This document shows positions 1 through 37,673 of a stretch of 37,673 bases of DNA, in pieces. The stretch's first letter is position 1. Each line of letters opens with the position of its first letter. This DNA comes from Oscillibacter sp. MSJ-31 (GTDB taxonomy: Bacteria > Actinomycetota > Coriobacteriia > Coriobacteriales > QAMH01): contig CAVFDV010000003.1 in the NCBI GenBank assembly GCA_963621315.1, forward strand, positions 1 to 37,673, in the 5' to 3' direction. The translations under genes were made by a program, and so were the position numbers. The notes under the pieces are model-generated. The model worked only from the letters and a program-made list of their open reading frames with translations, was not told the DNA's origin and ran no database searches.

Positions 1-20
1 GGGCTGGGCTGGGCTGGGCG
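1..20 (+). repeat. (GGGCT)4 pentanucleotide repeat at the window edge, possibly truncated
   Basis: Direct read: gggct gggct gggct gggcg. Four GGG runs separated by 2 nt. Confidence 0.7.
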
Positions 21-90
21 GAGGCGAAGCGAGGCGAGGCCGGGCACCGGGCGGGCGGAATTCCCCCATCCCGCCGGCTTCGCGCCGGCA

Positions 91-180
91 AAAATTCCGC
101 ATTCCGTCGGTTTTATGGTCATGAAAATTCCGCATTCCGTCGGTTTTACGCTTGTAAAAATTCCGCATTCCGTCGGTTTT
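91..180 (+). repeat. Three identical 24-bp direct repeats (AAAATTCCGCATTCCGTCGGTTTT) at 33-bp period, iteron/operator-like
   Basis: Copies at 91-114, 124-147 and 157-180 are identical letter for letter. The 9-nt spacers differ. An inverted half-site GCGGAATT lies at 55-62. Confidence 0.9.
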
Positions 181-206
181 CAGCAAAAAATGCGAGGTGA
201 ACAGCA

Positions 207-360
207 TTGTTGAAGCGCAGAATCGAAAGCGAGTTCCTCGCGTGGAAAAACGCCGGGAAGCGCAAGGGCCTTTTCGTCCCTGCTACGCGAGCTTCGTGCT
301 GCCCGAGTTCTTGCGCAGCAAGCTGCCCGAGGGCTTTCGCCTGGAGACGCGCAAGGTCTG
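207..360 (+). pseudogene. Possible remnant of an AAA_14/DUF4143-type ATPase gene (N-terminal ~24 codons only)
   Basis: The translation LKRRIESEFLAWKNAGKRKGLFV resembles the conserved N-terminus of AAA_14 ATPases (..R.IE..L..W.....RKPL..GARQVGKT). The Walker A segment that should follow is absent. A second frame ends at TGA 358-360. Confidence 0.3.
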
Positions 361-450
361 AGGGGGCATCGCGGGGCGCGACATGGAAGCGCGCGTGGGG
401 CGCACGTAGGGGCACGACATGGGGCGCGCATGAGGGGGCGCCGCGCATGG

Positions 451-493
451 AAAAGCCCGGCTCCCCCGCAGGTGCGGGAGCCGGGCTTTGCTT
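451..493 (-). terminator. Rho-independent terminator downstream of the PRC-barrel gene; bidirectional geometry
   Basis: Perfect 11-bp stem GCCCGGCTCCC (455-465) / GGGAGCCGGGC (476-486) with a 10-nt loop. On the minus strand it is followed by TTTT (451-454), on the plus strand by TTTGCTT. Confidence 0.7.
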
Positions 494-530
494 CGCCTCG
501 CGAAAGCTTGGACGGAAAGGCGCCCCTCGC

Positions 531-1271
531 CTACTCGACGCTCATGGCAAGCGCCAGCAGCGCGTCGTGCTCGCGCGCCCGGGCAACGACCTCCTGGGTG
601 ATCTTCGTGCCCTTGGTGCAACGGAACGCGCCATCCTCGGAGACGACGTCTTCCGTCAGCTCGGAGTCGAGCAAGACGCCCACGAGCTCGCGCTCTTCAT
701 CGGACAGGGAGCTGGACTCGACGGGGCGCGGGGCATTCTCGGTGCCGTAGCCCGAATAGGCCTGCTTCTCCACCTCGTCCACGCGGCGCTCCTTTTCCGC
801 GCCGCGCAGGCTGGCCGCGTCGCGCGAGCCGTCGTCGACGAAGACGAACTCGGGCGAGAAGAACAGGAAGGCGGCGGCGGCGTAGTGCGAGCCGTCGTCG
901 AGCGTGATGCCCTCGACCGTGCCGAACACCGTGTCGAACTCGTAGCCCGTGACCTTGCCGAGCGAGTTGCCCGTGCGCGAGTAGACCTGCGCACCCACGA
1001 GGTCGTAGCCATCGACGGCCTTCTCCTCTTCCTCGGTGCCGGGGCGCAGAAAGTCCTTGCGGCCGGGGACCGTGACGAAGGCGTCGCCCACGGCGATGAC
1101 GGAGTTGAACGGCAAGACGAGCGGGCGGTGCGTGGCCTCGGCCGAATCGATGATGTAGTTGTCGACCACCATCTTGTCGCAGTCGACACGCAGGCCGCTG
1201 ATCTGGCCCAAGACGGCGTGGTCTTCGGTGCCCACGACCTTGAGCTTGCAAATAGATTCGTTCGTCTCCAT
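531..1271 (-). CDS. PRC-barrel domain protein (two PRC-like segments)
   Basis: 246-aa ORF. ATG 1271 has GAGAGGA about 7 nt upstream. PRC-barrel-like stretches are VVGTEDHAVLGQISGLRVD.. and LVGAQVYSRTGNSLGKVTGYEFD... A terminator follows. Confidence 0.8.
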   Translation of the reverse strand: METNESICKLKVVGTEDHAVLGQISGLRVDCDKMVVDNYIIDSAEATHRPLVLPFNSVIAVGDAFVTVPGRKDFLRPGTEEEEKAVDGYDLVGAQVYSRTGNSLGKVTGYEFDTVFGTVEGITLDDGSHYAAAAFLFFSPEFVFVDDGSRDAASLRGAEKERRVDEVEKQAYSGYGTENAPRPVESSSLSDEERELVGVLLDSELTEDVVSEDGAFRCTKGTKITQEVVARAREHDALLALAMSVE

Positions 1272-1378
1272 ACCAAGTCCTCTCGTTTAGCGGGCAGGTG
1301 AAAGCGCAGGTGATGCCCCGACGTGCGACGCGCACGCGCGACCGTGCTGCAAAACTCGCCCCATGGTACTACATTCGC

Positions 1379-1410
1379 GCCGCCGCGCACGCCACAACAC
1401 GCCGGCGAAA
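1379..1410. repeat. 32-bp perfect direct repeat, copy A (GCCGCCGCGCACGCCACAACACGCCGGCGAAA)
   Basis: Identical to 4250-4281. Contains CACGCC-ACAA-CACGCC (hexamer direct repeat at 10-bp spacing) and the palindrome CGCCGGCG. Confidence 0.9.
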
Positions 1411-1508
1411 AGCCGTTTCCGCACGTTTCCGCGCAACATGGCCCCCTCGCGTGCGGCGCGCATGGCCCTTTTACCATGCAATCCCCCGGGCGCCCTCCCG
1501 CGCCTCCG

Positions 1509-3977
1509 CTAGCATGCTTTCCCGCGCCGCCGGAAAAGCAACGCCCAGGCAAACGCGGCGGCGACGAGGGCGGCGCCTGCGGCGGTGAACGCGATGGTGC
1601 CCGTGCCGCCGGCAAGCGGCATGACCCATTCCTTGTAGTTGGCCACGGAATAGGCGCCTGTCGCGGCGTCTTTCTTGAAGGCCGGCGGCAAATCGCCCAC
1701 GACGGAGCCGGAGGCGTCTTTTTGCGCGTGTGCGACGATCTCGACGGTCTGCGTCGCGGAGTCGGCAGCCACCAGCCATTGCCCGTGCGGCAGACGGTAG
1801 CCCGCAGGCGCAGCCGTCTCGACCAGCATGTACTGCCCCGTTTCCAGCTCGCCGAAATCCGCCTTGCCATCCGCTTGCGTGGTGACGGTGGCAAGGGGAG
1901 CATCCACGTCCCAGCAGCAGCCCGCATCGTTTGAGGCCGTCCAGGAGTGGTCCGCCGCGCTCGTGTGCGCAAGGTCGGCGCATGCATAAAGGGCAAATGT
2001 CGCACCCGCCAGCGCCGTCGAAGCGTCTTCTCCCGTCTTCGTGAACGAGAAGGAGACGGTGGGCGATTTCTCGTTTGCCAGCTTGTAGCCGCTTGCATAT
2101 TCCCCGTCGAAATCCGCCGCCCCGTCGCCGTCCGGGGTCACGGTCACAACGCCGGCGTCCGCATCGACCGCAACCGTCCAGGTGTTTTCCGCCTTCACAT
2201 AGCCTCTGGGCGCGGCAGTCTCGGTCAGCGTGTAGCTGCCGTGGTAGAGCTGCCCGAAATCCACGAGGCCTGCCGCTGCGGAGGTCGCGTTTTTATCCAC
2301 GGCCACAGCCTCAGCAACGCCCGAGACGCCTTTCAAGTTGAATATCGCGCCCGCCAGCACCGTGGCCGCGCTTTCCGCATCCACCTTGGTGAAGGAAAAC
2401 GGCGCCGTCTTCGGCGTGTTTGCCAGCTTGAAGCCCTCCGTATAGCTGCCGTTGAACCCCGCATCGCCGCCTGCAGGCGTCACGACGACGTTCTTGCCCG
2501 ACGAGGTGGAGGTGACCGTGACCGTCCACGGGCCGCCGCTTGCCGCATATCCGCCAGGCGCCGAATTCTCCGTCAAGGTGTAGGTGCCCGCCTCCAAATT
2601 GCCGAAATCCACCTTGCCGTCTGTGCCGGATGTGGCCGTCCCGACGGTTGTCTCGCCGTTTTTCAGCGTGAAAGCCGCTCCCGCGAGGGCGCCGCCGGCC
2701 GAATCGGTCTTTGTGAACGAGAACGGCACGGTCGGGTAGTTCGCGAGCTTGTAGCTGCCCACTCCGGTCCCCGAGAAGTTCACCGAGCCGGATGCCGTGC
2801 TCACGCTCGCGCTCCATGTAGGCGGCACGACGGTGTCGGCGCTCGCCGTCACCGTGACCGTCCACGAGCCGGCCAGACGCGCGTATCCGCTTGCCGCAGA
2901 TGTTTCCGTCAGGGTGTAGGTCCCCGCCCCGAGGATGCCGAAATTCACCAAGCCGTTCGCATCCGAGGTCGCCGTCCCCACGACGTTCGTCCCCTGCTTC
3001 AGTTGAAACGTCGCACCGGCCAACGCCGCGCCCGATTCGTTTGTCTTGGTGAAATAGAAACTTCGGTTCAAGGTCACCGTATCGCCGTTTCCCATCTCCA
3101 GCAGGGTGTCGGTGGCCGTGGTGAAGGTATACGAGGCTCCCGAATACAAGGCTATGACGGAATTGGTCCACGCTTCCGCCACGTCGGTCGTCGTCGCGGT
3201 TTTCACGTAATATTCGGCATGGTACGTGTCATACACCCTCTCGGTCAGGTTCTTGCCATATGCCACCGCCTGCAGGGGGTCTGTGCCCTTCGACCCCATG
3301 GCCGGATCCACCTTCTCTTGGGCTGCGCCCTTCTTGTACGTCATGCAAAAGAAGTAGAGATTCGACTTCAAGCCGGACACGGCCGTGCTCGTGCCGTTGT
3401 AGGTGTAGGAGAATTTCCACCTCACGTCGCCGGTGGACTCGAGCGCCGTCCTGTTCTTGTTGAAAAACTTCGACACCCTGGCGACCTTGTTGCTGGCCGT
3501 GGTGGTGTCGCCGAATGCGTAGACGGTGATTGTCAGATCGACGCTTTTCCCGTTGTACCACCCCACGTTGGTGAACTTCACCCATGCGTTCTTGTTCTTC
3601 GCCCAATTAGGCCCCGTGATCGTCCAAGCCGCCGTGCTTCCATTGTTCAGGCAGGCGGTCAGGTTTCCCGCGGTCCACCCCGACTGGGTCGTCACGCTGG
3701 TGCCCGACCCATTCCACTTGGGGGAAAACCCATACGCCTGCGATATCTTGAAGTTGTTCTTGGCGCTGATTTTGTACCTGCTGGAGGTAAGGGCCGCCTG
3801 GCTTTGGTGGTCGCCGGTAAGCGACAGCACTCCAAACACCCCGCCCAGCGAAACCGCCAGGGCGAGCACTACCACTGCCGCACGTCGAAAGCGGCGCCGC
3901 GTGCCTGCGCCGCGCGAAAACGCGAAACAGCGTTTGGGCGAATCCGCACGGCGCGGCGCACGGGGAGAAGCGTTCAC
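1509..3977 (-). CDS. Sortase-anchored surface adhesin with four SpaA/Cna-B-like repeats
   Basis: The ORF ends at TAG 1509. It has four repeats of the pattern SFTKTD..AL.GA.F.L....TATS..G...FG.L..GTYTLTE...P.GY. The N-terminus has an Arg-rich n-region plus hydrophobic helix (RRRFRRAAVVVLALAV). The C-terminus has MPLAGG, then a hydrophobic helix, then an RRRGK tail. I take GTG 3977 as the start (GGAGG 7 nt upstream); the ORF-track start GTG 4007 is the alternative. Confidence 0.85.
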   Translation of the reverse strand: MNASPRAPRRADSPKRCFAFSRGAGTRRRFRRAAVVVLALAVSLGGVFGVLSLTGDHQSQAALTSSRYKISAKNNFKISQAYGFSPKWNGSGTSVTTQSGWTAGNLTACLNNGSTAAWTITGPNWAKNKNAWVKFTNVGWYNGKSVDLTITVYAFGDTTTASNKVARVSKFFNKNRTALESTGDVRWKFSYTYNGTSTAVSGLKSNLYFFCMTYKKGAAQEKVDPAMGSKGTDPLQAVAYGKNLTERVYDTYHAEYYVKTATTTDVAEAWTNSVIALYSGASYTFTTATDTLLEMGNGDTVTLNRSFYFTKTNESGAALAGATFQLKQGTNVVGTATSDANGLVNFGILGAGTYTLTETSAASGYARLAGSWTVTVTASADTVVPPTWSASVSTASGSVNFSGTGVGSYKLANYPTVPFSFTKTDSAGGALAGAAFTLKNGETTVGTATSGTDGKVDFGNLEAGTYTLTENSAPGGYAASGGPWTVTVTSTSSGKNVVVTPAGGDAGFNGSYTEGFKLANTPKTAPFSFTKVDAESAATVLAGAIFNLKGVSGVAEAVAVDKNATSAAAGLVDFGQLYHGSYTLTETAAPRGYVKAENTWTVAVDADAGVVTVTPDGDGAADFDGEYASGYKLANEKSPTVSFSFTKTGEDASTALAGATFALYACADLAHTSAADHSWTASNDAGCCWDVDAPLATVTTQADGKADFGELETGQYMLVETAAPAGYRLPHGQWLVAADSATQTVEIVAHAQKDASGSVVGDLPPAFKKDAATGAYSVANYKEWVMPLAGGTGTIAFTAAGAALVAAAFAWALLFRRRGKAC
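1758..3062 (-). repeat. Four tandem SpaA-like domain-encoding repeats inside the adhesin gene
   Basis: Protein repeats start near aa 316, 428, 536 and 652 of the 832-aa ORF-track translation, with recurring FTKT/LAGA/GTYTLTE/GY motifs. Confidence 0.7.
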
Positions 3978-4096
3978 CGAGCCGCCTCCGCCTTGGAGGC
4001 GCGACACGGGAAAGCGGCTATGAAGCCCCCCCCCCCCCTCAGATTCTTCTCCATGCGCTGCATCGCGGCGTTCCCCCTCTTCATCACGTTTGCCAT
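3974..4096 (-). other. 40-codon upstream ORF that contains the poly-G tract; its stop overlaps the adhesin GTG
   Basis: Translation is MANVMKRGNAAMQRMEKNLRGGGGFIAAFPCRASKAEAAR. The frame opens after TAA 4120-4118. TGA 3976-3974 overlaps GTG 3977-3975. Whether it is translated is unknown. Confidence 0.25.
4026..4038 (-). repeat. Homopolymer: G13 on the coding strand (C13 on plus) upstream of the adhesin
   Basis: Counted directly: 5 C at 4026-4030 plus 8 C at 4031-4038. Confidence 0.95.
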
Positions 4097-4249
4097 ATCC
4101 GCTGGTAGTCGCGCACCTTACCCTCTGCCGCAGGGCAAATCAAGCATGTTGGGGAAATTTTCGCGGCGCCTGCATATCCGCCCGTACGATCTGCCGATGT
4201 GCAGGTCGGGCGGGCACCTTGGCCGCACGACCCCGGGCACGCAAAGCCA

Positions 4250-4281
4250 GCCGCCGCGCACGCCACAACACGCCGGCGAAA
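4250..4281. repeat. 32-bp perfect direct repeat, copy B
   Basis: Identical to 1379-1410. Lies between the ackA stop (4355) and the adhesin start. Confidence 0.9.
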
Positions 4282-4354
4282 GGCTGCGGGAAGGACGCAG
4301 AAAACGCGTACCGGGCGCGCGGAGCACGCAAAACGCCCCCGCGAAAAGGCGCCG

Positions 4355-5626
4355 CTACACCGCCCAGGGGTCGCTCAAGTCCGCGCCGCCTGCCACGAGG
4401 GCCACGTCGCGGGCGATCTCGGCCTCCTCGTCGGTGGGGATGACCAGCACCTTCACCGCCGCGCGGTCCGTGGATATGAGGCGTTCGACGTTGTCCTCGC
4501 TGTAGTTGCGCTGCTCGTCGATCTCGATGCCGAAGGGCTCGAGTCCGCGGAAGATGAGCCGCCGCGCGTAGGCGTCGTGCTCGCCCACGCCGGCCGTGAC
4601 CACGATGGCGTCCACGCCCGCCAGCTCGAAGGCGTAGGCGCCGATCATGCGGCGTATGGAGAAAAGGAAGATGTCGTAGGCAAGCTCTGCCTGCGTGTCG
4701 CCGAAGCGTATGACCTCCTTCAGGTCGCGCAGGTCCCCGCTCGTGCCCGACACGCCCAGAAAGCCGGACTCGCGGTTCAGCACGCGGTCCATCTCGGCTG
4801 CGCTCAGGCCCTCCTTTTCCATGATGGCCGTGATGATGGCCGGGTCCACCGAGCCGGAGCGCGTGTTCATCATGATGCCGTCGAGCGGCGTGTAGCCCAT
4901 CGACGTGTCCATGCTGTAGCCGTGGTCGATGGCGCAGATGGAGGCGCCCGCGCCCAGATGGCAGGTGATCATCTTCAGCTCGCGCAGATCCGCGCCCAGA
5001 AAGCCGGCCGCGCGGCGCGAGACGTACTTGTGCGAGATGCCGTGGAAGCCGAACTTGCGGATGTGGTATTTCTCGTAGTAGCGGTACGGGATGGGGTAGA
5101 TGTAGGTACGGCGCGGCATGGTCTGGTGAAAGGCCGTGTCGAAGGCCGCGACCTGCAGCGCGCGGGGAAAGGCCTCGCGGCAGCGCTCGATCACCTTCAG
5201 CGCATAGGGGTTGTGCAGGGGCGCGAGGTCGGCGTAGCGCTCGATCACCTCGACCACGTGCGCGTCTATGGCCACGGAGCTGTTGAACTCGTCGCCGCCG
5301 TGCGCGATGCGGTGCCCCACGGCGTCCACCTCTGAAAGCGAGGAGACAGGCGCCGCCGGCCCGTGCACGAGCGCGTCGATGGCCAAGGACAGCGCCGCGT
5401 CGTAGTCGGGCGCCTCCACCTCGCGCACCCCGTCGGCGGCGGCGTCCGGGTCTGCGCACGACCAGTGCAGGCGCGCGTTGCCCGTGCCGATGTTTTCCAC
5501 CACGCCCTTTGCCAGCGACTTGCTCTCGGGCAGGGTACGCCCCTCGAGCGCCTCGCCCACGCTGGCCGCGTCGAAGAGCTTGAACTTCAGCGAGCTCGAG
5601 CCCGCGTTGAACACGAGTATCTTCAC
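4355..5626 (-). CDS. ackA: Acetate kinase
   Basis: Motifs KILVFNAGSSSLKF, GHRIAHGG, FDTAFHQTMP, FGFHGISH and CHLGAGASICAI. I take GTG 5626 as the start (VKILVFNAGSS); it overlaps the upstream TGA (GTGA). The ORF-track start is 5680. Confidence 0.93.
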   Translation of the reverse strand: MKILVFNAGSSSLKFKLFDAASVGEALEGRTLPESKSLAKGVVENIGTGNARLHWSCADPDAAADGVREVEAPDYDAALSLAIDALVHGPAAPVSSLSEVDAVGHRIAHGGDEFNSSVAIDAHVVEVIERYADLAPLHNPYALKVIERCREAFPRALQVAAFDTAFHQTMPRRTYIYPIPYRYYEKYHIRKFGFHGISHKYVSRRAAGFLGADLRELKMITCHLGAGASICAIDHGYSMDTSMGYTPLDGIMMNTRSGSVDPAIITAIMEKEGLSAAEMDRVLNRESGFLGVSGTSGDLRDLKEVIRFGDTQAELAYDIFLFSIRRMIGAYAFELAGVDAIVVTAGVGEHDAYARRLIFRGLEPFGIEIDEQRNYSEDNVERLISTDRAAVKVLVIPTDEEAEIARDVALVAGGADLSDPWAV

Positions 5627-6015
5627 CGCGCACGCCCCTCCACAAGCTCCAGGTGCCTGCGCTCGATGGCCGCGATGCACTCGTCGAGCGGGCCGCGGTC
5701 GGTGGGCTTTGCCAGGTGCACGAGCGGCTCGATGCCGAACACGTCGGGCACGTAGTCCGCGTAGGCGCTCATCAAGACGATCAGCGGCACGTGCTCCATG
5801 TGCGGCAACGCGTCGTGCAGGAGCATGTTGTCGGGGCTGGCGATGTCCCAGTCCAAAAAGACCACGTCCAGCCCGCCGCGCTCCATCTTCGCCACGGCCT
5901 CGGGAAAGCTCACGGCCTCGCGCACCACCTTCACCCGCCCGGTGTCCTCGAGCTGGTGGCGCAGCTCCACCCTTGCCGGCGCCTCGTCGTCGGCTATCAT
6001 CGCCTCGAATATCAT
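5623..6015 (-). CDS. Stand-alone response-regulator receiver domain (LytR/AlgR-like receiver without a LytTR output)
   Basis: 130 aa. Acidic pocket IADDE, phospho-acceptor context VVFLDWDI, conserved S in LMSAY, and K in HLAKP. The segment SAYADYVPDVFGIEPLVHLAKP resembles LytTR-family receivers. Confidence 0.8.
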   Translation of the reverse strand: MIFEAMIADDEAPARVELRHQLEDTGRVKVVREAVSFPEAVAKMERGGLDVVFLDWDIASPDNMLLHDALPHMEHVPLIVLMSAYADYVPDVFGIEPLVHLAKPTDRGPLDECIAAIERRHLELVEGRAR

Positions 6016-6019
6016 GCGG

Positions 6020-6433
6020 CTACTTGACGATCAAGACCGGGCACTTCGCGTGCTTGATGACCTTGTGGCTGACGCTGCCGAGGGCAAACTCCTGCAGCGC
6101 GTTCAAGCCGCGGCTGCCGATGACCATGAGGTCGGCGCCGGAGCTTTCGAGATAGCGGATGATCTCGTCGGCGGGGCGGCCGTGCATGAGGACGACCTCG
6201 GGGTCGATGCCCTCGTCCTTCAGCGTGCGCACCGCCGGGTCCAGCAGCTCGCGCTGCGAATCGCCGTGGGCCTCGATGGGGTCGTAGACCATGTCGGAGT
6301 AGACGTCGATGGCTATGACGGAGAGGAGGTCAACCTGCACGCCGTCGCAGGCCTTCGCGATGTCGGCCGCCTGCGCGAGCGCGCGCATGGAGTTGTCGGA
6401 GCCGTCGATGGCGACGACGATATGCTTGTACAT
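6020..6433 (-). CDS. Universal stress protein (UspA family)
   Basis: 137 aa from ATG 6433, with GGAGG upstream. Starts MYKHIVVAIDGSDNS and ends ..GSRGLNALQEFALGSVSHKVIKHAKCPVLIVK. The longer ORF-track version runs into the hexamer repeat. Confidence 0.9.
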   Translation of the reverse strand: MYKHIVVAIDGSDNSMRALAQAADIAKACDGVQVDLLSVIAIDVYSDMVYDPIEAHGDSQRELLDPAVRTLKDEGIDPEVVLMHGRPADEIIRYLESSGADLMVIGSRGLNALQEFALGSVSHKVIKHAKCPVLIVK

Positions 6434-6470
6434 GAAAAACCTCCGTCTACGGAATCTCGCTTGCCCGTCC

Positions 6471-6476
6471 ATTGTA
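6471..6476 (-). promoter_or_regulatory. Candidate -10 (TACAAT) for the usp-receiver-ackA operon
   Basis: The minus strand reads GGGCTACAATGGACG about 35 nt upstream of ATG 6433. It shares the TAnAATGG pattern seen at other candidate promoters in this window. Confidence 0.4.
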
Positions 6477-6574
6477 GCCCGAATCGCGCGGGGCATCTGC
6501 CGCGAGTTGCGGGGTGATGCGGCGCGGGGGCGGGATGCGGGAAAAGGCGCGGGCCGCGCGGAGAAAGGCGCAGG

Positions 6575-6622
6575 GTGCGGGTGCGGGTGCGGGTGCGGGT
6601 GCGGGTGCGGGTGCGGGTGCGG
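6575..6622 (+). repeat. (GTGCGG)8 hexanucleotide microsatellite; nine G3 tracts with 3-nt loops across 6573-6624
   Basis: Eight perfect tandem units counted directly. Intergenic, between divergent genes. Confidence 0.95.
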
Positions 6623-6665
6623 GGCTGTGGGACTACAGGGTATCCGCCGCGCCGCAAGCCGAAGC

Positions 6666-6694
6666 TTGCTTTTCCCACATACAAGACATACTCT
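6666..6694 (+). promoter_or_regulatory. Candidate sigma-70-type promoter TTGCTT-N17-TACTCT for the ABC ATPase operon
   Basis: -35 at 6666-6671, exactly 17 nt of spacer, -10 at 6689-6694. About 120 nt upstream of ATG 6814. Confidence 0.4.
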
Positions 6695-6813
6695 CACATC
6701 CACTTGCCGCGCATAGGCTCCGGGGAAGCAGGCGGGAAAAGGCCTCGGGCGAAACGCAGGCGAAGATGCAGGTGAAAGCGCACGGCCGGGCACGTGGCGA
6801 AGGGAGGCGCAAG

Positions 6814-7722
6814 ATGCCGTCCATATCGTTTAGGGACGTGGGCTTCGTCTACGAAGACGGCGACGAGGCCTACCGCGCCCTCGAACACGTCGACCTCGAG
6901 ATAGGCGACGGCGAGCTCGTCTGCCTCGTGGGGCATTCGGGCTGCGGCAAATCCACCCTGCTCAGGCTGCTGGCAGGCCTTGCCGTGCCTACGGAGGGCA
7001 CGATCGAGATAGACGGGCGCCGGGTGCAAGGGCCAGGCCCGGACCGCTCGATCGTCTTCCAGAACTACTCGCTGTTCCCCTGGCAGACGGCGCTGAAAAA
7101 CGTCGAATTCGCCTTGCGTAAAACACATGGGGACATGCCCAAGGCCGAGGCGCGCGCAAAGGCGCTGGACTTGCTTGCGCAGGTGAAGATGGAAGAAGCG
7201 GCCAAGCGCTACCCCTTCCAGCTGTCCGGCGGGATGCGCCAGCGCGTGGCCATCGCGCGCGCCCTGGCGGTGGACGCCCCCGTCATGCTGCTCGACGAGC
7301 CCTTCGGCGCGCTCGACCCGCTCATCCGCGAGCAGCTCCAGACCCTGCTGCTCGAGTTGTGGGACGCGGGCGGAGGCGATGCCGGCAAAACCGGTGCCGC
7401 GGCTTCGGAAAACCGCAGCCTGGACGGTAAAGGCCCAAGCGGGGACGCGCCCGCCGGAGGGGGCGGCGGCAAGAGGCGGCGCACCATCGTCTTTGTCACG
7501 CACGACATCGACGAGGCCGTGCGCCTGGCCAGCCGCATCGTCTTCATGGAGCCCGGGCGCATCGTGGCCGGCTTCACCTTGGACCCGGCCCGCGACCGCA
7601 GCCCAGAAAAGCTCGCCGCCGACGAGGCGACCATGCAGGTGAAACGCGAGGTGCTGGCGCTGTTCGAGGCCAGCTCGCGACACGGCGGCGGCGACACGTA
7701 CACATCCGAGAAAGCGCGCTAG
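6814..7722 (+). CDS. ABC transporter ATP-binding protein (NitT/TauT-like NBD) with a low-complexity insert
   Basis: Walker A GHSGCGKST, Q-loop FQNYSLFPW, signature LSGGMRQR, Walker B VMLLDEPF and H-loop VFVTHD. ATG 6814 has GGGAGG upstream. No permease or binding-protein gene is adjacent. Confidence 0.9.
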   Translation: MPSISFRDVGFVYEDGDEAYRALEHVDLEIGDGELVCLVGHSGCGKSTLLRLLAGLAVPTEGTIEIDGRRVQGPGPDRSIVFQNYSLFPWQTALKNVEFALRKTHGDMPKAEARAKALDLLAQVKMEEAAKRYPFQLSGGMRQRVAIARALAVDAPVMLLDEPFGALDPLIREQLQTLLLELWDAGGGDAGKTGAAASENRSLDGKGPSGDAPAGGGGGKRRRTIVFVTHDIDEAVRLASRIVFMEPGRIVAGFTLDPARDRSPEKLAADEATMQVKREVLALFEASSRHGGGDTYTSEKAR

Positions 7723-7766
7723 GCGCCACGACAAGGGAACTACGGCAAGAGGAAGGGAGTTTCACC

Positions 7767-8507
7767 ATGTCGAGCGGTCTTGCGGTCTGCCTCGTATGCG
7801 GGCAGCCCCTCGAGTACTTCGAGACGGGCAAAGAGGTCGTCTGCCACATATGCGGCAAAGAGGAGGTCGGGCATTCCATCTGCATGGACGGGCACTACGT
7901 GTGCGACGCGTGCCACAGGAGCCAGGGCGTCGACTTCATCTTGGAGCGCTGCGCGGCGTCTGGCTCGAAAAACCCCATCGCCCTCGCGCAAGAACTGATG
8001 GCCGACAAGTCCATCTTCCCCAACGGCCCGGAGCACCATACCCTCGTGGGCGCGTCGCTTCTGTGCGCCTACCGCAACGCGGGCGGCGACATCGACCTGG
8101 ACGCGGCGCTGGCCGAGCTGCGCCGGCGCTCGTTGCAAGTGCCGGGCGGCACCTGCGGTTTCTGGGGCACCTGCGGGGCGGCCACGAGCGCCGGGCAATG
8201 GTGGTCGATTGTGGCGGGCTCGACGCCCATGACACGCGGGCCGTGGGCGCAAACGCAGCGCCTGACCTCGCGCATTCTGGGACGCCTCGCCGACATGGGA
8301 GGCCCGCGCTGCTGCAAGCGCACGGGCTTCACCGCCCTGCTCGAAGGCGCGGCCTTTGCAAAGGAGCTGCACGGCGTCGAGATGGAGCTGCCCGAAAAGA
8401 CGGTCTGCGCCTTTTTCACCCGCAACGCCGAGTGCCTGAAAGGCAAGTGCCCCTACTTTCCCGCCCGCTTGGCAAAAGATGGGAAACAGGCAGGGCTGCT
8501 AGAATGA
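7767..8507 (+). CDS. Cys-rich protein with an N-terminal zinc-ribbon; possibly DUF5714-like (recalled from memory, unverified)
   Basis: Starts CLVCG..(x16)..CHICG..C..GHYVCDACH. Later motifs are PEHHTLVGASLLCAYRN, GGTCGFWGTCGA and RCCKR. GGAAGGGAG lies 8 nt before ATG 7767. Confidence 0.6.
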   Translation: MSSGLAVCLVCGQPLEYFETGKEVVCHICGKEEVGHSICMDGHYVCDACHRSQGVDFILERCAASGSKNPIALAQELMADKSIFPNGPEHHTLVGASLLCAYRNAGGDIDLDAALAELRRRSLQVPGGTCGFWGTCGAATSAGQWWSIVAGSTPMTRGPWAQTQRLTSRILGRLADMGGPRCCKRTGFTALLEGAAFAKELHGVEMELPEKTVCAFFTRNAECLKGKCPYFPARLAKDGKQAGLLE

Positions 8508-8522
8508 GCGCGAACATGAGGC

Positions 8523-8539
8523 GGACGGCACTGCCGTCC
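8523..8539 (+). terminator. GC-rich hairpin without a U-tract, at the junction between the high-GC and low-GC genes
   Basis: GGACGGC-ACT-GCCGTCC (7-bp stem, 3-nt loop), followed by CGAAAAAAC rather than Ts. Confidence 0.3.
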
Positions 8540-8558
8540 CGAAAAAACAGGTGGCCAT

Positions 8559-9617
8559 ATGAACCTCAGCGACAATGCAGCCGAGCTAGCAGGCCGGCTG
8601 CAAGAGATTTGCGGCAGATACGACGGGCAGGAACCGCGCGCCTACAGCGAGGACATCACGCGCCTTGCCGAGACCATCGATTTAATCGGAAGCTCCGCCG
8701 AGGCCGATGCGCTTTTCCGCGAAATACTCCAATGCGACCAAGCGCCCGAGGAGATCCGCTACGCGACCCTCTATCTTGCCTCGGTGTTTCTCAGGCACCG
8801 CGGCGCAATGGACGAACTCGGAAAGCTTTTCGAGGATTTCGGCAGCACGTATCGGGCTCACCCGACTTACCAGCTGATCAACCTCACCTTCCGGGAGGCA
8901 AAAGGCCTTTCAGACCAAACGGAAGCGGCCGCTTACGCCTATCAAGCGCAAGAGCTCGCCAAGCGCAACCCAGACGATGCCGGCGTGCTGCACCTCTATG
9001 CCATCATCGCTTGCGATTGGCAAGAACAGGTGCTCTACTCCGATGAGCTGCTCGACGAAGACGCCATCGATTCAGCGCTCGAAGCCGTGAAGCGGGCGCT
9101 GTCCCTAAGTCCCGGATATGCAAAATTCTACGCCACGAGAGCGCGCCTACACATGCTCAAAGGCGAATGGTCGGCAGCACGGACCGACCTGGGCAACGCC
9201 ATCAAATACGAGAGAAGAGACAACTCCTCCTATGTTGTCAACGTCTCGAACTACCAGTATCTCAAGACCAAGGTCTTGCTCGAGGAAAACAGGCGGCGCG
9301 TCGAGAAAAACGCCGACAGCATCAACGATGAACTCGAGAAGAAGTTGCGCAAAATGGAGGACAGCACCGTCAGCACCATCGAGATGATCAGTTTTTTCGC
9401 AGGAGTGATCAGCCTCGTTGCCTGCAGCGTCTCAATCCTCTCGGGCCAGCCCTTCAACGAGGCCGCGCGCCTCATCATCGTGTTGATGGGCGCTTTGCTC
9501 GAGGCCTTTTCCGCGTTTTCCCTGCTCCTCACCCGGCGCAAGGTCGAGATGCGGCACGTTGTCGTCATTGCTTTGGGGGCCTGCGCCATCGTGGGCGCCC
9601 TTGTGCTGGGAAGGTGA
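8559..9617 (+). CDS. TPR-like / coiled-coil protein with three C-terminal transmembrane helices
   Basis: 352 aa. The first ~230 aa are helical-repeat-like (..AVKRALSLSPGYAKFYATRARLHMLKGEWSAARTDLGNAI..). Then a charged coiled coil (EENRRRVEKNADSINDELEKKLRKMED). Three hydrophobic helices follow (about aa 275-295, 303-324, 333-351). AGGTGG precedes ATG 8559. Confidence 0.7.
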   Translation: MNLSDNAAELAGRLQEICGRYDGQEPRAYSEDITRLAETIDLIGSSAEADALFREILQCDQAPEEIRYATLYLASVFLRHRGAMDELGKLFEDFGSTYRAHPTYQLINLTFREAKGLSDQTEAAAYAYQAQELAKRNPDDAGVLHLYAIIACDWQEQVLYSDELLDEDAIDSALEAVKRALSLSPGYAKFYATRARLHMLKGEWSAARTDLGNAIKYERRDNSSYVVNVSNYQYLKTKVLLEENRRRVEKNADSINDELEKKLRKMEDSTVSTIEMISFFAGVISLVACSVSILSGQPFNEAARLIIVLMGALLEAFSAFSLLLTRRKVEMRHVVVIALGACAIVGALVLGR

Positions 9618-9621
9618 GGGC

Positions 9622-10656
9622 ATGTTCTCTTTCACCGACAGAGGCGCCAGGGTAAACGAGGATTTCGCCCGTACGGGGACAGGACAAGACGGCGCTCCTT
9701 TCGGCGTGCTCCTCGACGGGGCAAGCGATTTATGCGGATTCAAGCTCTTCTCCGATATTTGGGGATCTGATGCGCGTTGGCTCTCGCACACTACGGGCAA
9801 TGCCGCCTGCGCCGAATTGGAGCGGGGCGCATCAATCGAGGACGCGCTCGAGGCCGGCGTAAGCACGGCGCGGCGCGAACTGGAGGAGCGGACCGGACAA
9901 AAAATCGACGACATCGAACCCGATGCCATCCCTTCTGCCACTGTTGCGGTTGCGCGAGCCTTGCCGGCGGTTGTCGAGCTTGCCTGGCTGGGCGACTCCC
10001 CCCTCGTCGTCAAGTTTGCAGATAGCGGACGCGCCGATGCATTCGTCGACAGCCTCAGAGCCGATGCGAAAGAACAGGCCACGCGCACCCATGCAACCGT
10101 AGTCGTGCTTTCCTCGAACGACCTTGCCGCCCTTGACGCGCAGTCCAAGCAGGCCATGGTTGAGAGAAGCCGCGGCCAAAACATGTCGGGAGCGGAGAAG
10201 CGCGAGGCGATTTCTGACATCCTCAAGAAAAACAGGCAGATGATCAACAAGCCGGGCGGTTATTGGAACCTCGACCCCACAGGCAAAGGCCTGCCCCATT
10301 TGAACAAGGTCACAGTCGCGCCTGAGGACATCGAGGCGATAGCCGCTTTTTCCGATGGCTTCTATGCGGCGTTCGAGACGTACAAGATAACGGAACTGGA
10401 CGCCTTTCTCGCGTCGGCAACCGAAGCAGACAGCGCGGGCAAAGCCGACGCAAGACATTGCGCAAGCGAGGCAGGCTGCACAAACCCAATGGGCGAGACA
10501 TGCGCCACGGCGTTACTCGAGCAAATCCGGGCCGTTGAAGGCGCCGACCCCGATTTCAACCGTTTCACACGCTTCAAAATCAGCGACGACGCCTCCATGT
10601 TCCTGCTTTCCCGCGCAGATATCGACCGGGGTGCCGCGAGCCGACAAGTTTCCTGA
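9622..10656 (+). CDS. PP2C-family (PP2C_2-like) phosphatase domain protein
   Basis: Ordered motifs VNED, LLDGASD, WLGDSP, FSDGF and ISDDAS match the metal-binding Asp motifs of PP2C-type phosphatases. ATG 9622 lies 4 nt after the upstream TGA. Confidence 0.6.
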   Translation: MFSFTDRGARVNEDFARTGTGQDGAPFGVLLDGASDLCGFKLFSDIWGSDARWLSHTTGNAACAELERGASIEDALEAGVSTARRELEERTGQKIDDIEPDAIPSATVAVARALPAVVELAWLGDSPLVVKFADSGRADAFVDSLRADAKEQATRTHATVVVLSSNDLAALDAQSKQAMVERSRGQNMSGAEKREAISDILKKNRQMINKPGGYWNLDPTGKGLPHLNKVTVAPEDIEAIAAFSDGFYAAFETYKITELDAFLASATEADSAGKADARHCASEAGCTNPMGETCATALLEQIRAVEGADPDFNRFTRFKISDDASMFLLSRADIDRGAASRQVS

Positions 10657-10789
10657 GGCCCGCACGACGGGCGCAGCGCATCGCCGGCCGTCGGAGAAAG
10701 ACCCGGGCAGCGAAATCCAAACTTGGAAGACCTGCGCGCCCCTAGAAGCTGCGGGGTGCCGAGCCGGCGCGCAAGCCCGGGCCTGCCTT

Positions 10790-12178
10790 CTAGCCTATGC
10801 CCAGGTAGGGCAAGAGGTTCGTGACGAGGATGATCAACACGAGCACGGGCGCCACGTACTTGATCATGAACGCCCACGCGCCGGCCGCCCCGAAGGTCGA
10901 GGACTGGCGGATCTCGTCGATGATGGCCTTCGGCTTGATGATGAAGCCGACGAAGATGCACGTGCAGATGGCCACGATAGGCATGAGCACCGAGTTCGAG
11001 ATGAAGTCGAAGAAGTCGAGCAACGTCGAGCCTTCGCCCAGCGGCTGGATGAACGAAAGGCCGCTGTAGCCCGCGTTGATCACGATGCCGCAGACCACGA
11101 GAAACGCCGTGAAGACGCCGAGCGACTTCTTGCGCGACCAGCTCGTCGCGTCCTGGATGTTGGAGACGCATGCCTCGGTCAGGCTGATCGCGCTGGTCAG
11201 GGCCGCGAAGAGCACGAGCAAGAAGAAGACGAAGCCCACGATCTGGCCCGCAAAGCCCATGTCGGAGAAGACCTGCGGCAAGGTGACGAACATGAGCGAC
11301 GGGCCTGCCTTGGCCGCCACCGCATCAGCCGAGCCCAGCGCGATGAAGGCGCCCGGCACGATCATGATGCCCGCGAGGAAGCTGACGATGAAGTCGAAGC
11401 TGACGATGCGCGCGGCGCTCGTGGGCAGGTTGTCCTTTTTATCCACGTACGAGCCGTAGGTGATCATGATGGCCATGGCCAGCGAGAGGCTGTAGAACAT
11501 CTGCCCCAGCGCGTTGATGACCAGCTCCGGGCTGAACTTCGAGAAGTCGGGGAGGAGATAGTAGGCCACGCCGTCCATCGCGCCCGGCTGCACGACGGTG
11601 AAGATGGCGATGGCGAGCGCCATGACGATGAGGGCGGGCATCATCACGAAGTTGGCCTTCTCGATGCCGTTTTTCACCCCGAGGGCCACGACGCCGACGG
11701 TGATGGCCATGAAGACGAGCATGAAGACCTGGCTGGCCACGGGCGAGGTGATGAAGCCGGTGAAGAAGGTGCCGGCCTCGCCGCCCACGTCCGCAATGCT
11801 GGCCGCCGAGTTCGTGACGTAGGCCGTCAGGTACTTCGTGACCCAGCCGCCGATGATGCAATAGTACGGCGTGATAATGAAGGGCACGGCCACCGCCAGA
11901 AAGCCGATGGGCGCATAGCGTTTGCCGTAGGAGCGAAACGCGCTGAAGACCGACAGGCGCGTCTTGCGCCCGAAGGCGATCTCGAGCAGAAGCAGGCTCA
12001 GGCCGAAGGTGAAGACGAGCACGAAGTAGGTGAGCAGGAAGGTGCCGCCGCCGTACTTCGCCGCCAGATAGGGAAAGCGCCAGAGGTTGCCCAGCCCGAC
12101 CGCCGATGCGGCAGCCGAGAGGATGAAGGCCCACTTGCCGGACCATTTCGCGCGCTGCGGTGCTTCTTGTGTTGCCAT
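10790..12178 (-). CDS. Sodium-dependent transporter, SNF (neurotransmitter:sodium symporter) family
   Basis: Motif SAAASAVGLGNLWRFPYLAAKYGGGTFLL and about 11-12 hydrophobic segments. GAGGAG lies 7 nt before ATG 12178. Confidence 0.92.
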   Translation of the reverse strand: MATQEAPQRAKWSGKWAFILSAAASAVGLGNLWRFPYLAAKYGGGTFLLTYFVLVFTFGLSLLLLEIAFGRKTRLSVFSAFRSYGKRYAPIGFLAVAVPFIITPYYCIIGGWVTKYLTAYVTNSAASIADVGGEAGTFFTGFITSPVASQVFMLVFMAITVGVVALGVKNGIEKANFVMMPALIVMALAIAIFTVVQPGAMDGVAYYLLPDFSKFSPELVINALGQMFYSLSLAMAIMITYGSYVDKKDNLPTSAARIVSFDFIVSFLAGIMIVPGAFIALGSADAVAAKAGPSLMFVTLPQVFSDMGFAGQIVGFVFFLLVLFAALTSAISLTEACVSNIQDATSWSRKKSLGVFTAFLVVCGIVINAGYSGLSFIQPLGEGSTLLDFFDFISNSVLMPIVAICTCIFVGFIIKPKAIIDEIRQSSTFGAAGAWAFMIKYVAPVLVLIILVTNLLPYLGIG

Positions 12179-12272
12179 CTTGGTTCTCCTCGTGCCCCTC
12201 GCGGACGCGCCCGCCCATGCGGATGCGCCGCAACTGTCGTGTGTGCGAATTGCCGAGAATACTAGCGCTAGG

Positions 12273-13616
12273 TTACGCGCCGATTTCCGAAGCGATGGTT
12301 TCCGCCACGCGAGCGGCGGTTTTTTCGGCCTTTCCCTGGGTTTGCGCCTCGACCATCACGCGGATGAGGGGCTCGGTGCCGCTCGGGCGCACGAGCAGCC
12401 TGCCCGCATCGCCGAGCGCCGCGGCCGCCTCGGACTCGGCAGCGGCGATGGCCTCGTTGCCCGCGTAGAGCGCCTTGTCGCGCACGCGCACGTTCACGAG
12501 CGCCTGGGGGAGCTTTTCCATCACGCCCATCAGCTCGGCCAGCGGTTTTCCGGTGCGCGCCATGACGGCGAGCAGGCGGCAGGCCGTGACAAGCCCGTCG
12601 CCTGTGGTGTTGTGCTCCAAAAAGACGATGTGGCCGGATTGCTCGCCGCCCAGGGCCGCGCCGCGCGCGCGCATGCACTCGAGCACGTAGCGGTCGCCCA
12701 CCTGCGTCGAAGCGACCTCGATGCCGCGCTCGCGCATGGCCCGGGTGAAGCCGAGGTTGGCCATGACGGTGCCGACGACGAGGTTTTCGGGCAGGCAGCC
12801 CCGCTCGGCCATGTCGCGCGCGCATATGGCGATGATGAAGTCACCGTCTGCCACCGCGGCGCCGGGCGCCACGGCCAGCAGGCGGTCGGCGTCGCCGTCG
12901 TGGGCGAGCGCGACGTCGGCGCCGCGTGCCTCGAGCAGCTCCGTGATGGGCGCAAGATGCGTCGATCCGCAGCCGACGTTGATCTGCGCGCCGTCCGGGT
13001 CGTCGTTGATGGCGACGACCTCGGCGCCGAGGGCGCGCAAGGCCGCAGGCGTCGTCGCGCACGAGGCGCCGTGCCCGCAGTCGAGCGCCACCTTCAACCC
13101 GGAGAAATCGACGCCCAGGGCGCGCACCGCCTCGACGGCGTGGTCGATGTAGCGTTGCGCCGCGCCTTCCAGCACGGGCACAGACCCGCCGGGCGCCACC
13201 TCGTCGCCGCGCAATTGCTCGACGATCTCCTGCATCTTGTCCTCCACCTCGTCGGGCAGCTTGAAGCCGGAGGCGTCGAAGAACTTGATGCCGTTGTACT
13301 CGGGCGGGTTGTGGCTGGCCGAGATGACGACGCCGCAATCGTAGAGGCCCTCGCGCGCGAGCAAGGCGACGGCCGGCGTGGGCACGACACCCGCCGTCTC
13401 GCATCTACCGCCCTCGGCGCGCACGCCGTCGGCTATGGCCTGCTCGAGCATGGGGCCGGAGACGCGCGTGTCGCGTCCGACCAGCACATGCGGGCCGAGC
13501 ACGCGCACCGCGGCGCGGCCCAAGGCGACGGCCAGGCTGCAGTCGAGCTCTTCGCCCTCCCCCGCGACGCCGCGCACCCCGTCGGTTCCAAACAAACGAC
13601 TCATCTCGTCTCCCAT
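12273..13616 (-). CDS. glmM: Phosphoglucosamine mutase
   Basis: Motifs LFGTDGVRG, the phosphoserine loop ISASHNPPEYNGIKFF, AHDGDADR and GGEQSGH. Confidence 0.95.
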   Translation of the reverse strand: MGDEMSRLFGTDGVRGVAGEGEELDCSLAVALGRAAVRVLGPHVLVGRDTRVSGPMLEQAIADGVRAEGGRCETAGVVPTPAVALLAREGLYDCGVVISASHNPPEYNGIKFFDASGFKLPDEVEDKMQEIVEQLRGDEVAPGGSVPVLEGAAQRYIDHAVEAVRALGVDFSGLKVALDCGHGASCATTPAALRALGAEVVAINDDPDGAQINVGCGSTHLAPITELLEARGADVALAHDGDADRLLAVAPGAAVADGDFIIAICARDMAERGCLPENLVVGTVMANLGFTRAMRERGIEVASTQVGDRYVLECMRARGAALGGEQSGHIVFLEHNTTGDGLVTACRLLAVMARTGKPLAELMGVMEKLPQALVNVRVRDKALYAGNEAIAAAESEAAAALGDAGRLLVRPSGTEPLIRVMVEAQTQGKAEKTAARVAETIASEIGA

Positions 13617-13638
13617 CTTCCTTCTCCCCGCGCCGCTT

Positions 13639-15450
13639 TCAGCGCGAGGCCGGGCGGATCTTCCCCTTCACCTTCACGATCAGATCGACGATCTCGTTCA
13701 CGCGCAAGAGCCTGCACAGCACGAACACGAGGGCAAGGCCGACCAGTCCCAAGACGACAAGCAGGATAAACGACGAGAGCATGCCCGAGACCCCGAAAAA
13801 GCCGCGCGCCCATGCCCCGAGCGCGAAGGTGATCGCGCCACCTGCCAGCGAGGCCGCCGACACCTTGGCCGTTGAACGCGCCAGGCGCCCGAAATGAAAC
13901 GGCCCCACGCGCCGGCGCAGCACGAGCAGGAGCACCACGATCATCAGCCCGTAGAACACGGTGTCGCCCATGGGCAGGCCGACCAGCCCGAAGTCGAGCC
14001 CCACGTCGAGCACGCCGGTCGCCGCCATGTAGATGCCCACCTGCAAGACGGTCAAGACGAGGTTGCACAGCGCGAGCGTCTTCAGGTCCTTCATCGCCGA
14101 AAACGCGCGGTAGAGGAACATGTAGCCCGCATACAGCGGCAGCGCGACGGCCCACCCGCGCAGCAAGTCGGCCACGGGCGCTATGTCGTCGGCGCCGAAC
14201 TTGCCCGCCGCGTACAGGCCGATCAGCTCGGGGGCGCACGCGAAGAGCAGGGCGGCCATGGGGATGATGAGCAGCCAGGTCGTGCGCAGCCCGAGGTTGA
14301 GGTGCTTTTTGAAGCCGTGGAAATCGCCGCGCGTCGTGCACTCGCTCATCTCGGTGAAAAGCGCGGTGGACAACGCGACGGAGAGCACGCCGTAGGGGAA
14401 CTGGTACCACATCCACGCATAGCTCACCGACGCCGGCCCGGTGTCGGAGACGTGCAGGGCGCAGCTGTTCATGAAGCTCAAGGAGACGAGGTTGATGGCG
14501 GTGCAGGCCATGGCGGGCAAGGCCAGGCGCAAGGTGTCGCGAAAGCCCTCGCCGTTGAAGTCGATGTAGAGCTTGAAGCGAAAGCCCGCCTTCAGCAGCG
14601 CGGGTAGCTGCACGAAGGCCATGACGGCGATGGCCAGCAGCGTGCCTGCGGCCAAGACGACGCGCGCGAGCAGCGGATCGGCGTCGCTGATGAAGGGGTA
14701 GGAGAAAAACGAGAATATGGAGACGACGTTCATGAAGATGGAGCTGACGGCCGGCCAGAAGTAGCGGCGCTCGGCGTTCAACAGCCCGCCGAAGACGGCA
14801 GAGGCCCCGTAGAAGACGATCTGGAACGCGAAGAAGCGGAAGAACCACACGGCCTGCTCGACGGTCTCGTCGGAGGCCGAGGAGAAGAGGCTTTGCGTGA
14901 CCATGACCTGCGGGGCGAAGACCGAGGCGAGCACGGCGATCGCGCCGAGGAGCAGCACGGTGATGTTGATGAGGTTCGAGGCGTAGAGGTTGGCCGCGTC
15001 GCGGTCGTGGCGGTTGCGCTGCTGCAGGTAGATGGGGAGAAACGCCGTGGAGAGCACGCCGCCTGCCACCAGCTCGTAGATCATGTTGGGCAGGTTGTTG
15101 GCCAGGCTGAAGCCGGCGGAGAGGACCGTGTTGCCCAGCGCGAAGGCCATAGCCCAGGTGCGTATGAAGCCCGTGGCGCGCGAGGCCAGCGTCGCCATCG
15201 ACATGGTGGCCGTGGATTTGGCGACCTGCCTGGCGCGTGCGCGGTCGGCCTCTGTCAGCTCGGGGGCGTCGGAGGGGGCGGCATGCCCGGAGGCGGAGAC
15301 TGCGGCGTGCGCGGACTCGGGCGACGCGGCGGACGCGGGTTCGGACGGCACGCCGGATGCGGTCCCGGACGACGCGTCGGGCATGGATCCAGACGGGGCG
15401 GCGCCTGCCGCATCGTGTCTCGTGCTGTCTTTCACCATCTTCTCGCGCAT
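13639..15450 (-). CDS. murJ: Lipid II flippase MurJ/MviN with a low-complexity N-terminal extension
   Basis: Motif SRATGFIRTWAMAFALGNTVLSAGFSLANNLPNMIYELVAGGVLSTAFLP and many TM segments. The start is uncertain: ATG 15450 or 15438. The ORF-track start 15543 would overlap cydB. Confidence 0.88.
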   Translation of the reverse strand: MREKMVKDSTRHDAAGAAPSGSMPDASSGTASGVPSEPASAASPESAHAAVSASGHAAPSDAPELTEADRARARQVAKSTATMSMATLASRATGFIRTWAMAFALGNTVLSAGFSLANNLPNMIYELVAGGVLSTAFLPIYLQQRNRHDRDAANLYASNLINITVLLLGAIAVLASVFAPQVMVTQSLFSSASDETVEQAVWFFRFFAFQIVFYGASAVFGGLLNAERRYFWPAVSSIFMNVVSIFSFFSYPFISDADPLLARVVLAAGTLLAIAVMAFVQLPALLKAGFRFKLYIDFNGEGFRDTLRLALPAMACTAINLVSLSFMNSCALHVSDTGPASVSYAWMWYQFPYGVLSVALSTALFTEMSECTTRGDFHGFKKHLNLGLRTTWLLIIPMAALLFACAPELIGLYAAGKFGADDIAPVADLLRGWAVALPLYAGYMFLYRAFSAMKDLKTLALCNLVLTVLQVGIYMAATGVLDVGLDFGLVGLPMGDTVFYGLMIVVLLLVLRRRVGPFHFGRLARSTAKVSAASLAGGAITFALGAWARGFFGVSGMLSSFILLVVLGLVGLALVFVLCRLLRVNEIVDLIVKVKGKIRPASR

Positions 15451-15478
15451 CCCTTCGGGCAAGGCGGGCCGCGCCCTG

Positions 15479-16489
15479 CTAGCGCCCCACCGCGATGCGC
15501 CCGCTGAACGTGCGGTAGACGAGGACATGGTAGGCGGCGACAAGCGGCACGCCCACGCATGCGACGATGCTCATGACCGTCAACGTGAGGGTGCTGGCCT
15601 GCGCGTTTTCGATGGTGATGGAAGGGCCTGTGCCCGTGGAAACGATGAGGTCGGGAAACATCGTCGCGGCAAAGAGGGCGACGAGGCCGACGCACACGAG
15701 CGCGCCCGACAAAAACGGCAGCAGGTCGCTTCCGCGCCCGCCCGACAGAAAGCCCATGACGATGCCGGCGACGATCGCGACGAGCGCGGCCACCTGGACG
15801 ACGAGCGCCGCCCCCTCGTTCAGCTCGAGGCCGTGCTCGAAAAGGTACAGCGCCGCGACGGCGACGAAGAGCAAGACCGTCGCGATCTGCAAGACGAGGC
15901 GGGCATGGCGGGCGCGCTTCTGCAGGCCGCTGCCGCGTTCGATCTTCAACGAGAGCCACGCCGCGCCCTGCGTGAGCACGGTGGAAAGGCCGAGCAGGCC
16001 GCATGCCAGCGGAAACGGCCCGAGCAGGCCGAGAAAGCCGCCCGTGTAGTCGCCGTTTGCGTCGAGCGGCACGCCCCGCACGCAATTGCCCAGCGCGACG
16101 CCGAACAAGGCGGCGGGCAGGAGGCTGCCCACGAAGAAGAGCACGTCCCACAGCCTGCGCAAGGCGGGGTCGTGCATGCGAAACTCGATGGAGACGGCGC
16201 GCACGACAAGGCCGAAGAGCACGAGCATGATGGCGAGGTAGAAGCCGGAAAACGCCGAGGCGTAGGCGGGGGCGAACGCGGCGAAGAGCGCGCCGCCCGC
16301 CGTGAGCAGCCACACCTCGTTGCCGTCCCACACAGGGCCGATCGAGCGCACGAGCGCGCGCCTTTCCTGCTCCGTCTTCGCCACGAACGGCGAGAGTATG
16401 GCGGCGCCGAGGTCGAAGCCGTCGAGCACGTAGTACACGGCGAGCAGCACCGCGATGAGCGCGAACCAGAGTATGCCCAGCGCCGTCAT
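15479..16489 (-). CDS. cydB: Cytochrome bd oxidase subunit II
   Basis: Motifs YYVLDGFDLGAAIL and GPVWDGNEVWLLTAGGALFAAF. Its ATG overlaps the cydA TGA (ATGA at 16486-16489). Confidence 0.93.
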   Translation of the reverse strand: MTALGILWFALIAVLLAVYYVLDGFDLGAAILSPFVAKTEQERRALVRSIGPVWDGNEVWLLTAGGALFAAFAPAYASAFSGFYLAIMLVLFGLVVRAVSIEFRMHDPALRRLWDVLFFVGSLLPAALFGVALGNCVRGVPLDANGDYTGGFLGLLGPFPLACGLLGLSTVLTQGAAWLSLKIERGSGLQKRARHARLVLQIATVLLFVAVAALYLFEHGLELNEGAALVVQVAALVAIVAGIVMGFLSGGRGSDLLPFLSGALVCVGLVALFAATMFPDLIVSTGTGPSITIENAQASTLTLTVMSIVACVGVPLVAAYHVLVYRTFSGRIAVGR

Positions 16490-18165
16490 GAGCGGCCCCC
16501 TTCCCCGCCGGCTGCGCCTTCCTGCACCATGTGCGCCACCTGCTGCGACATCTGCGGCACCCCCCGGGAGGGCTGCGCCGTCGGCTGAACGGGCTGCGCG
16601 GGCTGCGGCTGCCGGACCTGCGGCGCCGGCTGCGCGGGCTGCGGCTGCGGTTGCTGCATGGGCTGCGCCGGCTGCTGCTGCGCCTGCGCGGGCTGCGGCT
16701 GCGCCTGTTGCGGCACCTGCGCCTGTTGCGCGTAGGGCGCGTAGGGCGCGTACGGCGCCTGCATACCCTGCATGCCCTGCATGCCCCGCGCGTCGAAGCC
16801 GCCCCGCATCTCCTGCGCATCATGCGGCATCCGGACGCCCTGCGGCCCTTCATGCACGAACCTGGTGAACAGGCGCGCGAACGCGACCACGATGACGGCG
16901 TAGACGAGCACGAAGACGGCCAGGGTGACGAGCACCTGGTCGGCGGGCACGGATTTCGAGTAGGCGTCCGCCGTCTTCAACACGCCGTAGACGATCCACG
17001 GCTGGCGCCCGAACTCCGCCGTCATCCAGCCGGCCATGATGGCCGCAAGCGGCGCGACCCAGCCCCAGCGCATCAGCTGCGCCATCCAGCGCGGGCCGCC
17101 GCCCCTGGAAAACGCCAGCACGAGCGAGAAGAGCAGCCCCAGACACACGAGCGCCATCATCGCGAGCATCGTGTGGTAGCTGGCGAAGGTGGCCTGCACC
17201 ATCAGGTTGCCGGGCGTCGAGCCGGGATCTGCCGCCTCCAACTCGTCAAGGCCCGGGTACTCGGCGGAAAAATCGCCCGTGGCCAGAAAGCTCGTGAGGC
17301 CGGGGATGGAAGGACCCACGACCTCCTTGTTCTCGGTGTCCACGTAGCCGAACAAGGTCATGTCCGCCGCGCCCGTCTCGTACTGCCCTTCCATGGCGGC
17401 AAGCTTCGTGGGCTGCTGCTCGGCCACGACGACGGCCTGCCAATGCGAGACGGGCATCATCAGCACGCAGGCGACGAGCGCGACGATGGCGCCGGCGCGC
17501 AGGGCAAACGAGACGAAGCCGGCGTTGCGGCCGTGCACCTTGTGCCAGCACGCGATGGCCACGAGGGTGAACGCACCCATGATCACGAGCGCGAGCAGCG
17601 TGTGCGCGTAGGTGGGCAGCGTCTCGGGATTGAACGCCGCCGCGAGGAAGTCCGTCAGCTGCGCGGTGCCCGTCGCGCCGTCGACCGCATAGCCGCGCGG
17701 CGACTGCATCCAGCTGTTCGCGATGACGATCCACAGGGCCGACAGCGCCGAGCCCGCCCACACGAGCCATGCGCTCGCGACATAGAGCTTCTTTCCCACC
17801 CGGCCGCGCCCGAACACGAGCACGCCGAGGAAGGTGGACTCGAGGAAGAACGCGAGCAGCGCCTCGGCGGCAAGGGGCGCGCCGAAGATGTCGCCCACGA
17901 AGCGCGAGTAGTCGGCCCAGTTCGTGCCGAAGCTGAACTCCATGGTGATGCCCGTGGCCACGCCGCAGGCAAACGAGAGGGAGAAGAGCTTCACGAGGAA
18001 AGCCGCCTGGCGCTCGTGCTCGGCATCCCCCGTGCGCGCGGCGCGTGTCGTGAAGATGGCGACGGCCAGCCCCAGCCCCACGGACAGCGGCACGAATATA
18101 AAGTGCACGAGCACGGTGAAGGTGAACTGCGCGCGCGACAAAAACACCGGGTCGAGAAAATCCAC
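16486..18165 (-). CDS. cydA: Cytochrome bd oxidase subunit I with a Q/P-rich C-terminal tail
   Basis: Motifs [24 protein letters not shown] and [25 protein letters not shown] take GTG 18165 as the start (AAGGAG 6 nt upstream). The ORF-track start is 18219. Confidence 0.92.
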
Positions 18166-18248
18166 GGGCGACTCCTTGAAAACGGCTGCACGCACGCGGG
18201 TGCCGGGGCGGGTGCGCAACCGGACGGGACGAATTGGTTTAGCCCGCC

Positions 18249-18254
18249 ATTATA
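18249..18254 (-). promoter_or_regulatory. Candidate -10 (TATAAT) for cydAB
   Basis: The minus strand reads AGCCTTATAATGGCGG about 85 nt upstream of GTG 18165. Confidence 0.4.
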
Positions 18255-18277
18255 AGGCTTGGGGCAGGCGCGTGGGG

Positions 18278-18283
18278 TACAAT
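18278..18283 (+). promoter_or_regulatory. Candidate -10 (TACAAT) for uvrA
   Basis: GTGGGGTACAATCGG about 68 nt upstream of ATG 18351. Back-to-back with the cydA -10. Confidence 0.4.
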
Positions 18284-18350
18284 CGGTGCCCGCGAAAACC
18301 CCGCGAGGCCACGCCGCCGAAAGGCTTGGGTGAAAAGGAGCCGCAGCACA

Positions 18351-21235
18351 TGCCATCGGAGCACATCGTCATCAAGGGCGCGCGCCAGCACAACCTGCGC
18401 GGCGTCGACTTGACCATACCGCGCGACAAGCTCGTCGTCTTCACCGGCCTGTCCGGCTCGGGCAAAAGCTCGCTTGCCTTCGACACGATATACGCCGAAG
18501 GCCAGCGCCGCTACGTGGAGTCCCTCAGCTCGTACGCGCGCCAGTTCCTCGGCCAGATGGACAAGCCCGACGTCGACTCGATCGACGGCCTCTCGCCTGC
18601 CGTGTCCATCGACCAGAAGACGACAAGCAAGAACCCGCGCTCGACCGTGGGCACCGTCACCGAGATATACGACTACCTGCGCCTGCTCTACGCGCGCGTG
18701 GGCACGCCGCATTGCCCCGTGTGCGGGCGCACGATCGAAAAGCAGACGACCGACCAGGTGGCCGACAAGGTCCTCGCGCACGCGATGGGCGAGCGCATCA
18801 TGGTGCTGGCCCCCATCGTGCGCGGGCGCAAGGGCGAGTTCGTCAAGCTCTTCGAAGACCTCGCCCGCGAGGGCTTCACCCGCGTGCGCATCGACGGCGA
18901 GGTGCACCGCCTGGACGAGGGCGACCTGAAGCAGAACAAGAAGAAGAAGCACGACATCGAGGTGGTCGTGGACCGCATCGTGGTGAAGGAAAGCTCCACG
19001 GCGCGCCTGGCAGAGGCCATCGAGACGGCCACGACCCTGTCGAAGGGCAACGTCGTGGTGAAGGTCCTGGAGGGCAAAGGCGACGAGGGCGCGGCGGGCG
19101 GCGAGCACTCGAGCGGCGCTTTGGCCGCAGCCGGCGTCGAAGGCGAGTACGCGTTCTCGCTGGCGCTTGCCTGCCCGGTCCACGACTACTCCATCGACGA
19201 GCCCGCCCCGCGCGACTTCTCCTTCAACGCCCCCTACGGCGCCTGCCCGGACTGCCTGGGGCTGGGCGCGCGCAAGGAGGTGGACCCGCAGCTGATCGTG
19301 CCCGACCCGACGCTGTCGCTGGCGGAGGGCGCGGTGGCCAGCTTCAGCCCGTCGAGCAACTACTACCCGCAGGTCTTCTCCGCCGTCTGCCGCCATCTCG
19401 GGGGCAGCGTGGACACGCCCTGGGAGGACCTGCCGAAGAAGGTGCGCGACGGCCTGCTCTACGGGCTGGGCGACGAGCAGGTGCGCGTGGACTACGTCAC
19501 GCGCGACGGGCGCAACACCTATTGGTATATTCGCTGGGAGGGCATATGCCGCGCCGTCATGGACAAGGCGCGCGAGTCCACGAGCGAGCGCACGCGCGAG
19601 CGCCTGGAGGGCTACATGTCCGTCACGCCCTGCCACACCTGCCACGGCAGCCGCCTGAAGCCGGACGTGCTGGCCATCACGGTGGGCGGCAAGAACATCT
19701 ACGAGGCCACGCAGCTGCCCGCCGTGCGCGCGCTCGAGTTCTTCACCGGCCTCGACCTCGACGAGCGCCAAAAGCTCGTGGGCGCGCCCATCGTGAAGGA
19801 GATCGTCGCCCGGCTCGAGTTCATGGTAAACGTCGGGTTGGACTACCTGACGCTGGACCGTCCCACGGCCACGCTCTCCGGCGGCGAGGCCCAGCGCATA
19901 CGCCTTGCCACGCAGATAGGCGCCGGGCTGATGGGCGTGCTCTACATACTCGACGAGCCCTCGATCGGCTTGCACCAGCGCGACAACGAGCGCCTGATCG
20001 AGACCTTGCGCCACCTGCGCGATCTGGGCAACACCGTCATCGTAGTCGAGCACGACGAGGACACCATACGCAGCGCCGATTTCGTGGCCGACATAGGGCC
20101 GGGCGCGGGGGTGAACGGGGGGCGCGTCGTCGCGACCGGCACGCCCGACGACATCGCGGCGTGCGCAGAATCCATCACAGGGCAATATCTCGCGGGGACG
20201 CGGCGGGTGCCCGTGCCCGAGGCGCGGCGGCGGCCGAGGCGCGGCAAGATAAAGATAAAGGGCGCGCGTGAGAACAACCTGCGCGACGTCGACGCCGAGA
20301 TAGAGATCGGCACCCTGACGGTGGTCACGGGCGTGTCCGGCTCGGGCAAAAGCTCGCTTGTCACGGCGACGCTCGCCCCCGCCATGGCAAACCGCATCAT
20401 GCACGCCAAGCAGCGCGTCGGGGCCTTCGCCAAGATCTCGGGGCTTGAAGCCATCGACAAGGTCATCAATATCGACCAGTCCCCCATCGGGCGCACGCCG
20501 CGCTCGAACCCCGCCACCTACACAGGCGTGTGGGACGACATACGCCGGCTTTTCGCGAGCCTGCCGGGCAGCCGGGCTTTGGGTTTCGGGCCGGGGCGCT
20601 TCTCCTTCAACGTGACGGGCGGGCGCTGCGAGGCCTGCAAGGGCGATGGGCAGATAAAGATCGAGATGCACTTCCTGCCCGACATCTACGTGCCCTGCGA
20701 GGTGTGCCACGGCGCGCGCTACAACCGCGAGACACTCGAGGTGAAGTACCGCGGCAAGTCCATCGCCGACGTGCTGGACATGACGGTGGCCGAGGGCGCG
20801 GCGTTTTTCGAGAACCTGCCGGGCGTGCACCGCAAGCTCCAGACCCTCGTGGACGTGGGGCTGGGCTACATCAAGCTCGGGCAGCCGGCCACGACGCTGT
20901 CGGGCGGCGAGGCGCAGCGGGTGAAGCTGGCAAGCGAGCTGCAGAAGCGCCAGACGGGCAAGACCTTCTACATACTCGACGAGCCCACGACCGGCCTGCA
21001 CTTCGAGGACGTGCGCCAGCTGCTCGCCGTGTTGCAGCGCCTCGTGGACGCGGGCAACACCGTGCTGGTGATCGAGCACAACCTCGACGTGATCAAGGCG
21101 GCAGACCGCATCATCGACCTGGGGCCGGAAGGCGGCGACAAGGGCGGGACGATCGTGGCCTGCGGCACGCCGGAGGAGGTGGCGGCCACGCCCGGCAGCC
21201 ACACGGGGCGCTTTTTGGCCAAGCTGCTGGGGTAG
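18351..21235 (+). CDS. uvrA: Excinuclease ABC subunit A
   Basis: Starts [45 protein letters not shown]. Has two ABC modules and zinc-finger Cys pairs. AAGGAG precedes ATG 18351. Confidence 0.97.
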
Positions 21236-21415
21236 CGCGGGCTTTCCGGAGAAACGGCGCGGGTGCGGGTGCGCGACGCGGGTGCGCAGCGGCGGATTCG
21301 CGCGGGCTTCGGGAGCGGGTTCCAAAGAGGGTCTCGAACCGTTTTCGGCGCCGGGTTTTTCAGACCTGCGGAAGGCGGATGATGCGGCGACGGCGGGATG
21401 CAGCGCGAGTTGGGG

Positions 21416-21421
21416 TAGAAT
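21416..21421 (+). promoter_or_regulatory. Candidate -10 (TAGAAT) for tRNA-Arg
   Basis: TTGGGGTAGAATGGGCG about 98 nt upstream of the tRNA. The 12-mer GTAGAATGGGCG is also found at the ppk1 candidate promoter. Confidence 0.35.
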
Positions 21422-21518
21422 GGGCGCGCGCATAGGCATGTCCGCAGCACGCGGGCAGGTCGGCGCGGCCGCGTTTTGGCGGCATGGCGCGCGCAGCGGC
21501 GCGTGGCAGAAACGGCGT

Positions 21519-21595
21519 GTCCCCTTAGCTCAGCTGGATAGAGCGTCTGCCTCCGGAGCAGAAGGCCGCAGGTTCGAATCCTGTAGGGGGCACCA
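21519..21595 (+). tRNA. tRNA-Arg (anticodon CCG), CCA encoded
   Basis: Folded by hand. Acceptor GTCCCCT/AGGGGGC, D stem GCTC/GAGC, anticodon stem TCTGC/GCAGA with loop CT-CCG-GA, T arm GCAGG-TTCGAAT-CCTGT, discriminator A, then CCA. Confidence 0.92.
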
Positions 21596-21679
21596 CATTT
21601 TTGCAGGTCAGACAGTATAAACTCAAATCAAGACAATCCAAGAGAGTTGAATTCGTTACACAACTTAATGTGGCCCGCT

Positions 21680-21834
21680 TGAACCGGACACGGTTTTGAC
21701 AACCGGAAGTGAACCCGCACAATGTGCCCGGAGAGGCGCGGAAAGCGAGGCCCGACATGCCCAAAGGAAAGCCGTACCCGCCCGAGTTCAAGGCGAAGAC
21801 AATCCTGGGATGGAGGGCAAGTTCTAGACGCTGA
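21680..21834 (+). mobile_element. Truncated IS3-family remnant (putative left end plus the first 25 codons of orfA)
   Basis: The ORF MPKGKPYPPEFKAKTILGWRASSRR (21757-21834) resembles the IS3-family OrfA N-terminus (MPK.YP.EF+..AV). A TGAACC.. sequence 77 nt upstream fits the usual TG-initiated IS3 end. The region looks AT-richer by eye. Confidence 0.4.
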
Positions 21835-21859
21835 CACCAACGTTCGCGACACTACCGCT

Positions 21860-22273
21860 CTAGCGCTCCTCCCACCAACGCACGAAATCGCCAGGTCTCA
21901 GGATGGAGACCCCGAGAAACGGGAAATCCTTCAGGTTGTTCGTGACGAGCACGCCGTTTGCGTAGACTGCGGCCTCCAGGAAGGGCTTGTCGTCTATGTC
22001 GGGGTACACGAGGGCGGGGATGTATTTGGGGACAAGCTCTTCGCCGACTTCCTCGACCAGCCTCAGGAGGTCGCGGGCGGGTCGGGCCAATCCGCGCCCC
22101 GTGACGACAGGCCGCGACAGCACGTCTCTGTACTCCACCATCATCTGGGAGCTATAGCATATCGTGAACGCGCCGGGGTTTCCCAAGACGAGGCGCATGC
22201 AGCGCCGGTTTGCGCCGCGGGGGTTCAGCAGCGACGCGAGCAGGACGTTTGTGTCGAAGACGACGTCGACCAT
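21860..22273 (-). CDS. vapC: PIN-domain toxin (VapC-like)
   Basis: Starts VVFDTNVLLASLL (first acidic residue). Later motifs are ..DDKPFLEAAVYANGVLVTNNLKDF. 137 aa, 4 nt downstream of the antitoxin gene. Confidence 0.85.
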   Translation of the reverse strand: MVDVVFDTNVLLASLLNPRGANRRCMRLVLGNPGAFTICYSSQMMVEYRDVLSRPVVTGRGLARPARDLLRLVEEVGEELVPKYIPALVYPDIDDKPFLEAAVYANGVLVTNNLKDFPFLGVSILRPGDFVRWWEER

Positions 22274-22277
22274 GCGC

Positions 22278-22571
22278 TCACGACATCTGAGCCATGGCCG
22301 ATGCGCGTTCGCGTTTCACCTGCTCGCAAAAGGCGACGATTTCCTCGATGCCAGGCTCTGGAAGGCCGGCGGCCTGCGTCCGCCTATCTGCTTCGGCAAA
22401 AATCGCGTCCGCCCGCTCGAGCGGAGTCTGCTCTTGGGAAAGCTCTTGCTGCACGAGGGAGCGCAGCTTCTTCGAAACGCTCGTGCCCTGTTGGCGGCAG
22501 CGTTGCTCGAGCGCGTTTTTCACCGATGGCGCCACGCGCACCTGTATGACTTCTGTTGCCGGCATCTCCAT
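22278..22571 (-). CDS. Antitoxin, ribbon-helix-helix-like (VapB-type partner)
   Basis: 97 aa. The N-terminal IQVRVAPSVKNALEQ fits an RHH beta-strand/helix. AGGAG lies 8 nt before ATG 22571. It is the upstream partner of the PIN toxin. Confidence 0.7.
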   Translation of the reverse strand: MEMPATEVIQVRVAPSVKNALEQRCRQQGTSVSKKLRSLVQQELSQEQTPLERADAIFAEADRRTQAAGLPEPGIEEIVAFCEQVKRERASAMAQMS

Positions 22572-22606
22572 GCTCCAAACTCCTGCGGGCGTGCTTGCCT
22601 TGAAAG

Positions 22607-22628
22607 TGTACTACAAAATCGTAGTACA
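22607..22628. promoter_or_regulatory. Perfect 8-bp inverted repeat TGTACTAC-N6-GTAGTACA upstream of the antitoxin gene (candidate operator)
   Basis: Read directly. Lies 36-57 nt upstream of ATG 22571 and overlaps a TACACT -10-like hexamer on the minus strand. Confidence 0.55.
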
Positions 22629-22700
22629 TGGCGCATGACGCCCTCTTTCTGTGCTCCGCCGCGAAAGGCGCGCGAGACGCTCCGGCCCCATCGACGCCTT

Positions 22701-22723
22701 CACAAAGGCGAGTCCGCCTCGCC
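22701..22723 (-). terminator. Possible intrinsic terminator after ppk1
   Basis: GGCGAG-GCGGA-CTCGCC on the minus strand (6-bp stem, 5-nt loop), followed by TTTGTG. Starts 2 nt after the stop codon. Confidence 0.4.
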
Positions 22724-22724
22724 C

Positions 22725-24908
22725 CTACTTTCCGCGCAGACGTGCGAGAAGCCGCGTGAAAAAGCCGCCTTGCGCGCGCTTGTGCGCCGCGTCGCGCTCG
22801 GCGGCCAGCAAGTCGAGATGCTGCAGCGGCTCGGCGGCGAAATACTCCTGGGCGCATACGCGCGCCTCGTCTTTTCCGCGCTTCGGCAGGCGGTAGCTGC
22901 CGTCGGATTGCAGCTCGCGCGCCTTGCAGTTGTCCTCGAAGAGCTTGTGCATGTAGCGCACGACGTCGTCTTTCACCAGCGGGTCGAGCACGTGCACGCC
23001 TATCTCGACGCGGTGCACGAGGTTGCGCGTCATCAGGTCGGCCGAGCTGAGGTAGACCTGCATGCCCTCGCCGGCGCCGAAGCAATAGACGCGCGCGTGC
23101 TCGAGGAAGCGCCCGGCCACGCTGCGCACGGAGATGTTGTCCGTCTTGCCCTCGATGCCCGGCAGCAGGCAGCATATGCTGCGCAAGTTCAACTGCACCT
23201 GCACGCCCGCGCGGCTGGCCTCGGAGAGCTTGTCGATGATGTCGCGCTCCGTCAGGGAGTTGGCCTTGAGCATGATGCGCCCCGCGCTGCCCTTGGCGAT
23301 CTCCTTGTCCATGAGCGCCAGATAGGTGCGCTTCATGTTGGCCGGGGCGACGAGCAGCGTCTCGTAGGCGCCGTTCAAATTGCCGATGAGCATGTTTTGG
23401 AAGAAGGCGACGGCGTCGCGCCCTATGCGCTCGTCTGCCGTCATCAGGCATATGTCGGCGTAGAGGCGCGCCGTCTTCTCGTTGTAGTTGCCCGTGCCGA
23501 TCTGGACGAAGTTTTGCACGCGCTCGCCCACGCGCCGCGTGACCAGGCATATCTTCGAGTGGCACTTGTAGTCGTCCGGGCCGTAGATGATGTGGCAGCC
23601 GGCCTCCTCCATGCGCCGCGACCACTCGATGTTGTTGGCCTCGTCGAAGCGCGCGCGCAGCTCCATCAAGACGGTGACCTCTTTGCCGTTTTCAGCGGCC
23701 TCGGCCAGGTAGCTGGCCACGCGCGAGTCGCTGGCCAGCCTGTAGAGCGTGATCTTCACCGAGACGACCGAGGGGTCTTGCGCGGCCTCCTTCAGCATGC
23801 CGAGGAAGGGGCGCATCGAGTCGTAGGGGTAGAAGAGTATGCGGTCGTGCTCCTCGATCTGCGCGAGTATGGAGCGGTCCTCGTCGAAGGCCATGGAGTC
23901 GCGCGGCTGGTGCGGCGGGTAGCACAGCTCGGCGCGCATGGCGGCGGGCAGCGCGTCGCCCAGCGCAAAGGCCCAATTCGCGCAAAGGGGGCAGGTGCTC
24001 GAGAACACCTGCGTCTCGCCCAGCTCGAGGCGCGGCAAAAGCAGCGCGCCCAGCTCGCGGGACAGCTTGCCCTCCACCTCGAGGCGCACGGGGTTCAGGC
24101 GGTTGCGCTTTTTCAGCATGCGCGCGACGAAGGCGCGGTAGTCGATCTCGGTGTCGTCGAACTTGTCGTCGTCGAGGTCGATGTCGGCGTTGCGCGTGAC
24201 CGAGACGATGCAGGCGTCCGAGACCTTGTAGTTAGGGAAGAGGCGCTCGACGTTGTGCAAGACGAGCTGCTCGGTGCGCACGAAATGCAGCGGGTTGTCG
24301 GGGTCGGAGATGTAGGGGGGCAAATCGGCCGGCACCGGCACCATGCCCATCTCCTTGGAGCCGTCGCCGTCGGAGAGCAGCATGACGATGTAGAGGCCCT
24401 TGTTGCGCAGGAAGGGGAAGGGGTGGCGCTCGTCGATCACCTGCGCGGACAGCAGCGGGTGGACGAAGGCGCGGAAGTAGTCGCGCGCGAACTTGCGGTC
24501 CTTCTTGCCCAGCGTCTCCAGGTCGACCTCGACGATGTCGTGGGCGGCGAGCTTTTTCATCAGGTGCTTGTAGACCTTGTCGCGCTGCTTGACGAGGGGG
24601 CGCACCGCCTCGAAGACGGCGTCGAGCTGTTCGAGGGGCGTGCGCAGCGACTTGTTGTCGCGGTCGTCGGGCGCCCATGCCGCGAGGTCGAAGAGGCTGC
24701 CCACGCGCACGCGGAAGAACTCGTCGAGGTTCGTGGTGAAGATGGAGACGAAGGTCAGGCGCTCGAAGAGGGGCACCGTCGAGTCGGAGGCCTCCTCGAG
24801 CATGCGGTTCTCGAACTGCAGCCAGGAAAGCTCGCGGTTTTGCGTGTAGCTCACGTCGGGTTTCTTGCGCGTGCGGCCCTCTGCTGCCATGTCCGTCGTC
24901 GCGTGCAT
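22725..24908 (-). CDS. ppk: Polyphosphate kinase 1
   Basis: Motifs NRELSWLQFENRMLEEA, FTTNLDEFFRVRVGSL and two PLD-like C-terminal domains (CHSKICLV.., ..RNLVHRVE). GAGGAG precedes ATG 24908. Confidence 0.95.
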   Translation of the reverse strand: MHATTDMAAEGRTRKKPDVSYTQNRELSWLQFENRMLEEASDSTVPLFERLTFVSIFTTNLDEFFRVRVGSLFDLAAWAPDDRDNKSLRTPLEQLDAVFEAVRPLVKQRDKVYKHLMKKLAAHDIVEVDLETLGKKDRKFARDYFRAFVHPLLSAQVIDERHPFPFLRNKGLYIVMLLSDGDGSKEMGMVPVPADLPPYISDPDNPLHFVRTEQLVLHNVERLFPNYKVSDACIVSVTRNADIDLDDDKFDDTEIDYRAFVARMLKKRNRLNPVRLEVEGKLSRELGALLLPRLELGETQVFSSTCPLCANWAFALGDALPAAMRAELCYPPHQPRDSMAFDEDRSILAQIEEHDRILFYPYDSMRPFLGMLKEAAQDPSVVSVKITLYRLASDSRVASYLAEAAENGKEVTVLMELRARFDEANNIEWSRRMEEAGCHIIYGPDDYKCHSKICLVTRRVGERVQNFVQIGTGNYNEKTARLYADICLMTADERIGRDAVAFFQNMLIGNLNGAYETLLVAPANMKRTYLALMDKEIAKGSAGRIMLKANSLTERDIIDKLSEASRAGVQVQLNLRSICCLLPGIEGKTDNISVRSVAGRFLEHARVYCFGAGEGMQVYLSSADLMTRNLVHRVEIGVHVLDPLVKDDVVRYMHKLFEDNCKARELQSDGSYRLPKRGKDEARVCAQEYFAAEPLQHLDLLAAERDAAHKRAQGGFFTRLLARLRGK

Positions 24909-24956
24909 GAAAACATCTCCTCGCCAAGTGTCGCGTGCCGTCTGCTGTACCCGCCC

Positions 24957-24962
24957 ATTCTA
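24957..24962 (-). promoter_or_regulatory. Candidate -10 (TAGAAT) for ppk1
   Basis: The minus strand reads GGCGTAGAATGGGCGGG about 48 nt upstream of ATG 24908. Confidence 0.4.
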
Positions 24963-25161
24963 CGCCACGGGTGCCGGGCGGCGGCGGCGCGCGGGGAAAA
25001 GGAGTGCGGGGAAAGGGGGCGCGGCCGGCGCGGGTGAAAGGGCGCGCCCGCGCACGGAGGAAGGCGGGGCAGGCGGGAAAGGACGGCGGCGCATCCAGCG
25101 GGGATGGCGCGAAAGGCGGGTGAAAAGGGCGGCGGCAGCGCGTGGGGAAAAGGGGTGCGGG

Positions 25162-27318
25162 TCAGTCCGCGCGGCGCAAGGGCATGTGGGCCTGGGGGTC
25201 GGCATCGAGCGCGGAAAACTCGCCGGCGCGGAACAAATCGAGGGCGACGAGCGCGATCATGGCGGCGTTGTCGGAGCAATCCGCCGTCGGCGGGAAGAGC
25301 ACGCGTATGCCGTGCGCGGCAAGGCCTGCGTGCAGCGCGTCGCGCAACGCGGGGTTGGCGGCGACCCCTCCCCCGACGCACAGGGTATCGACCTGCGCCT
25401 GCTCGCATGCGCGAAGCGCCTTTGCCACCTGCACGTCGATGACGGCGGCCTGAAAGCTCGCCGCGAGGTCGGGGATGTCCAGCTCCATGCCCGCCTCCTC
25501 TTGCTGGCGTATGTAGGTGACGACCGCCGTCTTCAAGCCGGAAAGCGAAAACGAGAGGTCGCCGCTGTGCAGCATGGAGCGGGGAAAGCGTATGGCCTGC
25601 GGGTCGCCGTCTTTCGCGTAGCGCGAGAGGACCGGCCCTCCCGGATAGCCCAGCCCGAGCGCCTTTGCCACCTTGTCGAAGGCCTCGCCCACCGCGTCGT
25701 CGAGCGTCGAGCCGATCGTCTCGTAGTCGCCCCAGGCGCGCACGTGCACGAGCATGGTATGGCCGCCCGAGACGAGCAAGGCGACGAAGGGCGGCTCGAG
25801 CGCGGGGTCGGTGAAGAGGTTGGCGTAGAGATGGCCTTCGAGGTGGTTCACGCCGATGAAGGGAAGGCCCGCCGCCCAGGCCGCGCCCTTCGCGAAGGCA
25901 AGCCCGACGACAAGCGAACCCACGAGGCCCGGCCCTGCCGTGGCGGCCACGGCACAGAGGTCTGCCCAGGAAAGGCCGGCGTCGGCAAGCGCCTCTTGCG
26001 CGGCGGGCACGATGGCCTCCACGTGCTTGCGCGAGGCAATCTCCGGGACGACGCCGCCGAAGCGCGTGTGGAAGTCTATCTGGCTTGCCACCACGCTGGA
26101 GAGGATGCGGCGGCGCCCGTCGATGACGGCGACGGCGGTCTCGTCGCACGAGCTTTCCACGGCAAGGATAAAGGGGGCGGCCGGCGCGGACGGCGGCGCG
26201 GCGACGGGCGCCAAGCTGCCGGGCGCACCTGAGCCGGCGTCCGCAGCATCTTGCGCGGAAGATGCGGAAGCGCCGGCGGGCGCCGCAGCATCCTCGCATG
26301 CGGCGCCCGCCGGCGCGGCGGCCTCTTCGTGCGCAGCGCCCGCCTGGTCCCATGCCGCCCGGGAGGCCTCGCTTTGCGCGGGCGCGGCGGCCACGTCCGC
26401 GCCGCCTTCGGCGTCCACGTCCGTCCCGAAGCTCACCCCGTTTGCCGCGAGCACCTTGGCAGGACGCGGGTCCAGCCCCGCGCGCGTGCGCTCGTTTTCC
26501 TCGGCATCCGACAGGCGCGTGTAGACGGGAAGGAGCATGCCCGCATCGCCCGCCCCCGCTTCACCTGCGAAAAACGCGGCGGCAAAGGCGCGCAGCAGCC
26601 CCTCCCCCGTCGGCGTCCACAACGCCTCGTCGGCACACGAAAAGCCCGCGTCCTCGAACATGGCGCGGTACTTCGCCAACCCGTTGCCGCACAGGAGCAT
26701 CGCAGGAGCCTCGTCTGCCCAGGCGCGCGCCACGTCGGCGGGCGCGGCCACCGCGTCGGCGTCGAGGCGCGCCACGCCCGCCTCGTCCAGCTCGTAGCGC
26801 ACCGGATAGACTTCCTTGCGCATGGCGTCGGCCACCACGCCCAGACGCCCGCGCATCCCGGCCGCGTGCGCATGCCAGGCAATCGCATCGAGCGTCGAGG
26901 CGCCGAAAAGGGGCAGGCCGGCACCGCATGCGATGCCCTTGGCCGTCGCGATGCCAATGCGCACGCCCGTGAAAGACCCAGGCCCGCGTCCCGCGACCAC
27001 GGCGTCTATGTCGTGCAGGGAAAGGCCGGCGCGGGAAAGCACGCGCGAGGCCCGCTCGAGCAGGCGGCAGTTTGCCTCGCGGGGGGCCGGTGCGTCGTCT
27101 GCGGCCAATATCTCGAGGATTTTTCCCCGTGCGTCGATGCGCCCGGCGCCGATCGCCAAAGTCTCGCTTGCCGTGTCGAAGGCAAGGACTGTGCCGCCGG
27201 CAAAGGCATGCCCGGCTGCGGCAGGTCCGGCGGCCGGCTCTGTTGCGGCAGACCCGGCAACAGAGCCGGCCACAGCGCGCCCGCCCGCGCCCCGCACGTT
27301 CGCTTCCGGGCCGTTCAC
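25162..27318 (-). CDS. tsaBD: Fusion protein: TsaB (YeaZ)-like N-terminal half, Ala-rich linker, TsaD (Gcp/Kae1) C-terminal half
   Basis: N-terminal half: VLAFDTASETLAIG..GRGPGSFTGVRIGIATAKG. C-terminal half: ILAVESSCDETAVAV..GGVVPEIASRKH..GVNHLEGH. No stop codon and no ATG/GTG/TTG start lies between the halves. The N-terminal start is uncertain (GTG 27318 overlaps the upstream TGA). Confidence 0.85.
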   Translation of the reverse strand: MNGPEANVRGAGGRAVAGSVAGSAATEPAAGPAAAGHAFAGGTVLAFDTASETLAIGAGRIDARGKILEILAADDAPAPREANCRLLERASRVLSRAGLSLHDIDAVVAGRGPGSFTGVRIGIATAKGIACGAGLPLFGASTLDAIAWHAHAAGMRGRLGVVADAMRKEVYPVRYELDEAGVARLDADAVAAPADVARAWADEAPAMLLCGNGLAKYRAMFEDAGFSCADEALWTPTGEGLLRAFAAAFFAGEAGAGDAGMLLPVYTRLSDAEENERTRAGLDPRPAKVLAANGVSFGTDVDAEGGADVAAAPAQSEASRAAWDQAGAAHEEAAAPAGAACEDAAAPAGASASSAQDAADAGSGAPGSLAPVAAPPSAPAAPFILAVESSCDETAVAVIDGRRRILSSVVASQIDFHTRFGGVVPEIASRKHVEAIVPAAQEALADAGLSWADLCAVAATAGPGLVGSLVVGLAFAKGAAWAAGLPFIGVNHLEGHLYANLFTDPALEPPFVALLVSGGHTMLVHVRAWGDYETIGSTLDDAVGEAFDKVAKALGLGYPGGPVLSRYAKDGDPQAIRFPRSMLHSGDLSFSLSGLKTAVVTYIRQQEEAGMELDIPDLAASFQAAVIDVQVAKALRACEQAQVDTLCVGGGVAANPALRDALHAGLAAHGIRVLFPPTADCSDNAAMIALVALDLFRAGEFSALDADPQAHMPLRRAD

Positions 27319-28814
27319 GATATCTCGGTGAGTATGCGCTGACCTTCGGTGATGGTGCTGCCCTGGATGATCAGCTGGCCGTCGTCTGCCGTGTCGAGGA
27401 TCTGCACCTGGTGCTGCTTGGTCGTGCTGTCGTTGTAGACCACCTCGACATAGGCGTAGCTGCCGCTTTGCGAGACCGCCTTGGACGGCACGTAGTAGAC
27501 GGTGCTGTACTCCTTCAGCTCGATGGCGGCGGAGACCTCCATGCCCACCTTCGCGTTGTCGGCCTTGTCCAGCGTGAGGGTGACCTCGTAGTAGCTGGTC
27601 GAGGAATCCGACGACTGGCCGGAAGCCGAGCCGGAGGCCGCGTTCGAGTTCGAGCTCGAGCCGGACGCCGCATTGGAGTTGGAGTTTGAGTTGGAGCTGG
27701 CCGCGTGCTGCGTGCTTGCGCTGGTCTGCTTGGTCGTCGAGCTCGCGTTTGAAGAGGAGTTGCCGCCCGTGCCCGCGTTCGCGTTCGAGCTGTCTTGGCC
27801 GGACGTGCTCGCCGCGACGGGCGCGTCGCCCACCTTCGAGACGGTCGCGTTGATCGTCTGGTCGGGCAGCGACGAGGACGTGACCGTCGCCTTCAACCCC
27901 GTCGAGATGGTCGCGATCTGCGAGGCGGGCACCGTCACGACGGCGGTCAAGGTGGCGAGGTCGGCTATCTGCAGCGCGGCGCCTTGCGAGTTCACCGCCT
28001 GCGAGGTCATGCCCTTTTGCACCTTCAAGTCCACGACCGTGCCGTCTGCCGGCGCCACGACCGTGAGCTTTTCCGCCTTCGCCGCGGCGCTGTCGTAGGT
28101 GGTCTTGGCCGCATCGGCGGTCTTTTTCGCCGTGTCCACCTGGGCTTGCGCCTTGTCCACCTCGCTTTGCGCGTCGTTTATGGCCGCGTCGTAGGCCGTC
28201 GAGTCAAACGACGAGGCGCCCGACGACGCGGTGACGGGGACCACGGCAGCACCACCCGGGCGCGCGGCGGATTGCCTTTGCGTCGAGTTCGACTGCTGGC
28301 CGCGCTGCTGGCGGGCGGCCTCTGCGGCGTCGCGGGTCTCGGCCGCCGACTTGGCCGCGTCGCGGGTCTCCTGCGCCGACTTCAACTTCGCGTTGGCCGA
28401 TTCGAGCGCGGTGTTTGCCGCCGTCAGGGCGGCGCCGGCCTCGTCGTAGTTCGTCTTCGCGGTGTTGGCCTCCTGGGTGATCTGCGCGTTGTCGATGGTG
28501 AAGAGGACGTCGCCCTTCTTCACCGTATCGCCCGACTTCACCTTCACGTCGTTTACCGTCCCGTCCACCTCGGGGCTGACAGCCGAGCTGGACGCCGCGC
28601 GAAACGAGCCGCTCGCCTCCACCTTCGGGGCGTAGCTCGAGGCCGTGAGCTGCATGGTCTGCATCTGGCCGACCTGGCGTATGTGGCCGGTGAACAGCTG
28701 GGTGAACAAGTAGGCGCCCCCGCCGAATATGATAAGGGCCACGACCACGACGGCGACGACGATGCCCGCCGTGCGCTTGCCGTTTCTCGTTGCTCCAAGA
28801 CCGCTTTTCGCCAT
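27315..28814 (-). CDS. HlyD/MacA-type membrane-fusion (periplasmic adaptor) protein with an S/N-rich insert
   Basis: N-terminal TM (IVVAVVVVALIIFGGG), lipoyl-like halves (VDGTVNDVKVKSGDTVKKGDVLFTID / VVAPADGTVVDLKV), a coiled-coil hairpin and a beta-barrel end (YYEVTLTL..VGMEVSAAI). Confidence 0.85.
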   Translation of the reverse strand: MAKSGLGATRNGKRTAGIVVAVVVVALIIFGGGAYLFTQLFTGHIRQVGQMQTMQLTASSYAPKVEASGSFRAASSSAVSPEVDGTVNDVKVKSGDTVKKGDVLFTIDNAQITQEANTAKTNYDEAGAALTAANTALESANAKLKSAQETRDAAKSAAETRDAAEAARQQRGQQSNSTQRQSAARPGGAAVVPVTASSGASSFDSTAYDAAINDAQSEVDKAQAQVDTAKKTADAAKTTYDSAAAKAEKLTVVAPADGTVVDLKVQKGMTSQAVNSQGAALQIADLATLTAVVTVPASQIATISTGLKATVTSSSLPDQTINATVSKVGDAPVAASTSGQDSSNANAGTGGNSSSNASSTTKQTSASTQHAASSNSNSNSNAASGSSSNSNAASGSASGQSSDSSTSYYEVTLTLDKADNAKVGMEVSAAIELKEYSTVYYVPSKAVSQSGSYAYVEVVYNDSTTKQHQVQILDTADDGQLIIQGSTITEGQRILTEIS

Positions 28815-29092
28815 GTTCTTTATCCCGTTCTACGCAGGCTCTCGACGGGGTGCATGGTACCCCAAAGCGCCCGCCTTGGGCTATACGCGCGCGGGCGTGC
28901 GGCACAGCGCCGCCTATTCACACAATCGGTCTGCATACTCTCGATGCCAAGGCGCATAGTTGCCAGAGCCGACGAAGTAACACACGGGGGCGCGCCGCAG
29001 GACTGTCTCGCAAGCCGAGCTTGTGATACGCGCGAAAATACAAGTTGCGGCAACAGAGACACCGATGGATGCCCCGTTTTCTAAAACCTGGA

Positions 29093-29365
29093 TCAGGCGG
29101 CAGTTTTCGAACGAGCCGCCTTCTCGTGCTGTTCGTCGACCCACTCAACAAGAGCCGTGTTAATCAGCGCCTGACGGGCAATGCCGCGGCGAGACGCTTC
29201 CTTTGCAAGGGAATCGAGCAGCCAAGGAGGCAAAGCAATGCTGACCTGCTCCGCTCCGCATGTGTCCGTAGGACCCATCTGCGGATGCTCGACATCGAAA
29301 TAGTCCAAGACATCTTCACCCGCATCAAATCGGTCGAGTAAATTTTCAGCTGTTGTGACGGTCAT
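29093..29365 (-). CDS. brnA: BrnA-type antitoxin (CopG/RHH C-terminus)
   Basis: 90 aa from ATG 29365. Contains ..VSIALPPWLLDSLAKEASRRGIARQALINTALVEWV. Overlaps the brnT 3' end by 20 nt. Confidence 0.8.
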   Translation of the reverse strand: MTVTTAENLLDRFDAGEDVLDYFDVEHPQMGPTDTCGAEQVSIALPPWLLDSLAKEASRRGIARQALINTALVEWVDEQHEKAARSKTAA

Positions 29366-29612
29366 AGCAGCTCCTTTCCCCCGGTGTCGACAATCTAACA
29401 GATATGAGACACACAGCATCGTCTCGTTGCGTCCAGATTGCGGACCAATACTCGCCATTGACAATGCCGATGGAAAGCTTGCGGTCTTCGCCCTTTCTCC
29501 GCGAGGAAAATGTGACGAGCCGCGCATTCCATATGGCGCAGCCAAAAGACAACGGTACACCATGCTTTTCCTCATTAGCGATACTCTTGTTCTCGTCCCA
29601 TTCGAAACGCAT
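29346..29612 (-). CDS. brnT: BrnT toxin (DUF497 ribonuclease family)
   Basis: The start MRFEWDENKSIANEEKHGVPL is the hallmark F.WD..K...N..KHG. AAGGAG lies 6 nt before ATG 29612. Confidence 0.88.
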   Translation of the reverse strand: MRFEWDENKSIANEEKHGVPLSFGCAIWNARLVTFSSRRKGEDRKLSIGIVNGEYWSAIWTQRDDAVCLISVRLSTPGERSCYDRHNS

Positions 29613-29638
29613 AAGCGCTCCTTTCCAACTTTGCCCGT

Positions 29639-29647
29639 AGCATAGCA
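29639..29647 (-). promoter_or_regulatory. Candidate extended -10 (TGCTATGCT) for brnTA
   Basis: The minus strand reads CTGCTATGCTACGG about 27 nt upstream of ATG 29612, directly after the upstream terminator. Confidence 0.4.
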
Positions 29648-29660
29648 GGCGAGAAGACGC

Positions 29661-29686
29661 AAAAAAGCCTCGCAGTGCGGTGCGAG
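29661..29686 (-). terminator. Rho-independent terminator after the J-domain gene
   Basis: The minus strand reads CTCGCA-CCGCAC-TGCGAG, then GC, then TTTTTT (A6 at 29661-29666 on plus). Confidence 0.6.
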
Positions 29687-29694
29687 CGGCGCGC

Positions 29695-30387
29695 CTAGAC
29701 GCGCGAGGCGCCGTCTTGGATCTGGGAGGTCTGGGTCGATTGGGTGGCCGAGCTGCCCGACCCCGAGTTCGAGGCGCCGGAGAGTATGCCGTAGCGCAGC
29801 GCCGAGCATCCGCCCAGCAGCAAGTTGATGACCAGGTTTATCGCGATGATGGCGATGACGATCTTCAGGCAGCCGCCCGTCTGGGTCTGCGCCTGCTGGC
29901 GGCGCTCCTGCCACGCCTGCTGCTGTTGCTGTTGCTGCTGCTGCCAGCCCTGCTGTTGCTGCTGGCCTTGGGCCTGGCGGGCCCACTGGCGAAACATCTC
30001 CTCGAAGGGGTTGGCCGCGCCCGCGTTGCGCTGCCCGCTGCCGCCGGCGGCGCGCTCGTCGAAATCGTAGCCGGCAAACGGCCCGTACGAGGCGCTGCCC
30101 TGCTGCCTGCTGCCGCCTGTCGAAGAGCCGGTGGACGTGCGCGTCTGGGTATGGGGGCTGCCCGTGTGGCCCGGCCTGCCCGCCGACGCGCGCGGGCCGA
30201 AGGGCGTGCCGTTCATGATGGAATCGTAGGCAGCGTTGACCTCGGCCATCTTCTTGGCTGCGGTCGCGTCCCCCGGGTTGAGGTCGGGGTGGTACTTTTT
30301 GGCGAGCTTGCGATAGGCGCGGGTCACCTCGTCTTTCGAGGCGCCCGCGCTCACGCCGAGCACTTTGTAGGGATCGGTCTGCGTCAT
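29695..30387 (-). CDS. J-domain (DnaJ-like) membrane protein with a poly-Q segment
   Basis: J domain [38 protein letters not shown]-rich run ([21 protein letters not shown]). One TM helix ([20 protein letters not shown]) and a Ser-rich tail. Confidence 0.85.
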
Positions 30388-30394
30388 CTTGCCT

Positions 30395-30400
30395 CTTATA
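30395..30400 (-). promoter_or_regulatory. Candidate -10 (TATAAG) only 7 nt upstream of the J-domain ATG, so the mRNA may be leaderless
   Basis: The minus strand reads GCTACTATAAGAGGCAAGATG. The same bases could instead act as an SD (GAGG) for a longer transcript. Confidence 0.3.
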
Positions 30401-30463
30401 GTAGCGTGCCTACTTGAAAAAGCCTTGGACTATCGCCCGTTCTTCGGCAACGTTTCAGCAAAC

Positions 30464-33400
30464 TCACACACGGGCCTTCTCGCGCAAGTCGGCATAGAGC
30501 CATGCCCGCGTGCAGGGCGCGCCGTCCGCATCGCGCGCCGTGTCGTCGTGCGCCTCGTCGGTGAACGGCCCGAAGCGGATGGCATGCGGCTGGCCGCCCG
30601 GGCCCGTGTCGTCGAGGAAGACAAAGGAAAGCTCCACGTGCGAGAACCCCTGCGCGAGCAGGGCGCATGCGTAGCTTTCGGCCTGCGTGGCAAAGTGCGC
30701 GGCGCGCGCGTCGTCGTCCATGTCGCGATAGCCCGTCTTGTAGTCCACGACCCGCGCCGTGCCGTGCCCGGGCTCGTCGTAGGCGAGCAAGTCGATGAAG
30801 CCGCGCAGGTACGGCGCCTCGTCATCGTCGCCCAGGCGGATGAAGAAGGGCTCCTCGCAGCGCAGGTGGGGAAAACGCGCCATCTCGCGGGCCATATCGC
30901 TTGAGGTCCAGGTGTCCATGCGGCGCCGCAGCTCCTCGGTATCGGCGCCCTCGCGCAGGCCGTGCGAGCGGGCGATCGAGGCCAGGCGCCGCGCGGGCAG
31001 GGCGGGTATGGCGCCGTCTTCGCCCCTGTGCATCGCGGCAAACCGGGCGCATGCGTGGAAGGCCTCGCCGCGCAGGTTCGCCGCCGCGCGCGCCTGCGCA
31101 TCCAGAGCGCCGGCCGCCCCGCCGGCTTCACCCGCAGCCCCGCCGGGCGCGCCCGCGACCCCGTCGTCGGTTTCACCTGCGGCCCCGCCTGGTGCCGTCT
31201 GCGCGTCCGGCGCGTCGTCGGGCGCGGGCACGAGCGCATGCCCACCGCCGCCGGCGCCGCTGTCCCCTTTCTCCTCGGGCCCTGCCTCGTCGCAGGCGGC
31301 GTCGAAGAAATCCGGCACCTCGTCGTCTTCTTCCAGACGCGCAAGAGACGAGGCGCTGAAGACGTCTGCGTTGCGCATGGAGGCATACGGCCAGTTGCTG
31401 CGCGGGCGCTGGGGCAGCTGGTCGAGCACGATGAAGTCGCACTCGCCGTCCATGCTCTCGCCCGTGCCCTCGCCGCCGCGCGCCGCATCGGCGCCGTCCC
31501 CTTCACCATCTTCGCCGTCTGCGCCGACGACCTCGTAGCGGTACTCCCAGCGCTCGGCGATCCGGCTTTCCGCCGCGACGATGCGCTCTTGCACGCCCTT
31601 CGGGACCGCCGCCTCGCCGCTTGCCTTCACCTGCGCCCTCATGCACACGAGCAGCGCCTCTTCCGCGCGCGTGAACGCGACGTAGAGCTTGCGCTCCAGC
31701 TCGGCGTCGTCTGCCGCCCGCGCATGGGCGACCAGACCCGCGCGGAAACGCGCGGCATCGAGGGCATACGCGCTTTCCAGGTCCTCCGCACTACTTGCGC
31801 CGCCCGCGACGTCCGCGCTGTCGGCGCCGCCTGCACCGCCTACACCGCCGGCAGCACCTGTGGCATCCGCGCCGTCTGCGCCATCCGCACCCCAAGCGCC
31901 GTCCCCCTCGTCCGGCCATATGCAGCGCCGCGCGCGCTCGTCGCTGATGGGCTCTTGCTCGCATGCGAGCAATTCGAGCATCTTCTCCGTCGAGCGGCAC
32001 TCGAACTTCCGCGTCGTCTCGTAGTCGTCGGCAGAGACCCCGGGGTCGAGCACGGCGCATTGCCACACCTTGCCCCGCGCGTCTGCCATGCCCTCCGAGA
32101 CGATGCGCGACGACCCGCTCCCGGCGCCGCTGCCGCCGAACTCGGCGACGGCGACGATGGGAAACTGCAGCCCCTTGGACGCGTGGATGGTCATCAGGCG
32201 CACGAAGTTGCTGTCCTTTGCCGACAAGGCGCCCGGCGGCTCGTCCAACGCGCTCATGCGCTGCACCATGATGGACGCGACAAGGGCCGCGTCGCAGCAG
32301 CGCTCCTCCTCGATGGCCTCGGCCATGCGCACGACCTTGAGCGCGTTGGCGAGCTTGGCGTGGTTGGCCGCACGGCGCGCCGGGTCGCGCTTCGCCCCGT
32401 CTTCCAGCCGCGTCACCCAGCCGGACTCGTAAAGCACGTCGACGAGCAGCTTTGAAAGCGGATCGCGCCCTATGCGCGCACGCGCGCGGGCGAGGACACG
32501 CCGCGCCTGCCGCACGCGCGCGGAAGGCTCCCCGTCGCGGTCGCGCATCTGCGTGAAGTCCGCCGGCGCCAGGCCGAAAAACGCGCTTTCCTCCACGTTG
32601 AAGACGGCCTCGCTGTCCTCACGGTTCGCGATGGCGCGCGCGAGCTGCACCACGTCCTGGGCCTCGGGCATCTTGGACAGCACCGAGCCCTTCGCCACCA
32701 CGTAGGGTATGTTGCGGCGCTGCAAGGCGGCGGCGAACACGTCCACGTTCGTCATCACCCCGAGCAAGACGGCCATGTCGCCGTAGCTGCGCCCGCCGGC
32801 CTTGTGGATCTGCTCGAAGCGCCGCGCGATCGCCTCGGCCTCGCGGCGTATGGCCTCCGCCCCTCCCCGGTAGGGGTAGCGCACGTCCAGCACGCTCACG
32901 CGCGGGCCTTCCACGCCCTCGTCGTAGCGCGCGCGCGACTCGTCGCGGCGGGCGTTCAGGCGCTGGTAGGCACCGAGGGGCCGTCCCGCCTCGTCGGTGA
33001 AGACCACGTCGGAAAAGGCGAGTATGTCCGCATGGCTGCGGTAGTTGTCGTCGAGGGCTATCTTGCTGCGCTTCGGCAGCGCGTCCACGTGCCGGTTGTA
33101 CGTGCTCACGTCCGCGCCGCGGAAACGGTAGATGCTTTGCTGCGGGTCGCCCACCACGCACAAGCGGCAGTCGTCAGGGCCTGTGAGGTGCCGGATGATG
33201 GCCAGCTGGACCGGGTCGGTGTCCTGGAACTCGTCGACCATCACCATCTTGAAGCGGTCCGCGTAGCGCGCGGCCACCTCGGGACGCGAAAGCGCGGCGC
33301 ACGCCTTCAACAGCAAATCGTCTTGGTCGAGCTGGCCGCGCATGCGCTTCATCTCGTCGAACCTGCGCAAGGCGTCGGCGGCCAAGCCGGACAGCACGCT

Positions 33401-34231
33401 TTGGAACGGCCACGCGAGCGCCAGCTCCAAGTCGAGCTGGAGCTGCGTGGAGATGGCGGGGGGCTTGGCGCCAGGCGCCGCAAGCGCGTCCGGCCCGCGG
33501 AAAAAGGCCTCGTCGAGCAGCCCGCGCACGGCGTCGCGCCATTGCATCATCTCGGGAAAGGCGCCGGCGTTTAGGTTGGGCAGCGGCGGCAAGGCGATGC
33601 GGCTGTGGATGCCCAGCTCGTCTTCGAGGCTTTGCTGCAGGTGGCGCAGCTCGGGCGCGCTCGGCGCGACGATCGCGTCCGGCCCGTCCGGGCTTTTCGC
33701 GGCCAGCGCCATGAGGTCTTGGATGCTCTTCACGACGGCCCGCGGCTTGTACTCGACGAGCAGCGCCTGCACCGCCTCGTAGGACACCGCGCCGCCCGAC
33801 AGCGCCGCGTCGATCGCCTCGCGGCGCATGCCCTCCCACTCGTCGTCGGGCACTATCTGAAAACGCGGGTCCACCCCCAGGTCGAACGCGTTTTCCCGCA
33901 AGATGCGCGAGCACACGCCGTGGATGGTCCCGATCCAGGCCTCGTCGACGAGCACCGCCTGGTCCGCACGCCCTATCTCGCGCAAGGCGGCCTTGATGCG
34001 CGAGCGCAGCTCGGCTGCCGCCTTTTCCGTGAAGGTGATGGCCATGACCTGCCCGATGTTGTCCACGATGGGGCCTTGCTGCCCGTCTTCCTGATCCGCG
34101 TCGAAGGCCTTTGCCACGCGCTCGCGCAAGGTGAAGGTCTTGCCGGAGCCGGCGCCGGCGACGACGGCGATGGACCTATCGAAGGTCTTCGCGCAGGCGA
34201 TCTGCCCGCCCTTCAGATCGGCAAAGCTCAT
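30464..34231 (-). CDS. addA: AddA-type helicase-nuclease (UvrD/PcrA-like helicase + RecB nuclease)
   Basis: Motifs AGAGSGKTFTL, VDEFQDTDPVQ, VGDPQQSIYRFRGAD and TIHASKGLQFP. The C-terminus has RGFIDLLAY..ARVVDYKTGY. ATG 34231 has GAGGAGG upstream and overlaps the addB TGA (ATGA). Confidence 0.9.
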   Translation of the reverse strand: MSFADLKGGQIACAKTFDRSIAVVAGAGSGKTFTLRERVAKAFDADQEDGQQGPIVDNIGQVMAITFTEKAAAELRSRIKAALREIGRADQAVLVDEAWIGTIHGVCSRILRENAFDLGVDPRFQIVPDDEWEGMRREAIDAALSGGAVSYEAVQALLVEYKPRAVVKSIQDLMALAAKSPDGPDAIVAPSAPELRHLQQSLEDELGIHSRIALPPLPNLNAGAFPEMMQWRDAVRGLLDEAFFRGPDALAAPGAKPPAISTQLQLDLELALAWPFQSVLSGLAADALRRFDEMKRMRGQLDQDDLLLKACAALSRPEVAARYADRFKMVMVDEFQDTDPVQLAIIRHLTGPDDCRLCVVGDPQQSIYRFRGADVSTYNRHVDALPKRSKIALDDNYRSHADILAFSDVVFTDEAGRPLGAYQRLNARRDESRARYDEGVEGPRVSVLDVRYPYRGGAEAIRREAEAIARRFEQIHKAGGRSYGDMAVLLGVMTNVDVFAAALQRRNIPYVVAKGSVLSKMPEAQDVVQLARAIANREDSEAVFNVEESAFFGLAPADFTQMRDRDGEPSARVRQARRVLARARARIGRDPLSKLLVDVLYESGWVTRLEDGAKRDPARRAANHAKLANALKVVRMAEAIEEERCCDAALVASIMVQRMSALDEPPGALSAKDSNFVRLMTIHASKGLQFPIVAVAEFGGSGAGSGSSRIVSEGMADARGKVWQCAVLDPGVSADDYETTRKFECRSTEKMLELLACEQEPISDERARRCIWPDEGDGAWGADGADGADATGAAGGVGGAGGADSADVAGGASSAEDLESAYALDAARFRAGLVAHARAADDAELERKLYVAFTRAEEALLVCMRAQVKASGEAAVPKGVQERIVAAESRIAERWEYRYEVVGADGEDGEGDGADAARGGEGTGESMDGECDFIVLDQLPQRPRSNWPYASMRNADVFSASSLARLEEDDEVPDFFDAACDEAGPEEKGDSGAGGGGHALVPAPDDAPDAQTAPGGAAGETDDGVAGAPGGAAGEAGGAAGALDAQARAAANLRGEAFHACARFAAMHRGEDGAIPALPARRLASIARSHGLREGADTEELRRRMDTWTSSDMAREMARFPHLRCEEPFFIRLGDDDEAPYLRGFIDLLAYDEPGHGTARVVDYKTGYRDMDDDARAAHFATQAESYACALLAQGFSHVELSFVFLDDTGPGGQPHAIRFGPFTDEAHDDTARDADGAPCTRAWLYADLREKARV

Positions 34232-37200
34232 GACAGCCTCCTCTCGCACGCCGTGACGGGGCAGTACACGCACACGTCTTTATCGCGCGGCTCGCGTTCG
34301 ACATGCCCCGCCTCGATGCGCTCGACCACCTGCGTGCGCACCATCTCCTCCAAGTCGGAAAGGACCTGTGCCAGGTCGGGCGCGTCGCCGCCGCCGCTTT
34401 CACCGTCGCTTCCGCCATCGCCGGCGCCGCCGCCTGCGAAAAGCGGGTATTGCACCATGCGCTTGCTCGCCTCGGGCAAGGCCTCCTTTGCCGCCGCGAC
34501 CTCGCGTGCCAAGGCGCCGCGCACGCGTATCGTGTTCGGCGTGTTGCAATAGGAGAAGTAGAGCGCGCCGACGACGCGCGAGATGCGCTTGCCGCATGCC
34601 TCGGACATGGCGCGTCGCAGCTCCTCCGATTTCGCCATCGCCGCCATGTAGAGCAGCCCCTGCACCTTCTTGCCCGCAAGGCCGTGCGACGCGTAGTCTT
34701 TCACCTTCGGCAGGTCGTACTCGGAGCCGAGCGACCCCTTGTAGTCCACGACCACGGCGTTTCCCGCATCGTCGATGTCCACGCGGTCCACGATGCCGCC
34801 AAGCCGGCAGCCGCCGAAGCGCACGTCGCACGACAGGAAGGGAAACTCGAAGAGGGCGGGCGCAAATCCCGTGCCGCGCAAGAACAAGGGCTCGCGCATG
34901 AGTATGTGCGCGACCTCGCTGCACAAATCGGCGACCTCGCTTTGCTCGATGCTGCTATCCGGCAGCGCTGCGATGCGCTTTCCGCTCTCGCGTGCGGGCT
35001 GCTCGCGCAAAAGCTCCTCGAGCACCTGCTCCATCAGCGCGCGCGCCTGCTCCATGTCCTCGGGCGCCTCCGTCAGCTTGCGCCCGAAACGCTCGTGGAA
35101 GAGCTTTAGGGCCTCGTGGATGAACGAGCCTTGCTCGAGCGGGCCGAAGCCCTCGTCGGGCACGCCCACGGACAGCCATCTCGTCACGAACCACTTGTAG
35201 GGGCATTCCAGATAGGTCTCTATCTGGGACGGGGACAATCGCAAGGGGGCATCCGGCGCCGGATCCGGCTCCGCGCCGTCCGGCCACTCGTCTTTCGGCG
35301 GGCGGCGCAGGCGGCGCAAAAAGAACTCGAGCGTATCCCCTTCGAGGCGGCGCGGCGCGTCGAGCAAGAAGCCGGGCGCGTCCGGCTCGATGACGATGTT
35401 GTCGGTGAAGCCGTCTTCGCCCTTGCTGAAAAAGGGCGTCATGCGCGCCGGCACGTTCACCCCGTCTTGCAAGACCTGCGGTATGGCGAACACGCGGTGC
35501 AAATCGTCGGTGGTGCGCGTGTCGTCTCTGTAGAGGTCGGTGAACTCCTCGAGCATGGGGCAGGGATAGGTCGGCTCGCCGTCCACGTCGTTGAGGACGC
35601 GGCTCAAGACGAGATGCTGCGAGGGCACGGCGACCAGCTCGCGCCAGGTGCGCCGCTGCCGTTCGAGGGGGCCTTCCCCGCGCGGCACGCCCAGCTTGTC
35701 GAGGAGCAAAGTGCCCGCGTCGTCGCGGCTTGCCGCCGGGTAGCTCTCGCTGTCCAGGTCGCATACCACGAGCGCCGCGCACGAGCCCGGCCCTTCCGCG
35801 GCCGCGTCGGCGAGGCTTTCCACGAAAAGGCCGGGGGCGGCAGCAGCGCTGGGCGGGTAGCTGGCATAGCGCACGACGGTCTCGGCATTCACCATCTCCT
35901 CCAGAAGGCCGTCGGACAAGAGGGCGGCCATGCTCTGCGGGGCATGCGCGGCCGGATCTTGCGCGAGCGCGCCATCGGGTGCGCCGGCGTATGCCCCATC
36001 GCCGGCGTCGGGGCTTTCACCTGCGTCTTCTGCGGAAAGCGCCGCGACTATCCCGCATGCCTGGCGGGCGAGGTCGAGGGCGCCGAGCTGCTCGGAGAGG
36101 AGCAGGGTGTCCGGGTGGGGCAGCTCGCGCAACAGCTCGGCAAAGCGCGTGAACGCCTCCGCCGTCGGATGCTCCACGAGCGCGAGCAACGCGGCAAAAC
36201 GCGGGTAGCGCTGCGAGAGGGCGGAGAAGGCGGCCTCGCGCGAGAGCAGCCTGTCCCCGCGCATCTGCGCATATGCCGCGGAGGCTTCCGCGTGGTCGAT
36301 GCCCAGCACGGGGTTGTAGAGCACGTCGGCGAGCTTTGCCTTGTCCCAGGAAAAGGCGTCCGTAGGGCCTGAGGCCACGCATTCGCTCAACTCGACGTAG
36401 GCGCGCCCGAACGAGGTCGTGCCGAAGGACTTGCCGCACCTGACGGCGCACGGGACGCCGCAGGGCGCGAAAACGGGCACAAGCTGCTCGTAGAGGGCAA
36501 GCGGGTCTGCCGAGGCCACGACGATGCGCGCGCGCGATGCCGCATCCGGGTCCTGCACGCCGCCGGCGCCAGCGCCGATCGCCGCAGAGTCCGCCACCCC
36601 AAAAACCTTGCCGCCTGCCGCATGCTCGACCTCTCCCACAAGCTCTGCCGCGACGTCGGCCACAAGCGGCGGCTGCGCATAGCGCCCGGCGGGAAAGGCG
36701 AAGCGCACGGAGGTGCCCTTCGGGGGGCGCGCGACCTCGGGGGAAAGGAGCGCGTCCAGCTCCGGGCCTTCTTTCGGCCACACGCTGCCGTCGAGGCGCA
36801 CCTGCGTGCAGGAGACGCGCCCGCGCAAGCGCTGCCAAAACTCGCGCTCGGGGGCGCGCAGGGGCGCATCGCCTATCACGCACACCGAAAGCGGTGCGGG
36901 AAAGGCAAGACCCGGGTCGGCGGCGAGCAAGGCCATCGCATGGCCCTGGCACACGAGGCCGACTTTTTTCGAGGCGAGGGTGGAAAAATAGCGCGCGCAC
37001 AAGGCGAGCAGCTCTTTTTCCGCCGGGCTGAGCGAGGGGAGGGCGGCGCGCGCCTGCGCCCGGGCCTGTGCCTGCGCCTGCACGGACTTTTCCCCCTCGC
37101 TTCCGCGCCCGGCCACGAGCGCCGGGGCGATATGCGCGAGCCGCCCGTCTTCGGCAGCGGCGGCGGCATCTCCGGCGCCGCCGGCGTTTTCAGCATCCCC

Positions 37201-37602
37201 GGCGCCCCCGGTGTCCTCGGCACCCTCGACACTCTCGGCGCCCCCGATGCCCGCCACGGCGGCCACGGCGGCGTCGAACGCGGCGAGGCCGGCGCCTGCG
37301 CGCGCGCACGAGGCGGCGGCGGAGGCAAGGCGCGGGCTCGGGCGCAAGTGTTGGAGCCGCGCGCGCCGTATGACCGCCCCCATCACAAGCGTCTCGACCA
37401 TGGAGCCGGAGATGGCGCGCCCGTCGCCGGCAAGCGCCCACATCTCGCGCAGCCAGGCGGAAAAAGTCGTCGCCTCCGTGCCGAAGACGCCGCCCGGCGC
37501 GGCAGCCGCCACCTGCTTGTTCAAGATGTCTGCCTGCGCCATCGAGGGGCACAAGACCACGTCGTATTCCTCGAACAATTGCCGTACGCGTCCGTCGTCC
37601 AT
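34228..37602 (-). CDS. addB: AddB-type helicase-nuclease subunit (no Walker A; RecB nuclease + Fe-S cysteines)
   Basis: Motifs SPSQIETYLECPYKWF.., GGIVDRVDIDDAGNAVVVDYKGS, and a C-terminal CVYCPVTAC. No GKT motif at the N-terminus. Start is ATG 37602 (GAAGGG upstream) or GTG 37611. Confidence 0.85.
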   Translation of the reverse strand: MDDGRVRQLFEEYDVVLCPSMAQADILNKQVAAAAPGGVFGTEATTFSAWLREMWALAGDGRAISGSMVETLVMGAVIRRARLQHLRPSPRLASAAASCARAGAGLAAFDAAVAAVAGIGGAESVEGAEDTGGAGDAENAGGAGDAAAAAEDGRLAHIAPALVAGRGSEGEKSVQAQAQARAQARAALPSLSPAEKELLALCARYFSTLASKKVGLVCQGHAMALLAADPGLAFPAPLSVCVIGDAPLRAPEREFWQRLRGRVSCTQVRLDGSVWPKEGPELDALLSPEVARPPKGTSVRFAFPAGRYAQPPLVADVAAELVGEVEHAAGGKVFGVADSAAIGAGAGGVQDPDAASRARIVVASADPLALYEQLVPVFAPCGVPCAVRCGKSFGTTSFGRAYVELSECVASGPTDAFSWDKAKLADVLYNPVLGIDHAEASAAYAQMRGDRLLSREAAFSALSQRYPRFAALLALVEHPTAEAFTRFAELLRELPHPDTLLLSEQLGALDLARQACGIVAALSAEDAGESPDAGDGAYAGAPDGALAQDPAAHAPQSMAALLSDGLLEEMVNAETVVRYASYPPSAAAAPGLFVESLADAAAEGPGSCAALVVCDLDSESYPAASRDDAGTLLLDKLGVPRGEGPLERQRRTWRELVAVPSQHLVLSRVLNDVDGEPTYPCPMLEEFTDLYRDDTRTTDDLHRVFAIPQVLQDGVNVPARMTPFFSKGEDGFTDNIVIEPDAPGFLLDAPRRLEGDTLEFFLRRLRRPPKDEWPDGAEPDPAPDAPLRLSPSQIETYLECPYKWFVTRWLSVGVPDEGFGPLEQGSFIHEALKLFHERFGRKLTEAPEDMEQARALMEQVLEELLREQPARESGKRIAALPDSSIEQSEVADLCSEVAHILMREPLFLRGTGFAPALFEFPFLSCDVRFGGCRLGGIVDRVDIDDAGNAVVVDYKGSLGSEYDLPKVKDYASHGLAGKKVQGLLYMAAMAKSEELRRAMSEACGKRISRVVGALYFSYCNTPNTIRVRGALAREVAAAKEALPEASKRMVQYPLFAGGGAGDGGSDGESGGGDAPDLAQVLSDLEEMVRTQVVERIEAGHVEREPRDKDVCVYCPVTACERRLS

Positions 37603-37673
37603 GCCAGACACCCTTCTTATGCCGTATCCTCCGCCGCCGCGCCACGCGGCGCTGCCTCTTCACCGTGCGCGCC

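What the first reader, a model, noticed from the sequence alone, without database searches (positions are those of the whole stretch)
3974..4096. 13-nt poly-G tract inside an upstream ORF that is stop/start-coupled (GTGA) to a surface adhesin: candidate phase-variation switch
The plus-strand C13 run (4026-4038) is G13 on the coding strand, about 50 nt upstream of the adhesin start GTG 3977. A 40-codon upstream ORF reads through the tract (..NLRGGGGFIA..). It starts at ATG 4096, has further in-frame ATGs at 4084, 4063 and 4054, and has GAGGGGG 9 nt before ATG 4063. It ends at TGA 3976-3974, which overlaps GTG 3977-3975, and that GTG has GGAGG 7 nt upstream. Changing the tract length changes the outcome. 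G14 or G11 fuses the upstream ORF in frame to the adhesin ORF. G12 gives TAG straight after the tract. G13, as assembled, gives exact termination-reinitiation geometry. Long homopolymers next to surface-protein genes are the classic slipped-strand contingency-locus signature in Neisseria, Haemophilus, Campylobacter and Mycoplasma. I do not know of it being described for this kind of high-GC Gram-positive adhesin.
Basis: partly seen in the sequence, partly recalled or inferred. Interest (0 to 1): 0.78.

Follow-up and report, generated by a model that had tools for sequence, protein, structure and literature searches.

The report
Poly-G on/off switch in adhesin gene
A run of 13 G's at the very start of a surface-adhesin gene in an uncultured gut actinobacterium (class Coriobacteriia) is most likely a slippage-prone on/off switch, of a kind already shown in bifidobacteria but not reported for this group in the papers I could search.

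Summary
C13 at 4026-4038 is G13 on the coding strand, and it is the only homopolymer longer than 6 nt in 37.7 kb (about 0.003 expected).

It is the core of a conserved 5' cassette: Shine-Dalgarno (SD) site, ATG, 5-8 codons, poly-G, then a flank that pairs with the tract. I found this cassette at seven more loci in two congeneric genomes (G8-G10). A related cassette with a different flank occurs at nine Collinsella loci (G8-G10). All precede surface-protein genes.

In three cassettes the ATG is in frame with the long ORF. In the other 14 it is exactly one G off. An orthologue without a tract (L002) reads in frame from the same ATG.

So the "upstream ORF" is best read as the true 5' end of the adhesin gene. 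Only G11 or G14 joins ATG 4063 to the 822-aa SpaA-repeat adhesin. The assembled G13 is an OFF (or low) phase.

The GTGA stop/start overlap with its SD is conserved only in the three cassettes downstream of ackA. Reinitiation there is possible but untested.

The same design is published for Bifidobacterium breve pilus genes and for Gardnerella, so this is a new member of a known kind. Tract-length variation within the window's own species could not be tested, because the two closest genomes lack the whole locus.

The parts
4026..4038 (-). Hypermutable poly-G tract (G13 as assembled), the core of the switch.
   Evidence: It is the only homopolymer longer than 6 nt, with 0.0033 runs of 13 or more expected. 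Homologous tracts of G8-G10 sit at the same position in seven related cassettes.
4061..4079 (-). Shine-Dalgarno-like GAGGGGG (4079-4073) plus ATG 4063-4061, the proposed true start codon of the adhesin.
   Evidence: GCGATGC is invariant in the W/L003/L004 alignment. ATG is invariant in all 9 cassettes. The ATG lies 16-26 nt upstream of the tract in 17 of 17 cassettes. The tract-less orthologue L002 reads in frame from this ATG.
3974..4063 (-). Leader ORF as assembled: 29 codons from ATG 4063 (40 from ATG 4096), ending at TGA 3976-3974. This is the OFF(-1) reading.
4006..4025 (-). Conserved 3' flank CTTCATAGCCGCTTTCCCGT. Together with the 3' G's of the tract it is predicted to form a hairpin: stem GGCU/AGCC, then G-tract paired with CUUUCCC.
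   Evidence: TTCA..GC is invariant. The W fold is -23.7 kcal/mol with z = -3.66. The motif is read in three different frames by the ON states of different cassettes, so the conservation is at nucleotide level.
4018..4020 (-). TAG that ends the second OFF frame (G12 or G15), two codons after the tract.
3974..3989 (-). GGAGG (3989-3985), a 7-nt spacer, then GTGA (3977-3974). This is an internal candidate start overlapping the OFF-frame stop.
   Evidence: CGGTGA is invariant in W, L003 and L004. It is not conserved as a start in the other cassettes.
1509..3977 (-). Adhesin ORF, 822 aa counted from GTG 3977. It has four SpaA domains and a weak pilin D1-like hit.
   Evidence: Homologues at 50-55 % identity are in L001 and L002.
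3819..3881 (-). Hydrophobic core of the signal peptide (AAVVVLALAVSLGGVFGVLSL), preceded by an Arg-rich n-region. It lies downstream of both candidate starts.
   Evidence: read directly from the translation.
1512..1622 (-). C-terminal sorting-signal-like segment: ..MPLAGGTG, a hydrophobic stretch, then RRRGKAC.
   Evidence: One search shows it conserved in L001. The NCBIfam SpaH/EbpB model aligns to its C-terminal end, but below the curated cut-off.
4115..4143 (-). Candidate promoter, inferred only: TTGATT (4143-4138), a 17-nt spacer, TAAGGT (4120-4115). It would place the tract inside the transcript.
   Evidence: Read. The GCGGCAG(A)GGGTA(A/G)G(G/A)T block is shared with L004. It fails the consensus scan.
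4250..4284 (.). Upstream copy of a 35-nt direct repeat that bounds the 2.87-kb adhesin-plus-switch island.
   Evidence: family D5, 97 % identity. It is single-copy in the adhesin-less relatives L201 and L202.
1379..1413 (.). Downstream copy of the 35-nt direct repeat.

Best explanation
The G13 run is the mutable core of a 5' switch cassette placed about 8 codons into the coding sequence of a cell-wall-anchored SpaA-repeat adhesin. The host is an uncultured Coriobacteriia bacterium.

Proposed mechanism:
1. Translation starts at ATG 4063, which has the SD GAGGGGG.
2. Slipped-strand mispairing during replication adds or removes G's.
3. Only tract lengths of 3n+2 (G11, G14) keep the ATG in frame with the 822-aa adhesin ORF. 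That gives a precursor with a 29-residue N-terminal extension ahead of the signal peptide.
4. G13, as assembled, ends in a 29-codon peptide at TGA 3976-3974. G12 ends at TAG 4020-4018.
5. A clonal population would therefore hold ON and OFF cells for this adhesin.

What is shown: the anatomy, the conservation of the cassette, tract-length differences between related loci, and the ON and OFF frames. What is inferred: switching in real time, its rate, and the expression phenotype.

In the G13 phase some adhesin may still be made by initiation or reinitiation at GTG 3977, which has a good SD and lies upstream of the signal peptide.
For: 1. The tract is a statistical outlier in a genome that otherwise avoids runs of 7 or more.
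2. A homologous cassette (SD, ATG, 5-8 codons, Gn, CTT(T)CAYNGC) was found at seven more loci in two congeneric metagenome-assembled genomes (MAGs). It precedes SpaA-type or DUF285/BspA-type surface-protein genes, with G8, G9 and G10 tracts.
3. Frame status varies. L003 (G10) and L001 (G10) are in frame for 588 and 877 aa. W, L004, L111, L137, L162 and L164 are each exactly one G from in-frame, in both directions.
4. L002, the orthologue of the L001/W adhesin in the other MAG, has no tract (GAAGGGGGCG) and reads in frame from the same ATG (MRQRLKGALHCRPRASR...). Its peptide matches the ON-frame peptide of W (LHSRFPVSR). This behaves like a locked-ON allele.
5. A DUF285 paralogue without a cassette has an ordinary SD-ATG and a short signal peptide.
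6. In all eight tract-bearing cassettes of this genus, both OFF frames stop within 2-18 codons after the tract.
7. An analogous cassette occurs in Collinsella at nine loci. Loci about 91 % identical carry G10 (in frame, L199) or G9 (out of frame, L200).
8. Experimental precedent exists for the same layout in B. breve (PMC9187656).
Against: - There is no read-level or same-species evidence that this particular tract varies. The two closest genomes (95-97 % nt identity) lack the whole locus.
- The transcription start site is unknown, and the promoter scan found nothing.
- GTG 3977 has a canonical SD and lies upstream of the complete signal peptide. The adhesin could therefore be made whatever the tract length, which would weaken the ON/OFF contrast.
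- 14 of 17 cassettes are assembled OFF. That could instead reflect RNA-level recoding or systematic homopolymer miscalls.
- MAG consensus lengths of G-runs are error-prone.
Confidence: 0.72

Rival explanations
1. Three-state switch with translational coupling. The ATG-initiated ORF is a leader.
- G14 or G11 gives a fusion.
- G13 or G10 ends the leader at UGA overlapping GUG 3977, so terminating ribosomes reinitiate and the adhesin is still made.
- Only G12 (early UAG, about 41 nt before the GUG) is truly OFF.
For: - CGGTGA and the upstream GG(A/G)GG are invariant or nearly so in the three cassettes downstream of ackA, within otherwise diverged sequence. Together with GCGATGC and the tract, these are the only invariant runs of 6 or more.
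- The signal peptide lies downstream of the GTG.
- In W, the SD of the GTG is predicted to sit in a GCGCCUCC/GGAGGCG hairpin that a leader-translating ribosome would open.
Against: - The five paralogous cassettes have CTGA, CTAG or TAGATGA at the aligned site, with no in-frame start. The shared feature is therefore an OFF-frame stop.
- The SD-sequestering hairpin is not conserved in L003 or L004.
- L001 has no internal SD-start, and the tract-less L002 reads through from the upstream ATG.
- Nothing here tests dependence of GTG initiation on leader translation.
Confidence: 0.25
2. RNA-level recoding. The long G run makes RNA polymerase stutter, or the ribosome slip, so every genotype yields a fixed mixture of in-frame and out-of-frame products. 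The tract would set a low constitutive level rather than act as a heritable ON/OFF switch.
For: - 14 of 17 cassettes are assembled out of frame. These include eight of nine Collinsella loci, seven at G9 where G10 is in frame.
- The G's are on the sense strand in all 17.
- A hairpin involving the tract is predicted in 10 of 10 cassettes, all with negative z-scores (W -3.66, Collinsella -2.44).
- The flank is conserved at nucleotide level in three reading frames.
Against: - Tract lengths do differ at DNA level between related loci, and in-frame alleles exist (L001, L003, L199).
- OFF states in the window's genus are both +1 and -1 from ON, which a directional recoding event would not need.
- In B. 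breve the same layout was attributed to replication slippage (PMC9187656).
- The two mechanisms are not exclusive.
Confidence: 0.12
3. The tract is irrelevant to expression. GTG 3977 is the only real start, the upstream ATG ORF is not translated, and the tract is a neutral or decaying remnant in the 5' UTR.
For: GTG 3977 has a good SD and spacing. The protein started from it has a full signal peptide.
Against: - A neutral 13-nt homopolymer is not expected in a genome with no other run longer than 6 nt.
- ATG, spacing, tract and flank are conserved at 8 loci in this genus. A cassette with the same ATG-tract spacing but a different flank occurs at 9 Collinsella loci.
- The Collinsella and L001 genes show no alternative SD-preceded start that I could see by reading the sequence.
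- L002 reads in frame from the ATG.
Confidence: 0.06
4. Sequencing or assembly artefact, such as a two-colour-chemistry poly-G artefact or a chimeric join.
For: Homopolymer lengths in short-read MAGs are unreliable. PMC9187656 documents Illumina problems at G-tracts.
Against: The tract is internal to a 37.7-kb window. Independent assemblies carry it at the same position with homologous flanks on both sides. Only the exact count is in doubt.
Confidence: 0.02

Closest known systems
Bifidobacterium breve UCC2003 pilus-gene G-tract switch (bbr_0113a/b, bbr_1889a/b; Penno et al. 2022, PMC9187656)
   Same: - The host is an actinobacterial gut commensal.
- A G10-G12-type tract lies on the sense strand at the very 5' end of a gene for a sortase-substrate surface protein.
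- A short ATG-initiated ORF (24 nt for bbr_0113a) is joined to the long ORF only at the right G number.
- The reference genome is assembled OFF.
- Such tracts occur at several loci and in several species of the genus.
   Different: - Here the gene stands alone, with no adjacent sortase or other pilin genes.
- The signal peptide lies downstream of the tract.
- The long ORF has its own SD-GTG overlapping the OFF-frame stop. The B. breve paper reports that the downstream ORFs lack both an SD and a signal peptide.
- The host class is Coriobacteriia.
- The cassette also serves DUF285/BspA-type proteins.
- No experimental data exist for this locus.
Poly-G/C contingency loci of Neisseria, Haemophilus and Campylobacter (e.g. 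lgt, pgtA, hpuA, hmbR; PMC2192423, PMC2193922, PMC3786947, PMC8355987)
   Same: An intragenic homopolymeric G/C tract near the 5' end of a surface-related gene. Frame-dependent ON/OFF states. Several such loci per genome.
   Different: Those are Gram-negative, lower-GC pathogens. Their tracts are not embedded in a shared conserved cassette with a tract-pairing flank. No overlapping internal restart codon is part of those systems, as far as I know.
Gardnerella spp. poly-G tract repertoire (bioRxiv 10.1101/2023.01.13.523976)
   Same: Actinomycetota. About 20 G/C tracts per genome, averaging 10 bp, often next to LPXTG or repeat-domain surface proteins. Variation between colony variants was observed.
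   Different: About 70 % of the Gardnerella tracts are in putative promoter regions. The window's tract is in the 5' coding sequence. The family and class also differ.
Translational coupling through overlapping stop/start codons (termination-reinitiation, ATGA/GTGA type; general knowledge)
   Same: GTGA overlap with an SD inside the upstream ORF, 7 nt before the restart codon.
   Different: Here the upstream ORF exists only in one of the three tract phases. Dependence of the downstream start on upstream translation is untested.

Membership tests
Simple-sequence-repeat (homopolymeric-tract) translational phase-variable locus | A homopolymer long enough to slip (7-8 or more G/C) and over-represented relative to the genome background. 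| tested here: met
   G13 is the only run longer than 6 nt. 0.0033 runs of 13 or more are expected.
Simple-sequence-repeat (homopolymeric-tract) translational phase-variable locus | The tract lies inside the coding sequence, so that length changes shift the frame between a full-length and a truncated product. | tested here: met
   In-silico G11-G15 series. Conserved SD-ATG upstream. In-frame relatives L001 and L003, and the tract-less in-frame L002.
Simple-sequence-repeat (homopolymeric-tract) translational phase-variable locus | Tract length is polymorphic among strains or within populations. | tested here: inconclusive
   - G13, G10 and G9 at the slot downstream of ackA in three congeneric species.
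- G8-G10 among paralogues.
- G10 against G9 in Collinsella loci 91 % identical.
- No conspecific copy of this locus was available: L201 and L202 lack it.
- No reads were available.
Simple-sequence-repeat (homopolymeric-tract) translational phase-variable locus | Reversible, high-frequency ON/OFF switching of the product. | not testable with these tools
   Needs cultures or reads, plus reporters.
Simple-sequence-repeat (homopolymeric-tract) translational phase-variable locus | The controlled gene encodes a surface or host-interaction factor. | tested here: met
   Four SpaA domains, a signal peptide and a sorting-signal-like C-terminus.
Bifidobacterium-type G-tract switch of sortase-dependent pilus clusters (PMC9187656) | The tract is in the first gene of a cluster that also holds other pilin genes and a dedicated sortase. 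| tested here: not met
   The next gene downstream is a PRC-barrel protein and the gene upstream is ackA. No sortase or pilin gene is adjacent.
Bifidobacterium-type G-tract switch of sortase-dependent pilus clusters (PMC9187656) | A short upstream ORF with SD and start codon. The long downstream ORF lacks its own SD and signal peptide. | tested here: not met
   The upstream part matches (SD plus ATG 4063). The downstream ORF, however, has GGAGG-N7-GTG and carries the signal peptide.
Bifidobacterium-type G-tract switch of sortase-dependent pilus clusters (PMC9187656) | Sense-strand G-tract of about 10-12 nt within the first few dozen nucleotides of the coding sequence. | tested here: met
   G13 begins 25 nt after ATG 4063.
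Translationally coupled gene pair (termination-reinitiation at overlapping stop/start) | An overlapping stop and start codon, with an SD inside the upstream ORF. | tested here: met
   GTGA at 3977-3974. GGAGG lies 7 nt upstream.
Translationally coupled gene pair (termination-reinitiation at overlapping stop/start) | The overlap is conserved across homologous loci. | tested here: inconclusive
   Present in 3 of 3 cassettes downstream of ackA. Absent as a start in 5 of 5 paralogous cassettes.
Translationally coupled gene pair (termination-reinitiation at overlapping stop/start) | Downstream translation depends on upstream translation. | not testable with these tools
   Needs reporters.

The most novel reading that the evidence does not exclude
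Gut Coriobacteriia, including the abundant genus Collinsella, may carry an undescribed multi-locus set of phase-variable genes built from portable 5' switch cassettes. In each cassette the G-tract is one arm of a conserved hairpin.

In the window's genus the flank is conserved at nucleotide level in all three reading frames. The Collinsella cassette has an unrelated flank that also pairs with the tract. This suggests a cis-acting structure that tunes slippage (of DNA or RNA), not just a bare homopolymer.

In the sub-family downstream of ackA, the conserved SD-GTGA would add a third, intermediate expression state through reinitiation.
Probability: 0.25. Interest if true: 0.65.

Novelty: new member of a known kind. 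Interest (0 to 1): 0.45.

Why it matters
Coriobacteriia such as Collinsella are common gut bacteria whose surface biology is little studied. If these poly-G cassettes switch, a single strain holds subpopulations with different adhesin and BspA-like protein repertoires. That matters in three ways.
- It affects colonisation and immune recognition.
- It affects how frameshifted "pseudogenes" in MAGs and isolate genomes should be annotated.
- It extends the Bifidobacterium and Gardnerella findings to a second class of Actinomycetota.

The conceptual gain is modest, because the mechanism itself is textbook.

Tried and rejected
- **Metagenome DNA scan.** Scanning metagenome contigs for the tract plus flank gave 13 hits, all chance matches. 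55 of the 61 genome-contig hits were also chance.
- **Protein searches.** The in-silico ON-state N-terminus of the adhesin found nothing among 5.8 billion proteins. Exact look-ups of AckA failed. The L003 N-terminus found only relatives at 54 % identity or less. The genus is therefore barely represented, and no conspecific tract alleles could be collected.
- **Closest genomes.** The two closest genomes were found through the PRC-barrel protein, but both lack the whole locus.
- **Rfam.** No family matched 3700-4400.
- **Promoter and terminator scan.** Nothing was found.
- **Folds of the leader.** Folds of about 125 nt are not better than shuffles (z -0.8 to +0.8). Only short tract-plus-flank folds show a consistent hairpin.
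- **SD-sequestering hairpin.** The hairpin over the SD of GTG 3977 is specific to W, so I did not use it as evidence for coupling.
- **Frameshift analogies.** I considered an analogy with prfB or dnaX programmed frameshifting at the SD-plus-stop. I dropped it because there is no slippery heptamer.
- **Column-wise pair counting.** I did not run this on alignment A3. The 1-nt indel (CTTTCAC against CTTCAC) misregisters the 5' arm.
- **G-quadruplex.** A quadruplex involving the SD G5 and the tract was considered but not tested.
Full report
**1. Observation**

On the minus strand the window reads ...ATGCAGCGCATGGAGAAGAATCTGA-G13-CTTCATAGCCGC..., with the G-run at 4038-4026.
- ATGs at 4096, 4084, 4063 and 4054 share one frame.
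- GAGGGGG ends 9 nt before ATG 4063.
- The ORF ends at TGA 3976-3974, which overlaps GTG 3977-3975.
- GGAGG lies 7 nt upstream of that GTG.

Rebuilding the locus with G11 to G15 confirms the frame predictions.
- G11 or G14 fuses the ATG frame to the long ORF.
- G12 or G15 stops at TAG two codons after the tract.
- G13 stops at the GTGA.

The run is the only homopolymer longer than 6 nt in 37,673 bases. The G/C run-length spectrum is 55 runs of 5, 7 runs of 6, none of 7-12, and one of 13. First-order Markov simulations expect 5.2 runs of 7 or more and 0.0033 runs of 13 or more. The genome therefore avoids long runs, and this one is a deliberate-looking exception.

**2. The gene and the organism**

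The downstream ORF (1509-3977, minus strand) has four SpaA/prealbumin-fold domains (PF17802, E=1e-71) and a weak pilin D1-like hit. It also has an Arg-rich n-region with a hydrophobic signal-peptide core. Its C-terminus is ...MPLAGGTG, a hydrophobic stretch, then RRRGKAC, and this is conserved in a 55 %-identical homologue.

It is a stand-alone gene. Upstream is acetate kinase (ackA). Downstream is a PRC-barrel protein. No sortase or other pilin gene is adjacent.

AckA is 91-93 % identical to proteins on contigs of a few MAGs. It is 78-80 % identical to MAGs labelled Coriobacteriales, and about 65 % identical to Eggerthellales and Adlercreutzia. The host is therefore an uncultured member of the Coriobacteriia. 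Several of the closest MAG records carry names that do not fit this, such as Ruthenibacterium lactatiformans and Acidaminococcaceae.

**3. The tract belongs to a conserved cassette**

Downstream of ackA in two congeneric MAGs (about 88-94 % nt identity in flanking genes) the same arrangement recurs. L003 has G10 and L004 has G9.

A pattern scan of 185,579 species genomes found true relatives only in these two MAGs. One of them carries the cassette on four contigs. A protein-guided scan added two more, L162 and L164. L161 is probably the continuation of L137.

All eight loci of this genus share the same layout: an SD, an ATG, 5-8 codons, Gn, then CTT(T)CAYNGC and a pyrimidine-rich stretch (alignment A3). 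The invariant columns are the ATG, the tract and TTCA..GC.

The genes they precede are either SpaA adhesins (W, L001) or DUF285/BspA-like leucine-rich-repeat proteins (L003, L004, L111, L162, L164; L137's own contig ends too early to see its gene).

**4. Frames**

I scored each cassette from its conserved ATG.
- L003 (G10) and L001 (G10) are in frame for 588 and 877 aa.
- W (G13) needs G14 or G11.
- L004 (G9) needs G10. A second ATG at -43 is in frame at G9.
- L111 (G10) needs G11 or G8.
- L137 (G8) needs G9.
- L162 and L164 (G10) need G9.

Every out-of-frame copy is exactly one G from in-frame, and both directions occur. In all eight cassettes both OFF frames stop within 2-18 codons after the tract.

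The most telling relative is L002, the orthologue of the L001/W adhesin in the second MAG. It has no tract (GAAGGGGGCG). It reads in frame from the same ATG as MRQRLKGALHCRPRASR... and continues to the signal peptide. Its peptide matches L001 (MRQRLRGGGFHCRPRASR) and the ON-frame peptide of the window (..GGGGLHSRFPVSR..). This fits a locked-ON allele. It shows that the ATG upstream of the tract is a real start and that the region through the tract is coding.

Conversely, a DUF285 paralogue without a cassette (L163) has a plain AAGGAGG-ATG and a short signal peptide. The cassette is therefore an add-on module.

**5. Interpretation**

The locus is a classic intragenic homopolymer switch, assembled here one G short of ON.

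I could not test switching directly. The adhesin's N-terminal domain has no relative in the large protein collection. The metagenome scan gave only chance hits. The two closest genomes (L201 and L202, 95-97 % nt identity) lack the entire locus.

**6. The GTGA overlap**

In the three-way alignment of the cassettes downstream of ackA, three things stand out. GCGATGC (the start), the tract and CGGTGA are the only invariant runs of 6 or more. GG(A/G)GG precedes the GTG in all three. The signal peptide lies downstream. Initiation or reinitiation at GTG 3977 in the G13 phase is therefore plausible.

At the aligned position the other five cassettes have CTGA (three), CTAG or TAGATGA, with no in-frame start. 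The feature common to all cassettes is thus a stop for the -1 frame. The GTG may be a by-product of an NTGA stop.

The hairpin that would sequester the SD of GTG 3977 in the window (GCGCCUCC/GGAGGCG) is not conserved in L003 or L004. I rate the three-state coupling model at about 0.25.

**7. A nucleotide-level element next to the tract**

The flank CTT(T)CAYNGCCG is read in different frames by the ON states of different cassette sub-families.
- CAY-NGC-CGY in W, L001 and L002.
- TCA-CNG-CCG in L003 and L004.
- TTC-AYN-GCY in L111, L137, L162 and L164.

Its conservation is therefore not at protein level. Short folds of tract plus flank give the same architecture in 10 of 10 cassettes. The last G's and GGC(U) form the 5' arm. 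(A/G)GCC and a pyrimidine run form the 3' arm.

The window's copy is the strongest, at -23.7 kcal/mol with z = -3.66. All ten z-scores are negative, and most are individually weak. The Collinsella cassette has an unrelated flank, yet it also pairs its tract with a downstream CCCGCCGCCC (z = -2.44).

This is suggestive but unproven. The copies are not independent, and G-runs pair readily with any pyrimidine-rich stretch. The role of such a hairpin is open. It could stabilise slipped DNA intermediates, support RNA-level recoding, or control translation.

**8. Wider distribution**

Six Collinsella species representatives carry GAGAGGAG-N7-ATG, 8 codons, then G9 (G8 once). This sits ahead of a DUF285 gene whose product starts with a Flp-like leader (KGQSTVEYVLIIAIIVL). 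The in-frame length is G10.

A Logan contig has G10 and is called in frame (P0125, L199). A 91 %-identical ENA contig has two tandem genes, each with a G9 cassette. Members of the 90 % protein cluster have different called N-termini, as expected from frame changes.

A 25-29 % GC Bacilli MAG has G8-G9 between TTGACT and TATACT upstream of three DUF285 genes. That is a promoter-spacer position.

**9. Comparison with what is known**

The layout is essentially that of B. breve UCC2003 bbr_0113a/b and bbr_1889a/b. There, a short SD-ATG ORF and a G-tract precede a long pilin ORF. G-tracts of 10-12 nt are tabulated for related pilus loci in B. longum. Maximum-depth sequencing measured replication slippage. 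Engineered in-frame strains made pili. Such tracts occur in pilus clusters of several Bifidobacterium species (PMC9187656).

Gardnerella genomes hold about 20 G/C tracts of about 10 bp, many next to LPXTG-type proteins (bioRxiv 10.1101/2023.01.13.523976).

Full-text searches for Collinsella or Coriobacteriia together with phase variation, slipped-strand or homopolymer terms found nothing relevant. That library is incomplete.

This locus differs from the B. breve system in four ways.
- It has no pilus operon.
- The signal peptide lies downstream of the tract.
- It has an internal SD-GTG overlapping the OFF-frame stop.
- It has a shared, portable cassette with a tract-pairing flank.

**10. Verdict**

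This is a new member of a known kind, in a class where the papers I could search do not report it. My confidence in the slipped-strand ON/OFF model is about 0.72. Interest is 0.45.

Noticed in passing
window 1379-1413 and 4250-4284; L201 4859-4893; L202 145-179: The adhesin gene with its switch and promoter region is a 2.87-kb island bounded by 35-nt direct repeats (97 % identical). Two genomes 95-97 % identical in the flanks have ackA followed directly by the PRC-barrel gene, with a single copy of the 35-mer. The adhesin therefore also varies by presence or absence. The island contains no integrase.
   Followed up: partly
L003 7390-7700; L004 2350-2860; L156 5975-6202; L157 2484-2800; L010 7400-7608: The slot between ackA and the PRC-barrel gene holds different cargo in congeneric species: a SpaA adhesin (window), a DUF285 protein (L003, L004), or an AAA_14/DUF4143 ATPase (L156, L157). 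In the congeners the slot begins with 2-3 direct copies of GGAAAAATGTGA about 30 nt apart. These are absent from the window.
   Followed up: partly
L172, L178, L183, L184, L197, L198 (about 150-250 nt upstream of the match); L199 305-314; L200 1110-1118 and 2060-2068: Collinsella species carry a poly-G cassette (ATG, 8 codons, G8-G10) at the start of DUF285/BspA-like genes. The products begin with a Flp-pilin-like leader (KGQSTVEYVLIIAI). G10 is in frame. Eight of nine loci are assembled out of frame. One contig has two tandem cassette-bearing genes.
   Followed up: partly
L193 1088-1096; L195 29-37; L196 405-412: In a 25-29 % GC Bacilli MAG (RGIG2961), G8-G9 tracts sit between TTGACT and TATACT, about 40 nt upstream of the ATG of three DUF285 genes. 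This is a promoter-spacer type of tract in front of the same protein family.
   Followed up: no
L002 2861-2890: The orthologous adhesin in MAG CAVAWX01 has an interrupted, non-slippery sequence (GAAGGGGGCG) in place of the tract. It is in frame from the cassette ATG, which looks like a locked-ON allele.
   Followed up: yes
L111 (reverse strand), about 290 nt downstream of the tract: There is an extra frameshift inside the signal-peptide coding region, at a T5 run (GTTTTTCC against CTTTTCC in L003). This copy would need two corrections to be expressed. It is either a pseudogene or an assembly error.
   Followed up: no
window 6490-10790: About 4.3 kb, including an ABC-transporter ATPase, is missing from the congeneric loci L003, L010, L156 and L157, which jump from window position ~6490 to ~10790. 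The closer relative L201 shares the part up to 8468.
   Followed up: no
L001/L003 (CAVECB01), L002/L004 (CAVAWX01), L009, L010: The public MAG records that hold these Coriobacteriia-like contigs are titled Ruthenibacterium lactatiformans, Acidaminococcaceae bacterium, Bacteroidaceae bacterium or simply 'bacterium'. These are probably mislabelled or mixed bins.
   Followed up: no
whole window: G/C runs of 7-12 nt are completely absent, where a first-order Markov model expects about 5 runs of 7 or more. This suggests genome-wide selection against slippery homopolymers, with the switch as the exception.
   Followed up: yes

Follow-up and report, generated by a model that had tools for sequence, protein, structure and literature searches.

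A rare gene pair encoding a TPR-like protein with three predicted membrane helices and a predicted PP2C_2-family phosphatase, a candidate phosphatase-gated sensor-effector module

The window, which is the whole stretch of DNA that was analysed (37,673 nt from Oscillibacter sp. MSJ-31), contains two adjacent plus-strand genes that are referred to as g1 and g2. Gene g1 (8559-9617) encodes a protein of 352 aa, and g2 (9622-10656) encodes a protein of 344 aa from an ATG start that is located within a longer TTG frame beginning at 9559. Both ORFs are full length without frameshifts, and their coordinates leave the 4-nt spacing that a preliminary description of this DNA had reported. Two Shine-Dalgarno-like elements can be read from the plus strand. 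The first element, AGGTGG (8549-8554), is located 4 nt 5´ of the g1 ATG. The second element, AAGGTGAGGG (9611-9620), overlaps the g1 stop codon (9615-9617), which suggests that g2 is translationally coupled to g1. Downstream of the pair, the SNF transporter gene (10790-12178) is on the minus strand and is convergent with g2, as previously noted. The stretch was absent from all public sequencing runs searched.

The two genes were originally described as an AT-richer cassette that is set off by a hairpin, and each part of this description holds only partially. Compared with the whole window (G+C of 0.669), the G+C content of g1 (0.585) and g2 (0.604) is lower, and their GC3 values (0.748 and 0.693, respectively) are below the 0.85–0.95 of six flanking genes. 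However, the composition shift is modest genome-wide: against a genome median GC3 of 0.876, g1 and g2 are located at approximately the 20th and 15th percentiles of ~1,070 long ORFs. The GC-rich hairpin (8523-8539, plus strand), which is located 3´ of the DUF5714 gene, does exist, with a 7-bp stem, a 3-nt loop and a fold energy of -12.7 kcal/mol. However, it is followed by an A-run instead of a U-run, and a terminator scan did not call it. Because the fold of the region is no more stable than that of shuffled sequences (z = -0.27), the hairpin provides no evidence for a boundary, and its role as a boundary or terminator was rejected. Mobile-element boundaries were also rejected, since neither direct nor inverted flanking repeats were found around the cassette and none of the genes examined there was noted as encoding an integrase or a transposase.

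The pair is located in a variable segment (6507-10789) that spans the interval between the Usp and SNF genes and also holds the remnant of an ABC operon. In a blastn comparison with a same-genus genome (G001), homology ends near 6506 and restarts at 10790, and the corresponding site of this congener is empty, with ~50 bp between the Usp and SNF genes. In two further congeners, a formate/nitrite transporter gene occupies the site. Compared with G001, the inserted 4.3 kb form a mosaic, which includes the decayed operon as well. This operon is adjacent to the pair and no longer has the binding-protein and permease genes of the intact copy in a congener. Because this adjacent operon has decayed, the local copy of the pair may be under relaxed selection. 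The neighbouring genes encode acetate kinase, a receiver domain, Usp, the ABC ATPase, DUF5714, SNF, GlmM and MurJ. No partner kinase, FHA or vWA gene was found within ~5 kb of the pair, where the genes belong to other families, in agreement with the preliminary description. Neither g1 nor g2 was found in any of 40 related genomes, of which 4 belong to the same genus, 20 to the same family and 16 to the same order. With the Usp-SNF site empty or otherwise filled, the pair is not part of the core synteny.

The AF2 single-sequence model of g1 is all-helical with a pLDDT of 65, and it reproduces the architecture that had been proposed, namely a TPR-like region, a coiled coil and three C-terminal transmembrane helices. 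Residues 1–220 (8559-9218, plus strand) comprise 11 repeat helices. A single long charged helix (residues 229–268; 9243-9362, plus strand) is predicted to form a coiled-coil linker, which corresponds to the length-variable part of the family alignment. Three hydrophobic, putatively transmembrane helices follow (residues 273–351; 9375-9611, plus strand; hereafter 3TM). The best Foldseek matches of the model in the PDB are TPR proteins (E ~2e-4), LapB and MamA among them, with low TM-scores for a model whose pLDDT is only 65. Pfam TPR matches of g1 fall just below their cut-offs, the best being TPR_19 (23.9 bits versus 25), and TPR_8 is matched by 13 of the 46 g1 relatives. The TPR-like region carries the family signature YAK[FY]Y[CA]T[KR][GA]RL, in which Thr193 is kept in 94% of the representatives.

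The first membrane helix (TM1) is the best-conserved part of the g1 family, which suggests that the 3TM module is more than an anchor. The loop between TM1 and TM2 contains on average 0.5 Lys and Arg residues, compared with 2.7 in the loop between TM2 and TM3. According to the positive-inside rule, the N-terminus is inside the cell, and the TPR region shares the cytoplasm with g2. The near-invariant family residues are retained in g1, and g1 and its closest relatives differ from the family consensus at a few motif positions where conservation is lower. This protein is a predicted sensor-effector.

The second gene had been assigned to the PP2C_2 phosphatases from its ordered Asp motifs, and this assignment is supported by its Pfam score, predicted fold and metal-ligand residues. 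The g2 protein matches PF13672 (PP2C_2) over residues 10–259 with 30.4 bits (gathering cut-off of 24), and a genome-level search similarly gave 30 bits, above the cut-off. The AF2 model is well defined (pLDDT of 85.6 and pTM of 0.87). Among the best 50 PDB matches listed by Foldseek, nearly all are PPM phosphatases or PPM-fold proteins such as TAB1 (probability of 1.0), with E down to 9e-10 and a TM-score of up to 0.67 on the target. A PDB sequence search with the g2 profile returned zero matches, and only the fold search was informative. The metal-binding motifs are all present (E13-D14 within NED14, D32-G33, G124-D125-S, D245-G246 and D322-D323), and the alignment also reveals two lineage-specific inserts and a C-terminal tail. 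Asp14, Asp32, Asp125, Asp245, Asp322 and Asp323 are invariant in 35 of 35 partner PP2Cs, and g2 is therefore predicted to be an active metal-dependent phosphatase. It is the putative gate or regulator of g1.

In a word-indexed search, g1 matched itself alone and appeared to be an orphan gene. Exhaustive phmmer overturned this view and identified 414 cluster representatives at E<=1e-10, which are ~350 aa long and aligned over the full length. The family comprises hundreds of 50%-identity clusters in both Gram-positive and Gram-negative phyla, and the g1-g2 pair belongs to a widespread yet rare family, which databases label only with generic names ('TPR repeat protein', for example). Of 40 distinct loci, 38 have a g2-like PP2C that either comes directly after the g1-like gene or is fused to it. 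The 40 loci consist of the closest relatives, 35 genome loci, one further genome of the same phylum and the locus P0012. The query of the related-locus search was a 12-sequence subset of the 46-sequence g1 alignment. Paired loci span at least five phyla, with 33 of the 35 genome loci paired in Actinomycetota, Bacillota, Bacteroidota, Cyanobacteriota and Mycoplasmatota. The two genes mostly overlap or almost abut in the relatives, with gaps mainly between -30 and +20 nt. No third gene was conserved among 124 neighbour proteins from 36 related loci. In a first survey of g2 homologues, g2 had seemed to occur mostly by itself next to housekeeping genes, without recurrence of the pair; this reading was rejected after the g1 relatives were examined, and P0012, which had been taken for a solo PP2C, proved to be paired with a g1-like gene.

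The trees of the TPR part of g1 and of g2 are congruent and have subclades in common, which points to co-evolution, and each tree recovers the L031 pair as sister to that of the window (100 and 96). Two loci (L050 and L063) encode single-chain fusions in the order TPR, TIR_2 and PP2C_2. Together with the recurrence across phyla, these features give a positive answer to the question, raised in the preliminary description, of whether the two genes occur as a unit in other genomes. A TIR_2 domain replaces the 3TM region at 16 loci (PF13676, E = 4.6e-19 to 2e-16), and the catalytic Glu of its VRxE motif is invariant (15 of 15). Among the 150 closest cluster representatives, 149 have the 3TM form. 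At least six PP2Cs of the g2 clade stand alone without g1, compared with one case (L068) of g1 without a PP2C. Such tolerance of lone PP2Cs and rarity of lone g1 would be anticipated if g1 is harmful and is neutralised by g2.

The g1-g2 family is represented in 1 of 41 relatives and, at the level of the phylum, in 2 of 401 genomes. Among 301 genomes from the taxonomic family to which a Ruminococcus carrier belongs, 2 have it. The chromosomal context of the pair differs at every locus. This accessory, patchy and cross-phylum distribution in changing contexts agrees with the earlier suggestion of a horizontally acquired module. The preliminary description had named three findings that would contradict its reading (core synteny with normal composition, a lack of co-occurrence elsewhere and a g2 without the PP2C fold or metal ligands), and none of them was obtained.

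No named system was found to match the pair, as had been supposed. Neither g1 nor g2 had a match in PADLOC-DB v2.0.0, and no model of such an architecture was matched by the 46 g1 family members. LeoBC was matched by three of these members (best E of 1.1e-6), the remaining PADLOC matches were weak (E>=1e-3), and TIR-form relatives matched generic TIR models only. The PP2C part of L050 gave one weak match to PDC-M21C (18.6 bits), beyond which there was no link to a PP2C-containing candidate system shown in a PADLOC preprint. Curated names for the pair were not found, and literature searches on PP2C with TIR, TPR, anti-phage and abortive infection, and on PF13672, yielded no description of it.

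Several known systems share individual features with the pair. TerY-P, reported by Gao et al. (2020) to consist of a TerY vWA protein, a PP2C phosphatase and a Ser/Thr kinase, is likewise a compact candidate or validated defence cassette with a PP2C-type phosphatase. The neighbours of g2 are the DUF5714, ABC ATPase and SNF genes, no PADLOC model of TerY-P was matched, and neither Pkinase nor vWA occurs among the 25 commonest of 147 Pfam families in the 124 neighbour proteins of the 36 related loci. The phosphatases of Stk/Stp pairs (PknB/PstP-type) have the same PPM fold and metal-binding motifs as g2. In this genome, a separate housekeeping PP2C of the canonical type is located at C80:6907-7416, ~3 kb from a Hanks-type kinase gene, whereas g2 is an extra accessory copy that is probably coupled to g1 and is absent from the congeners. 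The four Hanks-type kinase genes are all located on other contigs (C33, C80, C86 and C199). The pair is thus neither a TerY-P triad nor an ordinary Stk/Stp pair, and this part of the preliminary description stands. In the partner-switching PP2Cs of the SpoIIE and RsbU type, phosphatase activity likewise depends on a partner domain, which is a membrane or a regulatory one. However, the g1-g2 locus has no STAS or anti-sigma partner, and the membrane helices are located on the separate TPR protein g1, whereas those of SpoIIE are within the phosphatase itself. In Pfam, g2 had no SpoIIE-family match at E<=1 and matched PP2C_2 instead.

The KKP system of Pf prophages comprises the kinases PfkA and PfkB and a PF13672 phosphatase, PfpC (PMC11341870). 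The phosphatase restrains the system in an antitoxin-like manner, and the toxic partner is set free when a phage interferes with the phosphatase (PMC11341870). KKP thus likewise contains a PP2C_2-family phosphatase, there as the restraining part of a defence-related module. In contrast, the toxic partners in KKP are two operon-encoded Ser/Thr kinases, whose genes follow that of the PP2C and of which PfkA has CSD/FHA features, whereas the g1-g2 module contains no kinase, the partner of g2 is a TPR-3TM or TPR-TIR protein, and a prophage context is absent. No kinase gene adjoins g2, and none was seen beside the relatives among the 25 commonest neighbour families. In CBASS, Pycsar and Thoeris-type abortive-infection systems, one sensor is similarly joined to alternative TM or TIR effectors, and the g1-g2 units are likewise small, mobile and patchy. 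Compared with these systems, g1-g2 has neither a cyclase or other nucleotide-signal generator nor a SAVED, CARF, cNMP or SLOG sensor, and the constant partner of g1 is a PP2C phosphatase. The TIR domain of the TIR-form relatives resembles ThsB (PF08937, E = 3e-7). Thoeris combines ThsB with a ThsA-type SLOG/Macro effector, and no ThsA-like partner is conserved at the TIR-form loci, where the constant partner is the PP2C.

We propose, with confidence that is evenly divided, that g1-g2 is a self-contained, mobile and coupled two-gene module of the abortive-infection type, in which a phosphatase gates a sensor-effector. The label 'conflict system' is an inference that draws mainly on the exchange of 3TM for TIR effectors in the relatives, which could not be read from the letters of the window. 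According to this proposal, g1 would be a cytoplasm-facing TPR sensor that is linked by its coiled coil to an effector, which would be the conserved three-helix membrane module in this organism and a TIR domain of predicted catalytic competence in a sister subclade. In the resting cell, g2 would hold g1 off by removing a phosphate that is added by a host Hanks-type kinase, plausibly at the near-invariant Thr193, and g2 may also restrain g1 by direct binding. A point against the proposal is that the module has no kinase of its own, so that the phosphorylation step would rest on an outside donor; the four Hanks-type kinase genes of the genome encode candidate donors. Phage infection or another insult would upset the balance if the phosphatase were inhibited or titrated, if kinase activity surged or if the TPR region bound a ligand. 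The released g1 may then oligomerise via the coiled coil and permeabilise the membrane, whereas TIR forms would deplete NAD+ instead. The outcome would be growth stop or death, consistent with an abortive-infection logic.

The surroundings of the family bear on whether this module is immune at all. Defence genes adjoin some relatives, including those for a FokI restriction enzyme, methyltransferases, AriA-like, AbiLi-like and ThsB-like TIR proteins and, beside one relative, a RelB/YafQ pair. As a raw share, only approximately one-tenth of the 124 neighbouring proteins match defence models. Housekeeping genes surround most of the 40 loci, and IMG/VR viral contigs contained zero relatives of the pair. 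These two features, the lack of a defence-model match of the pair and the presence of Hanks-type kinases in the host are in line with a non-immune membrane signalling or stress module, in which the TPR region of a g1 scaffold would recruit the PP2C to dephosphorylate kinase substrates, such as envelope or division proteins, and TIR would serve as an interaction or signalling domain. Free-standing PP2Cs of the g2 clade also stably adjoin core genes (metK-priA and rpmB) in Coriobacteriia-like genomes, which shows that the phosphatase can act independently of g1. Nevertheless, we regard this signalling role as unlikely. A prevalence of at most 1% of genomes and a new insertion site each time are unusual for a housekeeping regulator. 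The genome already encodes the canonical kinase-linked PP2C. In addition, TM1 is conserved beyond the need of an anchor, and the replacement of the conserved 3TM module by a TIR domain that retains its catalytic Glu is what is typically seen when effectors are swapped.

The coupled arrangement, the asymmetry between lone PP2Cs and lone g1 and the patchy, HGT-like distribution would also fit a plain toxin-antitoxin-like addiction module, in which g2 would act as the antitoxin to a membrane-targeting or NAD-cleaving g1. Such a module would persist as a selfish element or by stabilising the surrounding DNA, without dedicated phage sensing. The RelB/YafQ pair beside one relative is compatible with such a role. 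However, a conserved TPR region of ~220 residues with near-invariant surface motifs exceeds the need of a toxin and suggests the sensing of a ligand or partner, and none of the loci examined is a plasmid or prophage. Pure addiction is therefore rather improbable, although toxin-antitoxin and abortive-infection roles can coexist. The view that the pair is at present a functionless passenger in this genome, recently acquired or decaying in a degenerating variable region, has the truncated ABC operon, the strain- or species-specific segment and the inserts and tail of g2 in its favour, but it is very unlikely given that both ORFs are intact, the invariant catalytic and near-invariant family residues are all kept, and the ribosome-binding sites and coupled arrangement are preserved.

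The phosphatase-gated module may also be considered at the level of the whole family, although in this form it is a tentative and somewhat doubtful conjecture. A phylum-spanning, phosphorylation-gated abortive-infection family would use its dedicated PP2C for the continuous removal of a host-kinase mark from the conserved threonine of the TPR sensor-effector and would thereby keep guard over cellular phosphorylation. Phages that inhibit the phosphatase, or that supply or stimulate a kinase, would switch on the effector, which is a three-helix pore or a TIR NADase. The 3TM form would be ancestral and dominant, and the TIR form would be derived.

The 3TM form represented by this locus is the main form of a family that includes TPR-TIR and PP2C pairs. 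Should the pair prove to be a switch for defence or self-killing, it would represent an additional compact type of immune architecture, in which a TPR sensor is combined with an exchangeable effector (membrane or TIR) and a dedicated phosphatase, and no kinase is encoded. So far, phosphorylation gating has been approached mainly via systems that contain a kinase (KKP and TerY-P, for example). The pair would, if the proposal is true, provide a clean case for the gating of bacterial cell-suicide effectors by reversible Ser/Thr phosphorylation.

The proposed cassette consists of two forward-strand genes separated by 4 nt, and both reading frames were found as the preliminary description had placed them. 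The first gene, g1 (8559-9617, 352 aa), encodes a TPR-like protein with a coiled coil and three C-terminal membrane helices (3TM). The second gene, g2 (9622-10656, 344 aa), encodes a PP2C_2-type phosphatase and starts at an ATG inside a longer TTG-initiated frame. Reading of the sequence places AGGTGG upstream of the g1 start and a Shine-Dalgarno-like AAGGTGAGGG across the g1 stop codon. The G+C contents of g1 and g2 are 0.585 and 0.604, compared with 0.669 for the window, and their GC3 values are 0.748 and 0.693, compared with 0.85-0.95 in six flanking genes. The lower G+C seen earlier is therefore real, but only moderate: against approximately 1,070 long ORFs across the whole 1.8-Mb assembly (median GC3 0.876), g1 and g2 rank only at about the 20th and 15th percentiles, and they belong to the lower-GC3 accessory fraction of the genome without being extreme outliers. 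The GC hairpin thought to set the cassette off is present (8523-8539; 7-bp stem, -12.7 kcal/mol), but it has no U-tract, the surrounding sequence is no more stably folded than shuffled versions of it (z = -0.27), and it was given no weight as a boundary. Elsewhere in the window, G+C falls to 0.57 at 3001-3500, within the gene of an 831-aa surface protein (1509-4007, reverse strand) with four SpaA/prealbumin-fold domains and a Gram-positive pilin D1 domain; further low-G+C spots lie at 21501-22000 and 29001-29500.

Both genes are missing from the 40 related genomes searched (4 same-genus, 20 same-family and 16 same-order), which argues against core synteny of the clade. Alignment with congeners identifies the interval between the Usp gene (6020-6448, reverse strand) and the SNF transporter gene (10790-12178, reverse strand; 90-98% protein identity in four congeners) as a variable spot. 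Usp and SNF are approximately 50 bp apart in one congener (G001), where the site is empty; a formate/nitrite transporter gene occupies it in two others (G003 and G004), and approximately 4.3 kb (roughly 6507-10789) is inserted in the window. Within the genus, this intergenic site (window 6450-6510 and 10657-10789; loci L026, L027 and L028) is a hot spot of variable cargo. The insert is a mosaic of an ABC ATPase gene (6814-7722), a DUF5714 gene (7767-8507), g1 and g2. The first two genes share 87-88% DNA identity with part of an intact four-gene operon (binding protein, ATPase, permease and DUF5714) on contig C7 of G003. The window copy is devoid of the binding-protein and permease genes, and 6814-8507 is a deletion derivative of this operon. 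No repeats, integrase or transposase were found at the edges of the insert. Where the variable segment has its left edge, intergenic positions 6573-6620 upstream of the ATPase gene form a microsatellite in which the hexanucleotide (GGGTGC) is repeated perfectly about 8 times. The ATPase itself has a low-complexity insert rich in Gly close to the C-terminus. The DUF5714 protein (Pfam E = 2.9e-60) aligns with about half of the NCBIfam MbdU ('metal-binding double selenoprotein') model, scoring 173 bits where the cut-off is 600; the protein is a Cys-rich, zinc-ribbon-headed relative and not the selenoprotein itself.

The architecture proposed for g1 agrees with a single-sequence model (pLDDT 65), which is all helical. 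Residues 1-220 form eleven repeat helices, residues 229-268 one long charged helix, and residues 273-351 three hydrophobic helices. The fold search points to TPR proteins of a generic kind, among them LapB, MamA and designed TPRs, and the Pfam TPR matches fall slightly below threshold. A word-indexed search returned no relatives, but phmmer, run exhaustively against 1.84 billion cluster representatives, overturned the view of g1 as an orphan: it gave 1,523 matches at E<=1e-3, of which 414 reach E<=1e-10. The members are nearly all 330-390 aa long and align over their full length, and their source names read only 'TPR repeat protein' or 'hypothetical'. The last repeats carry the signature YAK[FY]YCT[KR]GRL ... 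AIDxEDSxxxDYxxRIxxYQ, and the near-invariant residues are Thr193 (94%), Arg196, Ala214, Glu218, Tyr225 and Tyr232. Conservation is highest of all in the first membrane helix, and the membrane part therefore probably does more than anchor the protein. The loop charges (K+R of 0.5 between TM1 and TM2 and 2.7 between TM2 and TM3) predict a cytoplasmic TPR domain.

The assignment of g2 to PP2C_2, with its ordered Asp motifs, holds on several grounds. The protein passes the Pfam threshold (30.4 bits against 24), and its AlphaFold2 model from a 16-sequence alignment (pLDDT 85.6, pTM 0.87) matches, among the PDB entries listed, almost exclusively PPM phosphatases or PPM-fold proteins (probability 1.0, E down to 9e-10), including TAP38, ABI1/HAB1, PPM1A, S. 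aureus Stp1 and the pseudophosphatase TAB1. The set of acidic metal ligands is complete (E13-D14, D32-G33, G124-D125, D245-G246 and D322-D323). Because the metal-ligand Asp residues are invariant in 35/35 PP2Cs that partner a g1-like gene, g2 is very probably active. In the alignment, the window copy shows two lineage-specific inserts and a C-terminal tail. The genome encodes four Hanks-type kinases, and a second PP2C_2 lies on contig C80, approximately 3 kb from one of their genes; g2 is not the housekeeping phosphatase.

The pair also recurs as a unit. Each of the four closest relatives of g1 (48%, 38%, 33% and 32% identity) has a PP2C_2-like gene directly downstream, in four unrelated chromosomal contexts (ThiF and ValRS; patatin, rplM and smpB; PBP and DUF3048; a TIR-bearing contig). 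When one genome per species was scanned, 35 loci emerged, from Cellulomonadaceae, Marinifilum, Haloplasmataceae, the cyanobacterium Xenococcus, Paenibacillaceae, Erysipelotrichaceae, many rumen Clostridia, Bacteroidaceae and Parabacteroides. A g2-like gene is fused or lies downstream on the same strand in 33 of them, mostly at a spacing of -30 to +20 nt; the unpaired loci are L058, at a contig end, and L068, a divergent Parabacteroides gene. With one more genome of the window's phylum and locus P0012, the linkage comes to 38/40 distinct loci. The PP2C tree and the tree of the g1 TPR part have subclades in common, and each of them joins the pairs of the window and of L031 as sisters (96* and 100*, respectively). 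Some actinobacterial and other relatives have additional genes adjoining the pair (L073 3720-4991; the ORF upstream in L078/L079; L076 2233-3054 and 4386-5291). One encodes a 423-aa protein with no recorded Pfam match and lies 10 nt upstream of g1; another encodes a further TPR protein of greater length; and a stand-alone TIR_2 gene lies approximately 2 kb downstream. Such genes may act as optional third components.

In 16 loci without membrane helices, TIR_2 follows the same TPR and coiled-coil region (PF13676, E = 4.6e-19 to 2e-16), with the catalytic Glu of the S..S..VRxE motif invariant in 15/15. The genes downstream are PP2C-like with the same Asp motifs, and L050 and L063 encode TPR, TIR and PP2C in single polypeptides. 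The membrane tail is present in 149 of the 150 closest cluster representatives and TIR in 1; therefore, 3TM is the main form of the family. The TIR forms group together in the tree and may have arisen once.

Occurrence is rare and patchy: the g1 family is present in 1/41 relatives, 2/401 genomes sampled across the phylum and 2/301 genomes from the family to which a Ruminococcus carrier belongs; no relative was found in IMG/VR. The earlier suggestion of a conflict or signalling module is supported, and we consider an abortive-infection-type system about an even prospect. The neighbours are mostly housekeeping genes, with no conserved third gene among their proteins, and a non-immune signalling scaffold is a doubtful but credible alternative. 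About a tenth of the 124 neighbour proteins match defence models (a FokI-type enzyme adjoining L069, type II methyltransferases, and AriA-like, AbiLi-like, ThsB-like TIR and WYL proteins), and one relative adjoins a RelB/YafQ pair; this is only suggestive of a defence role. Two proteins with RyR domains (PF02026, E = 8e-37) and two with TIR domains occur among the neighbours of L035-L069.

At least six PP2Cs of the actinobacterial branch stand alone beside core genes (metK-priA-def-fmt or rpmB), with no g1 remnant found adjoining them; they may be phosphatases that persisted after loss of the g1 partner. A g1 gene without a PP2C occurs once, and this imbalance is expected if g2 restrains a harmful g1. 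The solitary g2-clade PP2Cs (L001-L008, L010, L011 and L081; approximately 282 aa, 33-39% identical, in Coriobacteriia-like genomes) lie between metK and priA-def-fmt-rsmB, or by rpmB and an ABC exporter pair. A plain addiction module is an unlikely reading, and that the pair in this genome is an inert local copy is improbable, with the metal ligands of g2 complete.

A gated sensor-effector is the most economical reading of the pair, and from it we infer the following mechanism. The g1 protein would be a sensor-effector with an interchangeable output module (membrane module or TIR NADase), and g2 a dedicated, catalytically active phosphatase gating it. Because the module has no kinase of its own, phosphate would be supplied by Hanks-type kinases of the host or by a phage kinase, with Thr193 as a candidate site. 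Loss of phosphatase control, or a ligand bound by the TPR domain, would allow coiled-coil-driven assembly of g1, and membrane permeabilisation or NAD+ depletion would follow. This TM/TIR alternation is reminiscent of the effectors in CBASS, Pycsar and Thoeris, but g1-g2 has no nucleotide-signal synthase or sensor domain. Similarly, PfpC of the KKP module resembles a restraining PP2C_2 (PMC11341870), as does the TerY-P phosphatase, whereas neither kinases nor a vWA protein are found among the neighbours of g2, which agrees with the earlier separation from TerY-P and Stk/Stp. The pair is not modelled in PADLOC v2, and full-text literature searches found no description of it. The pair is thus predicted, at evenly balanced confidence, to be an abortive-infection-style sensor-effector module with a kinase-less PP2C gate, and the window's 3TM form is a member of the same, larger family as the TIR and PP2C form.
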